In this document: in pieces, positions 1 through 64,000 of the stretch
How positions within the stretch are numbered: position 1 is the first letter of the stretch
How the letters are laid out: every line of letters begins with the position of its first letter
Assembly (NCBI GenBank): GCA_040389905.1
Contig: JAZJZK010000053.1
Span: 1-64,000, forward strand
Direction: 5' to 3'
Source: Gemmatimonadota bacterium
GTDB lineage: Bacteria > Gemmatimonadota > Gemmatimonadetes > Gemmatimonadales > Gemmatimonadaceae
DNA length: 64,000 nucleotides
Notes under the pieces: generated by a model
The model's database searches: none
Seen by the model: only the letters and a program-made list of their open reading frames with translations
Told to the model about the DNA's origin: nothing
Program-made: the position numbers and the translations under genes

Positions 1-55
1 AACCCACGACCTGAAGATTAAAAGTCTCCTGCTCTACCAACTGAGCTATCCGGTC
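1..55 (-). tRNA. tRNA-Lys(UUU), 3' end truncated by the window edge
   Basis: Reverse complement reads GACCGGA-TA-GCTCAGTTGGTAGAGC-A-GGAGA-CTTTTAA-TCTTC-AGGTC-GTGGGTT: D arm, anticodon TTT and start of T arm. Confidence 0.92.
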
Positions 56-254
56 CGGAGGCCACGGGAAAGCGAACCTTGAGCCGCGAAGCCTCCGCAA
101 GATACACGGTCACCTGAATGCGCGCGACGGACTGGGAAGGCCTCGCCCAAGAGGCGACAGGTAGCGAAGTTACGTGTGCCGCTTTTCCCAGCGCTTGCCT
201 CTTCCCCCGCGTATGAACCGAACCGGGCGGACCTGAGAGGCCTCCCGTTAAACA

Positions 255-1763
255 ATGACCAATTACCCGATGCTTCCGAAGGCGTTGCATGTAGTCATAT
301 GGCCGAGGCCGCGTGCGCATCCGCGCAATCTCACCGTCGCGCTCCGACGCTCCTTGCTCGTCGGCACGGCGTTCGTGATCGGATGCGCTCGCACCGTCCC
401 GCTCAGTGGCGTACCCACGACACCCGCTACGAGAGCGGAACCGTGGACGGCGCCCGCCGGCGTCGTGGCGCCCGAACCGGCGCGTGCGTCACTGGCTGCG
501 GCGCGCGATATTGCCCGTCCGGAGGGTCAGCTTGCGCTCGCACAGGTCGTTGAGCTTGCGCTGCGCAATAATCCGCAAACGCAACTGTCGTGGGCGCAGG
601 CGCGCGCCGGCGCGGCCACCGCGGGTGCCGCCGCAGCCTCCTATGTCCCCACGGTCGATGCGACGTCGAACATCGTGCGCTCGCAAACGACGTCACAGTT
701 GGGGGCCATCGAGCGCTCGACGTTGACGCCGCAGGTGAACCTCACGTACCTGCTCCTCGATTTCGGCGGTCGCAGCGGCACGGTCGCGGCGGCCCGCGCG
801 GCGGCGATCGCCCTCGATCTCACGCACAATGCCACGCTGCAGAATGTGGCGCTCGGGGCCGAGCAGGCGTTCTTCAACTATCAGGCGCAGCAGAGCCTGC
901 TGACGGCCACGCAACTCACGGTGGCCGTGGCGGACACCAACCTGGCGTCGGCTCGCCAGCGCAATCAGTCGGGTGTCGCGACAATCGCCGATGTCCTCCA
1001 GGCCGAAACACTCCTGGCGCAGGCACAGCTGGATCTCGAGACCGCGCAGGGGAATCTCCAGATCGCCCGAGGCAATCTCAGTATCGCGATGGGGTTGCCG
1101 GCCAACGCCACGTTCGACGTCGTTCCGGCGACCGATTCCGTCTCGGTGTCGGCGGCCGGCGCGAGCGTCGATTCGTTGATTGACCGGGCGCTCGCATCGC
1201 GGCCGGATCTCGCGGCCCTCCGCACGCAGATTCAGCAGACGGAGGCACAGGTTCGCGTCGCGCGCTCGGCGCAATACCCCGCCATCACCCTGGGCGCGAA
1301 TGTCGGAAAGACCATCTCGAACGTCAACGCATTCCAGGGGCTGAACTACGGCCTCAACCTCGGCATTACCGTTCCGATCTTCAATCTGGCGCGACCATAC
1401 AACCTGGCTGCCGCCGAGGCGCAGGTGGAGGCGGCGACGGCGCGCGCTGGTCTCTTGCGCGTCCAGATCGGACAGCAGGTCTTTGCGTCGTACTTTACGC
1501 TTCAGACAGCGGCGCAACGGACTCGCACGACGAACACGCTCCTCGCGAGTGCGACGAAATCCGAGGAGGTCGCGCGGGCTCGCTATCGGGCCGGCGTTGG
1601 CACGATCGTCGACCTCATCACGGCGCAGACTGCGCTCGCAAGCGCTCGCGCACAGCAAGCACAATCGCGCTGGGTATGGGCCTCGGCGCTCGCCCAGCTC
1701 TCGCATGACGTCGGCGTGCTCGGCACGAACGGCCAGTCAACCATTCCGCTCGTCCCACGATGA
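255..1763 (+). CDS. TolC-family outer-membrane efflux lipoprotein (start uncertain)
   Basis: VIGC lipobox; 'VELALRNNP', 'ALASRPDL', 'ARYRAGVGTIVDLITAQ' OEP motifs; overlaps the adaptor gene by 4 nt. Confidence 0.9.
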   Translation: MTNYPMLPKALHVVIWPRPRAHPRNLTVALRRSLLVGTAFVIGCARTVPLSGVPTTPATRAEPWTAPAGVVAPEPARASLAAARDIARPEGQLALAQVVELALRNNPQTQLSWAQARAGAATAGAAAASYVPTVDATSNIVRSQTTSQLGAIERSTLTPQVNLTYLLLDFGGRSGTVAAARAAAIALDLTHNATLQNVALGAEQAFFNYQAQQSLLTATQLTVAVADTNLASARQRNQSGVATIADVLQAETLLAQAQLDLETAQGNLQIARGNLSIAMGLPANATFDVVPATDSVSVSAAGASVDSLIDRALASRPDLAALRTQIQQTEAQVRVARSAQYPAITLGANVGKTISNVNAFQGLNYGLNLGITVPIFNLARPYNLAAAEAQVEAATARAGLLRVQIGQQVFASYFTLQTAAQRTRTTNTLLASATKSEEVARARYRAGVGTIVDLITAQTALASARAQQAQSRWVWASALAQLSHDVGVLGTNGQSTIPLVPR

Positions 1764-3232
1764 GCCTCATTCGATCGTCCCGCCATCAGATGCGTACCCT
1801 TCCGTCGCTGCGACTCCCGCTCGCCAGCGTGATTCTCTTGCTGGTGTTCACTGCCGCGTGCTCCAAGAAGCCGGAGCAGCGCGCTCGTCCCCCGGTGCCG
1901 GTTGTCGTGACGAAGGCGCGGCTCGCGGACGTTCCCTACACCATCGAAGCCAACGGCGTCGTCGTTCCGCTCAAGGCCGCGAATGTCGGCTCACAGGTGG
2001 AAGGCATCATCCAGCGCGTTGCCTTCGCCGAGGGACAAGAGGTGAAGCAGGGCCAGGTGCTCTTCGAGATCGATTCGCGTCCGTATCGCGCCTCGTACAG
2101 CCAGGCACTGGCCAACCTCGCGCGCGACAAGGCCAATGCGGACAACGCGCAGCTCGAGGCGGAGCGCTACGCAACGCTGGCGGCGAAGGACTACGTGACG
2201 AAGCAGCAAGCGGATCTGCAGCGCGCCACGGCCGCAGCGACGGCGGCGACCATGGCGGCAACGCAGGCGGCCGTCTCGACGGCGAAGTTCAACCTCGATA
2301 ACACCACGATTCGCGCGCCGATCTCTGGGCGCACGGGCGCGCTGTTGGTGAAGGAAGGCAACCTCGTGCACGCGAATGGCGCGGCGCCGCTCGTGGTCAT
2401 CAATCAGGTCAGTCCAATCCTCGTTCGCTTCGCGATTCCGGCGACGCAACTGCCGCTGCTTCAGAAGTACGGAGCGGACGGAAAGCTGTCCGTCACGGCA
2501 ACGCCGAGTGGCGGATCGGATCAGGCGGTCGATCCGGGTGCACCGGCGATCGGTCTCTCGATCGGCCGCAGCGATCCCGGTACGGAATCAGCAGCGGGTG
2601 GACGTGGCGGCCGGCGCGGCGGCGGTGAGGGGAGTGCCGGTGAAGGTGGTGGTGGTCGAGGTGCGCCGCAGACGCCGACGTCGAGCCTCGCGACACTCGT
2701 GCAGACCGAGAGCGGTACGCTCACCTTCATCGACAATGCGGTCGACACGACGACGGGAACCGTGCTGCTGAAGGCGTCATTCCCCAACCCGAACCAGCGG
2801 TTGTGGGTGGGTCAGTTCGTGGCGACCAACCTGCGGCTGTTCGTCGAGCAGAATGCGCTCGTACTTCCCGCGCAGGCGATCGTGACGGGGCAGCAGGGCC
2901 CCTACGTCTATGTGATTACCGACTCGGGCACCGCACAACAGCGAATGGTGACGATCGAGCGGACGGCGGGGCCGATGACGATCCTCGCGTCCGGGGTCAA
3001 GAATGGCGACCAGGTGGTGACGGATGGACAGTCGCGTCTCACGCCGAATGCCAGAGTCAGCATCATGACGCCACAAGGAGCGGCGGGCGGCGGCGGACGA
3101 CGGGGCGGCCGGGGCCGGGGCGCACCGGGCGAGGGCTCGGGCGGGGGCGGTTCACAGCAGGGCGAGAGGGGTGCGGGCGCTGCCGCGCCCGGACGACGAG
3201 GCGGAGGCCAGGCTGCCGCACCGAAGCCATAG
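1760..3232 (+). CDS. RND efflux periplasmic adaptor subunit (MdtA-like)
   Basis: 'FAEGQEVKQGQVLFEID', 'TTIRAPISGRTG', 'FIDNAVDTTTGT', 'GDQVVTDG'; Gly/Arg-rich insertion and tail. Confidence 0.93.
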   Translation: MSLIRSSRHQMRTLPSLRLPLASVILLLVFTAACSKKPEQRARPPVPVVVTKARLADVPYTIEANGVVVPLKAANVGSQVEGIIQRVAFAEGQEVKQGQVLFEIDSRPYRASYSQALANLARDKANADNAQLEAERYATLAAKDYVTKQQADLQRATAAATAATMAATQAAVSTAKFNLDNTTIRAPISGRTGALLVKEGNLVHANGAAPLVVINQVSPILVRFAIPATQLPLLQKYGADGKLSVTATPSGGSDQAVDPGAPAIGLSIGRSDPGTESAAGGRGGRRGGGEGSAGEGGGGRGAPQTPTSSLATLVQTESGTLTFIDNAVDTTTGTVLLKASFPNPNQRLWVGQFVATNLRLFVEQNALVLPAQAIVTGQQGPYVYVITDSGTAQQRMVTIERTAGPMTILASGVKNGDQVVTDGQSRLTPNARVSIMTPQGAAGGGGRRGGRGRGAPGEGSGGGGSQQGERGAGAAAPGRRGGGQAAAPKP

Positions 3233-3249
3233 TGTGAGGAGGTAGAGGC

Positions 3250-6200
3250 ATGAGCATAACGGCGTTGTTCATCCGCCGGCCCGTGATGACGACGCTCATC
3301 ATGGTGGCGATTCTCACGTTCGGTGTCGTCTCGTACCAGCGGCTCACGGTGAGCGACCTGCCGTCGGTCGACTATCCGACGCTCAACGTCAATGCGAACC
3401 TGCCGGGTGCGAGCCCGGAGACGATGGCCGCCACCGTCGCGACGCCGCTCGAGAAAGCCTTCAGCGCGATCGCCGGCATCGACAACATCACGTCGCGGAG
3501 TGGCCTCGGGAACACGAACATCACGCTCCAGTTCAACCCTGAGCGCGACATCGACGCCGCGGCGCAGGACGTCAATTCGGCGATCTCCGCCACGCTTGCG
3601 TTCCTGCCGTCGAACATCATCCCGCCCGGCTATCGCAAGCAGAATCCGGCGGCGTCGCCGATCCTGTTCTTCGCGCTCACGTCGAGTGCCATGTCACTCA
3701 CGGCGCTGGATGAATTCGCCCAGACGAACATCGCGCAGCGGTTGTCGATGATCGAGGGGGTATCGCAGGTGAGCGTGTTCGGGTCGGCGAAGTATGCCGT
3801 TCGCGTCGATCTCGACCCAGCGCAGCTCATCGCGCGCAACCTTGGCGTGAACGAGATATCCGCGGCAATCCGTGCGAACAACGTCATCCTCCCCACGGGG
3901 GTGATCTACGGGAAGGATCGCACGCTGACGATTCAGGCGACGGGCCAGCTCACCAAGGCGTCGGACTTTCGCAACATGATCATCGCCCACCGGAATGGCG
4001 CGCCGATTCATCTTGGTGACGTGGCTCGCGTGTACGACGGCATCCAGAATACACGGAGTGCAAGCTGGTACAACGGCGAACGCGCCATCGTCCTCGCCGT
4101 CATGCGTCAGCCGGGTACGAACACGGTCGAGGTCGCGGATAAGGTCAAGGCCGCATTGGCGGAGCTGCTGCCCTCGTTGCCGCAGTCGGTCAAGGTCAGG
4201 GTCCGCTATGATCGCTCCGTTGGCATCAAGACGTCGGTGCACGAGGTGAAGTTGTCGTTGATCGTCGCGCTCGTGCTGGTGGTGATGGTGATCTTCGTTT
4301 TCCTGAGAAACGTCACTGCGACGTTGATCCCGAGTCTCACGCTCCCGATGGCCGTCGTCGGCACGTTCTCGGTGATGTACGTCTTCAACTTCAGCATCGA
4401 CAATCTGTCGCTGATGGCGCTCACGCTGGCCGTCGGCTTCGTGGTGGATGATGCGATCGTGATGCTCGAGAATATCATTCGCCACATCGAGATGGGAAAA
4501 CCGCCGATGCAGGCGGCGCTCGACGGCGCGGAGGAAGTGAGCTTCACCATCCTTTCGATGACGCTGTCGCTCGCGGCGGTCTTCATCCCGCTCATCTTCA
4601 TGGGCGGGATCATCGGCCGGCTGTTCCGCGAATTCGCGGTCACGATCTGCGCGGCCATTCTCGTGTCCGGCTTCGTCTCGCAGACGTTGACGCCGATGCT
4701 GTGTGCCCGCTTCCTCACCTCGCACAAGGGTGAGACGCACGGCAGGCTGTACAACGCCTTCGAGAGTCTCTTCAACGCCATTCTGCGCGGATACGAACGA
4801 TCGCTCGGATGGGCGATGCGTTTTCGACCGGCGACGCTGGTGTTTTCCGCCCTGATTCTGATCGCCACCGCGATGCTCTTTCAGAACGTGCCGAAGGGTC
4901 TGTTCCCCAGTGACGACACGGGGTTGCTGAGCGCGACGACGGAAGCAGCGCAGGGTACGTCGTTCACCGAGATGATGCGTCTCCAGCAGCTCGCCAACGC
5001 AGCGCTGGAGAAGGACACGAACGTGGCCGGCTACATGTCGTCGCTCAACGGCGGCAACAACGGCGACATCAATATCGTGCTCAAGCCCGCGGGGCAACGC
5101 CCGTCGGCGGATCAGATGGTGGCGAGTCTCACGCGTCGGCTCAGCAGCATTCCCGGCATCAACGGCTTCGTGCAGAACCCACCGGCAATCCGTATCGGTG
5201 GCCGTGGGTCGAAGACACTCTACCAGTTCACGCTTCAGGGGAGCGATGTGGCGTCGCTGTACGCCGGCGCCCAGAAGCTTCAACAGGCGATGCGGAATCT
5301 TCCCCTCGTCACCGATGTGACGAGCGACGTGCAGAACAGGAATCCACTCATCACGGTTCATATTCTCCGCGATCGCGCCGCGATGCTCGGCGTCACCCCG
5401 CTGTCCATCCAACGCACGCTTGCGGCGTCCTATAGCGAGCAACAGGCGTCGTCCATCTACACGCCGACCAACGACTACTGGGTCGTGCTACAACTCGACC
5501 CGAAGGGCCAGACGGATATCTCGTCGCTCGAGAAGGTGTACATCACGAGCAGCCGCGGGAAGCTGGTTCCCCTCTCTGACGTCGCGACATTCTCACTCGG
5601 CGTGGGCCCCGCGAGCATCGCCCATTCAGGCCAGCGGGCATCGGCGACCGTGTCGTTCAACCTGCCGCCCAATGGCAACCTGGGTGCGGCCGTGGCGGCG
5701 GTGCAGAAGCTCGCGACCGAAGTGCTTCCCGCCAGCATCACGACGGGATTCTCGGGAACCGCTGCTGCCTTCCAGGACTCGCAGAAGGGGCTCGGCATCC
5801 TGCTGCTCATCACGGTCTTCATCATCTTCGTGATTCTCGGCATTCTCTATGAGAGCTTCATCCATCCGATCACGATTCTCACCGGGCTTCCATTCGCCGC
5901 GTTCGGGGCGCTCCTTGCGCTGACGGTGTTCGGGCAACAGCTCGACGTGTACGGCTATGTCGGTTGCATCATGCTCATTGGCATCGTGATGAAGAATGCC
6001 ATCATGATGATCGACTTCGCGATCGAAATGGAGCGAAGCGGACACACGACGCCTGCCGAGGCAATCGTCCACGCAGCAAGTGTGCGCTTCCGTCCGATCC
6101 TGATGACGACGGTCGCCGCGATCGTCGGTACGCTGCCAATCGCCATCGGCTTCGGCGCGAGCGCGGCGTCGCGCCGGCCACTCGGCATCGCCGTTGTGGG

Positions 6201-6366
6201 GGGGCTCGCCTTTTCTCAGATCGTCACCCTCTACGTGACGCCCGTGTTCTATACCTATCTCGATGATCTCCAGAGCTGGATGGGCCGAACGTCCGCCCGC
6301 CTGCCATGGGCGAGCGAACCGGAGCAGCCGGCCGCCGATCAACCGACCCTCGCCTCTGGCGACTGA
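3250..6366 (+). CDS. RND efflux permease (MdtB/MdtC-like), copy 1
   Basis: 1038 aa; 'FIRRPVMTT', 'GFVVDDAIVMLENI', 'RFRPILMTT'; purine-rich RBS upstream. Confidence 0.95.
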   Translation: MSITALFIRRPVMTTLIMVAILTFGVVSYQRLTVSDLPSVDYPTLNVNANLPGASPETMAATVATPLEKAFSAIAGIDNITSRSGLGNTNITLQFNPERDIDAAAQDVNSAISATLAFLPSNIIPPGYRKQNPAASPILFFALTSSAMSLTALDEFAQTNIAQRLSMIEGVSQVSVFGSAKYAVRVDLDPAQLIARNLGVNEISAAIRANNVILPTGVIYGKDRTLTIQATGQLTKASDFRNMIIAHRNGAPIHLGDVARVYDGIQNTRSASWYNGERAIVLAVMRQPGTNTVEVADKVKAALAELLPSLPQSVKVRVRYDRSVGIKTSVHEVKLSLIVALVLVVMVIFVFLRNVTATLIPSLTLPMAVVGTFSVMYVFNFSIDNLSLMALTLAVGFVVDDAIVMLENIIRHIEMGKPPMQAALDGAEEVSFTILSMTLSLAAVFIPLIFMGGIIGRLFREFAVTICAAILVSGFVSQTLTPMLCARFLTSHKGETHGRLYNAFESLFNAILRGYERSLGWAMRFRPATLVFSALILIATAMLFQNVPKGLFPSDDTGLLSATTEAAQGTSFTEMMRLQQLANAALEKDTNVAGYMSSLNGGNNGDINIVLKPAGQRPSADQMVASLTRRLSSIPGINGFVQNPPAIRIGGRGSKTLYQFTLQGSDVASLYAGAQKLQQAMRNLPLVTDVTSDVQNRNPLITVHILRDRAAMLGVTPLSIQRTLAASYSEQQASSIYTPTNDYWVVLQLDPKGQTDISSLEKVYITSSRGKLVPLSDVATFSLGVGPASIAHSGQRASATVSFNLPPNGNLGAAVAAVQKLATEVLPASITTGFSGTAAAFQDSQKGLGILLLITVFIIFVILGILYESFIHPITILTGLPFAAFGALLALTVFGQQLDVYGYVGCIMLIGIVMKNAIMMIDFAIEMERSGHTTPAEAIVHAASVRFRPILMTTVAAIVGTLPIAIGFGASAASRRPLGIAVVGGLAFSQIVTLYVTPVFYTYLDDLQSWMGRTSARLPWASEPEQPAADQPTLASGD

Positions 6367-6378
6367 GGCGACGACGCA

Positions 6379-9300
6379 ATGAATATCACGACGCTGTTCA
6401 TCAAACGCCCGGTCATGACGACGCTCGTCATGACGGCGATCCTGTTCTTCGGGGTCGTGGCGTATCAGAAGCTGCCGGTGAGCGACCTGCCGAACGTCGA
6501 TTTTCCGACGATCAGCGTGAACGCGATCTTGCCGGGCGCGAGCCCGTCGACGATGGCGGCGACCGTGGCGACGCCACTCGAGAAGCAGTTCTCGACGATC
6601 GCCGGCGTGGACAACATGACGTCCACGTCGAGCCTCGGGCAGACACAGATCGTCATTCAGTTCTCGCTCGATCGCGACATCGATGCGGCGGCGCAGGACG
6701 TCCAGGCCGCGATTACGCAGACATTGCGCGGATTGCCGCAGGGCATTCTTCCGCCGTCGTACCAGAAGACCAATCCCGCCAGTGCGCCCATCCTTACGCT
6801 GGCGCTGACGTCCGACCAGGTGCCGCTGTCGCAGCTCAACGAATATGGCGAGACGACCATTGCCCAACGCCTGTCGACCGTGACGGGCGTCGCACAGGTG
6901 CTCGTGTACGGGGCGCAGAAGTACGCGGTGCGCGTGCAGCTCGATCCGTCGCAACTCGCCAGTCGGAACCTCGCGCTCGAGGATATCTCGACCGCGATCT
7001 CGAGCCAGAATGTCAACCTGCCGACGGGCGTGCTCTGGGGGCCGAAGACCGCGCTGACGATCCAGGCGACAGGCCAGCTGCGGACAGCCGACGATTTCCG
7101 CAAGCTGATCGTCGCGTACCGGGGCGGCGCGCCGGTGCACCTCGAGGAACTTGGCCGCATCACGGACGACGTCCAGAACAACAAAACCGCCAGTTGGTTT
7201 GGCGCGTCGCGCTCGATCGTCCTCGCGATCCAGCGTCAGCCCGGCACGAACACGGTGGCCGTTGCCGAGCGCGTGAAGGAAGTGCTGGAGCGGGTGAAGG
7301 GAGACATTCCGCCGTCCGTCAACGTGCAGGTGCTGTACGACCGGTCTCTCACCATCGAGGAATCGGTCAAGGATGTGACGTTCACGCTCGAGATCACGCT
7401 CGTCCTCGTCGTGCTGGTCATTTTCCTTTTCCTGCGCAACGTTTCGGCAACGATCATCCCGAGCCTCGCGTTGCCGATGTCGATCATCGGGACGTTCTCG
7501 GTGATGTACCTGCTCGACTACAGCCTCGATAACCTGTCGTTGATGGCGCTCACGCTCGCCGTGGGCTTCGTAGTGGACGACGCGATCGTGATGCTCGAGA
7601 ACATCGTGCGCCACCTCGAGATGGGAAAGACGCGGATGCAGGCGGCGCTCGACGGCGCGTCGGAGATCGGATTCACGATTATCTCGATGACGTTGTCGCT
7701 CGCCGCGGTGTTCATTCCGATCCTGTTCATGGGCGGGATCATCGGCAAGCTGTTTCACGAATTCGCCGTCACCATCGGCGTGGCGATCCTGGTCTCGGGC
7801 GTGGTGTCGTTGACGCTGACGCCAATGCTGTCGAGCCGGTTCTTACGCTCGCATCATGGAAAAGAACAGGGCAAGTTCTACCAGGCGACGGAGCGGCTCT
7901 ATGATCGCTGGCTCTACCACTATGCACGCAGCCTCGACTGGGTGATGGAGCGGCGGCGCGCGACGATGGTGTTCTCGTTCGTCATCCTCGTGCTGACGGG
8001 TGTGCTCTTCAGCATCGCCCCCAAGGGCTTGTTCCCGGTCGACGACACGGGACAACTGCTCGCGACGACCGAGGCGTCGGAAGGCGTGTCGTTCGACGCG
8101 CTCACTGTCGCGCAGCAACGCGTCGTGGCGACCGTTGCAGCGGATCCAGATGTCCGATCGGTCACCTCCGCAGTGGGCACCACACCGGCGGCCAATCAAG
8201 GTCAGCTCACGATCGACCTCAAGCCGATCAGCGAGCGAAAGCGGAGTTCCGACGAGATCGCACGGGACATTACGCAGAGCCTGAAATCGATTCCCGACAT
8301 CACGGCGTTCATCCAGAACCCGCCGGCGATCTCCATTGGCGGGCTCGCATCAAAGAGCATGTACCAGTACACGCTGCTGAGCGGCGACATCGCGACGCTG
8401 AATGCGAGCGCGCGGACGCTCGAGGCTCGACTGCGGCAGTTGCACAGTCTCGTGAACGTGACGAGCGACTTGTTGATCGAGAATCCGCAGGTAACCGTCG
8501 ACATCAATCGGGAGCAGGCGGGACAGCTTGGCGTCTCGGCCGCGGAGATCGAGAATACGCTGTACGACGCGTTCGGGCAGAAGCAGGTGTCCACGATTTA
8601 CACGTCGACGAACAACTACTGGGTCGTCATGGAACTCCTGCCGGAGTTCCAGCAGGACGTCCGTTCCCTCGGCATGCTCTGGGTGCGATCGACGCAGGGA
8701 AAGGTGGTTCCGCTCAGCGCGGTGGCCGACTTCAAGCTGGACGTCGGGCCGGTGACGGTGAATCACTCGGGACAACTTCCCGCCGTCACGATCTCATTCG
8801 ATCTCGCGCCTGGAGTGTCGCTCGGCGCGGCGCTCGAGGAAGTGCGCGTGGAGGCGAAAGAAGTTCTGCCGGCGAATGTCGTCGGGAGTTTTGCGGGAAC
8901 CGCCGAAGCGTTTCTCACGACCCAGCAGGGCCTCATCATCCTGCTCGTGCTCGCGATCTTTGTGATCTACGTGATCCTCGGCGTGCTGTACGAGAGCTTC
9001 ATCCACCCGATCACGATTCTCTCGGGGCTGCCGTTCGCGGCGTTCGGCGCATTGCTGACGTTGATGATCTTCCGCCTCGATCTCGACGTCTACGGCTTCG
9101 TGGGCATGATCATGCTCATCGGCATCGTCGAAAAGAATGCGATCATGATGATCGATTTCGCGCTGGAGACGCAGCGACTGCATGATCGCACCCCTGCCGC
9201 CGCGATCGTCGAGGCCGCGAGCGTGAGGTTCCGCCCGATCATGATGACCACGATGGCCGCGCTCATGGGTGCGCTTCCCATCGCCGTCGGTTGGGGCGCG

Positions 9301-9486
9301 GGTTCGGCGAGTCGTCGGCCGCTCGGCGTTGCTGTCGTTGGTGGATTGGCGTTTTCACAGCTCGTGACGCTGTACGTGACGCCGGTGTTCTACACGTACC
9401 TCGACGAGCTCCAGAGCTGGGTCGGGCGGCGCGGGTGGAGAAAGACTCGGCGGCCGGTCGAAGTGCAGGCGGTCGGCGCGGACTGA
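6379..9486 (+). CDS. RND efflux permease (MdtB/MdtC-like), copy 2
   Basis: 1035 aa paralogue of the preceding gene with the same motifs. Confidence 0.95.
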   Translation: MNITTLFIKRPVMTTLVMTAILFFGVVAYQKLPVSDLPNVDFPTISVNAILPGASPSTMAATVATPLEKQFSTIAGVDNMTSTSSLGQTQIVIQFSLDRDIDAAAQDVQAAITQTLRGLPQGILPPSYQKTNPASAPILTLALTSDQVPLSQLNEYGETTIAQRLSTVTGVAQVLVYGAQKYAVRVQLDPSQLASRNLALEDISTAISSQNVNLPTGVLWGPKTALTIQATGQLRTADDFRKLIVAYRGGAPVHLEELGRITDDVQNNKTASWFGASRSIVLAIQRQPGTNTVAVAERVKEVLERVKGDIPPSVNVQVLYDRSLTIEESVKDVTFTLEITLVLVVLVIFLFLRNVSATIIPSLALPMSIIGTFSVMYLLDYSLDNLSLMALTLAVGFVVDDAIVMLENIVRHLEMGKTRMQAALDGASEIGFTIISMTLSLAAVFIPILFMGGIIGKLFHEFAVTIGVAILVSGVVSLTLTPMLSSRFLRSHHGKEQGKFYQATERLYDRWLYHYARSLDWVMERRRATMVFSFVILVLTGVLFSIAPKGLFPVDDTGQLLATTEASEGVSFDALTVAQQRVVATVAADPDVRSVTSAVGTTPAANQGQLTIDLKPISERKRSSDEIARDITQSLKSIPDITAFIQNPPAISIGGLASKSMYQYTLLSGDIATLNASARTLEARLRQLHSLVNVTSDLLIENPQVTVDINREQAGQLGVSAAEIENTLYDAFGQKQVSTIYTSTNNYWVVMELLPEFQQDVRSLGMLWVRSTQGKVVPLSAVADFKLDVGPVTVNHSGQLPAVTISFDLAPGVSLGAALEEVRVEAKEVLPANVVGSFAGTAEAFLTTQQGLIILLVLAIFVIYVILGVLYESFIHPITILSGLPFAAFGALLTLMIFRLDLDVYGFVGMIMLIGIVEKNAIMMIDFALETQRLHDRTPAAAIVEAASVRFRPIMMTTMAALMGALPIAVGWGAGSASRRPLGVAVVGGLAFSQLVTLYVTPVFYTYLDELQSWVGRRGWRKTRRPVEVQAVGAD

Positions 9487-9493
9487 ACCTTAC

Positions 9494-9703
9494 CGAGCCT
9501 TGAGCCGAGCTTGAGCTCGAGCTCGAGTGTGAGCCACCAGCGGGAGCGCGAGCGCGAGCGTGAGCCTTGAGCAATGAGCAACTCAGCGCTTGAGCAAGGA
9601 GCTGGCGCTCACGCTCACGCTCTAATTGGCTCAATGCTGGAAGCTCACGCTCACGCTCATGCTCCAGCTCATGGCTCAACCCTTAGCTCGAGCTGGCAGC
9701 TCT
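9494..9703. repeat. Palindromic hexamer-repeat array (nnGAGC units, then GCTCnn units)
   Basis: TTGAGC/TCGAGC/GCGAGC/GTGAGC units to ~9603, then GCTCAC/GCTCAT/GCTCAA units; lies between convergent genes. Confidence 0.85.
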
Positions 9704-10419
9704 CTCTGCGGGACGTCGTGTGTGTGTGTGGCTGCTCGGTAGATCGAGAACGCCCTCCACGAACCGAACAGCCACGTAAACCCGATCAGCAGCCCGCCAA
9801 TCAAGTCCGTCGGCCAATGAACCGACAGGTACAGACGGGAATACGCCGTCGTGAGGATGATCAGCACCGTCAGCACGTACGGCCACTTCCAGCCGAGCCA
9901 ACGGTCGATCATCAGCGAGAGTGTGAAGTAGAGCGCCGGTGTCAGAATCACGTGTCCGCTCGGATACGACGCCCATGTCCACATGCCGCGCAGCGGAAAC
10001 AATGCGGGCCGCGGCCGGCCCAGCAGCGTCTTCATCAGCGGATTGAGTGAGAGCGATCCGAGCGAGACGAGGAGAAGCTGGATCGCAATCAGCGGCTGGT
10101 TGAACTTCCGCCAGAGCAGAAGTCCGACGACGATCATCAGCGGCAGCACCGTGAGATTCGTACCCACGTATGGTGTGGCCAGCATCAGTTGGTCGAGCAG
10201 CCAGGGCAGCGGATGCTCGTGAAACCACACAAGCACTGCACGTTCCCACGCGGCGCCCAGCGTCCAACTGGATGTCTGCTTCAGCGCGTAGCCGAATCCG
10301 ACGCCAAACAGCCACGATGCGGCATACCCCGCGCCAAGATCGATAGCGAGCTGCCATCGCGGGTGTCGTCGCAACTTTGTGGGCACGCCCTCAGCTGCCA
10401 GCGGTCGCCTCTCCACCAA
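9676..10419 (-). CDS. PAP2-family membrane phosphatase (start uncertain)
   Basis: KxxxxRPRP, SYPSGH and SRLYLSVHWPTD motifs; several TM helices. Confidence 0.92.
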   Translation of the reverse strand: MVERRPLAAEGVPTKLRRHPRWQLAIDLGAGYAASWLFGVGFGYALKQTSSWTLGAAWERAVLVWFHEHPLPWLLDQLMLATPYVGTNLTVLPLMIVVGLLLWRKFNQPLIAIQLLLVSLGSLSLNPLMKTLLGRPRPALFPLRGMWTWASYPSGHVILTPALYFTLSLMIDRWLGWKWPYVLTVLIILTTAYSRLYLSVHWPTDLIGGLLIGFTWLFGSWRAFSIYRAATHTHDVPQRELPARAKG

Positions 10420-10837
10420 TCCAACGTCGCACTTCGGCCAGCACGGTTCGAGGCTCGACCGGCTTTGCGAGATACGACGAGAACCCCATCTGCGCCGCGC
10501 GCTCGCGATCGTCGGGAAGCGCGTGCGCCGTAAGCGCGATGATGGGCACGTCCTTCATGTCGGGATCGAGCCGGAGTATCCGAGTGGCTTCCCACCCGTC
10601 CATCTGCGGAATCGAAATGTCCATCAGGATGAGATCCGGTCGCGCACTCCGTGCGAGCTCGACGGCGCGAATTCCGTCCTCGGCTTCCACGACGTCGTAC
10701 CCCACGTGACGAAGCACCGTGGAATAGATAATTCGGTTGTCCTCATTGTCTTCGACAAGGAGGATCGTTTGGCCGAGCGGAGCGGAGGGTTCCACGATGC
10801 AGCAGCGGAGAGGAGGGACGATGGGCGGCTTCGCCAT
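10391..10837 (-). CDS. Single-domain response regulator (DivK/CheY-like)
   Basis: 'ILLVEDN', 'PDLILMDISIPQMDG', 'IIALTAHA', 'YLAKPV'. Confidence 0.93.
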   Translation of the reverse strand: MAKPPIVPPLRCCIVEPSAPLGQTILLVEDNEDNRIIYSTVLRHVGYDVVEAEDGIRAVELARSARPDLILMDISIPQMDGWEATRILRLDPDMKDVPIIALTAHALPDDRERAAQMGFSSYLAKPVEPRTVLAEVRRWIGGEATAGS

Positions 10838-10882
10838 CTACGGCAAAGGTAGTGCCCGCCACTCGACTCGCCAACAGGCAAT

Positions 10883-11338
10883 TCAGTTTTTCGCCGAACT
10901 TTCGAGTGCCGCAATCTTCGCTAACCGCCGCCGATGCCGCTCTTCACCGGAAAAGCGTGCAACCAGAAACATGCGGATCAGGTCGGTAGCTAATTCTTCG
11001 CCGATCACTCTCGCTCCAAGGCAGAGCACGTTCATGTCATCGTCTTCGACGCCTTGTCGCGCCGAGAAGGAATCGTGACACATGCACGCGCGCACGCCGT
11101 CGAGTTTATTCGCGGCGACTGCGGCGCCGACGCCGCTGCCGCAGACGACGATTCCGCGATCGGCGCGTCCAGAAACGATGGCGCGGCCTACAGCGGCGGC
11201 GCGATCCGGGTAGTCGTCACCAGCTTCGATCGCCGGAGGACCGCAATCGAGGACGTCATGACCGAGCGTCTTCAGTTCGGCGATGATGCGCCCGCGAAGA
11301 GGCCATCCAGCGTGGTCTGCGGCAAAGGCGACTCTCAT
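10883..11338 (-). CDS. rpiB: Ribose-5-phosphate isomerase B (RpiB/LacA/LacB family)
   Basis: 'ADHAG', 'DDYPD', 'CGSGVG', 'ANKLDGVRA', 'NVLCLGARVIG', 'RHRRRL'. Confidence 0.92.
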   Translation of the reverse strand: MRVAFAADHAGWPLRGRIIAELKTLGHDVLDCGPPAIEAGDDYPDRAAAVGRAIVSGRADRGIVVCGSGVGAAVAANKLDGVRACMCHDSFSARQGVEDDDMNVLCLGARVIGEELATDLIRMFLVARFSGEERHRRRLAKIAALESSAKN

Positions 11339-11342
11339 GATG

Positions 11343-12251
11343 TCACGGCGCCATGACGTTCGCCCAGACGAGACGCGAGATGTCGGCAATCATTGCATGT
11401 GCAACTTTCTCATCTGCAATCTTTCGAGTCAGCACGACCAGCACATAGGGTGTCCGATTCGGCGGGTAAACGATCGCCGCATCGTGCCACGTTGCCGTGA
11501 TGGAGCCCGTCTTGTGGGCAACTGGCGTGCCTTTCGGAACACCCGCTGGAATCGCGTCGTTGAATTCTTGCCGCAGCAGCACCTCGCGCATGAGTCGCAC
11601 GCTCTCCGGGCGCAGTGCGTCTCCGCGCTCGATGCGTGAGAGCAGGATGGCAAGATCGGACGACGTCGTTGTGTTGTTGCGCCCAGCCGCGAACGCCTTG
11701 CCATCTTCGACGCCTCGCAGCACGCGAATGCGTGAAGCCCCCAGGGCGTGCGCTGTCGCATTCGCCTGTTCGGCGCCCACGAGATCGATCAACGCGTTCG
11801 TGGCAAGGTTGCTCGAGCGTACGATCATGCGCTCCATCAGCTCGCGCACCGGCACGCGTTGGCCGATTCGCGTGTAGACGAGCGAGTCACTGTCGTCGCC
11901 GGCGGTGAGCTCGTACGGCGAGCCATCGACGATCGAATGGAAACGATTGACGAGGAGGATTCCCTGGTCGAGCGAAAGGCGCCCCGCTTCCACGGCGCGG
12001 AGCACTTCGATCATCACCGGAATCTTCATCGTGCTGGCGGCGTGAAAATCCACGTCGGCGAGGATATCGAGTGAGTCGCCGTTGGCGAGATCGCGAAAGC
12101 TCACGGCGACTTCAGCACCGGGCACAGCCGCAATTCGCTGGTCGATCTTTCCGCGCAGCGTTGCAAGTCGCGCCGATTGGGCGTCAATCGACGAGGCGAG
12201 AAATACGAGGACTGAAAGGGTGATGCCCGTCACGGTGCCGGAGGGTCGCAT
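11343..12251 (-). CDS. Secreted serine hydrolase, class A beta-lactamase-like
   Basis: Signal peptide; SxxK (ASTMK), SSN and HKTG motifs. Confidence 0.88.
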   Translation of the reverse strand: MRPSGTVTGITLSVLVFLASSIDAQSARLATLRGKIDQRIAAVPGAEVAVSFRDLANGDSLDILADVDFHAASTMKIPVMIEVLRAVEAGRLSLDQGILLVNRFHSIVDGSPYELTAGDDSDSLVYTRIGQRVPVRELMERMIVRSSNLATNALIDLVGAEQANATAHALGASRIRVLRGVEDGKAFAAGRNNTTTSSDLAILLSRIERGDALRPESVRLMREVLLRQEFNDAIPAGVPKGTPVAHKTGSITATWHDAAIVYPPNRTPYVLVVLTRKIADEKVAHAMIADISRLVWANVMAP

Positions 12252-12294
12252 GGTGCCGAATATACACGTGTCAGCTTTTCCCGAGAGAGTGGTG

Positions 12295-12849
12295 ATGATA
12301 TCTCCAGCAGGAACCAGAAAACCGAAACGCGTTGTGGTTGCTCCATGGCGTCAGGAACGACTCCGTTTCACCGACTTCGCCAGTACGAAGACGCGGACCG
12401 GCGAGGTCACATGCACGGTGCACCTGGCGCTCGGCGAGCGCTCCATTGCGGGCACCGCATCGGGGCAGGGAAGCCCGTCCGGCGACACGCGCCTCGGTGC
12501 GGAGGCGACGTTGCGCGCGCTGGAAACATTTACCGGCAACACCTTTGCCTTCGAGCTCATTGGGGTGAAGGTCGTGCGCGCCTTCGACACAAACGTCGTG
12601 ATCACCTCGATCATCCAGCGGAGCGCTGAGGGCACGGAACGCCTGCTCGGTTGCTATCTCGCTGGTGGCGATCCGGTCCGGGGCGCCGCGATTGCTGCGA
12701 TGAATGCTACCAATCGGACGCTGACGTCGTACATTCTGGGGCGTCCCGAGGTGCGTTCCCAGCGGCGGTCGTCCAGGATTTTGGGGAAGGAGCGGATTGG
12801 AACGGATGCGACTGAAACTGCCGAATTGAAGTTGACCCCTTTGCCCTGA
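12295..12849 (+). CDS. Hypothetical protein, possibly a stand-alone LeuA-type allosteric domain (start uncertain)
   Basis: Fills the gap between genes; beta-beta-beta-alpha duplication ending 'AEATLRALE' and 'AAIAAMNATNR'. Confidence 0.6.
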   Translation: MISPAGTRKPKRVVVAPWRQERLRFTDFASTKTRTGEVTCTVHLALGERSIAGTASGQGSPSGDTRLGAEATLRALETFTGNTFAFELIGVKVVRAFDTNVVITSIIQRSAEGTERLLGCYLAGGDPVRGAAIAAMNATNRTLTSYILGRPEVRSQRRSSRILGKERIGTDATETAELKLTPLP

Positions 12850-12965
12850 ACCGTTCGTCGCTTGCGCTCCTCGAAGGCCGGCTCCGTGAACTGGTCTGCA
12901 CCTGCTGCTCCGTAGTTGGGTCGGCTGTTCCCGAAGTCCCACCCGAAGTTCCCACCTGCTCCGCC

Positions 12966-14489
12966 ATGCGACTTCGCACGCCGACAATTGCCTTGCTGCT
13001 CATCGTGTGTGCAGCGCAGTCGCACGCGCAGACGGACAGCGCGTCTCGCCCGGTCGTCATTCCGTCCGGTGCGCCGATGCCGGCGAAGCGGCCGGACAGC
13101 GTCGCTACACCCGGCGAACTGTCAAAGAACATTGCCGCGGTGTTCGGCGAGTCGCTCAGTGTCGCCCCACCGATCGATAGCGCGGTCGAGCCAACGTGGG
13201 ACATGGACGTGCGCTCCTATGAAACGCAGGACCGGGTTGCGCACTACCTGAATATTTTCAGCGGCCGCGCACGTGAGCGCTTCACGCTGCAACTCGATCG
13301 CGGCTCGGCTTACGAACCGATGATTCGGGCGCGGTTGCGCGCCGGCGGCGTTCCTGAAGACATGTACTACCTCGCGCTCATCGAGAGCGGCTTCGACCCG
13401 CATGCGTACTCGCGAGCGGCCGCCGTTGGCATGTGGCAGTTCATGACCTCCACCGCAAAAGACATGGGAATGCGCGTGGACTGGTGGGTCGACGAACGCA
13501 GGGATCCCGTCAAGTCGACCGCGGCGGCCGTTCGCTTCATTCGTGAATTGCGCGACCAGTTTGGTTCGCTGTATCTCGCTGCCGCGGCGTACAACGGTGG
13601 ACCCGGACGCGTCGCGCGCGGCATGACGCGGTACAAGGGCGCACTCGAAAACGTGCAGGGTGATGACGCGTTCTTCGTGCTCGCAGAGAAGGACTACCTG
13701 AAGAACGAAACCCGCGAGTACGTGCCGCAGCTCATTGCCGCGGCGCTCATTGCCAAGGAGCCCGCGCGCTATGGGTTGGAACTGCATCCACGCGCGCCTT
13801 TCGAATACGATACGGTACGTGTGCCCGCGGGGACGCCGCTCGCCGCAATCGCCAAGGCGATCAACGTATCGACGGAGGTCATCTCCGATCTCAACCCGCA
13901 CGTATTACGCGGGATGACGCCACCGAAGGAGGAGATCCTGGTCCGCGTTCCCGTGGGCGGTTCGGTGGCGTTCGATTCGGCCTTCGCCGAGTTGTCCGCG
14001 AGCGACCGCTTGGCGACGCGCAGCGAGGAGACGAAAAAGGGCGACAGCTATGAGCGGCTCGCCAGCGCGAATGGAATCACGGCAGCGATGTTACGCGCGT
14101 TCAATCCCACGGTGCGTGCGCTCAAGAGTGGCAAGCTCGTGGCGGGGCAGTCGCTGGTGATTCCGACGCCCGCAGTCGCGGACGCGGCGCGCAACGTCCC
14201 CGATCCCGCAATCGAGCGGTATGGCACGACGCGAAGCCGGAACGGCGTACATACTGTGCGAAAGGGCGAGACGCTCGGCGGGATCGCCAGGAAGTACGGG
14301 ACGTCGACCGAGCGGCTAATGAAGCTGAACGGGCTCAAGAAGCCGAAGATCATCGCTGGCCAGTCGCTGATCGTGAGCGGCGGCTCGAAGGCAAAGCCAA
14401 AAGCGAAGTCGCCGGCGAAAGCGAAGACAACGTCAAAGGCAAAGGGCAAGAAGAAACCAGCGGCGAAGACGCCAGCGAAGCGCCGCTAG
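12966..14489 (+). CDS. MltD-like lytic transglycosylase with LysM domains
   Basis: 'LALIESGF', 'AVGMWQFM', 'AAAAYNGGPG', 'ETREYVP'; LysM 'HTVRKGETLGGIARKYG'; Lys-rich tail. Confidence 0.93.
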   Translation: MRLRTPTIALLLIVCAAQSHAQTDSASRPVVIPSGAPMPAKRPDSVATPGELSKNIAAVFGESLSVAPPIDSAVEPTWDMDVRSYETQDRVAHYLNIFSGRARERFTLQLDRGSAYEPMIRARLRAGGVPEDMYYLALIESGFDPHAYSRAAAVGMWQFMTSTAKDMGMRVDWWVDERRDPVKSTAAAVRFIRELRDQFGSLYLAAAAYNGGPGRVARGMTRYKGALENVQGDDAFFVLAEKDYLKNETREYVPQLIAAALIAKEPARYGLELHPRAPFEYDTVRVPAGTPLAAIAKAINVSTEVISDLNPHVLRGMTPPKEEILVRVPVGGSVAFDSAFAELSASDRLATRSEETKKGDSYERLASANGITAAMLRAFNPTVRALKSGKLVAGQSLVIPTPAVADAARNVPDPAIERYGTTRSRNGVHTVRKGETLGGIARKYGTSTERLMKLNGLKKPKIIAGQSLIVSGGSKAKPKAKSPAKAKTTSKAKGKKKPAAKTPAKRR

Positions 14490-15196
14490 TTGACCGTTCC
14501 TTTCCCCTTATAGCCCTTCGTCAAAATCCGGTCGTACCCATTCGACGGATCGTCACCATTCGCGCGGGACTTCGCGACAGCGGCCGGCCCACGGTTATAC
14601 ACGAGCAACGCCAGCTTCATGTCGCCGTGATATTCATCAACGAGCCCGCGCAGGTATCGGAAGCCGACGCGCAGGTTCGTCGCTGGCTCGTAGAGCTTCG
14701 CCGTTGTCATGCCCTTGTGGTAGAAGCGCGCCGTCGATGGCATCACCTGCGCCAATCCCACCGCGCCCACCGGGCTTGTCGCGTTGACGTTGAAATCGCT
14801 TTCCAGCTTCACGAGACGGAATGCAATTTCCGGATCGATGTCCTCCGCCTGGGCAACATCGAGGATCATTCCGGCAAGCCCTGCATTGATGCTGTATGTC
14901 GTCGAATAGCCGATCACGCGGTTGGCTCGCTCGAGCTGGGCGAGCGCGAGATCCAATTCTCCACGCGCAGAGTCGCGCTGTGCCGTGAGTGTGCGATCGG
15001 TGCTGAGGTCAAAGTGGAAGGGGTTGCGGCGGGGCAGCGGTGCGGCCTCAGCCGTTTCCGGTGTGGCCGGTTCGCGATTCCCGAGCAAGAAGCCTGTCGC
15101 GCCGAAGAAGCTGAGCGCCAGAACCGACTGCTGTATGCGCCTGCGTCGTCGCAAACGATCTCCGCGATGCACATACGTGCCTCGGAGTGTCTTCAT
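14486..15196 (-). CDS. SLT-domain lytic transglycosylase
   Basis: 'LVKLESDF', 'SPVGAVGLAQVMPST', 'ALLVYNRGP'; N-terminal TM segment. Confidence 0.9.
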   Translation of the reverse strand: MKTLRGTYVHRGDRLRRRRRIQQSVLALSFFGATGFLLGNREPATPETAEAAPLPRRNPFHFDLSTDRTLTAQRDSARGELDLALAQLERANRVIGYSTTYSINAGLAGMILDVAQAEDIDPEIAFRLVKLESDFNVNATSPVGAVGLAQVMPSTARFYHKGMTTAKLYEPATNLRVGFRYLRGLVDEYHGDMKLALLVYNRGPAAVAKSRANGDDPSNGYDRILTKGYKGKGTVN

Positions 15197-15273
15197 GAGT
15201 TGAACCCTGAAAAGGGGTTGTGATCAAGAATGGCAACGCGCGCCTTTGTCCCACAAAGGCAACGGACGTGCCA

Positions 15274-15765
15274 TCAGCCCCTCAAAAAGGCTCCGCTCGC
15301 TCCACCAGACTTTTCTTCGAGTCGGATCTCCCCGATCACCATACGTCGATCGACCGCCTTCGCCATGTCGTAAATCGTTAACAGCGCGACACTTGCAGCG
15401 GTGAGTGCTTCCATCTCGACGCCCGTCTTGCCGACCGTCCTGGCAATGGCCTCGACACGAATCCCAGGGAGTGCTGAGTCCGGCAGCAGGGCCACCGAGA
15501 CATCAGTCAATGTAATCGGGTGGCATAGCGGAATGAGATCGGACGTGCGTTTTGCCGCCATAATGCCGGCCAACCGTGCGACACCCAACACGTCTCCCTT
15601 CTTGAGCGAGTTCGCGACAATGGCATCCAGCGTCTCGGGCTCCATGGAGATGTGCCCCGACACACGGGCGACCCGTTCGCTGTCCGGTTTGCCGCCAACA
15701 TCCACCATGCGGGCACTTCCGTCGGGAGCCACGTGGGAGAGCCTCGCTTTCCGTTCCTCCGTCAC
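15274..15765 (-). CDS. moaC: Cyclic pyranopterin monophosphate synthase
   Basis: 'ARMVDVGGK', 'LIPLCHP', 'TGVEMEAL', 'IYDMAKAVD', 'EKSGG'. Confidence 0.97.
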
Positions 15766-16835
15766 GCGATGTGCCTCGCAAGTTGACGCATCAGCTCACT
15801 CGTGACGAGCTGCGGATTGGTCACGCCTTCCGCGCGCGTCTTGGCGGCTTCCACCGCATCGATCGCCTTCGCGGCACCAAAGGCCATGCGATCGTCGCCA
15901 GCAGCGGCGGCAGTCCGTACGCGCGCGTGCAGCAGGGTCGTGAGCGCGTCGAGCGAGGTGGCGAATGCCCCGCGCGCCTTGTTCGATCCCTGCATCAGCG
16001 CCGTTCGCATTTGCTCCTGGCGATCACCCCGACTCGCCGCGTCGAGTATTCGCTTGGCGCGCGCGATCGCGTCGGCCCACTCCGCGCCCGCGATCAGCGC
16101 ACCGGGCGCGCCATTGGCAACGCGACGCTGCTCGTCCCGTGACTTCGGCCCGCCCGCCGACTTGATCGCGTCCTGCATGGCCGGCTCTGCGAGGACGGCG
16201 TCCACATCCGCGTCGCCCATCCCCGGCACGCGCACCGCGACGAGGCGCGAACGGATCGTGGGAATCAGCGAGCCGGGTTCGCTCGTCGTCAGGATGATCG
16301 TCGTGCGCGCCGATGGTTCTTCGAGGAGCTTGAGGAAGGCGCCAGCTGAATCCTCCGAGCCTTCGCGCAGTACCATGCGCTCCGCCTCTCCGACGACGTA
16401 GATCTTTCTCGCCGCCAGTGCCGGCGACATCGACGCCGACTGCGTGATCGCGCGAATCGTGGAGACGTAGATTCCCTCCTCCGGCGCCGGAGGCGTGTAG
16501 ACGCCAGTCCGAACTCGCTCCCCGATCGCTTCACGGAAGTCATCGGCGATCTTTGCCGGCGAGGCGTCGGAGTCCTTGGGGCGCGGGCGCGGAAAGAACC
16601 AGTGAATGTCGGGGTGTTGGCCCGCCAGCGCGAAGCGGCAGTGCTGGCAACTTCCGCAGGGTTTTGGGTCGGCGCCCGTGCAGACGAGTCGCTGCCCAAG
16701 CCAGAGTGCAAGCCGCTGCTTGCCGACACCAAGCGGGCCGTGCAGCATCAGCGAACCCGGGAGTGCATCTCGGCGAACGGCGTCGTCGAAGCGCGAGCGG
16801 ATGAGCGAATGGCCGTGGAGGGGGAGCAGGGGCAC
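15762..16835 (-). CDS. holB: DNA polymerase III delta-prime subunit
   Basis: 'HGPLGVGK', zinc module C...PCGSCQHC, 'HPDIH', 'LKLLEEP', 'PTIRSR'. Confidence 0.9.
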
Positions 16836-16859
16836 GATTGAAAGTAATGCCGAGGTCTA

Positions 16860-16883
16860 CGCTCAAGGGCGACAAAACGAGCG
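16860..16883. repeat. Half copy of the REP-like element (CGCTCAAGGGCGACAAAACGAGCG)
   Basis: Near-identical to 23631-23653, 33370-33388 and the reverse complement of 49293-49315. Confidence 0.75.
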
Positions 16884-16893
16884 GAACCGCAAC

Positions 16894-16992
16894 ATGAACC
16901 ACAGAGGACACAGAGGACACGGAGAAAACCACAAAGGTTCTGATTGAGCATTCCATGCAGTCCTGTGTTCCTCTGTGTCCTCTGTGGTTCAT
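16894..16992. repeat. Inverted repeat with perfect 24-bp arms built from 9-nt CACAGAGGA units
   Basis: ATGAACCACAGAGGACACAGAGGA at 16894-16917; exact reverse complement at 16969-16992. Confidence 0.92.
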
Positions 16993-17055
16993 TGCTGTTT
17001 CCGTGCGGCACGGATTGTGACGCTCTTTCCAGCGAATTTCACAATCGAGGGAGCC

Positions 17056-17700
17056 ATGGAATCCGGACTCAAGGGACGCAGGGTGGCGATTCTCGCGACG
17101 GACGGCGTCGAGCAGATCGAGTTCGAGGATCCTCGTCGCGCACTCGATGCCGCGGGCGCCGTCACGCACCTGATATCGCAGAAGGAAGGCTCCATCCAGG
17201 CGATGAATCACGATGAGAAAGGCGCGCGCATCCCGGTGGACCGTACGCTCGCCGCGTCGAATCCGAGCGACTACGACGCCCTGTTGTTGCCGGGCGGGGT
17301 GGCGAATCCTGATCGGTTGCGGATGGACCCAAAGGCGGTGCAGTTCGTTCGCGAGTTCATGCTGTCCGACAAGCCGGTCGCGGCCATCTGTCACGGCGCA
17401 TGGCTGCTTGTCGAGGCGGGCGCGGTGTCGGGGCGGACGCTGACCTCCTGGCCGTCGCTCCAGACGGACATTCGGAACGCCGGAGGGCAGTGGGTGGATG
17501 AGGTGGTTCGTGTCGACGACAAGTTGGTGACGAGCCGGAAGCCCGAAGACCTGCCAAAGTTCTGTGCGACGATCGTGAAGGAGTTCGCCCGCGGCATCGA
17601 GGACGCGCAACTGGATGCGGTCAGCGAGCAGAGCTTTCCCGCGAGTGACCCGCCTCCCGGGCCGACGGCCATCGGGGGCCAAGGCGCCGCGCGCACTTGA
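17056..17700 (+). CDS. PfpI/YhbO (DJ-1) family type 1 glutamine amidotransferase-like protein
   Basis: 'VAILATDGVEQIE', 'LLLPGG', 'AAICHG', 'LVTSRKPEDL'; GAGGGAG RBS. Confidence 0.94.
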   Translation: MESGLKGRRVAILATDGVEQIEFEDPRRALDAAGAVTHLISQKEGSIQAMNHDEKGARIPVDRTLAASNPSDYDALLLPGGVANPDRLRMDPKAVQFVREFMLSDKPVAAICHGAWLLVEAGAVSGRTLTSWPSLQTDIRNAGGQWVDEVVRVDDKLVTSRKPEDLPKFCATIVKEFARGIEDAQLDAVSEQSFPASDPPPGPTAIGGQGAART

Positions 17701-17714
17701 GGACGCCGCGCCTC

Positions 17715-17762
17715 ACTTTATGGCGCAAAGCACTTGACAAGCGACGGAAAACGCATCATTCT
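17715..17762 (+). promoter_or_regulatory. Sigma70-type promoter with an adjacent palindromic operator candidate
   Basis: TTGACA 17734-39, 17-nt spacer, CATTCT 17757-62, ATG 6 nt later; ACTTT-N7-AAAGC at 17715-31. Confidence 0.7.
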
Positions 17763-17768
17763 CCTGAC

Positions 17769-18386
17769 ATGACGCGCGTTCTGCCGCTCCGCCCCACGAA
17801 GACACCCCAGCCGCCCGAGATGCATGAACGGGCGATGGACAACCTTCGCTACATCAGAGAGACGATGGAGGCCGCCGCGACCTTCACCGCCGTCTCTGGC
17901 TGGGGCATGGTGCTCATCGGCGCCACCGCGATGGGCGCGGCACTGCTCGCGGCCGCCACGCACAGTACCACCCGCTGGCTCTTCATCTGGATGTGCGAAG
18001 CGGCACTCTCCGTCGCCGTCTCCGTTTACACCATGGCGCTCAAGGCACGGGCCGCGCAGCTGCCGCTCTGGTCCGAGCCCGCGCGAAAGATGGTCTTCAG
18101 CTTCGTCCCACCAATGATCGTGGGCGCGTTGCTCACCCTCGTGTTCTTCGAGCGCGGCCTCCTCTCGCTCATCCCCGGCGTCTGGATGCTGCTGTACGGC
18201 GTCGCCGTCGTCGCCGCCGGTACCTTCTCAGTCCGCATCGTCCCCGTCATGGGCCTCGTGTTCATGGCACTCGGCTCCGTCGTTCTCTTCACACCGCCCG
18301 CCTGGGCGACGGCGAGCATGGCTGTGGGGTTCGGTGCATTACATCTCGTTTTCGGAACTTTGATTGCACGGAGGCACGGTGGCTAA
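17769..18386 (+). CDS. Integral membrane protein (~6 TM) of unknown function
   Basis: 'DNLRYIRETME' N-terminus followed by hydrophobic helices; overlaps the regulator gene. Confidence 0.85.
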   Translation: MTRVLPLRPTKTPQPPEMHERAMDNLRYIRETMEAAATFTAVSGWGMVLIGATAMGAALLAAATHSTTRWLFIWMCEAALSVAVSVYTMALKARAAQLPLWSEPARKMVFSFVPPMIVGALLTLVFFERGLLSLIPGVWMLLYGVAVVAAGTFSVRIVPVMGLVFMALGSVVLFTPPAWATASMAVGFGALHLVFGTLIARRHGG

Positions 18387-18789
18387 GCACGGCGCAGCAA
18401 CGAAACGGACGAACGATCCCGCCGGCGAGGCGCGGGCGTCGCGCGCGCTACGGTCGGTGAATGGCGCCACGGTCGAGGGCCAGGCCGAAGAGGGCGCATT
18501 GGCACTCGACCGTCTCATTCACGAGCGGTTGCGGCTCGGTATCGTCAGTGCGCTCGCGGTGAACGCATCGCTCACGTTCAATGAGCTCAAGCAGCTCATG
18601 CAGACGACGGATGGCAACCTGAGCGTCCACGCGCGAAAGCTCGAGGACGCCGCCTACATCACCTGCAAGAAGTCCTTCGAGGGACGCGTGCCGAGGACCG
18701 AGTACAAGCTGACCGCGTTGGGCCGAAAGGCGCTCGAGCGCTACCTGGACCACATGGAGGCGCTGATTCGCGCCACACGGGAGCGCTGA
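18379..18789 (+). CDS. Winged-helix transcriptional regulator (ArsR/MarR-like, HTH_34 type)
   Basis: 'LDRLIHERLRLGIVSAL', 'TDGNLSVHARKLEDAAYI', 'PRTEYKLT'; GGAGG RBS. Confidence 0.92.
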   Translation: MAKHGAATKRTNDPAGEARASRALRSVNGATVEGQAEEGALALDRLIHERLRLGIVSALAVNASLTFNELKQLMQTTDGNLSVHARKLEDAAYITCKKSFEGRVPRTEYKLTALGRKALERYLDHMEALIRATRER

Positions 18790-18794
18790 TCCGG

Positions 18795-19556
18795 ATGTCC
18801 ATTCCACGACACGCGAGCTCGCATTCCCACGGACACTCGCACTCCCCCACTCCGTTCGCTGGCCCGCACGTGGCCATCATCATGGACGGAAATGGCCGAT
18901 GGGCCACCGCGCATGGTTTGGGGCGGTCGGCGGGTCACGAAGCTGGTGTGCGCACGGTCAGGGAGGTCGTCGAGGCCGCGGTGCAGGAGAATGTCGGCAT
19001 CTTGACGCTGTACGCATTCTCCTCCGACAACTGGAAACGTCCGACGGCGGAAGTGACGGCGCTCATGCGATTGTTCCGCCGAGCGCTCATCGCCGAAGCG
19101 AAGCGCTGCCTCCAGAATGGCGTACGGTTGACCGTGCTCGGACGACGCGATCGTCTCGGTTCGTCGCTCCGTCACACTGTCGAACAGGTCGAGGCGGTGA
19201 CGGTGAGCGGGACCCGCATGCATCTGCGGATCGCCATGGACTACTCGGCGCGCGATGCGATGATACGAGCGTCGGCCGCATTGCGGGGCGAAGTGGTTTC
19301 GCGCGAGGCATTCACGGAAATGCTCGCGCGCGTGGACCATGACATGGTGCCGGCGCGCGACGTCGATCTGCTCGTCCGCACAGGCGGAGAGCAACGGTTG
19401 AGCGATTTTCTTCTGTGGGAGTGCGCCTACGCGGAAATGATCTTCCTGGAAAAGATGTGGCCGGAATTCGATGCCCAGGATCTCGCGGAGGCACTGGCGG
19501 ATTTCCGGGGCCGGAATCGGCGATTCGGGTTGGCGCCGGAGCAGGTCGCCTCGTAG
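18795..19556 (+). CDS. uppS: cis-Prenyltransferase (undecaprenyl diphosphate synthase family)
   Basis: 'HVAIIMDGNGRWA', 'YAFSSDNWKRP', 'RTGGEQRLSDFLLWE', 'RRFG'. Confidence 0.95.
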   Translation: MSIPRHASSHSHGHSHSPTPFAGPHVAIIMDGNGRWATAHGLGRSAGHEAGVRTVREVVEAAVQENVGILTLYAFSSDNWKRPTAEVTALMRLFRRALIAEAKRCLQNGVRLTVLGRRDRLGSSLRHTVEQVEAVTVSGTRMHLRIAMDYSARDAMIRASAALRGEVVSREAFTEMLARVDHDMVPARDVDLLVRTGGEQRLSDFLLWECAYAEMIFLEKMWPEFDAQDLAEALADFRGRNRRFGLAPEQVAS

Positions 19557-19586
19557 ACCTCATTGCATGGCACCAGTGGCAACGGG

Positions 19587-19688
19587 TTAGGGAACGGATT
19601 CAACGGATGCAACGAAATCAGCCGGATTCAAAGACCTAAAGGTTCTTGATCCGGCTGTTTCTGTGGCATCCGTGAAATCCGTTCCTAA
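19587..19688. repeat. Imperfect ~40-bp inverted repeat with ACGGAT-type 9-nt units
   Basis: GGAACGGATTCAACGGATGC...CAGCCGGAT pairs with ATCCGGCTG...GCATCCGTGAAATCCGTTCC; between convergent genes. Confidence 0.85.
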
Positions 19689-19739
19689 ATCACACCGATG
19701 CTTGACGCGTGCACGTGCTCGACGCCGGTCATCGACTGC

Positions 19740-20789
19740 TTAGTTGCGCATCAACCGCACGCTTCCCGATCCCGCCTCGATCTTGATCCGGCCCTTGCCC
19801 GCGCCGATCGTCCCGCGAAGGGCGTGACGCTCGATCCGCGCGACCTTCACTTCGAAATCGGAGTTGATTCCGCCGCTCCCGGTTTCGATGTCGACCGACG
19901 CGCTCGTTGTCGCGGGCATGCGCAGGGTGACGCCGCCGGAGCCGGCCTCGATGTCGACGTCATCCGGAGCCGTGAGCATTTCGATATCGCTGGTTCCGCT
20001 GCCAGCGTCGAGCCGGAAACGCGGCGCCTTCACGCCGGAAAGACGCACACCGCCCGAGCCGACGTCGGCCTTGATGTCCGTGAACTCGAGCGACCGGCCA
20101 CGGAGCGATCCGGAGCCAATATCCAGATTGAGCGTCCCGCCGCGAAGACCGTCGAGCGTCGCCCCGCCAGAACCACAGTCCACTTTGACGTCGCCCTGGA
20201 TGTCGACCAGATCCGCGCCACCCGAACCCGCGTCGACATTCAGCGAGCCTTTCACGTGCGAAACGCGAACGCCGGAGGCGGAGACATCGACGTCGATCTG
20301 GCCCTCGACGTTGTCGATCGTCGTTTCGCCAACGCCCTGACGCAGGAAGATCGACTTACCCTTCGGCACGATGACGTGCAGGTCGGCGTACGCATCCAGC
20401 CCGTCACCCCGACTGGTGACTTCGATACGGCGACGGCTGCGATCATCCCATCGTCCATTGCTGTCGCCGAAAGTGCCGTCCTCGTCGATCGTGATTTGCG
20501 TGCGGCCGTTCCAACGCATGTCGCGGTAGTAGATCCGGTCCTCCGGATAGGTGACCCGGAGTGCCATCCGTCCACGGACATTGCCCGTCTCGAGCTTGAG
20601 GCGTCCGGCATCTCGGCCACCTCGCGTGACCTCGACGATGACGCGGTCTCCGGTGCCCCCCTCGACGCGGAGCTTGCCGACAAGATTGTAGATGGCGATT
20701 TCATGCCCGTCGAGCGTGACGCGCTCGGGTTGCTGGGCAGCGAGTGCCGCCGGGATCGCGATCAGGAGCGCTGCGCGAGTGAAGTGCAT
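19740..20789 (-). CDS. Secreted DUF4097/adhesin-like beta-strand repeat protein
   Basis: Signal peptide; repeated 'xDxGSGGx' units. Confidence 0.85.
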   Translation of the reverse strand: MHFTRAALLIAIPAALAAQQPERVTLDGHEIAIYNLVGKLRVEGGTGDRVIVEVTRGGRDAGRLKLETGNVRGRMALRVTYPEDRIYYRDMRWNGRTQITIDEDGTFGDSNGRWDDRSRRRIEVTSRGDGLDAYADLHVIVPKGKSIFLRQGVGETTIDNVEGQIDVDVSASGVRVSHVKGSLNVDAGSGGADLVDIQGDVKVDCGSGGATLDGLRGGTLNLDIGSGSLRGRSLEFTDIKADVGSGGVRLSGVKAPRFRLDAGSGTSDIEMLTAPDDVDIEAGSGGVTLRMPATTSASVDIETGSGGINSDFEVKVARIERHALRGTIGAGKGRIKIEAGSGSVRLMRN

Positions 20790-20960
20790 TGGGACCTCGG
20801 TGGGGTGAACAGTCCGGTGCCTCAGGGGAGACGCCAACACTGGGACACCCGGGTCCGTCGGGAGGTTTGAAGGGAACATCGTGAGGTCGAGCGAAACACC
20901 GGTCTGGACGAAGCGGCGCTCTTTTGCCATCCTATGGCCGTACCTAAAACGGGTGGCGCA

Positions 20961-21881
20961 ATGAATCGCTGGCTCAAGGGAATTGGCTACGTCGTGGGAG
21001 GCCTGTTAGGGCTCGTGCTCGTCACCGCCGCGGGCATCTACGGCTTTTCCGAGGCACGCTACCGCAAGCAGTACACGGTGACGCCACGGGCGGTTGCGGT
21101 TCCGACTGACTCCGCATCCGTCGCGCGAGGCGAACACCTGGTACAGACGATCGCGGCATGCGTCGACTGTCACGGTGAGAATCTCGGCGGCAAGGTGGTC
21201 TTCGATGCGCCAGCGTTCGGTCGCGTGTACGCGCTGAACCTGACCCGTGGAAAGGGCGGCGTCGGCGGGACGCTGACTGACGCGGATTTCGTGCGCGCTA
21301 TCCGACACGGGATTGCACCAACCGGCCGAGCACTCAAGGTCATGCCGTCGAGCGACTACATGAATCTCAGCGATGCGGATCTCGGCGCGATCATCGCGTA
21401 TGTGAAGTCCCGCCCGCCGGTCGACAATGAAGTGCCCTCCGTAATGATCGGACCCATTGGTCGAGCGTTGATGGTCGCAGGCAAGTTGCCCATCCTCGAA
21501 GCAGAGAGCATCGATCACGAAAAGCTGCAGGTCGCATCGGTGACGCCTGCGCCCACCGCGGGGTACGGTGCCTACCTGGCGAGCATCGGGTGCAAGGGCT
21601 GCCATGGTCCGACCTTGGCGGGTGGACCAATTCTCGGTGGCGATCCCTCGTGGCCACCCGCGGCGAATCTCACCCCGTCCGGATCGACGAAAGATTGGAG
21701 CGAGGACGACTTCCGGAAACTGCTCCGCGAAGGCAAGCGGCCGAATGGACTCACGGTCAATGCGGCGATGCCATTTCGCATTTTCGGCAAGCTGACGGAC
21801 GAGGAAATCCACGCGATTTTCCTCTACCTGCGCAGCATTGCACCGCAGGCCACACCAGGGGTGGTGACGGCGTCGAAGTAG
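20961..21881 (+). CDS. Membrane-anchored diheme c-type cytochrome
   Basis: CVDCH and CKGCH, each followed by an 'NLT' motif and a distal 'MP'; N-terminal TM. Confidence 0.92.
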   Translation: MNRWLKGIGYVVGGLLGLVLVTAAGIYGFSEARYRKQYTVTPRAVAVPTDSASVARGEHLVQTIAACVDCHGENLGGKVVFDAPAFGRVYALNLTRGKGGVGGTLTDADFVRAIRHGIAPTGRALKVMPSSDYMNLSDADLGAIIAYVKSRPPVDNEVPSVMIGPIGRALMVAGKLPILEAESIDHEKLQVASVTPAPTAGYGAYLASIGCKGCHGPTLAGGPILGGDPSWPPAANLTPSGSTKDWSEDDFRKLLREGKRPNGLTVNAAMPFRIFGKLTDEEIHAIFLYLRSIAPQATPGVVTASK

Positions 21882-21886
21882 CCTGC

Positions 21887-22690
21887 CTACTTCACATGCT
21901 CGATCGCCCACGTCCAGTAGATCACGTCCTCAGCGGACATCTCACCTCGCGGTGATAACCGCGCGTCGGCGTATCCGTACTGGCCGATGTCCACGAGGTA
22001 CTGCCCACGACTGACAAGTGTGCCCTGGCACACGCGATCCGTGGGTGGCGCCGCGCGCAGGGCGGCGTGGCGTGCTGCGAAATCGCCCAGCACGTCGACC
22101 GGCAACAGCGCGGCGTCACTCGGATAGATGAAGGTGAAGTAGACGAGGTACGAGTACAGCAGCGGCCACTGCGCGCCAAAGCGATCGATGAGCCGGTGCC
22201 ACTCCAGCACGTTCGCGCGCGAGCGAAGAATGTGCATGATGTCCGCGCCGTCGAATCGCTCGCGTTCCATGACGAAGGCCTTCTGCCAGATCAGCTCCTC
22301 CGCCGGCACGATCTTGACCGGCATGCCGAGTACCTCCGTCTCGATCGCGTGGTCGAACCAGCCGTCGTCGATTGCACACAGGCCGTTACCAGAGCTGAAC
22401 ACGAGATCGACGAAGTCTTCGTGCTGCCATGCCTTGGCGAGCCAGTGGTGGAACGTCAGTTCCGTCCGATAGCCCGCACCACGCAGCGCGTCCATCGCTC
22501 GCTCCACGTCGACGGCACGGAGGAACAGGTCGAAGTCCTTCGTGTTGCGAACGATCCCCGTGTACTCGAGAAATGCGTGCGATCCGCCAACGAGAAAGGG
22601 CACGGCCGCGTCGCTCAGGACGTGCAACGTTCTGCGATAGAAGTTGTTGGTGTCCTGTGCAGACGCATCGAGCGTGGACTGGCCGGTCAT
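21887..22690 (-). CDS. Pol-beta-superfamily nucleotidyltransferase of unknown substrate
   Basis: 'PFLVGGSHA...RNTKDFDLF' (GG/S + DxD) and a third Asp in 'FVDLVF'. Confidence 0.85.
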   Translation of the reverse strand: MTGQSTLDASAQDTNNFYRRTLHVLSDAAVPFLVGGSHAFLEYTGIVRNTKDFDLFLRAVDVERAMDALRGAGYRTELTFHHWLAKAWQHEDFVDLVFSSGNGLCAIDDGWFDHAIETEVLGMPVKIVPAEELIWQKAFVMERERFDGADIMHILRSRANVLEWHRLIDRFGAQWPLLYSYLVYFTFIYPSDAALLPVDVLGDFAARHAALRAAPPTDRVCQGTLVSRGQYLVDIGQYGYADARLSPRGEMSAEDVIYWTWAIEHVK

Positions 22691-22792
22691 GCGCCGGACG
22701 GGTTGCAAGAGTAGGGCTAGCGTCAGGCGCCCGCCGCCGGGAGCGCTGGCCCGAAACCTTCAGTGAGGAGCACGAACCCTTCACCCACCCAC

Positions 22793-23596
22793 ATGGCATC
22801 GAGTGACATCGTGCGCGTCGCGGCCGTCAGCGACGTCCACTACGGAAAAACGTCTCAGGGCACCCTGCAGTCCCTGTTCGCCCAGATTTCCGAGAATGCG
22901 GACATCTTCGTGCTCCCGGGCGACCTGACCGACTATGGGTTACCTGAGGAAGCCCGCGTGCTCGTGCGCGATCTGACTGCTACGCTCCGCATACCCGTCG
23001 TTGCTGTGCTTGGCAATCACGACTACGAGAGCGACCAGGCGGACGAAGTCCGCGCGATCCTGCGAGACGCCGGCATCCATGTGCTCGATGGCGACGCGGT
23101 CGAGTTGCTCGGCATCGGCTTCGCAGGTGTCAAGGGCTTCGCCGGGGGATTCGGGCGGGGCGCACTCGGCCCATGGGGCGAGCAGTCGATCAAGATGTTC
23201 GTGCAGGAAGCCGTTCAGGAGGCCCTGAAGCTCGAGTCGGCGCTCGCCCGCCTGACGACGGCCAGCCGCATCGCGCTCCTGCACTACGCGCCGATTCACG
23301 AGACACTCGTCGGCGAACCGATCGAGATCTTCCCGTGGTTGGGGTCGAGCCGGCTCGAGGAACCGCTGACGCGATACGAAGTGAGCGCGGTCTTTCACGG
23401 CCATGCGCACAAAGGTTCCCCGGAGGGACGAACCAGCACAGGCATTCCCGTCTACAATGTCTCGCTGTCCGTGCTGAAGGAGCACTTTCCGGATCAACCT
23501 CCTTACCGAATCTTCGAGGTGTCACGTTCGGCGGAGGCGCCAGTGAATCGGCGCCATCTGGGGCGCCGAGTCACGGATCGCGCGGCGTCGCCGTGA
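22793..23596 (+). CDS. Calcineurin-like metallophosphoesterase
   Basis: DxH (SDVH), GDLTD, GNHD, LLHY and HGHAH motifs. Confidence 0.92.
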   Translation: MASSDIVRVAAVSDVHYGKTSQGTLQSLFAQISENADIFVLPGDLTDYGLPEEARVLVRDLTATLRIPVVAVLGNHDYESDQADEVRAILRDAGIHVLDGDAVELLGIGFAGVKGFAGGFGRGALGPWGEQSIKMFVQEAVQEALKLESALARLTTASRIALLHYAPIHETLVGEPIEIFPWLGSSRLEEPLTRYEVSAVFHGHAHKGSPEGRTSTGIPVYNVSLSVLKEHFPDQPPYRIFEVSRSAEAPVNRRHLGRRVTDRAASP

Positions 23597-23610
23597 AAAC
23601 CGAGAACAAG

Positions 23611-23676
23611 CAGGTGCGGGCCTTTCGCCACGCTCAGGGCGACAAAACGAGCGGCACGGCGTTCAAGGCGACAACG
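23611..23676. repeat. Partial REP-like element plus a degenerate second half
   Basis: GTGCGGGCCTTTCGCCACGCTCAGGGCGACAAAACGAGCG matches the right arm of the 33274-33388 copy. Confidence 0.75.
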
Positions 23677-24475
23677 CGAGCGGCGTGCTGGTGGGATCCG
23701 TAATCGCCGGAAGCTGCTCCTCGATGCGTGCTGCTTCCCGCTCTGGAATAACGTCGGCAAAGCGTCGGAAATCGCCCTCGAGTGAGTGCCGCCCTCGCGG
23801 GATCACGAGCGCCGCAATCGCGTCCATGAGACTGCCATCCGTGACGCGGTAATCGATGGCAACGCTCACGCATGTCTGACCATCTTCGGGACTGAACCGC
23901 ATGATGCCGCTGGTGATCACGGGCGAACCAGGCACGCTGCGCCACCCGATCACCGAGTTCGTGACGAACTTTGTCGTCACCGCATCCCACTCGATTTCAC
24001 CACCACTTGGTGTTGACGCGCACCAATGCGAGCGGCCGTCACTGTTGTCGCGTACCTCCCGAAGCGAGCCGATGAAACGCGGAAAATTCTCGAAGTCCGC
24101 GCAAAAAGCGAACACCTGCTCCACCGGCCGCCCGACGACGAAGGAGAAGCGAAGACTCGCGGAGCGGCGCCTTGTGCCTGCCTTGCGGACGGCCCGCTCA
24201 ATCGGTTTCCGCGCGGCGACGCCAATGAGAAGCCAACCCAGCAGTGTCGATGCCACCCGCGCGCTGCCGCGCTGCGGCCGTGTGGCCAGGATGAGTCCGC
24301 CCGTCAGTCCAGCCGCCACGGACAACGGGTCAAACGAACGAGCGGGCCGAAGAGCGGATTGATCAGTCATGCGTCGGCCTACGCGCAATTGGAGTGCCGC
24401 TCGTTTTTTCGCCCTGAGCTCGAGCGAAGTCCTGCACTCGGTTTCGATGGTTTTGGAAATGGTTGCACCGCTCAT
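23663..24475 (-). CDS. SRPBCC / polyketide cyclase-like protein (start uncertain)
   Basis: 'RPVEQVFAFCADFENFPRFI', 'SHW', 'IEWDA', 'IGWRS'. Confidence 0.85.
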   Translation of the reverse strand: MSGATISKTIETECRTSLELRAKKRAALQLRVGRRMTDQSALRPARSFDPLSVAAGLTGGLILATRPQRGSARVASTLLGWLLIGVAARKPIERAVRKAGTRRRSASLRFSFVVGRPVEQVFAFCADFENFPRFIGSLREVRDNSDGRSHWCASTPSGGEIEWDAVTTKFVTNSVIGWRSVPGSPVITSGIMRFSPEDGQTCVSVAIDYRVTDGSLMDAIAALVIPRGRHSLEGDFRRFADVIPEREAARIEEQLPAITDPTSTPLALSP

Positions 24476-24488
24476 CAGAGCTTCGCTT

Positions 24489-24610
24489 CAGGTGCTCAGT
24501 GATCAGCCACGGCTGACAGAGCCTCAGGGGGTGTGGCGCTCGAGTTGCGATGCACCCAATCGCCACACCCCCTGTGACTCTGTTGGCTGCAGCTGGCTAC
24601 TGAGCACCTG
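24489..24610. repeat. Ungapped inverted repeat with 50-bp arms and a 22-nt loop
   Basis: 24489-24538 versus the reverse complement of 24561-24610: 40/50 identical by manual alignment. Confidence 0.9.
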
Positions 24611-24680
24611 TCACAGCTGATGTCCGGCGAAGTGGAGCCAACTACGTAGAGAAGTTCGAGCGCGGGGTGTGCAACGACGG

Positions 24681-25808
24681 CTATAAGCGTGCGAACGCAG
24701 CCTGCGCGCGTGCCAGCGCCTCATCCGTCGAACCGCCGATGGCCGCGATGTGCCCCATCTTCCGCCCTGCGCGTGCACCGGACTTCCCGTAGAGAAAAAG
24801 CCGAGTGCCCTCGATCTCGAGTGCCTTGGCGAACGACGGAATTCGTCCGTCGAGCCAAAGGTCACCGAAAAGATTGACGATCGCCGCAGGCCGAATGGGC
24901 TCGGTGGCGCCAAGGGGGAGGTCACACACCGCACGAACGAGTTGCTCGAACTGGCTCGTCGGGCAGGCGAGTTCCGTCGCGTGAAACGAGTTGTGTGGAC
25001 GCGGCGCCAATTCGTTCACCAGCAGGCGGCCGTCTTGGAGCACGAACATCTCCACCGCGAGAATGCCTTCGAGCTCGAACGCACCCGCGATTTCGAGCGC
25101 GATCTCCCGCGCTTGCGCCAACAGCGTTGGTGGGAGCTCGCCCGGCATTACGCTCCACGCAAGGATTTGCTGCTCGTGATGATTGATCGCGGGCGGATAG
25201 ACGACCATGTCGCCCGAGGGCCGTCGCGCCACGAGCACACTCAGCTCGAACGCGAGTGACAACCCCTGCTCGGCGACGGAGCGCCGGTGGCCAAGCGACG
25301 CTATCGCATCATCCACATCTGTCGAAGCGGATGTCCGTAGCTGCGACCGGCCATCGTAACCGCCCTCGCACGCCTTCACGAACAGTTCGGATCCGAGCGT
25401 TGCCATGGCACTCGCGAGCATCGCCGGGGTTTCGACGACGGCGTACGGTCCGATGGGCACGCCGAGCTTCGATAACCATTCCTTCTGACGCGCGCGGTCG
25501 CGCACGATCCCAAGCACGAATGGACTCGGACGCACCGGCGCGTGCCGTTCCGCTGCGGCGAGCGCGGCACCACCGATCTGCTCGATCTCAAGCGTAATGA
25601 CGCTGCATTCACGTGCGAGCGACTCGGCGCCCGCTGCATCGTCGAAGCTGGCCACGACCATTCGATCGGCGACGGGTCTCGCGGCACAATCGGCGCTGGG
25701 GTCGAGCACCTGGACGCCGAAGCCGAGATTCCTCGCCGCAAGGGCGGTCATCCGCCCAAGCTGGCCGCCACCGAGGATACCGACGGTGGCGGGCGGAGAG
25801 ATCGACAT
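24681..25808 (-). CDS. purK: N5-CAIR synthase
   Basis: 'VGILGGGQLGRM', 'GGYDGR', 'NELAPRPHNS', 'SQFEQ', 'GRKMGH'. Confidence 0.96.
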   Translation of the reverse strand: MSISPPATVGILGGGQLGRMTALAARNLGFGVQVLDPSADCAARPVADRMVVASFDDAAGAESLARECSVITLEIEQIGGAALAAAERHAPVRPSPFVLGIVRDRARQKEWLSKLGVPIGPYAVVETPAMLASAMATLGSELFVKACEGGYDGRSQLRTSASTDVDDAIASLGHRRSVAEQGLSLAFELSVLVARRPSGDMVVYPPAINHHEQQILAWSVMPGELPPTLLAQAREIALEIAGAFELEGILAVEMFVLQDGRLLVNELAPRPHNSFHATELACPTSQFEQLVRAVCDLPLGATEPIRPAAIVNLFGDLWLDGRIPSFAKALEIEGTRLFLYGKSGARAGRKMGHIAAIGGSTDEALARAQAAFARL

Positions 25809-26332
25809 CAAGCGTGCGGGTGAGACAGATCGGCGTCGTCGAGCACCGCGGCCTCGCGCGCCGCACGCCATGCGCGCAGTCGCTCTCGAAGCGCGGGCCG
25901 CGAAATCGCCAGCATTGCGGCGGCAAGCAGCGCGGCATTGGCCGCACCGGGCTCACCAATCGCCAAGGTGCCAACGGGAACGCCTTTCGGCATCTGGACG
26001 ATCGAGAGCAGGGCGTCGACGCCATTCAGAGCGGTCGCGGGGATGGGCACGCCAAGCACGGGCAGGATCGTGAACGCCGCCACCATGCCGGGCAGGTGCG
26101 CGGCACCGCCAGCCGCCGCGATGATGATCTCGATCCCTCGGCCCTCCGCCGCCATGGCGTACTCGCGCATCCAGTTCGGCGTCCGGTGCGCCGATACGAC
26201 CTTGGCTTCGTGCGGGATCTGCAACTCGCTCAACATCTCGAGCGCAGCGGACATGACCTTGAGGTCGCTGCGGCTGCCCATGATCACGCCCACCAGGGGC
26301 GGGACGGACGTCGAATCGTGAGCTGAGGGCAT
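25808..26332 (-). CDS. purE: N5-CAIR mutase
   Basis: 'IMGSRSD', 'VSAHRTP', 'AGGAAHLPG', '[11 protein letters not shown]'; TGATG coupling to purK. Confidence 0.97.
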
Positions 26333-26490
26333 GCGCGCTGGGAAAAAGTCGTCGGAGCAGTGGCGCGAAAGATAGTGCGACTGGCGAGATGAAGGCCACC
26401 GCGACTCATCATGTCGCATGAAGCCCCGCAAACTGCTACCATTCCTGCTGGCGGGCGATGCTGCCCCCGTCTTCCGCACTCGCCCCGTCC

Positions 26491-27621
26491 ATGCCCTCTC
26501 CGTCTCGTCGGCAGTCATCAGCCGCCTGTGCGTTCGCGCTCGTCATCTTCTCGCTCGTTCTGTCGAGCTGCTCCCGCCGCGCGGCGGGAGGTGACGAGAT
26601 CGGTATTGCGGTTGCGCTCGATCCGCATCGCGCAGGAATGCAGACGATCTACAATGGCGTGCAACTCGCCGTGGATCAACTGAATCAGCAGCGCAACGGG
26701 AAGGCACCGCTGCGCATGATCAAGGGTGCGCCCGATGTCAGCGATCCAATCCGCATCGCGGAAACGTTCCGCGACAATCCGGCGGTCGTTGGCGTCGTCG
26801 GACATCCGGAGAGTGGCACGACACTCGATGCGATCGGTGAATACGCCGACACGAAGAACGGGGGCCGCAATGGCGTCGTCGCCATTTCGCCGACGGGAAC
26901 CAGTCCGGGGCTCACGGGCGCGAACAGGTGGCTCTTCCGCGTCTGCCCGAGCGACGTCCAGACGAGTCGCACGATGGCCCGTTACCTTCTGGACTCATTG
27001 AAGGCGATGCGTGCGAGCGTGATCTACCGCAACGACGCGTACGGGAAGGATTGGTCGAAGTCCTTTACCGACGCATATCGCGAAGGTCGCGGAACCGTTG
27101 TCGAGCGAGATCCCTACCTCGCCGGCGTCACGCCGTGGGACGCGTACGCGGCCTACATCAAGAAGCTCAATCCCGACGTCATCCTCTTTCCGGGCAGTAC
27201 GGAAGATGCCGTCCTGCTCCTGCGAGCAATGCGTGCGGTCGGTGTTGCTACGCCACTGGTTGGCGGCGACGCGACCTCTGGCCTCGAGGCGAACGCCGCG
27301 GAGTTCCCGACGGCGCGCTACGCCGCCTTTTTCCTGGCGCGTCGTGCCACCAGCCCCGAAGCGAAAGCGTTCATCACCGCGTACCGTGCCGCATACAAGG
27401 AAGATCCCGATCAACGCGCGGCATTGGCGTACGATGCCGCGATGTTGATCGGACGCGCGGCACTGGAGGTGGGTGCCGATCGCGCCGCCATTCGCGATTA
27501 CATCGAGTCGATCGACGGCACGCGTCGCCCGGCGGTGGCCGGTGTTGCCGGACCGATCGCCTTCGACGCGAAACATGACGCCATCAACAAACCGGTGGTC
27601 GTAGCGCAGGTCGGCAAATGA
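26491..27621 (+). CDS. LivJ/LivK-like (type I) substrate-binding lipoprotein
   Basis: LSSC lipobox; 'VVGVVGH', 'WLFRVCPSD', 'NDAYG', 'ALAYDA', 'GVAGPIAFD'. Confidence 0.9.
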
Positions 27622-29324
27622 TGAGTTTGAACACGATTCGCGGCCGCCTTCAGGCCGGCTTCGGCGTTACGATACTGCTGATTCTCGTGGCTGGTGTGCT
27701 GGCGGGCTACGGCCTGCTCCGCGCCGGTGCGCGTAACGAAGCGGTCGTCGCCGAAATGCGCGTGCAGCAGGAAACGATGCAGCAGGTCGCCTTCCGCATC
27801 CTGCGCGAGACGGCCGCCGGCATGCGCTATCTCAATACGGGCAATGCGTCGGACGAGAGTCGCTACAACGCGCTCGCCGACGAGGCGGACCGGCTGCGCC
27901 GCGAAGCGATCAAGCAGGACGTGATCACCGGGAGCGAGCGACAGAAGCTCAAGGATCTGGGCACGCTTCAGGCGACTGTCGAGGCAGGCATCGGAGCCGC
28001 GCATGCCTATGACGCGGTCGGTCGCAACGCGGATGCAACGGCCATTCTCGGGAAAACGTCGTCGGCACTCGACGAAGTGGACCGCACGCTCGAGTCACTT
28101 CGGCAGGAAGGCGCGCGGCAATTGAGCGATCGCCAGCACGAGGCCTCGTCGCTCCTGCAGCGGAATCTCTATCTCCTGGGACTCGTCGTGTTCGCCGCGC
28201 TGGTCGTCGGCATCGTGTCCAGCGTGACCACGTCGCGCGCCGTCACTCGGCCGCTGGCTGCGCTGACGCGCGATCTGCTCGCGATTGGTCGCGGCGACCT
28301 GCGTCGCAGTGATCTCCAGCGGGAGGTCAAGGGTGCGGCGGAATACGAAGCATTGGCGAGCGCGTTCGATCAGGCGCGCGAACGGCTGCGCGGTTTGGTG
28401 GCGGAGATGAAGCGCCAGTCGGACGACGTTGCCGGTGCCGCCGCAGAACTCGCGGAAGCAGCGGGTGGTGCGTCGGGAAGCACGCAGCATGTCGCGACGG
28501 CCGTCACCGAAATGGCGCATGGGGCGGGACAGCAGCTCGACGTGCTCACCGGTGCCGGCAGTGCCGTCACGCAACTCGCCGCTTCCGGCCGGACGATTGG
28601 CGAAGCGGTGAAGGAGAGCCAGGCACGCGGCCGCGAGATTCGCGTCTCCGCAACGAGTACTGCCTTGGAAATCGGCAAGGCGGTGGACACGCTGCTCGCG
28701 GCTCGTGAAGTGTTCGACCGCAGCGCCAGGGAAATCAACTCGCTGCGTGAGTCACTTGGCGTGGTAGACGAATTCGCGACGACGATCTCCGAGATTGCGT
28801 CGCAGACCAACCTGCTCGCGCTCAACGCGGCCATCGAAGCCGCGCGCGCGGGCGACGCCGGTCGTGGTTTTGCCGTTGTTGCCGAGGAAGTGCGCAAGCT
28901 TGCCGAGCAGAGCTCGCGCGCGGCGCACGAGGTGACGGCGAATGTCGGCCGTATCCGCGAAGGCGTGCTCGGTACGTCGCGCGCTGTCGAGAGCGGCACG
29001 ACGCAAATGAAGGACGTGAGCAAGGTGGCCGATTCAGCACGGCTCGCCCTCTCGCAGATTCAGGCGGCGGTGGAGCGCGTCGAGGATGCGTCCAACCGTG
29101 TATCCGAGGCGGTGAGTGGCAATGCCAGCGCCATCGCACTCGTCGAGGATGCGATCGCCAAGGCCGGCGATACGGCGCAGAGCCATGCGGCGTCTGCAGA
29201 GGAGGTTGCGGCGGCAACAGAAGAGACGTCGGCGTCGGTCGAGGAACTCGAGGCGACGAGTCACATGCTCAACGATTCGGCGCGTCGCGTTCGTGAGAAA
29301 GTAAATGAGTTTGTGGTGGAGTAG
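27618..29324 (+). CDS. Methyl-accepting chemotaxis protein (2 TM, helical periplasmic domain, HAMP)
   Basis: '[40 protein letters not shown]'. Confidence 0.96.
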
Positions 29325-30024
29325 CGCTCGATTTCTGTTGCTCGGCGTACTGTGCGCGCGAGCAGTGGGCGCGCAGGCCGCCGTGGACTCGACGCACGGG
29401 AACGTGTACGGCATCATCACTGACTCGACGGCGCGGGGCATTGCAGGTGCGACGGTGGGGATCGTCGGTGCTGAGAGTGACGCGATCACGGACGAACGTG
29501 GCCGTTTCTCCTTCGCCGGCGTCCCCATTGGACAACGGATGCTGCACGTTCGCGCGATCGGGTACTTACAACGCCTCGTTGCGATCGAGGTGACGGGCGC
29601 GGAAACCGTGGATGGCTCGGTCGTGCTCCAGCGCCTCGGGCAACTCCTCGACACCATGCGCGTCGTCGCGCGGTCGCCGTATGACAAGCCGGCGCGCCTC
29701 AACTACACGACCAAGTACGACGACTTCTATCAGCGCCGTCGCGTTGGATCGGGAGCGTACTACACGCGGGAGCAACTGGACGCGTTCGAAGGCATGCGGA
29801 CCGCGAGTGACATCGTGGAGCGCATCCCGTTTCTCGTGCAGAAGGGGAACAGTACGGGGAACCGGTGTCCGGCGCCGCGACTCTTCGTCGATGGGCTTCC
29901 GGCGAATGGCGATGTGCTGACGTTCTTGCGAGCGACGGATGTCGAGGCGGTCGAGTACTACCGCGGCGTCTCGAATGGCGCGTTGGGAGTCGCAGGGTGT
30001 TCGCTCTACGTGTGGACGCGCTGA
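29305..30024 (+). CDS. Secreted protein with a CarboxypepD_reg-like domain and a plug-like C-terminus
   Basis: Signal peptide; '[11 protein letters not shown]', 'VRAIGY'; 'LFVDG...VEAVEYYRG...YVWTR'. Confidence 0.75.
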
Positions 30025-30160
30025 GACCGATGGGTGTTGCGCGTTGGACGAATTATCTCGCGTTCTCAAGCCACAATGACCCAGTTTTCGTAGCGATGCA
30101 CCCTGGGTCGGTGGGGCCGGCAGTGGCGCCACGGAAATGACCAACGCGGGCAACTGGCTG

Positions 30161-30190
30161 GAAAAGAAAAAGACCGCTCATCGCGGCCTT
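30161..30190 (-). terminator. Intrinsic terminator downstream of tRNA-Asn
   Basis: Minus strand AAGGCCGC-GATGA-GCGGTCTT followed by TTTCTTTTC. Confidence 0.8.
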
Positions 30191-30199
30191 CTTCCTAAG

Positions 30200-30273
30200 C
30201 TCCCCAGGTAGGACTTGAACCTACGACCCTTCGATTAACAGTCGAATGCTCTGACCAACTGAGCTACTGGGGA
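30200..30273 (-). tRNA. tRNA-Asn(GUU), CCA not encoded
   Basis: TCCCCAG-TAGCTCAGTTGGTCAGAGC-A-TTCGA-CTGTTAA-TCGAA-GGGTC-GTAGGTTCAAGTCCTAC-CTGGGGA-G. Confidence 0.97.
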
Positions 30274-30296
30274 ATGTGTTCTGCTACAGACACTCA

Positions 30297-30324
30297 AATT
30301 TAGTGGACCCCTGAGCGAAGTCAA
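30297..30324 (-). promoter_or_regulatory. Sigma70-type promoter for tRNA-Asn
   Basis: Minus strand TTGACT-N16-TAAATT just upstream of the tRNA. Confidence 0.7.
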
Positions 30325-30329
30325 TCGGC

Positions 30330-33242
30330 TCAGGACGCCCGCGCCCGTCGATTCGGTGCGATAGCCGACACAATTTTCGGAGTCGCCCCATGCTGCGCGC
30401 GCTTGCGCCCTGAAGGCTGATCCCAGTCGGGGAGCACGGTCCGGAGCCAGAGGCCGGTGTGTGATGCGGAGACGCCCGCGACCTCTTCCGGCCGACCGAA
30501 AGCAACGATCTCTCCGCCGTCGGCTCCGGCCTCTGGCCCCAGGTCGATCACCCAGTCCGCGAGCTTGATGACGTCGAGGTTGTGCTCGATGAGCACGAGG
30601 GTGTGACCGTTGTCCACGAGCCGGTCGAACACCGCGGACAACTTCCGGATATCGTCGAGATGAAGCCCCGTCGTCGGCTCGTCCATGATATACAGCTTGC
30701 GCCCGGACTTCTTCGCGCCGAAGACGAGTTCGCGCGCGACCTTGAGCCGCTGCGCCTCACCACCGGAGAGCGTCGTGGCGGGCTGGCCGAGGCGAAGGTA
30801 ACCGAGCCCGACTTGCTGGAGCTGCCAGAGTGCCTGCCCGAGCTTCTCCTCGTATGGGAAGAAGCGGATCGCCTCGTCGACGGTCATGTCGAGCACGTCG
30901 GTGACGCTCTTGCCGAAGTACTTCACTTCGAGGACAGCCGGCTTGAATCGCTTGCCGGCGCAATCGTCGCAGGGAACGAAGACGTCGGCCATGAAGACCA
31001 TCTCGACTTCGAGATAACCCGCGCCTTCACACGTTTCGCAGCGGCCACCGGCGACATTGAAACTGAACGTTCCCGCCGTGTATCCACGTTGCCGCGCGGC
31101 AGGAAGCGCCGCGAAGATTCGACGAATCTCGTCGAAGGCCTTCACGTACGTGACCGGATTCGAACGCGGTGACTTGCCGATGGGACTTTGATCGACCAGC
31201 ACGACCGCATCGAGGGCTTCGTAGCCCGTGAGCGCATCGAACGCACCGACGCGTTCACCGAGATGCTGCTTGGCGGAGTGTTCACCTGTGAGCTTGGTCT
31301 CGAGCGCGCGCATGAGGACGTCGTGGATCAACGTGCTCTTCCCACTGCCGGAGACTCCGGTCACGGCGGTGACGGTGCCGAGTGGAATGCGGACGTCGAC
31401 GTTCTTGAGGTTGTGTTCGCGCGCGCCGGTGAGCGTGAGCCACAGTGGCCCGATGCGGCGGCGCGTCGCGGGAACGGGGATGGATTTCTCGCCGCTCAGG
31501 TAGCCTCCCGTCAGCGGGCTCTCGTGCACGCGCGACATCGGCCCGGAGAAGACGAGCTGGCCGCCCTTCTCACCACTGTGTGGGCCCAACTCGACCATGT
31601 AGTCCGCGGCACGAATCGCTTCGAGATCGTGTTCGACGACCAGCACCGTGTTCCCGGTGTCGCGCAACCGAAGGAGAAGCTTGAGCAGCCGGTCCATGTC
31701 GCGCGAATGCAGTCCGATCGACGGCTCGTCGAGTACATAGAGTGTATCGACGAGTCGCGAGCCGAGTGAGTTCGCGAGCCCGATGCGCTGCGCTTCGCCG
31801 CCGGAGAGCGTGCGGGTGGCGCGGTTGAGCGAGAGATAATTCAGGCCAACATCGCACAGGAAGCGCACGCGATCCTGTGCCTCCTTCAGGATGTGCGCGG
31901 CGATTTCCTGATCGAACGCCGAGAGTTCGAGCGCGTCGAGCCATGTGGTGAGCGTGCCGACGGGGAAATCGCTGACTTCGGCGATGTTCCGTCCGCCGAC
32001 GTGCACGTGCAGCGACTCGGGCTGCAGCTTGCTCCCGTGACAGCCGGGACACTCCTGCGCGGTTTGATACTGCCGGAGGAAGACGCGGATGTACTGCTTG
32101 TAGCGCTTGTCCTCGAGATCGCGGAGGAAGGGAAGGATGCCCTTGAATCCGCGAATGTTCGCATTGAGCAGCCGCTCGCGATGCTTGCCTGAGAGATCGC
32201 GCCACGGCGTATCCATCGAGATGCCTTCCTTCTTCGCGTACTCGGCGAGGGTGCGGCGCTTGTTGTCGTAGCGCGGCTTGGTCCACGGATCGATGGCTCC
32301 CTCGCGCAGCGACCGTTCAGGATACGGGACGATGAGGATCTCATCGTATTCGAGAATGGCGCCGAAGCCGTTGCAGGTGGTGCAGGCGCCGCGTGGGGAG
32401 TTGAACGAGAACAGTTGCGGCGTCGGCGACGGTGCCGTCGTTCCGTCGTTCGGGCACTCGAAGCGCTCGGTGAACTTGAGTCGCGACACCCGCTTCCCGC
32501 TCTTCGCGTCGGTGATCGCTTCGGCGAGCAGAATCGATGCGTCGCCATAGCCCTCGCGGAAGGCCGTGGACACGGCGTCGGCGAGCCGGCCACGCGTCTC
32601 GGGATTGACGACGAGTCGGTCGATGACGACGAGGACTTCTTTCGCGAACGTGACGTCCACGTTCTCGTTGTCCAGGTCGTCGAGGTGCTTGACGACGCCA
32701 TCGAGGCTCACGCGCACGAAGCCTTGCGCGCGAAGGTTTTCCATCACGACTTCGTGCGAGACCTCGCTCGACATCTTGAGTGGAGCGGCCACATAGAATC
32801 GCGTGCCCGGTGGGAGCGCGAGCACGGTGTCGGTCACGGACTGCACCGTATCCGGCCGGATTTCACGCCCGCACTTGGCGCACATCGTGTGTCCGACGCG
32901 CGCCCACAGCAGGCGCAGATAGTCGTAAATCTCCGTCGAGGTTCCGACGGTGGAGCGTGATGTCTTGGTCGGGTTCTTCTGTTCGATCGCGACCGCAGGG
33001 GACAGTCCGTCGATAAGGTCGACGTCGGGCTTCTCCATGCGCTCGAGGAACTGTCGCGCGTAGGAGGAGAGCGATTCGACGTACCGCCGCTGGCCTTCCG
33101 CGTAGATGGTGTCGAAGGCGAGTGAGGACTTCCCGGAGCCGGAGGGCCCGGTGATGACGGTGAAGGTGCGGCGCGGGATTTCGAGGTCGAACCCCTTGAG
33201 ATTATGCTGCCGCGCGCCGCGAACGAGGATCTTGTCCTTCAT
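30330..33242 (-). CDS. uvrA: Excinuclease ABC subunit A
   Basis: Two Walker A motifs ([16 protein letters not shown]), two LSGGEAQR, zinc fingers, '[10 protein letters not shown]'. Confidence 0.97.
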
Positions 33243-33273
33243 GTCTCAAAGGTAGCAATCTGCACGCTCGAGT

Positions 33274-33388
33274 TGTCGCCCTGACACCTTCGTCGCTTGC
33301 ACTCCTCGAGGGCAGGCGAGCGAAGAGCCTGCACCTCCCGATGTCGGAAGAAGTGCAGGCCCTTCGCATCGCTCAGGGCGACAAAACG
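33274..33388. repeat. REP-like palindromic element
   Basis: TGTCGCCCTGA...GCCTGCAC-loop-GTGCAGGC...TCGCTCAGGGCGACA-AAACG. Confidence 0.85.
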
Positions 33389-33394
33389 CTCAGA

Positions 33395-33664
33395 TCACAG
33401 CGTCGTCGTGCTGCGACTCCGCGTGGACAGGCGGTAGACCCAGAGAAGGAGCATGGCGCCGACGACGGCCAGCAGAATGCTCCACAGAGAGAACCCGTTG
33501 AGTCCGGAACCCGTGAGCGTGTTGCCGATGAATCCGCCGACGAAGGCACCGACGATACCGATGATCATTGTAACGATGGCGCCACCCGGATCTTTCCCGG
33601 GCATGAGCGCTTTCGCGATCGCACCGGCGATCAATCCGAGCACGATCCAAGCGAGAATACCCAT
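33395..33664 (-). CDS. GlsB/YeaQ/YmgE family stress membrane protein
   Basis: 'MGILAWIVLGLIAGAIAKALMPGKDPGG...GIVGAFVGG...AVVGAMLLL'. Confidence 0.93.
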   Translation of the reverse strand: MGILAWIVLGLIAGAIAKALMPGKDPGGAIVTMIIGIVGAFVGGFIGNTLTGSGLNGFSLWSILLAVVGAMLLLWVYRLSTRSRSTTTL

Positions 33665-33727
33665 TGTACGGCCTCCGAGAGTGAGTGTGGGACAGGCGCG
33701 TACTAACGCAACGGGCGTACCAAACAC

Positions 33728-33759
33728 GGGGGGAAGGGGACGGGGGACAGGGGACAGGA
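33728..33759. repeat. Short GGGGACA heptamer tandem array
   Basis: GGGGGAA-GGGGACG-GGGGACA-GGGGACA-GG; same unit as at 37604-37757. Confidence 0.7.
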
Positions 33760-33909
33760 AAGGCCGAGCGACGGAACAGATGTCTTTCACGCTTGCCAGT
33801 CTCTAGAGCGGCCGATAGTTTCCGCCCCTACTGGGTCCCCGGGCCAAACAACTCGAGGCTCATGTTTCGGCCGTCCGCGCTGTAGTCCTTCTGCGCTCAA
33901 GCCCTCCTA

Positions 33910-35340
33910 ATGCCCGTCCTTCAGCTCGACGATCAGCAGTTCCCGCTCAACACGGGTTCAACCCGGATCGGCGCCGGTGCAGGCGCCGACGTCGTCGTCC
34001 CGGGCTACTCCGCCCTGGCGGTCGAAGCGGTCATCGATAGCGGTGCGACGCCGACGATTCGCCGAGCGGAGGAATCCGCCCACGTGCGCGTCAACGGCGT
34101 CCTCCTCGGCGCAGAACCCACGCCGCTGATGCATGGCGACAAGGTCGAGATCGCCGGTCTCGAACTCCGCTATGCCGACGATGCGAAGGGCGGCGCCACC
34201 CAGTTTGTCAGCGCGAGCGAAATTGCCGCGCTGGCCGGCGCCAAACGCACCGGCGCTGCCCGTGCAACGGCGGCCTCAGGAGGTCGTCTCGTTTCCCTTG
34301 TCGACGGGAAGGAGTACACCATCGCCGATTCCGGGATCGTCTTTGGACGCGATGCGTCCTGCGACGTGGTGGTGGCGCAGAATGAGGTATCGCGGCGCCA
34401 TGCGGAAATCGCACCGGCCGATCAGGGCTATGTGCTGAAGGACACGAGTGCGAACGGTTTGTTTGTGAACGGTGTGAAAGTGCAGGGCTCACAAGTCCTT
34501 ACGCGCGCCGATGTCGTGCGCGTCGGCACCGAGGAGTTCCGCTTCTACGCCGACGTGCTGGCACCGACCGCCGCGAAGGCGCCAACCCCGGCGGCGGCAA
34601 TGCCGGTCGTTCCGCCACCAGCGCCCGCAGCTCCGACGCCAGCGGAATCCGCGCTGCCAGAGATGGATCTGGCACCGGCGATGCCGGCGCCTGTACCCGC
34701 AGCTCCCCCGGCCGAACCTCCGGCTGCCGCCGCGCCGCCACCTGCGGCGCCCGTCAAGGCAGCGCCGCCGCCTCCCAAGCCGGTAGTGGTTGAAGATTCT
34801 CGGCCGGTTGTGGCGATACTCGAGAGTATGAACGAAGGCCCGGCAAAGGGGACCAAGCACGAGTTGCGCACCATTCTCGGCCACGTGGGCAGAGGACCGG
34901 CGAACGATATCACGCTGAATGACGAGAGTGTGAGCGACACGCATGCGAAGCTCCAGAAGCGCGATGATGGCTGGTACGTCGTGGACATGGGTTCGACGAA
35001 CGGCACCTACGTCGGTGGGACGCGCGTGACGGGCGAGAAGCGTATCGAGGGTTCGCCAGATGTTCGCTTCGGCGGCCTGAAGTTCCGGTTCACTGCGGTC
35101 GGTGCGACCGCGGACGAACTCGAGGCCAAGGCGACGCGAGCGATTGCACCGCAGGCGCGCCCGTCTGCCGCAGCGTCAAGTTCCCCTGCGGCAAAGGCCC
35201 CCGCACCAGTCCAGCCCGCCGCGCCGCCAGCACCTGTCGCACCGGCCAAGAGCGGTGGCGTCCCAGTCGTCGTATGGATCGTCGTTGCCGTGGTGGTGAT
35301 CGCGGCGGTGGCGTTCTTCCTGCTGAAGGGAAACGCGTGA
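33910..35340 (+). CDS. Multi-FHA protein with a Pro/Ala linker and a C-terminal TM anchor
   Basis: FHA motifs 'FGRDASCD..VSRRHA..SANG' and 'VGRGPAND..VSDTHA..STNGT', plus a degenerate N-terminal FHA. Confidence 0.9.
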   Translation: MPVLQLDDQQFPLNTGSTRIGAGAGADVVVPGYSALAVEAVIDSGATPTIRRAEESAHVRVNGVLLGAEPTPLMHGDKVEIAGLELRYADDAKGGATQFVSASEIAALAGAKRTGAARATAASGGRLVSLVDGKEYTIADSGIVFGRDASCDVVVAQNEVSRRHAEIAPADQGYVLKDTSANGLFVNGVKVQGSQVLTRADVVRVGTEEFRFYADVLAPTAAKAPTPAAAMPVVPPPAPAAPTPAESALPEMDLAPAMPAPVPAAPPAEPPAAAAPPPAAPVKAAPPPPKPVVVEDSRPVVAILESMNEGPAKGTKHELRTILGHVGRGPANDITLNDESVSDTHAKLQKRDDGWYVVDMGSTNGTYVGGTRVTGEKRIEGSPDVRFGGLKFRFTAVGATADELEAKATRAIAPQARPSAAASSSPAAKAPAPVQPAAPPAPVAPAKSGGVPVVVWIVVAVVVIAAVAFFLLKGNA

Positions 35341-36122
35341 GGCTTCTCCATTCAGCGCGCACGGACGTCGGCATGATCCGGTCCGGCAACGAAGACAATT
35401 TCACCGTCGACGCCAACCCCGAACGGGGCATCTACATCGTTGCGGATGGCATGGGCGGGCACGCGGCGGGTGAGGTTGCCAGCGAGATGGCGGTGCAGAT
35501 CATCCAGCGTGAGCTCAAGCAGGTTACCGATCTCGAGACGGAATCGGTTGCCAAATTGACGGCCGATACACTGCGCCTCGCGAACCGTGCGATCCACGAC
35601 CGGACGATTACGGAAGTGGACAAGCAAGGCATGGGCACCACGGCATCGGTGCTCGTGATCTCGGGGGCGAAATATCTCATCGGACAGGTCGGTGACTCGA
35701 GAGTCTACCTCCTCCGTGACGGGGCGCTCACCCAGCTCACCAAGGATCACTCCTACGTCCAGGAGCAGGTGGACGCCGGATTCCTGACGCCGGAGCAGGC
35801 GCGCTATCACCCCTACAGCAACGTGATCACGCGCTGCGTAGGTGCGAGCCCGGACGTGGAGCCGGATGTCTATCGCGGTGAGGTCCGCACCGGTGACCTG
35901 TTCCTGGTCGCCAGCGACGGTCTCACCGGCATGGTCGACGACCGCCGGCTTGGCCAACTCCTCGGCTCACGCGCGGAACCTGACCGCAAGGTGCAGGCGC
36001 TCATCTCGGAAGCGAACGGCCGCGGGGGACTCGACAACATCACCGCGATCATCGTCCAGGTGCTCGACTCCGGAGATGGACTGGCCGACAGCAAGACGGT
36101 GGAGATCAGGTCGGTTGGCTGA
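35337..36122 (+). CDS. PP2C-type Ser/Thr protein phosphatase (Stp1/PrpC-like)
   Basis: 'TDVGMIRSGNED', 'VADGMGGHAAGEVAS', 'MGTT', 'VGDSR', 'SDGL', 'GGLDNIT'; GTGA overlap with the FHA gene. Confidence 0.95.
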   Translation: MRLLHSARTDVGMIRSGNEDNFTVDANPERGIYIVADGMGGHAAGEVASEMAVQIIQRELKQVTDLETESVAKLTADTLRLANRAIHDRTITEVDKQGMGTTASVLVISGAKYLIGQVGDSRVYLLRDGALTQLTKDHSYVQEQVDAGFLTPEQARYHPYSNVITRCVGASPDVEPDVYRGEVRTGDLFLVASDGLTGMVDDRRLGQLLGSRAEPDRKVQALISEANGRGGLDNITAIIVQVLDSGDGLADSKTVEIRSVG

Positions 36123-36306
36123 CGAAGCGGAGACCGTCGCATCGGTCTCGGAGCTCTTTCTCGGCAATATCCTCTACGCACTCGAGCTCGCCGCCATGTC
36201 GCTGGAGGGTTCGGGCAAGGCAGAGGACGCGAAGTACTATCGTGGTATTGCCAGAAAGCTGGCGGAAGCGCGCGGACGGGAACGCCAGGGCTCGGGATCG
36301 GCGTAG
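36115..36306 (+). CDS. Small helical hypothetical protein (~63 aa, TTG start)
   Basis: Start overlaps the PP2C stop with GGAG upstream; amphipathic 'SELFLGNILYALELAAMSLE...YYRGIARKLAEARGRE'. Confidence 0.65.
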   Translation: MADEAETVASVSELFLGNILYALELAAMSLEGSGKAEDAKYYRGIARKLAEARGRERQGSGSA

Positions 36307-36329
36307 AACGGCGCGAGGTGCGGAACGTC

Positions 36330-37601
36330 TCAGCTCAATCGCGCCCCCGATTCGAGCTTCTGGCGGACCTCGGCTCCACTCAAGCTGGCAAGGCGAACGA
36401 CCGCCCCGCGGTCGAGCGAAATGCGCCGACAGGCAAACACGCGTAACCACCGTGCGCTGCCATAGAGCTCCTCGGACAGCTTTGGAAGGTTTACAGCGCC
36501 CTCCCACCCCTCAGCGGTAAGACGCCGCACAGAGCCATCCCGCCGACGCACGGGGATGTCCAGGCCGAGCATCTGGGTCTTTACCGGATAGTCGAGGAGC
36601 ACCTCGCCGGGTGCAAGGCCAAGCTCCCCCGCCAAGCGGTCCTCGACGGCAACCACCAGCGCGCGATCGTCGGCAATCCATTCGCCGATGTCAGGCGGCA
36701 GCTCGGCGGCCGGACACTCGAAGACGCGCTTGTAGAGGCGCCTCTCGCGCAGCGCCGCGAGTAAGGGCGACGGGGAATTGGCCGCGAGCTCGTGCAATAA
36801 CCCTTCGTCCGTAAAGCCGGCAAGTGTCTCTGCACTGAGTGACCCTGCGCGTAACGCGCTATCGACGAGGCGTTTGTACATCGCCGTCGCGCTGCGGACC
36901 GCGTGGTGCCAATAGACGTTGCGGTACATCTGATACTTCGCGAAGAGGAGCGACTCCAGTGCGGAGAGCCCCTTTTCCGAAATGCCCACTGTCGACGAGT
37001 TGCGTTCCGGATCGGCGACGAGGGTCAGGGAGTTGATCAACCGATCGACGTCGATGTCACCGTAGTTGACGCCGCACATGAACGCATCGCGCTTGAGGTA
37101 CTCGATCTTGTCGAGGTCCAGCGAGCCGGAGATGAGGCCGCGCAGTGGACTCGTGCTGGTGCCGCGGATGAGGGCCATGACGCGCGCGGGGGCATCGTCG
37201 CCAAGCGCCCCGGCGAGCACATCGGCGATGTCCCCGTTCATGATCAGCGGGCGAGCAACTTCCTCGTGATGCAGGGCGCCGATCTCCTCGAGCGCGTGCG
37301 AGAAGGGATAGTGTCCAATGTCGTGCAACAACGCAGCGTAGCGGACAATGAGGCTGTCGCGCTTGTCATCGATCTGTGACGCGTCGCGTTCCTCGAACAT
37401 TGCGAGGGAGCGACGCGCGAGGTGGTATGCGCCGAGCGCGTGCTCGAAGCGCGAGTGGCTGGCACCGGGGTAGACGAGATAGGCGAGCCCCAACTGACGC
37501 ACATCCCGCAGCCGCTGAAACACCTTCGTGTCGATCAGTCGGAGCGCGACCGGGTCGACACGCATGTTGTTCCAGAGGGGATCCCTGATGATTTCGTCCA
37601 T
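36330..37601 (-). CDS. HD-domain phosphohydrolase (SAMHD1/YdhJ-like)
   Basis: 'FQRLRDVRQLG', 'HSRFEHALG', 'LLHDIGHYPFSH', 'DLDKIEYLKRD', 'MYRNVYWH'. Confidence 0.92.
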   Translation of the reverse strand: MDEIIRDPLWNNMRVDPVALRLIDTKVFQRLRDVRQLGLAYLVYPGASHSRFEHALGAYHLARRSLAMFEERDASQIDDKRDSLIVRYAALLHDIGHYPFSHALEEIGALHHEEVARPLIMNGDIADVLAGALGDDAPARVMALIRGTSTSPLRGLISGSLDLDKIEYLKRDAFMCGVNYGDIDVDRLINSLTLVADPERNSSTVGISEKGLSALESLLFAKYQMYRNVYWHHAVRSATAMYKRLVDSALRAGSLSAETLAGFTDEGLLHELAANSPSPLLAALRERRLYKRVFECPAAELPPDIGEWIADDRALVVAVEDRLAGELGLAPGEVLLDYPVKTQMLGLDIPVRRRDGSVRRLTAEGWEGAVNLPKLSEELYGSARWLRVFACRRISLDRGAVVRLASLSGAEVRQKLESGARLS

Positions 37602-37603
37602 TT

Positions 37604-37757
37604 CAGGGGCCAGGGGACAGGGGACAGGTATCAGGGGACAGGAACGGCCTATGGAAGGATGATCTGGGGAGCGCATCGCAGTAAGGAATGAAAAACCGAA
37701 AGGCACACCAAAATACTTGCGGTGTGCCTATCCTGTCCCCTGACTCCTGTTCCCTGA
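37604..37757. repeat. Palindromic heptamer (CAGGGGA) repeat with an internal hairpin
   Basis: CAGGGGA units at 37604-37643, complementary TCCCCTG units at 37731-37757, inner AGGCACACC/GGTGTGCCT stem at 37701-37729. Confidence 0.85.
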
Positions 37758-37759
37758 TG

Positions 37760-39370
37760 TCAACCCATTGGCCCCGCCGCCTTGATGGCCGCATCGACAG
37801 TGCCGAACTTCTCGAAGTTCGTGCGGAACATGCCAGCCAGCTTCCGAGCCTGCGCGTCGTACGCGAGCGGATCGCTCCACGTGCCGCGCGGATCGAGAAT
37901 CTCGTTCGGCACGCCAGGCACTGCCTGCGGCGTCACGAGCCCAAAAAACGGATCGGTGCGCGTGGCAACGCCGTCGAGTTTACCGTCGAGCGCGCCGTGG
38001 ACCATCGCGCGCGTGTAGGCCAGCTTCATGCGCTTACCGACGCCATACGCGCCGCCGCTCCAACCGGTGTTCACCAGCCACACGTTCGACTTGTGCTCGT
38101 CGATCAGCGTGCCGAGCATGTCAGCGTATTTCGTCGGATGCCAGACGAGGAATACCGCGCCGAAGCACGATGAGAATGTCGCCTGCGGTTCCGTGACGCC
38201 GCGCTCGGTGCCGGCGACCTTCGCCGTGTAGCCAGAGAGGAAGTAATACATCGCCTGCTCGCGGGAGAGACGAGCGAGCGGGGGCAGCACGCCGAATGCG
38301 TCGGCGGTGAGGAAGACGATGTTCTTCGGATGGCCACCGCGTCCCGACGGAACGAAGTTCGGGATGTAGTTCAGTGGATACGACGCACGTGTATTCTCGG
38401 TGATGCTCTGGTCCTCGAACTTCACCTTGCGCTTGTCGTCGAGCATCACGTTCTCGAGGATCGTCCCGAACATCTGCGTGGTGCGATAGATGTCGGGCTC
38501 ACCTTCGGGCGAGAGGTTGATGACCTTCGCATAACAGCCGCCTTCGTAGTTGAAGGTGCCCTCGGGGGCCCAGCCGTGCTCGTCGTCGCCGATGAGTGAG
38601 CGCGCGGGATCCGCGGAGAGCGTCGTCTTGCCGGTACCCGAGAGCCCGAAGAACAATGCGGTGTCGCCGGCGGGGCCGATGTTCGCGGAGCAGTGCATCG
38701 AGAGCACGCCCTGCTTCGGCATGTAGTAGTTCATGACCGTGAACATCGACTTCTTGAGCTCACCCGCGTAGCGCGTTCCGCCAATGAGAATCGTGCGCTC
38801 GGCGAGGTTCAGGACGATGAATGTCCCGGTGCGCGTGCCGTGTTTCGCGGGATCAGCCTGGAATTCCGGTGCATGCAGCACGGTGAAGTTCGGCGCGAAC
38901 TCGGCGAGTGCGGCCACGTCAGGACGCACGAACATGTTGCGCACGAAGGCCATGTGCCACGCATTGGGCGATACATACCGAACGGAGAGGCGATACTTGG
39001 GGTCTGCGCCGCAGTAGAGATCCTGGACGAACAGTTCGTCCTGCCCATTCAGGTACTGCTGCACGTCGGCGCGGAGCGTCTCGAAGTGCTCTGGCGTGAT
39101 GGGCTGATTGACCTTGCCCCAATCGACATCGGCTTCGGAACTGGGGTCCTTGACGACAAACTTGTCGTTCGGCGAGCGGCCGGTGTGGGGTGCGGTCACG
39201 GCGCAGAAGGGACCCATGTCGGCGAGGCGGCCCTCACCGCGACGAATCGCGTTCTCGATGAGCACCGGCGCGACGTAATTCCAGTGCACCTTCCCGGACG
39301 GCGTGAGCCCGAGTCCGGCGAGATTGCCGTCGAGGCCCGTCTCGTGTTGCGGCGTGGTCTGTGTGGCCAT
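37760..39370 (-). CDS. pckA: Phosphoenolpyruvate carboxykinase (ATP)
   Basis: 'TGRSPNDK', 'YAGELKK', 'MHCSAN', 'GLSGTGKTTLS', 'LIGDDEHGW', 'FNYEGGCYAK', 'TENTR'. Confidence 0.98.
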   Translation of the reverse strand: MATQTTPQHETGLDGNLAGLGLTPSGKVHWNYVAPVLIENAIRRGEGRLADMGPFCAVTAPHTGRSPNDKFVVKDPSSEADVDWGKVNQPITPEHFETLRADVQQYLNGQDELFVQDLYCGADPKYRLSVRYVSPNAWHMAFVRNMFVRPDVAALAEFAPNFTVLHAPEFQADPAKHGTRTGTFIVLNLAERTILIGGTRYAGELKKSMFTVMNYYMPKQGVLSMHCSANIGPAGDTALFFGLSGTGKTTLSADPARSLIGDDEHGWAPEGTFNYEGGCYAKVINLSPEGEPDIYRTTQMFGTILENVMLDDKRKVKFEDQSITENTRASYPLNYIPNFVPSGRGGHPKNIVFLTADAFGVLPPLARLSREQAMYYFLSGYTAKVAGTERGVTEPQATFSSCFGAVFLVWHPTKYADMLGTLIDEHKSNVWLVNTGWSGGAYGVGKRMKLAYTRAMVHGALDGKLDGVATRTDPFFGLVTPQAVPGVPNEILDPRGTWSDPLAYDAQARKLAGMFRTNFEKFGTVDAAIKAAGPMG

Positions 39371-39436
39371 CGGTAAAGTCCTCGAAATGAAGATGTCAGC
39401 GCGCAAGGCGCAGAGTAATTGTTTCGTCCGTCAAGC

Positions 39437-39523
39437 TGTCACCCCGAGCGAAGTCGAGGGGTCTGCACTTCCGCTGTTTTCAGGTGCAGATCCCTCGACT
39501 CGCTTCGCTCGCTCGGGATGACA
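39437..39523. repeat. REP-like palindromic element
   Basis: TGTCACCCCGAGCGAAGTCGAGGGGTCTGCAC...GTGCAGATCCCTCGACTCGCTTCGCTCGCTCGGGATGACA. Confidence 0.9.
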
Positions 39524-39526
39524 ATG

Positions 39527-41839
<2,313 letters not shown>

Positions 41840-42027
41840 AGAACATCGAAAGATAGCCCGGTCGCGGCGAGTGGGCAGTCTTGCGGTGGTCGTCAGGTGA
41901 CTTGCGAGTTAGCGCGCGCACGTGCATCGTCAACGCGTTGGGGCAGTGTCCTGCAAGAGACAGCACAACCGCTTCCCCTATCTCAGGGCTTCGTTTCATC
42001 GAAACGAGCTGAGCCTTCCCCGAAGCC

Positions 42028-42654
42028 ATGTCAAACCGTTCAATCGTCGCCTTTGCGGCGGCCATCGTCCTTTTCGGAACACCTACGGCGGCGCGCGCCC
42101 AATGGGCGATCAACACGGCGCCGGGGGCGCAGACCGATGTACTCACCGATGGCCCGTGGTCCATCGGGTACTCCTTCAACGTGACGACTAACTTCACCGT
42201 TCAGCGCCTGGGCTATCTCGACTGGGGAAACTATGGCCTCCTGGAGTCGCATGACGTCGGCATCTTCAGCCCAAGCGGAACGTTGCTGGTATCCGGGACT
42301 CTCTCCGGAGAGAATCAGGCGATCGATGGGCTGTTCAGAAGCCTTGTCGTGGCGCCGACGTTGTTGGTCGCGGGTAACAACTACCGGATCATGGGCTTTG
42401 ATCCCGGGGGCGCGGACGCGGTCATGTTCGACGGGTACGTATCCTCGGTTCCTGAAATCCAATATGTCGGAGCAGCGTACTGTCTATCTTTTTCGCTTTC
42501 TGACTCATGCGGGAGCTATCTGCCGGGCGGATACTTCGGGCCGAACTTCGCAGGGACATCGGAAGTGGCGACACCAGAGCCGGCCGCCATCATATTGCTC
42601 GCTACCGGATTCGTCTGCGTGATCGGTGCGGCACGCCGCCGGCGGCAGGTCTAG
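42028..42654 (+). CDS. PEP-CTERM sorting-signal surface protein
   Basis: Signal peptide; C-terminal 'TPEPAAIILLATGFVCVIGAARRRR'. Confidence 0.9.
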   Translation: MSNRSIVAFAAAIVLFGTPTAARAQWAINTAPGAQTDVLTDGPWSIGYSFNVTTNFTVQRLGYLDWGNYGLLESHDVGIFSPSGTLLVSGTLSGENQAIDGLFRSLVVAPTLLVAGNNYRIMGFDPGGADAVMFDGYVSSVPEIQYVGAAYCLSFSLSDSCGSYLPGGYFGPNFAGTSEVATPEPAAIILLATGFVCVIGAARRRRQV

Positions 42655-42675
42655 GAATTTCGCGCTGCACGAACA

Positions 42676-43251
42676 CTACCGTGCGACGCCCTTGAACAAC
42701 TCGGCCACCGCGCAGCTGAAGCCTGAAAGCACGGATCCTCCATCGAGCGTGTCGGTTTCACGCAGCCAGCGAACGGGCGCGTCGCTCGCGACGATCATCA
42801 CCGTTCTCCGTACAGGATCGATGACCCAGATGAGCGCTGTGCCGCACGTGAGATAGTCGTCGAGTTTCTCCTCGACGTCGGTAGCCGACTCGCTCCGTGA
42901 CAGCACTTCGACCGCGAGGTCAGGCGCGAGCTTGAGAAACCCTGGCGCGATTCCCTCCACGGGCAGTCGGCCGGCTCGGACGAATGACGCATCGGGGCTC
43001 CGCACGGTGCGCGGAAGCTGGAGGAGCTCATACCCGACTCCGTCGGCGAATACCCAGCCGAGGTTGTGGTGCTCGACATGGGCGTGCAGCCGAATAACGA
43101 CGTTCGTCGCAATGCGGCCGTGGGGACCACCTGGCGGAGGAGTCACCCGCACCTCACCACGGACGAGCTCCGCCTGCTCGTCCGAGAGAGGGTAAACAAG
43201 AAACTCGTCGGGCGTGATCAGCACGACGGCATCCCGTGCGGCGTGGGCCAT
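42676..43251 (-). CDS. Uma2-family putative endonuclease
   Basis: 'ELVRGEV', 'RSPDASFV', 'APDLAVEVLS', 'KLDDYL', 'WVIDP'. Confidence 0.93.
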   Translation of the reverse strand: MAHAARDAVVLITPDEFLVYPLSDEQAELVRGEVRVTPPPGGPHGRIATNVVIRLHAHVEHHNLGWVFADGVGYELLQLPRTVRSPDASFVRAGRLPVEGIAPGFLKLAPDLAVEVLSRSESATDVEEKLDDYLTCGTALIWVIDPVRRTVMIVASDAPVRWLRETDTLDGGSVLSGFSCAVAELFKGVAR

Positions 43252-43525
43252 TGGGCACTCCAGCAATCGGCCATGAGTGAAGCGTACGCTCGGCGCACGC
43301 TGCGAGGCAAGCTCTCATAGCCGTACTCTAACCATTGGCCGAGAATCAGCGTCACCAAACCTATGCGCGGCGTGGCATTCCGCTGCGCAACTGCGCGACC
43401 GGAATGCCGACAAGAATAAGGATTTCCTGGCGCGGCTGCCTCCTATCACACAATGAGACACAAGACTTTGTGAAGACTCCCGGCGCCGGTCGTCCGTGGT
43501 ATAGAGGCCACTTCTACCTGCCCCG

Positions 43526-46228
43526 ATGACCATCCGGCACTCGACGGACGACGACGTACGTCACGTTGGAATTACCGAAAACGACATGCTCTCCGGCGGC
43601 CTCTCGGAGCACGCGCTGCTGCGCATCGTGACCGAGAATGCGCGCGTGGGGCTCGTCATCGTGAGCCGAGAGCGGCGATACACGTACGCCAACGGCACCT
43701 ACGCCGAGCTGCTTGCGCTTGCCGTCGAGAACCTCGTCGGGAAGCGTCTCGAGGACGTTCTCGCCGGAGTCTATGAGGAGCAGGTGCGTCCGCGCCTCGA
43801 TCGCGCCTTCGCGGGTGAGCGCGTTGATTATGAGCTACACCGACCGTCAGCGACCGGCGAGCGTTTCTATTCGGTCCGCTACGAGCCGACGATCGTCGAC
43901 GGAACGGTTGCATACGTCGTCGTTGTCATCATCGACATCACCGAGCGGCGTCAGACGCAGACGGACTCCAGCCGGTTCGCTGCAATCGTCGCGACGTCGG
44001 ACGACGCGATCATCAGCAAGGATCTCTCTGGCGACATCACCAGCTGGAACGCCGGAGCGGAGAGGCTCTTCGGCTATGCCGCGACGGAGATGGTAGGGGC
44101 GTCGATCATGCAGTTGATTCCCGACGAGCGCCGCGACGAAGAGCTGGAGATTCTGGCGAAGATCCGTCGCAACGAGAGCGTACGTCACTTCGAGACGCAG
44201 CGCCGCAGGAAGGACGGGCGGTTGATCGACGTGTCGGTCACGGCTTCTCCGATACGGGATGAAGTCGGACGCGTCATCGGTGTATCGAAGGTGGCGCGCG
44301 ACATCAGCGACCGCAAAGCCGTTGAGCAAGCGTTGCGTCTCGAGCGCGATCGGGCGCAGCGGTATCTGGATGCGGCCGACGTCATCTTGCTGGCGCTTGA
44401 TAACGCGGGGAACATCACGCTCATCAACCGAAAGGGGTGTGACATTCTTGGTCGGGGTGAGGCGGAATTGCTCGGACGCCCGTGGATCGACACGTGCCTC
44501 CCGGCGCGGGTCCGCGACACAATGACGCAGAAATTCAATCATCTGGTGAGCGGCGATGTGCGGCTTGTCGAAAACCTGATCGTCACGAAGTCGGGCGACG
44601 AGCGATTGATCGAATGGCGCAACAGTGTTCTCCACGATGACTTCGGGAACGTCATCGGCACGCTGAGTTCCGGGACCGACAATACCGAGCGAAACAACGC
44701 GATCGAAGCGCTCCGCGTCGCGGAGGAGCGCATGCGCTTCGCGCTCGAAAATGCCGGCGTCGGCATCTGGGACCAGGATTACGCCACGGGCGTGGCGCGC
44801 GTCTCGGACATTTGCCTCGCCCATCACGGGATGACTCCCGGAACCTTTGGTGGAACGTTCGATGCCTTCATCGAAGCCGTTCATCCTGAGGACCGCGCGC
44901 ACCTGACGGATACGATCAAGCAGGCAATCGCGTCTGGAGGCGACTTTTCGGCGGAATTCCGTGCACTGTGGCCGGATGGCACCGTTCGCTGGCTGAGCAA
45001 CACAGGCCGCATCCAACGTGGTGACCACGGCGAGCCGATTCGCGGCGTCGGGATTTCGATGGACATTACGGCGCGCCGGAGCCTCGAAGCGCAGTATCAT
45101 CAAGCGCAGAAAATGGAGGCCGTGGGGCGACTGGCTGGCGGCGTGGCGCACGACTTCAACAACCTGCTGACGGGCATCCTCGGGTATTGCCAGCTGGTGC
45201 TCGGCGACCTTGCTCCGGGCAGTCCCCTTCGCAATGACATCGAGCAGATCCAGAAGGCCGGCGAGAGCGCCGCGGGACTCACGCGCCAACTGCTCGCGTT
45301 CAGTCGGAAACAAGTCATCGAGCCCACGCTGCTGGATCTGAACGTGGTGATCGGGAACATGCGCGGACTGCTCGCTCGCGTGATCGGTGAAGACGTGCGC
45401 ATCGTTTTCAAGTTTCGTCCCGGCCTTGCCGCAGTCACCGCCGATGCCGGCCAGATGGAGCAGGTCATCATGAACCTCGCCGTCAATGCGCGCGACGCAA
45501 TGCCGGGTGGTGGCACGATCGTGATCGAGACCGCGAATGTGCAACTCGATGCGGAGTACGCCAGGACGCACTTTGCCGCGAAGCCTGGCCGGTACGTTGC
45601 GCTCACGATCAGTGACACCGGTTCGGGCATGCCTGCGGAGGTGAAGGATCGCCTCTTCGAACCATTCTTCACGACGAAGGAGATCGGCAAAGGGACCGGA
45701 CTCGGCCTCGCGACGGTGCACGGCATCGTGACGCGGAGCGACGGAAGCATCAACGTCCAGAGTGAGCTCGGCGTGGGGACGACGTTCACGATCTACCTGC
45801 CATGTTCGGAATCCTCAGCAGTAGCTGCTGGGCCGGCGCCCGGCGGCGAACGGCAGCGCAGCAAGGGAGAGACGGTCCTGCTCGTCGAAGACGCCGAGGG
45901 ATTGCGCACCCTGATCAAGCGCATTTTGGAACGACAGGGCTACGGCGTGCTGGTTGCATCGAGCGCCGGTGAAGCGCTCGAGCTCTTCGAGCGCCACACG
46001 ACGATCGACCTCGTGCTCACGGACGTGATCATGCCGGGTGGGAATGGCGCTGAATTGACGCGACGCCTCGTAGCGCAGCGGCCGGACATTCGGGTCGTCC
46101 ACATGTCCGGTTATACTGAGGATGCGATTACCCACCAGGGTGTGCTACAGGAGGGTATCGACTTTCTCCAAAAGCCATTCACATCCGAGGCCCTTGGACG
46201 AAAGCTACGGGAAGTCCTCGACCGCTGA
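43526..46228 (+). CDS. Cytoplasmic multi-PAS hybrid histidine kinase / response regulator (CckA-like)
   Basis: Four PAS/PAC repeats; 'GGVAHDFNNLL', 'EPFFTTK..GKGTGLGL'; C-terminal receiver. Confidence 0.95.
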   Translation: MTIRHSTDDDVRHVGITENDMLSGGLSEHALLRIVTENARVGLVIVSRERRYTYANGTYAELLALAVENLVGKRLEDVLAGVYEEQVRPRLDRAFAGERVDYELHRPSATGERFYSVRYEPTIVDGTVAYVVVVIIDITERRQTQTDSSRFAAIVATSDDAIISKDLSGDITSWNAGAERLFGYAATEMVGASIMQLIPDERRDEELEILAKIRRNESVRHFETQRRRKDGRLIDVSVTASPIRDEVGRVIGVSKVARDISDRKAVEQALRLERDRAQRYLDAADVILLALDNAGNITLINRKGCDILGRGEAELLGRPWIDTCLPARVRDTMTQKFNHLVSGDVRLVENLIVTKSGDERLIEWRNSVLHDDFGNVIGTLSSGTDNTERNNAIEALRVAEERMRFALENAGVGIWDQDYATGVARVSDICLAHHGMTPGTFGGTFDAFIEAVHPEDRAHLTDTIKQAIASGGDFSAEFRALWPDGTVRWLSNTGRIQRGDHGEPIRGVGISMDITARRSLEAQYHQAQKMEAVGRLAGGVAHDFNNLLTGILGYCQLVLGDLAPGSPLRNDIEQIQKAGESAAGLTRQLLAFSRKQVIEPTLLDLNVVIGNMRGLLARVIGEDVRIVFKFRPGLAAVTADAGQMEQVIMNLAVNARDAMPGGGTIVIETANVQLDAEYARTHFAAKPGRYVALTISDTGSGMPAEVKDRLFEPFFTTKEIGKGTGLGLATVHGIVTRSDGSINVQSELGVGTTFTIYLPCSESSAVAAGPAPGGERQRSKGETVLLVEDAEGLRTLIKRILERQGYGVLVASSAGEALELFERHTTIDLVLTDVIMPGGNGAELTRRLVAQRPDIRVVHMSGYTEDAITHQGVLQEGIDFLQKPFTSEALGRKLREVLDR

Positions 46229-46232
46229 CCGC

Positions 46233-47150
46233 ATGCGATACGCACGACAGCTCATCATGATCGTCGCCGGAACGCTATTCGCCGGCGTGGATTGCCTGGC
46301 CCAGCCCGCCTCGGTTGCGCGCACGGAGGACGGGCGCGTGCGGGTCGGTGACCGGGTTCGAACGTACGTGGTTGATCTTCCACCGCAGTACGACGGGCGC
46401 GCGTCGCTACCGCTCGTGATCGTGTTTCACGGCGGCGGAGGAAACGCCGAAAGTACGCGGCGTCAGACGCACATGAGTGATGCAGCAAAGGGGAAGGGGT
46501 TCATTGTCGTCTATCCCAATGGCTCAGGGAGGCTGCGCGAGCGGCTCCTGACATGGAACACCGGCAGTTGTTGTGGCTACGCACGCAACAACAACATCGA
46601 CGACGTGGCCTTTGTGCGCGCGATGCTGGATTCGTTGCAGCGCTCGTACAAGGTTGACGCGAAGCGAGTGTTTGCCACCGGACTATCGAATGGTGGCATG
46701 ATGTCGCACCTGGTTGGCTGCGCGTTGAGCGACCGATTCGCGGCGATCGCGCCGGTATCCGGTGAGCTCTCGGTTCCCTGTAGTCCGGCCAACCCCGTGT
46801 CGGTCATGATTATCCATGGTACCGCGGACAAGAATCTCCCGTACGACGGCGGGCCCGGCGAACGAGCGCTCGAACGTCACGATGTGAAGCCGGTGAGCTT
46901 TGCCGTGGACTCGTGGCTGCGCTTCGATCGCTGCACAGCAAAGCCGATGGTAGACTCGACGTCAGCGCTGGTTCACAGCACATATGGCATGTGCGCCAAC
47001 GCGACCGCGGTTGAGCTCTACAATATCATCGGCGGCCCGCACGCGTGGCCGATGGGGGTGAAACTGGGGCCTGGTCTCGATGCGCCGAGCACCGCGCTGG
47101 ATGCGTCGAAGGTGATTCTGGAGTTCTTCGCAACGCATCCGAAGCGGTAG
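46233..47150 (+). CDS. Secreted LpqC / PHB-depolymerase-like esterase
   Basis: 'PLVIVFHGGGG', 'WNTGSCCG', 'DDVAF', GLSNG nucleophile, 'HGTAD', 'HAWP'. Confidence 0.88.
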   Translation: MRYARQLIMIVAGTLFAGVDCLAQPASVARTEDGRVRVGDRVRTYVVDLPPQYDGRASLPLVIVFHGGGGNAESTRRQTHMSDAAKGKGFIVVYPNGSGRLRERLLTWNTGSCCGYARNNNIDDVAFVRAMLDSLQRSYKVDAKRVFATGLSNGGMMSHLVGCALSDRFAAIAPVSGELSVPCSPANPVSVMIIHGTADKNLPYDGGPGERALERHDVKPVSFAVDSWLRFDRCTAKPMVDSTSALVHSTYGMCANATAVELYNIIGGPHAWPMGVKLGPGLDAPSTALDASKVILEFFATHPKR

Positions 47151-47177
47151 CCAACGCGCCCGTGATATTATTATCGG

Positions 47178-48701
47178 GTGAAATTCGCCGATGTCGTCAC
47201 CGCCTCCGCGCAGGTGGCCGCTACCTCGGGCCGCCTCGCCAAAGTCGCGCTGCTTGCTGATCTTCTCCGGCGCGCGCCGCACGACGAGGTTCGTATGGTC
47301 ATCGGTTTCCTCATCGGCTGGCCGCGGCAGAACAAGCTCGGCGTGGGTTGGGCCGCTGTCTCGAAGGCGCGTGCCGACACCGTGTGTCCCGACGCCACGC
47401 TGACCGTTGGTGACGTCGACCGCGCGTTCGACGAACTCGCCGGAACGAACGGAAAGCACTCCTCGGCGCAGCGCGGACGAATCCTCGCGTCACTCTTCAG
47501 CCGCGCGACGGAGGCCGAGCAGGACTTCCTCGGCGCACTGATCGTGGGTGCGGTGCGGCAGGGCGCGCTCGAAGGAGTATTGGTGGAAGCCATCGCGCGG
47601 GCTGCTGACGTTCCCGCCGAGCGCGTCCGCCGAGCGGCGATGATGGCCGGCGATCTCGGTGTTATTGCGGAAGCCGCGCTCGTGCGGGGCACCGACGCAC
47701 TCGATGCGTATGGTCTCGAGCTGTTCCGCCCGGTGTCGCCAATGCTGGCGGATTCGGCGGACACCGTCGCTGAGGCGATGGTGGGTAACGCAGAGTATCT
47801 GATCGAGCGGAAGCTCGATGGCGCGCGGATTCAGGTGCACGTGCGAAATGGCAGCGTCGTCGTTTACACGCGCAACTTGAATGACGTCACGGGTGCTGTG
47901 CCGGAAGTCGTGGAAGCCGTTCGCGCGTTGCCACTGCGCGAAGCGATCTTCGACGGCGAGGTGATCGCGCTGGCGCCCGATGGACGTCCGCGTTCCTTCC
48001 AGACGACGATGCGCCGCTTCGGCCGGAAGCTCGACACTGATGCCATGCGATCGGAGATACCGCTTGCGCCCTTCTTTTTCGACATCCTGCTCCTCGATGG
48101 CGAGAGCGTAATCGATCTGCCCCTCACCGAGCGTCGCGCCGCGTTGGATCGCGTGGTGCCGAGTGCGTTTCGTGTGCCCGCGATCACCACGGCAGATGCC
48201 GACGAGGCTGGCCGCTTTCAGGAAGGGACCATTGCGAGCGGTCACGAAGGCGTGATGGTGAAGAGTCTCGAGGCTCCGTACGCGGCGGGGAAGCGAGGGT
48301 CAGCGTGGGTGAAGGTGAAGACGGCGCGGACGCTCGATCTCGTGGTGCTCGCTGCCGAATGGGGCTCCGGCCGGCGCAACGGTTGGCTCAGCAACATCCA
48401 CCTTGGCGCGCGCGATCCGCGCACTGGTGACTTTGTCATGCTCGGGAAGACGTTCAAGGGCATGACGGACGAGATGCTCGCGTGGCAGACGATGGAATTT
48501 CTGGCGCGCGAGGAGCGTCGAGCGGGACACATTGTGTACCTGCGCCCGGAAATCGTCGTGGAAGTGGCGTTCAACGAAGTGCAGGAGAGCTCGCAGTATC
48601 CCGGTGGCGCGTCACTCCGTTTCGCGCGCGTAAAGGGCTATCGGCCGGACAAGCGGGCAGAGGAAGCCGACACGATCGACACGGTGCGGACGTTGATGTA
48701 A
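47178..48701 (+). CDS. ATP-dependent DNA ligase (LigB / archaeal-type architecture)
   Basis: KxDG 'ERKLDGARIQVH', 'FDGE', 'FDIL', 'EGVMVK', 'WVKVK', 'LRFARV..RPDK'; N-terminal DNA-binding domain. Confidence 0.95.
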   Translation: MKFADVVTASAQVAATSGRLAKVALLADLLRRAPHDEVRMVIGFLIGWPRQNKLGVGWAAVSKARADTVCPDATLTVGDVDRAFDELAGTNGKHSSAQRGRILASLFSRATEAEQDFLGALIVGAVRQGALEGVLVEAIARAADVPAERVRRAAMMAGDLGVIAEAALVRGTDALDAYGLELFRPVSPMLADSADTVAEAMVGNAEYLIERKLDGARIQVHVRNGSVVVYTRNLNDVTGAVPEVVEAVRALPLREAIFDGEVIALAPDGRPRSFQTTMRRFGRKLDTDAMRSEIPLAPFFFDILLLDGESVIDLPLTERRAALDRVVPSAFRVPAITTADADEAGRFQEGTIASGHEGVMVKSLEAPYAAGKRGSAWVKVKTARTLDLVVLAAEWGSGRRNGWLSNIHLGARDPRTGDFVMLGKTFKGMTDEMLAWQTMEFLAREERRAGHIVYLRPEIVVEVAFNEVQESSQYPGGASLRFARVKGYRPDKRAEEADTIDTVRTLM

Positions 48702-48723
48702 CCTCGTCGGCCGATACGTGTTA

Positions 48724-49272
48724 TCAGCGGCCCGTTTGCACCGGCGCGCGGGCGGACTCGCTCAACAGCCGCTCGACCTCGGTGCGCAACGCCTCCTCGG
48801 CAAAGATGCCAGTCACCCGTTTCACGATCTTTCCGTTGCGGTCGATGAGGATCGAGACGGGAAGCGCCCACACGCCGCCGAAGGACTCGACCAGTTCTTC
48901 CGCCCCGACGATGATGGGGTACCTGATCGCATGTTCGCGCAGGAAGTCGTACATGGCGAATGGATCCGTGTCGTTCGTCCAGATGCCCAGTACGACGAAT
49001 CCCTGGTCCTTCTTCGCGTGATAGACGCGGTCGAAGGCCGGCATTTCGGTGACGCACGGACCGCACCAGCTCGCCCAGAAGTTCACGAGGACGACCTTCC
49101 CGAGTGCACTGTCGCGCGTGATCGGGACTTCATCGAGCGTCTTGACCGCAAAGGCGGGCATCTCGTCGCCGACGCTCCCGCCACGCAATACGTCAAGTTG
49201 CGGCGATAGCCGATATGTGAAGAACGCGACCGCCAACCCCAGGCCGATGAACTTCCAGGTGCGATCTCTCAA
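48724..49272 (-). CDS. TlpA/ResA-family thiol-disulfide oxidoreductase (TTG start inferred)
   Basis: 'GKVVLVNFWASWCGPCVTEMP', 'LPVSILIDRNG'; N-terminal TM. Confidence 0.9.
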   Translation of the reverse strand: MRDRTWKFIGLGLAVAFFTYRLSPQLDVLRGGSVGDEMPAFAVKTLDEVPITRDSALGKVVLVNFWASWCGPCVTEMPAFDRVYHAKKDQGFVVLGIWTNDTDPFAMYDFLREHAIRYPIIVGAEELVESFGGVWALPVSILIDRNGKIVKRVTGIFAEEALRTEVERLLSESARAPVQTGR

Positions 49273-49292
49273 TGCATGAGCCTCGGGACGTT

Positions 49293-49381
49293 CGCTCGTT
49301 TTGTCGCCCTGAGCGAAGCGAAGGGGCTGCACCTCAACCCAGACTGAAGGTGCAGATCCCTCGACTTCGCTCGGGGTGACA
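49293..49381. repeat. REP-like palindromic element
   Basis: TGTCGCCCTGAGCGAAGCGAAGGGGCTGCAC...GTGCAGATCCCTCGACTTCGCTCGGGGTGACA. Confidence 0.9.
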
Positions 49382-49395
49382 GCCACATCTCGAGT

Positions 49396-50244
49396 TCAGA
49401 TGCTGTGAGCTCGCTGACCGCGCAACGACGCAAAGGTGCTGACGAGTGCCAGCAACACACCGCAAGCGACCACGATTGCCGCGCCCGTGGGCAGGTCGAA
49501 CTTGTACGACGCCCACAAGCCACCGAGACTCGCCGTCGCCGCAATGCACCAACCCACGACGAGGCGCGACGTCCACGTGCGCGCGAGCATCACCGCACAG
49601 ACAGCAGGTACGATGAGGTAGGCGAAGGTCAGCAGCACGCCCGCAATGCGGACGAACGACACGACGACCAGCGCAAATGCCGCGTAGAACAGGAAGTCCC
49701 AGACCATCACCATCATCCCGGAGCCGTGCGCCGCCTTGAAATTCTCCGAGATGAGGGCGAAGCGCTTGTGGAACACCGCGTAAAACGCGCCGAGCGCCAC
49801 GAATGTGGCCGCGCGCTTCATGACGTCTTCGACCGTGACGTTGAGAATGTCGCCCGTCAGCAAGTGCTCGAGCTCTTCCTTGCCGCCGGCGACTCGGCTG
49901 AGCAACAGAATGACGGCCGCCGCGGCAACGACGAACGTGATGCCGATGATCGCCTCCTGCGGGACCTCATGCTGCTCGATGCTGCGAGACCAACTGAAGA
50001 GACCCGCGGCGAGGAACGTGACGACAAGGGAGATCCAGAACGTCGCCATGTCGCCGAACTGGAAGCCCATGATGAGCGCGATGCATGTGCCGAGCGTCGC
50101 GACTTGTGCGAGCGCGAGGTCAACGAAGATCACTTCGCGTTTCACAACATGAAGGCCGAGGTAGACGAGTAGGGGCGGAAGAATCAGGCAGGCGGCGAGC
50201 GGCCACTTCATGACCGCCCACGCGATGGCGAATTCGCTACTCAT
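49396..50244 (-). CDS. Metal ABC transporter permease (ZnuB/ABC-3 family)
   Basis: 'GLHVVKREVIFVDLALAQ', 'EAIIGI', 'GVLLTFAYLIVPA', 'DLPTGAAIV'. Confidence 0.9.
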   Translation of the reverse strand: MSSEFAIAWAVMKWPLAACLILPPLLVYLGLHVVKREVIFVDLALAQVATLGTCIALIMGFQFGDMATFWISLVVTFLAAGLFSWSRSIEQHEVPQEAIIGITFVVAAAAVILLLSRVAGGKEELEHLLTGDILNVTVEDVMKRAATFVALGAFYAVFHKRFALISENFKAAHGSGMMVMVWDFLFYAAFALVVVSFVRIAGVLLTFAYLIVPAVCAVMLARTWTSRLVVGWCIAATASLGGLWASYKFDLPTGAAIVVACGVLLALVSTFASLRGQRAHSI

Positions 50245-51170
50245 TTCTTGGCCTGGAGTGCGGTGGTGACCGAGTGCACGAGCATATCCATCATCTCGAC
50301 GTAGGTATCCGTTCCCTTGATTGCGCCGGGTTGCTGCGACACGTCGACGACGACACCGCTGGCCTCGAGCGCGACCTTCTCAGCCGTCTTTCTGTTCTGG
50401 TAGGGCTGGACGAGAATCACGTGCGCATTTTGCGCGCGCATCGTTCCGATGACCTTTGCCTGGTGCGCCGGCGACGGTGCAATGCCCGGCTTCGGCTCCA
50501 GCGTTTCCACTACGTCGAGCTTGAAGCGCTCGCCGAAGTAGATGAAATCGTTGTGGTAGGTCACGATCTTCGCGCCAGCGTACGGCGCGAGGAGCTTCTG
50601 CCATTCGGTGGTCTTCGCATCCACCGCGGCATTGAACTTCGCCAGATTGGCCTTGAACGTTGCCGCATCGGCAGGATCGACTTGCGTGAAATGCGCCGCA
50701 ATATTGGCCGCAACGATCTTGGCGTCCATGGGGTCGATGAGGAAATGCGGATTGCCGAGGGCGTGGACATCGCCGCGCGAGCGATCGAGCGTCGTCGGCA
50801 CTTCGAGCATCCGGATGCCCGCCGAGGCCAGAACCAGACCGGGTGCACCGGCGGCGAGGCGGTCATTACGCGCACTCTCGAGCAGCGGCGGAAGCCATCC
50901 GATCTCCAGCTCGGCTCCGCCCTCGATCAGCACATCTGCGCGATTGAGCGTGACGATGTGACTCGGTTTCGCATCGACGAAGTGCGGATCTTCCGAGGGC
51001 TTCGCGAGCGTCTTCACATCGACGGCGTCGCCACCGATCTCGCGCGCGAGTGCCCCGAGATCCGGTGTCGTCGTCACGACGTTGAGCTTCTTTGCTGCCG
51101 GCGGCGTCACCACGCTCGAAAGCACGAGAGCGGCCGTAACCGCGAGACGCGGTAGAATCATGAGACTCAT
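50241..51170 (-). CDS. Metal-binding protein, ZnuA/TroA (cluster A-I) family
   Basis: 'VVTTTPDL', 'EDPHF', 'DVHALGNPHF', 'TYH', 'EPKPGIAPS'. Confidence 0.93.
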   Translation of the reverse strand: MSLMILPRLAVTAALVLSSVVTPPAAKKLNVVTTTPDLGALAREIGGDAVDVKTLAKPSEDPHFVDAKPSHIVTLNRADVLIEGGAELEIGWLPPLLESARNDRLAAGAPGLVLASAGIRMLEVPTTLDRSRGDVHALGNPHFLIDPMDAKIVAANIAAHFTQVDPADAATFKANLAKFNAAVDAKTTEWQKLLAPYAGAKIVTYHNDFIYFGERFKLDVVETLEPKPGIAPSPAHQAKVIGTMRAQNAHVILVQPYQNRKTAEKVALEASGVVVDVSQQPGAIKGTDTYVEMMDMLVHSVTTALQAKK

Positions 51171-51182
51171 TTCTTGTTACTC

Positions 51183-52520
51183 CTAGAATTTGTGCGCCGC
51201 ATGGGCGCCCATCATGAATTCGAATTGAAGCCAGAGCGAATGCTCAGTGCCCAGCCCCGCTCGGCGATCGACGTTGTATTGCAGACGAAGCTTGGAGAAC
51301 TCGGACGGATACCACGTCAGATTCGGTGATACGCGCTCTCTGTTCGTGCGGAGTTCGGACTCGAATGACGCCGCGCTGTTTCGCGTAACGTCGCCGCGAA
51401 GTCCCAGGATCACTCGTGGTCTGATACCCCAGAGCAGCTGGGAATAGCCACCCCAATCGCTGAGTGTTTCTGCGCGGAGCGTCGCGCCCGCATCGTCCAG
51501 GGCGACTCGATCCGCGGCACCGTACCGCCGCGAAATCAGTTCAGTCTGCCACGCCACGAACGGGAAGCCTGCCTGCGCGGCCTCGGCCTTCCACTTGTAA
51601 TAGGCATCCACACCATAGATCGACGTCCGCGCGCTCGACCCGGAGTTGTTCGGCCCGAACCCTGCCGATGCGCCGAGCACGATGGTCTGTGTCTCGGTGA
51701 GATCGAGTGAGGTGGTGAGGCGCGGAACGATGAGCAGATCTGTGAGGCTTCCGACCTCGCGATCGACTGGCACGCCGCCGTGTATCTCGCCCGACTCCTC
51801 GGAGCGGAAGCTCGACGTCGTTCCGCCCGCGCTGTTGAGGACGGAGACCATCGCTTCAGTATAGATGTCCGTTGGCAGGAGCCACGACAGTTTTGCGCCT
51901 TGTCCCCGCAGCCCATCGGACCCGAACATCTGATTGAGGACGAGCGGCTGGTCGACGAACGCCCATGCGTGCGGATGCTGCGCATTCTGCCGACCGAAAT
52001 CCGTCAGCATCTGGCCTGCTTTTGCCTGAAGATTCCACGGGAGTGATGTCGTCTGCGCCCATGCCTCCTCGAGCTCGACGCCTGTTTCGCCATTCTTGTC
52101 GAGCTTGTAGACCAGCGCGCTGAAGCCCTTGAAGTACGGGTCCACGGCGCCGTCGAAGGTTAGCTCGACATTCGGGACCGTGAAGCCGCGAACGAGCGGG
52201 TCGTGATCGCCGCGAAGGAGGGAGCCAACGTTGGGCGTTGACGACCATCCGAAATCGGAAAGCGCGTCGAAGCCCATGTTCATATAGGCGCCCCCGGCGC
52301 GCTGTGGCGTGGCGGGCGCCGGGGCTTCCGCAGGTCCGGCGCGGAGAAGGCTGTCGAGCTTTTCCTGCTGTGCCTTGACGGCGGCAGTGAGAGAATCGAG
52401 TGTGCGCTGCTGTCGGCGCGCAGTCGTATCGGATGCCTGCTGGGCAGCGAGCGGAACGCTCGCGCAGCCACAGGCAATCATGACCGCGACGAATGTCGCG
52501 GTCCTGTGAAGCCGGTTCAT
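51183..52520 (-). CDS. Outer-membrane beta-barrel / porin with an N-terminal coiled coil and His motifs
   Basis: Signal peptide, coiled coil, 'ELEEAW', 'NAQHPHAW', 'SEFSKLRLQY', C-terminal 'GAHAAHKF'. Confidence 0.82.
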   Translation of the reverse strand: MNRLHRTATFVAVMIACGCASVPLAAQQASDTTARRQQRTLDSLTAAVKAQQEKLDSLLRAGPAEAPAPATPQRAGGAYMNMGFDALSDFGWSSTPNVGSLLRGDHDPLVRGFTVPNVELTFDGAVDPYFKGFSALVYKLDKNGETGVELEEAWAQTTSLPWNLQAKAGQMLTDFGRQNAQHPHAWAFVDQPLVLNQMFGSDGLRGQGAKLSWLLPTDIYTEAMVSVLNSAGGTTSSFRSEESGEIHGGVPVDREVGSLTDLLIVPRLTTSLDLTETQTIVLGASAGFGPNNSGSSARTSIYGVDAYYKWKAEAAQAGFPFVAWQTELISRRYGAADRVALDDAGATLRAETLSDWGGYSQLLWGIRPRVILGLRGDVTRNSAASFESELRTNRERVSPNLTWYPSEFSKLRLQYNVDRRAGLGTEHSLWLQFEFMMGAHAAHKF

Positions 52521-52602
52521 GTGTGATTTGTCTCGAATGATGGCTCACCGGCGAGAGGAGTCCCGCCGAGCGTTTGTGAGCGCGCTCGGCGCTCACGGTC
52601 CG
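52521..52602 (-). promoter_or_regulatory. Intercistronic region with mutually exclusive hairpins (attenuator-like)
   Basis: Minus strand GTGAGCG/CGCTCAC plus CGGCGGGA/TCTCGCCG versus the overlapping CGCCGAGCG/CGCTCGGCG stem. Confidence 0.55.
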
Positions 52603-52950
52603 TCAGACGAGCTGGTCTGGGGGGGCCCTGGAGAGGTAGCCATGTCCGCGCAACGACTCGGTGCTGGGCGCGGAGAACTCCGCGAGCCCGCCGGTGAGGC
52701 GGCGCGGAACCTCGAGCGGATCCGCTGAGGTGCCGACCATCAGCACGCTGAGGTACTGGCAGACGACGCAGTCGGCCGAATGTGGCGGCCGGCAGGCGGT
52801 GCGCGACTCGTCCTCGACGTGCGAATACGCATTGCGGCGGTCGATCGCATCCACGGCGTCGCTCACGCTCAACGTCGCCGGCAGCGCGAATTGCACTGCA
52901 GCGAAGAAGACCGTGAGGAAGCGGGTCCAGCGACTCGGCCGAATCATCAA
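52603..52950 (-). CDS. DUF2946/CruR-like leader protein with CxxC and a C-terminal RAPP motif
   Basis: Hydrophobic N-terminus, 'HVE...CRPPHSADCVVC', ends 'SRAPPDQLV'; directly upstream of metal-uptake genes. Confidence 0.8.
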   Translation of the reverse strand: MMIRPSRWTRFLTVFFAAVQFALPATLSVSDAVDAIDRRNAYSHVEDESRTACRPPHSADCVVCQYLSVLMVGTSADPLEVPRRLTGGLAEFSAPSTESLRGHGYLSRAPPDQLV

Positions 52951-52993
52951 ATGGAAGCCTATATGGTCGTAGGGCCGGAGGCAAATGTGATCA

Positions 52994-53992
52994 TCAGGGA
53001 ATGACGCGGCCTCCCATCGCGGCGGAATCCATCTCGCGGGCCATCATGAGCCAATCGTCGCGGGAGACCACCAAGGTCGCGTCGTCCTGGTACTGATGGA
53101 GCGCGACCAGAAGCGCTGCCCGCTTGCGCGCCGGCGGCACGGCGGGCGAGGCGAGAATATCACCCACGACGTCGTGCAGTGCGTGGAGGTTGTCGAACAC
53201 GGCCGCCGCATCGGGATAGCGCTGCGTGAATCGTTCGGCGATCGCCGGCGACAACGGCATGGTGGACGGCACACGGCCATGCGAAAGCGCGAGGGTCCAG
53301 AACGCATCCACACTGCGCTGGACGAGCGTGTCTCGCGTGGTACCGGCTGGTGCGGCGAGCAGCGCCTCGTACAGGCTCATTTGCAACCAATGGTATGACC
53401 AGATCAATGCGTTGTACGCGGGTGCTGCCCGTCGCAGTGAGAGCGAGAAAGGTTGTCCCTCCATCAATGCCATGTTCTTGGGCTTGCTGCTCAGCGCGAG
53501 ATCTGGCCGCGAGCGATAGTAGCGCATCACGTCAGCAACACGCGCGTCGCGTTGGCTGTCCGCAATCCGGGCGTCGGACAATACATCGTACAGTTGGCGA
53601 TGCAGCATGTGCGCCCACTCGAATGCCTCGACAAGCTCGGGCGCAGTCGTCGCGTATCGCGGAGCAATGGCGTGCTCGTCGAGCGTGACGGACGACGGAT
53701 GACGGAGCACCCGTGTTGTCACCAGTGTGTAGAGCACCGTGTCGACGTCGTGTGTCAAGGTTCCGGGATGACGCAGTTCTCGCTCATACAGCGCCGCATG
53801 ACCAAAGTCGAAGGCGTTGAAGAGCGCATCGACGCGCGGGTACTGTCCGCGGAATGCGTAGTTGTGCGACGCGCGAAGGTAGGTCTGCTCGTACGCGACG
53901 GGATGGCAACTGGCGGTTGTCGCGCTGACGATCAACCCGACCAGCATACGGCGTCGTCGGCACGCAGGATCAGCGCGCGAGGCTGAACGCAA
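52994..53992 (-). CDS. Hypothetical exported helical protein with duplicated His motifs (start uncertain)
   Basis: Possible TASC lipobox; 'FDFGHAALYE', 'WAHMLHRQLYD', 'YHWLQMSLYE', 'NLHALHDVVGD'. Confidence 0.75.
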   Translation of the reverse strand: MRSASRADPACRRRRMLVGLIVSATTASCHPVAYEQTYLRASHNYAFRGQYPRVDALFNAFDFGHAALYERELRHPGTLTHDVDTVLYTLVTTRVLRHPSSVTLDEHAIAPRYATTAPELVEAFEWAHMLHRQLYDVLSDARIADSQRDARVADVMRYYRSRPDLALSSKPKNMALMEGQPFSLSLRRAAPAYNALIWSYHWLQMSLYEALLAAPAGTTRDTLVQRSVDAFWTLALSHGRVPSTMPLSPAIAERFTQRYPDAAAVFDNLHALHDVVGDILASPAVPPARKRAALLVALHQYQDDATLVVSRDDWLMMAREMDSAAMGGRVIP

Positions 53993-54962
53993 ACGTCCCT
54001 CCGACGGTGAATGCCGTGGATTGAATCGCGCCGGCGAACTTGCGGGAGACTCCCGCGTCGAGCACCACGCGCGGGCTCAACTGGTGCCTCGCGCCCACCT
54101 CGGCAGTGAGATCCGTGACCGCATAGAGCCCCACGAAGCGGTCCGCGACCACGTCCACGGCGATCTGTGTGCTCGAGAGTGCGAACGCGTGATCCGTTCC
54201 AATTGCCGCGGACCAACGCATACCATCGGAACGCGGAGCTTCCGCGGCAGTCTGATTGGCGGACGGCCCGAGACAGACGCTGGAGCGTGCGATGGGAAAG
54301 CGCGCAACAGACAGCGAGTCGAGCTTGATGACGTCGCACGGTATGTCGGGGATTAAAGGCCCCCCGCAGCTTGGCGTGTCAACAGGGCTGAATCGACTGG
54401 CAATGCAGACCTCCGGGGGTGGAGTCGCGCGAACAGACCAGGTGCCGATCCCTGCATTGAGATGGACGCGGGCGACGGGAAGGGTCTTCGTCGCGGCGGC
54501 GAAGGCAGAATACGTCGAGCGCGGCGAGGCAAGGGATCCGGTCGCCAGCAGGATTTCGGTCCCCAGCGCAACGGCCGGTTTGCGAGACGTTTCCTGCCCG
54601 AATGCGTGCAACCCACTCACGGCTACACCGGCGACTCCGGACGTGCGCTCACCCGACCCGGGCGGCGGCACGACATACAGAACCGGCACGCGAATCGCCA
54701 ATTCGGTAAACGGCGCGACGCCGTATGTCACCTCGGGATCGACTCGCCAACGCGTGACGCCGCTTCCGAACCGCTCCCCTCGAATCGCGGGCAACTCCAG
54801 GTCGAGTGATCGTCGTGCTGTCACGAGGGCATCCTGGGTGCGCACCGGACGTCCGCCATCGGAGTTCAGATACCCCGTTTGTGCGACCGCACAGGGCGAC
54901 CAAACGACCGCCAGAAAGAGCACCGAGGTGCCGATCCGGTTCGGAGCGCGCACCGGATTCAC
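53970..54962 (-). CDS. Hypothetical outer-membrane beta-barrel protein with a four-Cys insertion
   Basis: Signal peptide, alternating strand pattern, C-terminal 'VGGTFAF'; 4-nt overlap with the lytTR gene. Confidence 0.7.
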   Translation of the reverse strand: MNPVRAPNRIGTSVLFLAVVWSPCAVAQTGYLNSDGGRPVRTQDALVTARRSLDLELPAIRGERFGSGVTRWRVDPEVTYGVAPFTELAIRVPVLYVVPPPGSGERTSGVAGVAVSGLHAFGQETSRKPAVALGTEILLATGSLASPRSTYSAFAAATKTLPVARVHLNAGIGTWSVRATPPPEVCIASRFSPVDTPSCGGPLIPDIPCDVIKLDSLSVARFPIARSSVCLGPSANQTAAEAPRSDGMRWSAAIGTDHAFALSSTQIAVDVVADRFVGLYAVTDLTAEVGARHQLSPRVVLDAGVSRKFAGAIQSTAFTVGGTFAFSLAR

Positions 54963-55771
54963 AGCTTCAACAACTGGTCGCGAAGCACGCGCGCGCGCAG
55001 TCGGCTGACCTGAAATTGCTGTCCCGTGGCCAGGGCCACGAGATAGGTGGCACCGGGCATCGGACTCACCTTGGTGATACTCTCGACGCGAACCAGCGTG
55101 CCGCGCGACAGTCGAATGAACTCTGAAGGCTCCAGTCGTGCCTCGAGGTCCTTGAGACGATACGTGATCGTGTGCCGCTCCTTGTTGATCGTCATGAGGT
55201 GGAGCAGTTCGCCATCGGCGACAACCGATGCCACCTGCGAAACGGGTACGAGCACGAGATCGTGGCGCCGGCGCACGGGAATTCTGCGGAGTGGCGCAAG
55301 CGGGCTCGCGTCTTCGATGAGCGCCGCGGCGTTCGCCAGCCCGGCGTGGTGTGCCGGCAGCGACTCACGCCGATTGTCTGCTTCGTCGAGCCGGTCGTGC
55401 GCTCGCGTCAATGTGAAGCGAAGACGCGTCGCATCGACAGGCTTCAGCAGGTAGTCGATGGCGTTGAGCTCGAATGCCCGCACGGCGAATTCATCGAATG
55501 CGGTGACGAACGCGACGAGCGGCAGCCGATCTTTGCGCAACAGGCGGACGACGTCGATGCCGCCGACCTCGGGCATCTGGAGGTCGAGAAAGGCGAGATC
55601 GGGGCGGTGCTCCTCGATCATGGCGATGGCTTCTGCGCCGCCCTGTGCCTCGCCGACGATTTCAACGTCGGGGCACGTTGCCAACAGCGCGAGCAGGTAC
55701 GCGCGCGCGGGACGCTCGTCGTCGGCGACGACGACGCGGAGCATTGGCCCGATTTCGCGCTCTCCTTTCAC
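54959..55771 (-). CDS. LytTR-family response regulator
   Basis: 'ADDERPAR', 'FLDLQMP', 'FVTAFDEFAVRAFELNAIDYLLKP', 'LKDLEARL...FIRLSRGTLV', 'VSR'. Confidence 0.95.
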   Translation of the reverse strand: MKGEREIGPMLRVVVADDERPARAYLLALLATCPDVEIVGEAQGGAEAIAMIEEHRPDLAFLDLQMPEVGGIDVVRLLRKDRLPLVAFVTAFDEFAVRAFELNAIDYLLKPVDATRLRFTLTRAHDRLDEADNRRESLPAHHAGLANAAALIEDASPLAPLRRIPVRRRHDLVLVPVSQVASVVADGELLHLMTINKERHTITYRLKDLEARLEPSEFIRLSRGTLVRVESITKVSPMPGATYLVALATGQQFQVSRLRARVLRDQLLKL

Positions 55772-57786
55772 GTAACCGTGGCGTTGATGGTGGACGACTC
55801 GCGCTCGTGGAGCGACGGTCCGACTCCCACGCGTGCAACAGGGATCACGAGATCCACACGCGTACCCTGACCCTCTTCGCTCTGGATCGCCAGCGACGCG
55901 TTCGCACCGTAGTAGTGCAGCAGTCGGCTGCGCAGATTGGCCAGGCCCATTCCCGTGCTCGTTTGTCGAGCGAGCGACTCTGCTGTCGCGCCGGCGCCGG
56001 TATCGATCACCACGAATCGGAGGTATTGCGAATCGGCCGCGTCCGCGGCGTCCAATGTGCCCCGCACGCTAATCGTGCCACCCTGCTGCCGCTGTGAGAT
56101 GCCGTGCTTGATGGCGTTCTCGACCAACGGTTGGAGCAGCAACGGCGGCACCCGCAACTGCCGGATGTCGTCGTCCACAGCGATGGACACGCGCAGCCTG
56201 TCCTCGAATCGTGCGCGTTCGATTGCGAGGTACGACTCGACGATCTCCATCTCCTCGCCCAGCGTGACGAATGCGCCAGCCGAGCGACGCAGCACGGCGC
56301 GCAACAGACTCGTCAGCTTGAGTAGCGTATCCAGTGCGCGGCTCGGGGACTCATGCAGCAGAAAGCCGATCGTCGTCAGCGCATTGAAGAGAAAATGCGG
56401 ATTGAGCTGCGCCTGAAGCGCACGCAGCTCGGCCTCCGTCGTCAATCGTTCGAGGTCGCGCTCACGAAGCGTGCGCTCGTGGCGCTCCTGCGCGACGCGT
56501 AGCACGTCGATGCGCCGCGCGGCCGCTTCAGCGACGGCCTCCGCGAGCGCGATGTCGTCGGAGAGTATTCGCCGGCCGCCGGCCAACGCGCCGATTTCAA
56601 TTCTGAAATGCGGAGCCTCCGAGGTTGCGACTTGAATGCGTGTGTCGAGCTGCTGTCCGTCGGAGGACGCGGAGGGAGTACCCGCGATACCATCCGCGGC
56701 CGTCCAGCGCACGGAGCTCGCTGATAGTGCCGGTGCCAGCATCGTGGCCGCAAGATCGAGTACGTGCTCCGTGGACTCCAGCGTGCCGAGCCTGACGACG
56801 GCCTCGCGACGCAGACGAGCGGAGTCGACTCGTCGCAGAACAACGCGATCGATAAAGCGCGTCAGTCCGCCGCGGAGCAGCGGATAGGCTGCCGCAACAC
56901 CAACCCAGAGCGCAATCAGTGCCGCAGTGCCGCGCGGGTCGGTTGGGTCTGCGGCGAGACGCGGAAGAACAAAGGGAACGGCAATGAGTAGATAGGTCGC
57001 GAGCGCCAGCGAGACGAGCGCAACGAGTGCCAACGCGCGCTTGAGAAAGATGTCCGCGAAAGCAAAGCGATAGTCTTGATAGAGAATGACGAGGACGAGG
57101 GGCAGCGATGCGTGGTGGCCAACGAGTTCGATGGCCACGGACTGCGTTCCTTCGACATGATGGCTGAGATGGAGTGCCATGACCGCGAACGCCGCGAGTG
57201 CTGCGGCGGCGAGCGGGCCGCGTCCACCAGACTGTCCCCGCATCGTGACGGCGAGCAGCGCGATGACAATACCGTACCCCACCGTGAGCAGAATGAGAGC
57301 GGGCCGGTACGGCGCAATGCCGCGCGTGCTTGCGATGAATAGCTGCACGATCGCGCCGGAGGAGCTGAGTGCATAGACGGAACCAGTGAGCCACCGCGCG
57401 TAGCGGGATGCGTGTCCGCTCGCCGCATGCACGACGACGGCCGGAAGAAAACCGAGCGCACCGAACGCGAGCGCAACAAAGATCGGGGAGGGCGGCGTTG
57501 CACCGATGTCGCGGCCGCCATAGATGACCAGGCCGCCCGCGTTCCACACGATGCCCAGCACGGCCGTGATCAGCGGGATTCGGTCGCCGAGCGACGAGAA
57601 CGCGTACTGCGTGCCGAGTGAGCGCGCTGAAGCGCTCACCATTCGGCCACGTAGCGTCATCACGGCGAGCATCGCATACAGCACAATGCCGGTGATGAAG
57701 CCAGTCGCGTGAACGATCGCCGCAATATCGCTCGACGTCATGGCTCCCGAGGATTGAACGAGAGAACTGTAGGCGGTCGGGCTCAT
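55768..57786 (-). CDS. LytS/YehU-type membrane histidine kinase (start 57786 or 57741)
   Basis: Multi-TM N-terminus; 'LQAQLNPHFLFNAL', 'LLQPLVENAIKHG', 'DTGAG', 'GMGLANL'. Confidence 0.94.
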   Translation of the reverse strand: MSPTAYSSLVQSSGAMTSSDIAAIVHATGFITGIVLYAMLAVMTLRGRMVSASARSLGTQYAFSSLGDRIPLITAVLGIVWNAGGLVIYGGRDIGATPPSPIFVALAFGALGFLPAVVVHAASGHASRYARWLTGSVYALSSSGAIVQLFIASTRGIAPYRPALILLTVGYGIVIALLAVTMRGQSGGRGPLAAAALAAFAVMALHLSHHVEGTQSVAIELVGHHASLPLVLVILYQDYRFAFADIFLKRALALVALVSLALATYLLIAVPFVLPRLAADPTDPRGTAALIALWVGVAAAYPLLRGGLTRFIDRVVLRRVDSARLRREAVVRLGTLESTEHVLDLAATMLAPALSASSVRWTAADGIAGTPSASSDGQQLDTRIQVATSEAPHFRIEIGALAGGRRILSDDIALAEAVAEAAARRIDVLRVAQERHERTLRERDLERLTTEAELRALQAQLNPHFLFNALTTIGFLLHESPSRALDTLLKLTSLLRAVLRRSAGAFVTLGEEMEIVESYLAIERARFEDRLRVSIAVDDDIRQLRVPPLLLQPLVENAIKHGISQRQQGGTISVRGTLDAADAADSQYLRFVVIDTGAGATAESLARQTSTGMGLANLRSRLLHYYGANASLAIQSEEGQGTRVDLVIPVARVGVGPSLHERESSTINATVT

Positions 57787-57803
57787 GCTCACAGTGTCGG
57801 CAG

Positions 57804-57853
57804 ATGAACGGACAGAACGGGCACATGAATGGTCACCAGCAGCCAATGAGCGT
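57804..57853. promoter_or_regulatory. Three direct repeats at 21-bp period, candidate LytTR binding sites
   Basis: ATGAACGG (57804), ATGAATGG (57825), ATGAGCGT (57846); reverse complement is CCGTTCAT-like. Confidence 0.7.
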
Positions 57854-57865
57854 GCAACGGGATGT

Positions 57866-57894
57866 TGTCACCCCGAATTTCGCTCTTGGTGACA
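57866..57894. repeat. Minimal derivative of the REP-like element
   Basis: TGTCACCCCGA-ATTTCGCTC-TTGGTGACA keeps both termini of the 39437 and 49302 copies. Confidence 0.5.
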
Positions 57895-58007
57895 GCTGAG
57901 GCGCGCGCATCGCCGCCGGTGCGCGATCAATGACAATTCGAGGAACCAGAGCAGCAGTTCATTGGAAACCGAGTTCTGTGACGCTCGGACCGCGGTACCC
58001 TCGTCGC

Positions 58008-58805
58008 GTGACGAAGCCCACCCTTCGGACGCTGGATGGTTTGCCGAGAGTCCTCCGCCGAGCGACGCTCGGACGGGTCGTCACATCGCTTCTGCTCGAA
58101 GTGGGGCTGGTTCTCGCTGTTGCCGGTGCGCTGCTGGCCATGACCTGGTATTTCACGCGCCAAGTCCCACAGCGGGCGTGGGGCCGCCCGTTGTCATACT
58201 GGATTGCCATGCTCGATAGCGCGTCGCCGGCGTACCGCGACTCGGCCATGGCGGCACTGGAGTTTCTGGAGCCCAGCACGCCGGCGATGGCCGGAATCCT
58301 CGCGGCGCGCCTGAGTGATCCGAATGCATCGCTACGTGTGCGAGCGGCGGCGTTGTTGATCACCCTCGCTGAGTCGTCGCAGGAACGTGCGGTCGATGTC
58401 GAGCGCGCGATGGTCAGCATCCTGAGGCGGCACGGAGCGAACGCTGAGCGCATTCAGGCAGCACTCGTCCTCTCGCACATCTGGCGCGAACCGGCAACGA
58501 TGGCCGCGCTCGTTCACGCGGCACGAGACACACACGCTGAGGTTCGCAGCGCGTCCATTTTCGCCCTCGGCTCAGGCGCCGCGCGCCACTCTCGCGATGC
58601 CATGAATGCCGTGCTCACCGGCATGCGGGATTCGAGTGCGGAGGTTCGGGCGGCCGCCATGGAGTCGTTGCGCCAATCATGGCCGGACGATGACGCGGTG
58701 CTCGCGGCGGCGGCAATCGCCGTCAAGGACACCGCACGCATCGTCCGAGAAGAAGCGATCCACGCTCTCAACGCCTTCAAACGCATACCGGTGAGTCCAC
58801 GTTGA
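58008..58805 (+). CDS. Membrane-anchored HEAT-repeat protein (GTG start inferred)
   Basis: One TM, then repeats 'DPNASLRVRAAALL', 'DTHAEVRSASIFAL', 'DSSAEVRAAAMESL', 'DTARIVREEAIHAL'. Confidence 0.82.
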   Translation: MTKPTLRTLDGLPRVLRRATLGRVVTSLLLEVGLVLAVAGALLAMTWYFTRQVPQRAWGRPLSYWIAMLDSASPAYRDSAMAALEFLEPSTPAMAGILAARLSDPNASLRVRAAALLITLAESSQERAVDVERAMVSILRRHGANAERIQAALVLSHIWREPATMAALVHAARDTHAEVRSASIFALGSGAARHSRDAMNAVLTGMRDSSAEVRAAAMESLRQSWPDDDAVLAAAAIAVKDTARIVREEAIHALNAFKRIPVSPR

Positions 58806-58886
58806 ATACCAGTGGTTGGTCAGAAACCCCCACTCATTGGAATGCGCGCACGATGCCCGTGTGGCCCGTTCATACTTGGCGGAGTG

Positions 58887-61262
58887 ATGAATCTCATAGT
58901 GGTGCGCGCGCGTCGTTGGTGGAGTTGTGGGGTCGCCCTTGTGCTCCTTCTCGTGGCAGCCGCGTCAGGCGCACGCGCGCAGGACGTAGCAACAGGCGCT
59001 CGGCTCACGCGTGAGATCACGGGCGTGGTGAGCGACTCGGCGACTCGGCTTCCCGTGTCCAATGTGGCGGTAACCGTGGACGGCACCCGCATCGCCGCGC
59101 TCACGGACTCGGTCGGCCATTACCATATAGCGGGCGCAATGCCGGCCGTCGTATCGCTGCGCTTTCGCCGGCTGGGTTTCGCCTTCGCGGTAAAGCGGGC
59201 TGACGTCAGCCGCGGGACGGTGTTGCTCGACGTCGTACTTGCGGCGCGAGCGACAACGCTGTCAGGAGTAACGGTGAAGGCAGATTCCGTCGCGGAGTTT
59301 CTGCGCGCGGAGCAGGCGACGTCCGTCATGACCGCTGAGTTGATCAAGGAACGGCGCGGGCAGACGCTCGGCGAAACGATTCGCGAGTTACCCGGCGTTT
59401 CAATCATTCAGTACGGGCCGAGCATCGCGAAGCCGGTCGTGCGCGGCTTGCATTCGCAGCGAATCGCCACGGTGAATGATGGCGTGCCGCAGGAAGGCCA
59501 GCAGTGGGGTGGGGAACACGCTCCCGAAATCGACGCCTTTGCCGCGAATCAGATCGAGGTGATCCGCGGTCCCGGCACCATCCTGTATGGATCGGGGGCT
59601 CTCGGCGGCGTCGTCCGAGTCACGCCACGTCCGCTGCCTACGGAGGGCGGACTCAGCGGAGAGCTGTCGCTGAATGGCTTTGCCAATAATCGGCAAGGCG
59701 CCACGTCGCTCATGCTCGAGGGCGCGAATGTCCACCTGCCTGTCGTTGGAACGACCGGCTGGCGCGCACAGGTCACCGCGCGCCGCGCAGGTGATGCTCG
59801 GTCACCGAACTACTATTTGCCAAATACGGGATACGAGGAGCTGGACGCGAGCGGTGCGCTCGGTGTGACGCGCGAATGGGGTACCTCACAAGTCGCATAT
59901 AGCCTGTTCAGTACCGACCTTGGACTATACGTCGGCGCCCACGTCGGCAATCTCGACGATCTCACGCGGGCGATGGAGACGCCGTTCACGTCGCCGATGT
60001 TCTCGTATGCGATAGCTCGGCCGGATCAGAAGGTGAGGCACGACCTCGTGTCCTGGCGCACGACGCTGGACCTGCCGAAGAGTAGCCGGCTCGAAGTGTC
60101 CTACGGATTCCAGCACAACGATCGCCAGGAATTCGACAATCATGGCTTCGCGGTCGGTGCGCGGCCCGCCTTCGAGCTCGAGCTCTACACGCACTCTCTC
60201 GACATCCAGTATCACCATCCACCCGCCGGATCGTTCACCGGGACCGTCGGTGTCTCGGGCATGCGGCAGGGCAATCTTTCGCCGGGCCGCTCGTTCCTCA
60301 TCCCGCAGTATCGCATCTACGCCGGCGGTATCTTCGCGCTCGAAGGATACACGCGTTCGCGTCTCACACTCACGGCGGGCGCACGCTTCGACGACCGGTA
60401 CCAGCATGCATATCAATACGGTGCACCGGTCGTCGTCAGTCCCGATGATGCGCGCTCGTACGCGGGGCCGTCCGGATCGCTCGGCCTTTCATACAAGGTC
60501 ACCGACGCCTGGTCCGTGGCGAGTACGTTGTCGCGCTCGTGGCGCCCGCCGAACGTCAATGAGCGCTTCAGCCAGGGCGTGCATCACGGCACGGCGCAGT
60601 ACGAGATCGGAGACTCGTCGTTGGTCGGCGAACGCGCATACAACGCGGATCTTACGCTGCGTCATCTCGGCGAGCATTCACGGTTCGAACTGAGCACGTA
60701 CCGCAACCAGATCGACGACTTCATTTATCTCCTGCCGCGCGAGCCGGTGGCTACCGTGCGCGGTATCTATCCCGCGTACAGCTACGCGCAGACAGATGCG
60801 CTGTTGCGTGGCGTGGAAATCAGCGGACAGCTCGATCCATTCTCGTGGTTGACGCTGACGGCCAGCGGAAACCTGCTGCGCGGCACGGAGCGGCGAACCG
60901 GGAATGCCCTCTACGACATGCCCGCTGATCGTGCCACGCTGTCGGCCCGCATCACACGTTGGAACTCCATGCGCGTAAGCGGCGGCTATGTCGAACTTGG
61001 CAGCACGCTCGTGCGGCGCCAGAGCAATGTGCCGCCCGTGACGATCTACAAGCTGCCGACGAGTGGCTATGCACTGCTGAATGCGCAGATCGGCGCCGCG
61101 TCGCTCCACGTCTTCGGCGTGACGATGGAGCCGAGTCTGTCTGTACGAAATCTGCTGGACGTGGCGTATCGCGACTATCTCAGCCGCTATCGCCTCTTCG
61201 TCGATGAGCCGGGGCGTGATGTCGTGCTCCGGATCACGGTGCCCTTTGGTGGGGCGAAATGA
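58887..61262 (+). CDS. TonB-dependent receptor with a CarboxypepD_reg N-domain, probably for metal uptake
   Basis: Plug 'KPVVRGL..QQWGGEHAPEID..IEVIRGPGTILYGSGALGG'; 'GVHHGT'; C-terminal 'NLLD..YR..PGR'. Confidence 0.93.
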   Translation: MNLIVVRARRWWSCGVALVLLLVAAASGARAQDVATGARLTREITGVVSDSATRLPVSNVAVTVDGTRIAALTDSVGHYHIAGAMPAVVSLRFRRLGFAFAVKRADVSRGTVLLDVVLAARATTLSGVTVKADSVAEFLRAEQATSVMTAELIKERRGQTLGETIRELPGVSIIQYGPSIAKPVVRGLHSQRIATVNDGVPQEGQQWGGEHAPEIDAFAANQIEVIRGPGTILYGSGALGGVVRVTPRPLPTEGGLSGELSLNGFANNRQGATSLMLEGANVHLPVVGTTGWRAQVTARRAGDARSPNYYLPNTGYEELDASGALGVTREWGTSQVAYSLFSTDLGLYVGAHVGNLDDLTRAMETPFTSPMFSYAIARPDQKVRHDLVSWRTTLDLPKSSRLEVSYGFQHNDRQEFDNHGFAVGARPAFELELYTHSLDIQYHHPPAGSFTGTVGVSGMRQGNLSPGRSFLIPQYRIYAGGIFALEGYTRSRLTLTAGARFDDRYQHAYQYGAPVVVSPDDARSYAGPSGSLGLSYKVTDAWSVASTLSRSWRPPNVNERFSQGVHHGTAQYEIGDSSLVGERAYNADLTLRHLGEHSRFELSTYRNQIDDFIYLLPREPVATVRGIYPAYSYAQTDALLRGVEISGQLDPFSWLTLTASGNLLRGTERRTGNALYDMPADRATLSARITRWNSMRVSGGYVELGSTLVRRQSNVPPVTIYKLPTSGYALLNAQIGAASLHVFGVTMEPSLSVRNLLDVAYRDYLSRYRLFVDEPGRDVVLRITVPFGGAK

Positions 61263-61302
61263 GTTCCAGTCTGGAAACCTCAACTTCACACAGGTGTTCG
61301 TC

Positions 61303-61893
61303 ATGACAATGTCACGGTCCACTCTTACGGGATTCCTCGTCTCCGGCCTCGTGCTCCTCGGTGCGTGTGGCGACGATCCGACGGCACCGATCGAGGGTGG
61401 CGGCGATCCGGAGAACATCGCTCGGGTCACGGTCACACTGACACCGGTCGGCGGAGGCACCGCCGTCACCTCAGTGCGCGTCGATCCCGACGGCACGTCA
61501 CTGCCGAAGCCCGTCAATGTGGCGGTGGGCACTCTCGCGCTGACGAAAGGCAAGACGTACAACGGCACGATCGAGCTGTTGAATGATCTGGATCCGAAGG
61601 ACATCGTGGACATCAGCGACGAAGTGCAGAAGGAAGCAAACTTCCACCGTTTCTTCTACACACTCACGTGCAGTGGGGTGAACGTGCCTGTGTCCAGCCT
61701 CGATCTCGACACACAGGTTCCGGGACAGCCACTCGGCTTGAAGTTCCAGGTCGTGGTGGACGGCACAGCGGCTTCGTCGACCAATTGCTCGCTGCATGTC
61801 GAGCTGCATCACTTCGAATCCGCGAAGGGCAATGGACTTGGTTCGACGTTCGACACGGATCTCTCACTCGACTTCCCCGTCACCATCTCGTAA
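61303..61893 (+). CDS. Surface lipoprotein accompanying the TonB-dependent receptor
   Basis: LGAC lipobox; 'EVQKEANFHRFFY', 'VELHH', 'DTDLSLDFPV'. Confidence 0.8.
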   Translation: MTMSRSTLTGFLVSGLVLLGACGDDPTAPIEGGGDPENIARVTVTLTPVGGGTAVTSVRVDPDGTSLPKPVNVAVGTLALTKGKTYNGTIELLNDLDPKDIVDISDEVQKEANFHRFFYTLTCSGVNVPVSSLDLDTQVPGQPLGLKFQVVVDGTAASSTNCSLHVELHHFESAKGNGLGSTFDTDLSLDFPVTIS

Positions 61894-62037
61894 TACAAAG
61901 GAACGCCGCGAGAATGAACGTTGCCGCGTTCGTGCCGGTGACCGTCGTCGTGCCGGTCACCGCCACCGCGTCGGATCCGCGGCGCCGCTTCGTCGACCAA
62001 TCGTTCGCTGCGTGCTCGCCGTCGACGCAAGCTCGCG

Positions 62038-64000
62038 CTATCGGACGCGCAGGATCGCCACGCGGAATCCGCTGTTACCGCTCAGCTCCGATCCGCTGAC
62101 GCTCAGCAGTTGCATGCTCTCGATCCCCGTGCTTGTTCCGGACAGCAGGAAGAACGATGCTGACGTTCCGGGCACTCCCGTTACCGTGCGACTGAACGAA
62201 CTGCCATCGATTGGAATGGGTTGCGTCGGAAAGACCGGAACCCCGGTGGCCGTGAACAGCCCGCATGGCTTGCCGCTACATGTCAATCGCGTCTGCCCGA
62301 AGTTGAAGATGTCCGCAAAATTGAAGCTGGGAATCGTCACGCGACGATCCTCGGCAGTGTACGCGGGGAGTTGGAAGATGGCGGACGCGAGGTTCCAGTA
62401 CACAAGGAGTTGGGGAACTGACTGCCCCGTATGAAGACTCAAGTTCGCAAGTCCCGTCAGTCGCGGTTCATTGACGAGCGACTTGATGAACGCCCCTTCG
62501 TTGGATCCCGCAAACTGATCGGTTGCCCACCGAGCGAAAGCCCAGCCCGCACCATAGTTCGCTGGGGTGTCGACGCCGAGTCCTTCCGAGTTTGCGTCGC
62601 TCTCACTCTGGAGATACTCGAAGAAAAAGGGGAGATGGCTGGAGAGGAGATTGATCGGCTTGTCGCTCTTCGCGTCACACGGAGCATTCGCGCCAAGGTT
62701 GATCTCGCATGCGACGGTCTGGAGAAATCCCGCATGACCCAACCAGGCCGTGTCGTTGAAGCGGCGGCCCCAGATGTCGGCGGATTCCTGCGCCAACCCC
62801 TCCTCGAGCCAGATCTCCTCGAATGCGTCGCTGTCGTTGATGATGCGATCGGCAAAGGACACGATGTGCTTCATCTCGTGGGCCGCGGTGGCGCGCACCG
62901 CGTTCTTCCAATCCGCGACCCCGTACCCGCTCGCCGATGGCACCCACGAGTAGAACATCTCCGTCTCGTTGCTGAAGTCGGCCTCTGCACCGGATGCCGC
63001 AAACGGGAAGAAGTCGCAGCCGTTCACGAAGGCAACAACGGAGCCCCCGCCCGCCGAGCCACCGGCATAGTTGTTAAGGGCGGGCGTGAAGGTGACGGTG
63101 ACCTTGCCGATTCCCGAAAGCGACGCATCGAAGGCCAGCGGATTGCCGATGTTCGCGAGGATGTGCGGCCAGGTGAGCTGATCGAACTCGCTGGCGAAGG
63201 TCTCGTAGAAGGCACTGTCTGGTCGGAACGCGGCGCTCCAGGTGGTCGTGTTCGTGTCGGCAAGCACGATGACATGCTGTCCAACAGCGACCGTACGCGC
63301 TCCGATGGAATCCACGGACGTGCATGAGCTCGCGCGTCCGTTGCGAACGTACACGCGGTTCACCGCGCCAATCGACTGCGAGACCGCTCTGAACACCGGT
63401 ATCGATCGTCCCGGCGCGCCTCGTACTTTCGCCCACGCTGCTTTCGGACGTGTCCGCGCGGCAAAGAGTTGGCGATTCTCCTCCAGGATCGTGAGGTGCC
63501 GCTCGAGCCGTCCGCGTTGCTCCACCAATTTTCGCTGTGAATCGTCAATCGCGAATTCGCCGCCGATCCGTGATGGCGCAGGGGATGACGAAGGAACATC
63601 GGCGACACGATCTGGCGCCGGACCGCCGGCGAAAGCGGCCGTCAGCTGAAAATCAGAGCGCAAGGCTGCCGACGGAGTCGTGTTGACGACCGCAATGAGG
63701 TACTGGGCCCCTGATTCAAGTTTCAGCGTCTCACGGAAGGTCGGGGAACTGAGAAACGCGATCGACTGGCCGGCGCTGGCGAGCGTGATACTGGCTGACG
63801 CAGCGACAACGACGATTTGTGCTGTGGCCGACCGTCCCTCGCTCATCGCCGAAATGGTTGACGTGCCCGGGGCAACAGCGGTGACGAGACCATTCCCCGA
63901 TACGACGGCGACACTGGGTGTGGACGATGTCCAGCTCACGGAGCGATCCAGCAACTGGTTGCCGAAGGCATCCGTCAGGCTCGTCGTGAATTGCTGCGTC
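62038..64000 (-). CDS. Big_2 Ig-like domain protein with a zincin metallopeptidase domain (5' end beyond the window)
   Basis: 'WTSSTPSVAVVSGNGLVTAVAPG'; HExxH 'AHEMKH' plus 'WLEEGLA'; frame open to the window end. Confidence 0.85.
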   Translation of the reverse strand, partial: TQQFTTSLTDAFGNQLLDRSVSWTSSTPSVAVVSGNGLVTAVAPGTSTISAMSEGRSATAQIVVVAASASITLASAGQSIAFLSSPTFRETLKLESGAQYLIAVVNTTPSAALRSDFQLTAAFAGGPAPDRVADVPSSSPAPSRIGGEFAIDDSQRKLVEQRGRLERHLTILEENRQLFAARTRPKAAWAKVRGAPGRSIPVFRAVSQSIGAVNRVYVRNGRASSCTSVDSIGARTVAVGQHVIVLADTNTTTWSAAFRPDSAFYETFASEFDQLTWPHILANIGNPLAFDASLSGIGKVTVTFTPALNNYAGGSAGGGSVVAFVNGCDFFPFAASGAEADFSNETEMFYSWVPSASGYGVADWKNAVRATAAHEMKHIVSFADRIINDSDAFEEIWLEEGLAQESADIWGRRFNDTAWLGHAGFLQTVACEINLGANAPCDAKSDKPINLLSSHLPFFFEYLQSESDANSEGLGVDTPANYGAGWAFARWATDQFAGSNEGAFIKSLVNEPRLTGLANLSLHTGQSVPQLLVYWNLASAIFQLPAYTAEDRRVTIPSFNFADIFNFGQTRLTCSGKPCGLFTATGVPVFPTQPIPIDGSSFSRTVTGVPGTSASFFLLSGTSTGIESMQLLSVSGSELSGNSGFRVAILRVR

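Follow-up and report, generated by a model that had tools for sequence, protein, structure and literature searches.

How could a genome in which no Fur-family gene is detected control its only ZnuA-type uptake operon? The question is raised by a locus of a Gemmatimonadota bacterium (Gemmatimonadaceae; assembly GCA_040389905.1, contig JAZJZK010000053.1, positions 1 to 64,000; this whole 64,000-nt stretch is called the window). On its minus strand, a short ORF precedes genes for an outer-membrane barrel, a solute-binding protein and a permease. The search for Fur-family proteins gave no match in this genome (85% complete) or in its congeners G029, G094 and G142 (96-97% complete), and one DtxR-family match was recorded in the genome of the window. 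We consider it somewhat better than an even bet that the ORF is a leader that stalls its own ribosome and keeps the porin-ZnuA-ZnuB operon on when metal, most likely zinc, is scarce. That the ORF is an arrest-type regulatory leader at all appears highly probable.

The leader gene and its downstream operon

The minus-strand ORF 52603-52950 encodes 115 aa when read from a TTG at 52950. The features listed for it in the initial annotation are all in the sequence, namely a hydrophobic N-terminus, a Cys/His cluster (H44-x8-C53-x3-H57-x3-C61xxC64 in 115-aa numbering) and R108-A-P-P111, after which come four sense codons and TGA. A gap of 82 nt separates the leader from the porin ATG at 52520. In the AlphaFold2 model, the N-terminal helix is followed by a short helix beginning at CxxC and by a disordered linker. 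The coordinates of all features are collected in Table 1.

A TAGGCT hexamer had been described as a -10-like element 5 nt before the start. The hexamer does lie 5 nt before the TTG, but the start is more likely the ATG at 52947, 8 nt away, which gives a protein of 114 aa. This preference follows from the three closest relatives, in which the hexamer also lies 8 nt before an ATG and the TTG position holds no start codon; the TTG start is disfavoured on the same ground. A consensus promoter scan at the leader scored 0 promoters, the hexamers falling below its threshold. Genome-wide, TAnnnT is most frequent 5-7 nt upstream of ATG; among 1251 first-in-run ORFs, 105 have it at spacers 6-9 and 17 at 16-19. 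Most tabulated leaders from several phyla, judged without a formal count, show TAnnnT a few bases 5' of the start and almost none an SD. Given the hexamer just before the start, the near absence of an SD and the genome-wide peak, the leader transcript is likely leaderless or nearly so. Leaderless-type starts are common in this genome.

The barrel gave no match to Pfam or NCBIfam, including no Pfam barrel or plug, and it carries an invariant HPH and a C-terminal H-x-x-H. Its nearest clusters bear the automatic name 'zinc-regulated TonB-dependent receptor'. TonB-dependent receptors are 22-stranded barrels with a plug domain. As the structure model has about 16 strands and the plug is absent, 'porin' seems the better name and is used here. 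The porin is homologous to a copy in Vibrio campbellii (E=1e-15), and the closest porins among named records share 72-77% identity. The solute-binding protein is the sole PF01297 match in the genome. Its best matches are AztC, with which three His align, and Synechocystis ZnuA; its best solved relatives include zinc-uptake proteins, and Mn/Fe binders rank lower.

The operon of the window contains no ATPase gene. An ATPase motif lies just downstream of the cassette in 5 of 68 loci (L060, L065, L066, L074 and L090), many of the loci being incomplete. Directly behind ZnuB, a TlpA/ResA-like thioredoxin gene (48724-49386, minus strand) is probably outside the cassette, as no relative of it appears among the tblastn matches listed. 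Upstream of the leader, 52994-54962 (minus strand) encodes two secreted proteins without a family match. One of them, of 332 aa, repeats His motifs (FDFGHA, WAHMLH, WSYHWL and FDNLHALHD), suggesting a helical metal-binding fold, and a LytS/LytTR pair is located further upstream. A ZnuD-like TonB-dependent receptor and a lipoprotein (58812-61893, plus strand) resemble those behind leaders in L230, L232 and L254. A leader was looked for before this receptor and none was seen; a HEAT-repeat gene precedes it.

Table 1. Features of the leader and its operon (positions in the window).
Feature	Position	Strand	Basis
Probable -35 hexamer TTGCCT, 17 nt from the -10	52979..52984	-	sequence; TTGCYT-17-TAnnnT-8-ATG in three closest relatives
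Probable -10 hexamer TAGGCT, 8 nt before ATG 52947 (5 nt before TTG), no SD	52956..52961	-	sequence; three closest relatives
Leader gene, probable divergent DUF2946/CruR-type arrest leader, 114 aa from ATG 52947 (115 from TTG)	52603..52947	-	sequence, PF11162 search, alignment
N-terminal hydrophobic helix, residues 6-38 (114-aa form), predicted signal or membrane anchor	52834..52932	-	AlphaFold2
Predicted metal site H-x8-C-x3-H-x3-CxxC, three-Cys subtype	52759..52821	-	alignment, subtype table
ATGGCT (within H-G-Y codons), pairs with AGCCAT 52540-52545; weak outer stem ending near porin RBS	52638..52643	-	folding, about 30% occupancy
Putative RAPP arrest motif, 43 residues past CxxC	52618..52629	-	sequence and CruR precedent
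Hairpin 1 (GTGAGCGC/GCGCTCAC), pairing probability 0.995	52576..52596	-	folding
Competing stem of the initial annotation (CGCCGAGCG/CGCTCGGCG), 9 bp, probably incidental	52564..52591	-	folding
Hairpin 2 (CGGCGGGA/TCTCGCCG)	52549..52568	-	folding
Outer-membrane barrel ('porin'), 445 aa, about 16 predicted strands, no plug	51183..52520	-	structure model, homology
ZnuA/AztC-type solute-binding protein, three aligned His	50241..51170	-	NCBIfam (best AztC), alignment
ABC-3 permease, ZnuB/AztB-type	49396..50244	-	family match

Conservation of the leader and its RNA

A direct single-sequence search with the leader returned only itself, so loci were gathered through the porin, which has a match in 57 of the 151 genomes of the family. 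The close set comprised the 19 closest loci, one of which was dropped for having no upstream DNA. A leader lies ahead of the porin in all 18 others, with 42-44 residues from CxxC to RAPP and five different codons for the Arg of RAPP. Stop-to-stop frames with RAPP at most 15 residues from the stop and CxxC 35-55 residues upstream number three in the 5.08-Mb genome, the leader being one. With only three such frames in this genome, and such a frame before the porin in 18/18 close loci, the leader ORF is not a chance occurrence. The leader is also present in 7 of 10 distant loci of the same family and in 41 of 54 metagenome loci (strict pattern). A further set held 68 named GTDB loci, four of which were excluded as lacking upstream DNA; a RAPP/RGPP leader occurs in 57 of the remaining 64 (5 of the 57 duplicate earlier loci), and among the other seven, one ends in HGPP, one is without the motif and five are without a leader. 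Leader-porin loci span Gemmatimonadota, Aquificota, Geobacter relatives, Nitrospirota, Planctomycetota, Verrucomicrobiota, Oligoflexia, Thiobacillus and Rhodocyclaceae. A leader profile matches 131 of the 151 family genomes; four genomes (G007, G033, G034 and G134) were counted solely in the family-genome tallies of porin, Fur-family and profile matches. The loci are mutually related, and their counts are not independent trials.

Pairwise identity among 26 aligned leaders is 17-38%. A hydrophobic N-terminal segment is present in all 26, and the invariant residues are His56, Cys60, Cys63, Arg107, Pro109 and Pro110 (114-aa numbering; the RAPP columns were selected for). The initial annotation had tied its reading to conservation of both motifs in orthologues; CxxC is found in 102 of 109 leaders and lies 43-45 residues from RAPP in 97 of those 102. 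His runs take the place of Cys in many distant leaders. A linker of fixed length and free sequence is what an exit-tunnel tether would predict. The suggested HMM comparison with DUF2946 (PF11162) gave a weak match to the window leader (E=0.037), although its 15.2 bits fall under the gathering cut-off of 23.7. The same model matches 23 of the 26 aligned family leaders at E<=1 (best 3.4e-5), and its cut-off is passed by 2 of 18 distant leaders. From its sequence, the leader would be a divergent arrest leader of the DUF2946/CruR type and not a formal PF11162 member. It is a real, widespread gene with, probably, a regulatory role, and the conservation and fixed spacing support the earlier proposal that a CruR-related arrest leader heads the porin/ZnuA/ZnuB operon.

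Several variants were observed among the loci. The leaders of L054 and L056 have two RAPP motifs nine residues apart, the second at the canonical spacing of 44. Leader-like ORFs before the porin in L057, L168, L173 and L266 end in the variants HGPP, RPPP or HAPP. An extra small gene lies between leader and porin in L071, L073, L077 and L080.

The RNA feature conserved in the family is predicted pairing of the next ribosome-binding site (RBS) with the RAPP codons or with those immediately flanking them. It was evaluated at 74 loci with hand-chosen start codons (L011 and L064 were left out, their start codons being unclear); these loci are kin, and the counts are not independent. A ribosome footprint at RAPP cuts the RBS opening cost by 2 kcal/mol or more in 53 of the 74 loci; the same drop is seen in 5 of 74 when the footprint is placed upstream, and in 13 of 92 ordinary gene pairs from this genome. 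A drop of at least 5 kcal/mol occurs in 31 of 74 loci versus 4 of 92 ordinary pairs. The median opening cost moves from 10.7 to 6.0 kcal/mol with the RAPP footprint and is 10.5 with the upstream one. At p<=0.05, the native tail pairs with its own RBS better than synonymous recodings do in 23/74 loci, and it beats upstream windows in 29/74 and foreign RBSs in 16/74. In L070-L073, L077 and L080 (Aquificota) and in L084 and L088 (Geobacter-like), the complement of the next Shine-Dalgarno, 9-16 bp long, is formed by the Ala-Pro-Pro codons of RAPP.

At the locus of the window, the 82-nt spacer and its two hairpins are as first described. Both hairpins belong to the minimum-energy fold of the spacer (z -2.7) and recur at the same positions, with different sequence, in L031, L032 and L035. 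The initial annotation also proposed that a competing stem acts as a switch. The 9-bp complementarity exists, but as a switch the stem was rejected: in the folding model it lies 3.7 kcal/mol above the minimum (P about 0.003) and out of reach of a RAPP-stalled ribosome. The idea that a ribosome at the stop codon flips it was likewise discarded, since RBS access stayed the same in the model. A counterpart was sought by eye in L031, L032 and L035 and none was seen. The competing stem is probably incidental.

The ATGGCT element forms a weak outer stem here, whereas pre-RAPP codons next to its position pair with the RBS at about 100% in L032 and L035. No occlusion is predicted for the porin RBS of the window, whose opening cost is 4.0 versus 3.6 kcal/mol in the comparison with and without a ribosome (open both ways) and stays at 2.5-4.1 kcal/mol across every footprint tried. 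The comparison of the native leader tail with synonymous recodings gave p=0.17. The closest relative, L031, is likewise without predicted occlusion, whereas strong occlusion is predicted in L032 and L035. A DNA pattern for the 82-nt spacer subfamily found no match in metagenomes, so covariation at this locus rests on the three relatives. No intrinsic terminator was found.

Zinc as the probable ligand and the possible direction of the response

We favour zinc as the main ligand with moderate confidence. The initial annotation had suggested zinc or another non-copper metal, and zinc is the best supported, by indirect evidence: the exchange of leaders with Zur boxes, the link to ZrgD and the AztC and ZnuA matches of the binding protein. 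The omr-znuAII-znuBII operon of V. parahaemolyticus is reported to rise 283-1034-fold in zinc limitation (PMC9817125), and a V. campbellii cluster named in the same paper was aligned as its stand-in. The V. campbellii porin cassette (L265) has no leader and two Zur-type boxes, and two further leader-free gammaproteobacterial cassettes have perfect Zur boxes. Among the 109 leader loci, no Zur-type box within three mismatches was found, the motif being applicable to just 8 proteobacterial ones. The Zur motif used resembles Caulobacter sites. Sister leaders head ZnuD-like receptors and a ZneA-like pump.

The link to ZrgD comes from DUF2607 (PF10795). This family is ZrgD, described as a hypothetical protein in the text consulted of PMC9817125 and PMC9820375. 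The window leader has no PF10795 match at E<=1, and two of 18 distant leaders match weakly. In 301 Gammaproteobacteria, DUF2607 has two matches (one above cut-off), both of them RAPP leaders with the same porin behind them. In 301 genomes from a different order (that of G340) it has 15 (L269-L283), every one with a helix, a His cluster and a Cys exactly 44 residues before RAPP (5) or RSPP (10). RSPP is partly permissive for arrest. A Zur-type box lies ahead of all 15 genes, ZrgA comes next in the five cases checked, and the footprint opens the next RBS in 9 of 14 loci. Judging by these shared features, ZrgD is probably an unrecognised arrest leader.

Two stricter rules were tried and abandoned. 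The leader does not replace Fur/Zur genes as a rule: a Fur-family match occurs in 98 of the 151 family genomes, including many that have porin and leader. Nor are leader and Zur box mutually exclusive, as the ZrgD loci carry both. In G060 (L232:1-2055), a leader and a Fur-family gene are near neighbours, the latter about 800 nt upstream.

The system is not specific to this lineage, which the initial annotation had not foreseen: it occurs across several phyla. Nor had it foreseen that a sister clade heads efflux pumps. In 40 hand-picked loci, 46 non-porin leaders were collected, nine of which were not folded. CzcCBA-type (TolC-MFP-CzcA) efflux operons follow 19 of the 46, six assigned by NCBIfam and the rest by eye from the gene pattern, and one of the pumps is closest to ZneA. 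Among the folded non-porin leaders, eight precede ZnuD-like receptors and nine other TonB receptors. A DUF2946 gene is described at the head of the Caulobacter czrCBA operon (PMC4176598), and non-copper members (Ni/Co) were proposed by Ozturk et al., whose neighbour lists include efflux and TonB genes. A quick tree of 80 leaders, built on few columns, separates a 47-row clade that contains the window leader and no efflux operons from a clade of 33 rows, among which are all 17 efflux rows together with 13 from porin loci. The tree and the subtype table show 17 of the 19 efflux rows; the three-Cys site precedes none of the 19 pumps (17 in the subtype table).

The RAPP footprint opens the RBS in 16 of the 19 efflux loci and closes it in three, which rejects the notion that the stall generally closes the RBS in efflux operons. 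In the efflux leaders of L221:700-900 (plus strand) and L222 (minus strand), a ribosome at RAPP raises the next-RBS opening cost by 10-11 kcal/mol. Because efflux-clade leaders are also found ahead of 13 porin cassettes, a single polarity would not fit every leader. Either the clades answer metal oppositely, in the manner of CruR and CutF, or the name given to one of the operon types does not match its function. A porin-ZnuAB cassette (L009) and a TolC-MFP-CzcA operon in a congener (L226) have near-identical leaders, spacers and signal-peptide starts, suggesting that the control module was swapped between operons. For the clade of the window leader, we think it probable that metal releases the stall.

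Mechanism, alternatives and known systems

The His/Cys cluster at a fixed distance from a known stalling motif leads us to the reading that the ribosome itself likely senses the metal, probably zinc, where related operons use a zinc repressor protein. The probably leaderless mRNA would load a ribosome, which would stall once the two prolines occupy the P and A sites, as in CruR, and the 43-residue linker would set the cluster just outside the exit tunnel. Binding of Zn2+ would fold the cluster and pull the chain free, so that the stall would end at sufficient zinc and the operon would turn off. While stalled, the ribosome would cover codons otherwise paired with the porin RBS. Such pairing is predicted to be strong in most of the family and weak here, where the output may depend, in part or entirely, on CruR-like Rho termination. 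In an engineered construct, Zn-driven folding is reported to release SecM arrest with a peak at 24-26 residues, not 43 (PMC4571824).

For the output at this locus, masking of the RBS is a possibility put just short of even, and Rho is entertained more tentatively. The full CruR mechanism, in which the stalled ribosome would shield a C-rich rut site and release by metal would lead to Rho termination among the intercistronic hairpins, is rather unlikely. It would agree with the lack of predicted RBS masking here, with a C-over-G excess that is highest around RAPP (0.15-0.17) and still about 0.1 across the spacer, with third positions of the last 30 leader codons that are 64% C and 27% G (22 codons), with the presence of a rho gene and with the failure to find an intrinsic terminator. 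However, when the codons before RAPP are compared with the next gene, their third-position C bias is the higher one in only 26/45 and 15/25 porin loci, the spacer is highly structured and most relatives have a clear RBS-masking stem. The polarity of the response could also be reversed, as in CutF, such that metal on the exported nascent chain prolongs the stall, the operon is on and the cassette serves metal excess or loading. The Zn-type efflux pumps behind sister leaders with the same stall-opens-RBS geometry, the near-identical leaders of L226 and L009, the absence of an ATPase from most cassettes and the conserved hydrophobic helix speak for this version, which we nevertheless regard as improbable: zinc limitation induces the Vibrio operon of the same name, Zur boxes are found at leader-free copies, and the window leader belongs to the clade without efflux operons and to the three-Cys subtype seen before no pump.

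Copper or another metal (Ni, Co or Mn) could be the ligand instead, or the site could read thiol redox or secretion state. Both characterised relatives, CruR and CutF, sense copper, a Cys3His2 site suits Cu(I) coordination, cluster A-I binding proteins also carry Mn and Fe, and a TlpA/ResA-like gene follows ZnuB here. Against this, no copper chaperone or OprC-type gene is annotated in the 38 downstream proteins scanned, the best labels are ZnuA/AztC, ZnuD-like, ZneA-like and ZrgA, and Cys is replaced by His runs in many distant members, so that a ligand other than zinc is judged unlikely. Finally, the ORF could encode a small metal-binding envelope protein (a chaperone or buffer) in which RAPP has no regulatory role. 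No RNA switch is predicted at this locus, and a zrgD single knockout is reported to have no growth effect in zinc chelator (PMC9820375), but loss of a leader would not have to affect growth. The linker keeps its length but not its sequence and is predicted to be disordered, RAPP is strongly avoided in ordinary proteins, and the gene opens operons for several unrelated types of transporter; these points make the envelope-protein explanation very improbable.

According to Roy et al., neither Cu nor Zn has a known riboswitch. In the literature searched, copper is the only metal for which a responsive arrest leader has been demonstrated, and a search for a zinc-responsive one in open literature (subscription papers and several supplements being outside its scope) found none; a zinc-responsive version, if true, would fill this gap. 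The leaders and their downstream genes already appear as pairs in published source tables, without a zinc interpretation in the parts consulted, and the main text of PMC12992588 contains no mention of zinc, DUF2796, DUF2946, stem-loop, Shine-Dalgarno or leaderless. If true, the proposal would also explain how a genome without a detectable Fur/Zur-family gene could control its only ZnuA, and it would give a function to a leader present in 131/151 family genomes and to the orphan family DUF2607. The pair of uptake and efflux leaders offers a test of one stalling motif wired to opposite outputs. A broader extrapolation, a cross-phylum ribosome-based zinc regulon, is put forward as speculation. 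Here a zinc-finger-like nascent chain would stand in for Zur and would explain zrgD, arrest codons would hide the RBS, and two clades would have opposite outputs, shutting uptake or opening efflux.

Among known systems, CruR (Bp2923) of Bordetella pertussis is described as the first gene of a metal-import operon, with an export signal, a poorly structured chain and CxxC about 45 residues before a C-terminal RAPP (43 here), and its stall is predicted to keep uptake on (PMC9426467). CruR arrests at RAPP in vitro (PMC12992588), and its control requires CxxC and the correct spacing: the CxxC-RAPP distance is 45, and five added residues impair control (PMC9426467). The window leader differs in having an extra His and a third Cys, in preceding porin/ZnuA/ZnuB genes and no copper-linked gene rather than a copper TonB receptor, and in being probably leaderless, whereas CruR has a 45-nt leader; the output of the family looks like RBS masking, that of CruR is Rho termination (PMC9426467). 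CutF of Rhodobacter capsulatus (PMC9973294, bioRxiv 10.1101/2025.02.05.636593) is likewise a leader whose product is exported, binds metal and stalls at prolines. Its stem-loop masks the next Shine-Dalgarno; such masking is predicted in 53/74 loci of our family and not here. Unlike the CxxC and RAPP of the window system, which heads an uptake operon, CutF has CxxxC and PPP, senses periplasmic copper and is switched on by metal (PMC9973294). In our family, the predicted masking strand overlaps the arrest codons or adjoins them.

SecM, MifM and ApdA/ApdP share the opening of an SD-masking stem by a stalled ribosome and release by pulling force, and RAPP is common to ApdA/ApdP, which are RAPP-type monitoring substrates, and to the window leader (PMC10987492, PMC12992588). 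They precede sec/yidC genes, monitor protein export and have no metal cluster, whereas metal transporters lie downstream here. Two further parallels come from Vibrionaceae (PMC9817125). The omr-znuAII-znuBII operon has the same three genes in the same order, a homologous barrel and no ATPase, and its V. campbellii copy carries two Zur-type boxes and no RAPP leader. ZrgD, encoded by the first gene of the Zur-regulated zrg operon, has one Cys instead of CxxC and coexists with a Zur box. It nonetheless resembles the window leader in its length of about 100 aa, its single hydrophobic helix, its His cluster, its position at the head of a zinc-uptake operon and the distance from Cys to RAPP/RSPP, which is 44 residues in ZrgD and 43 in the window leader.
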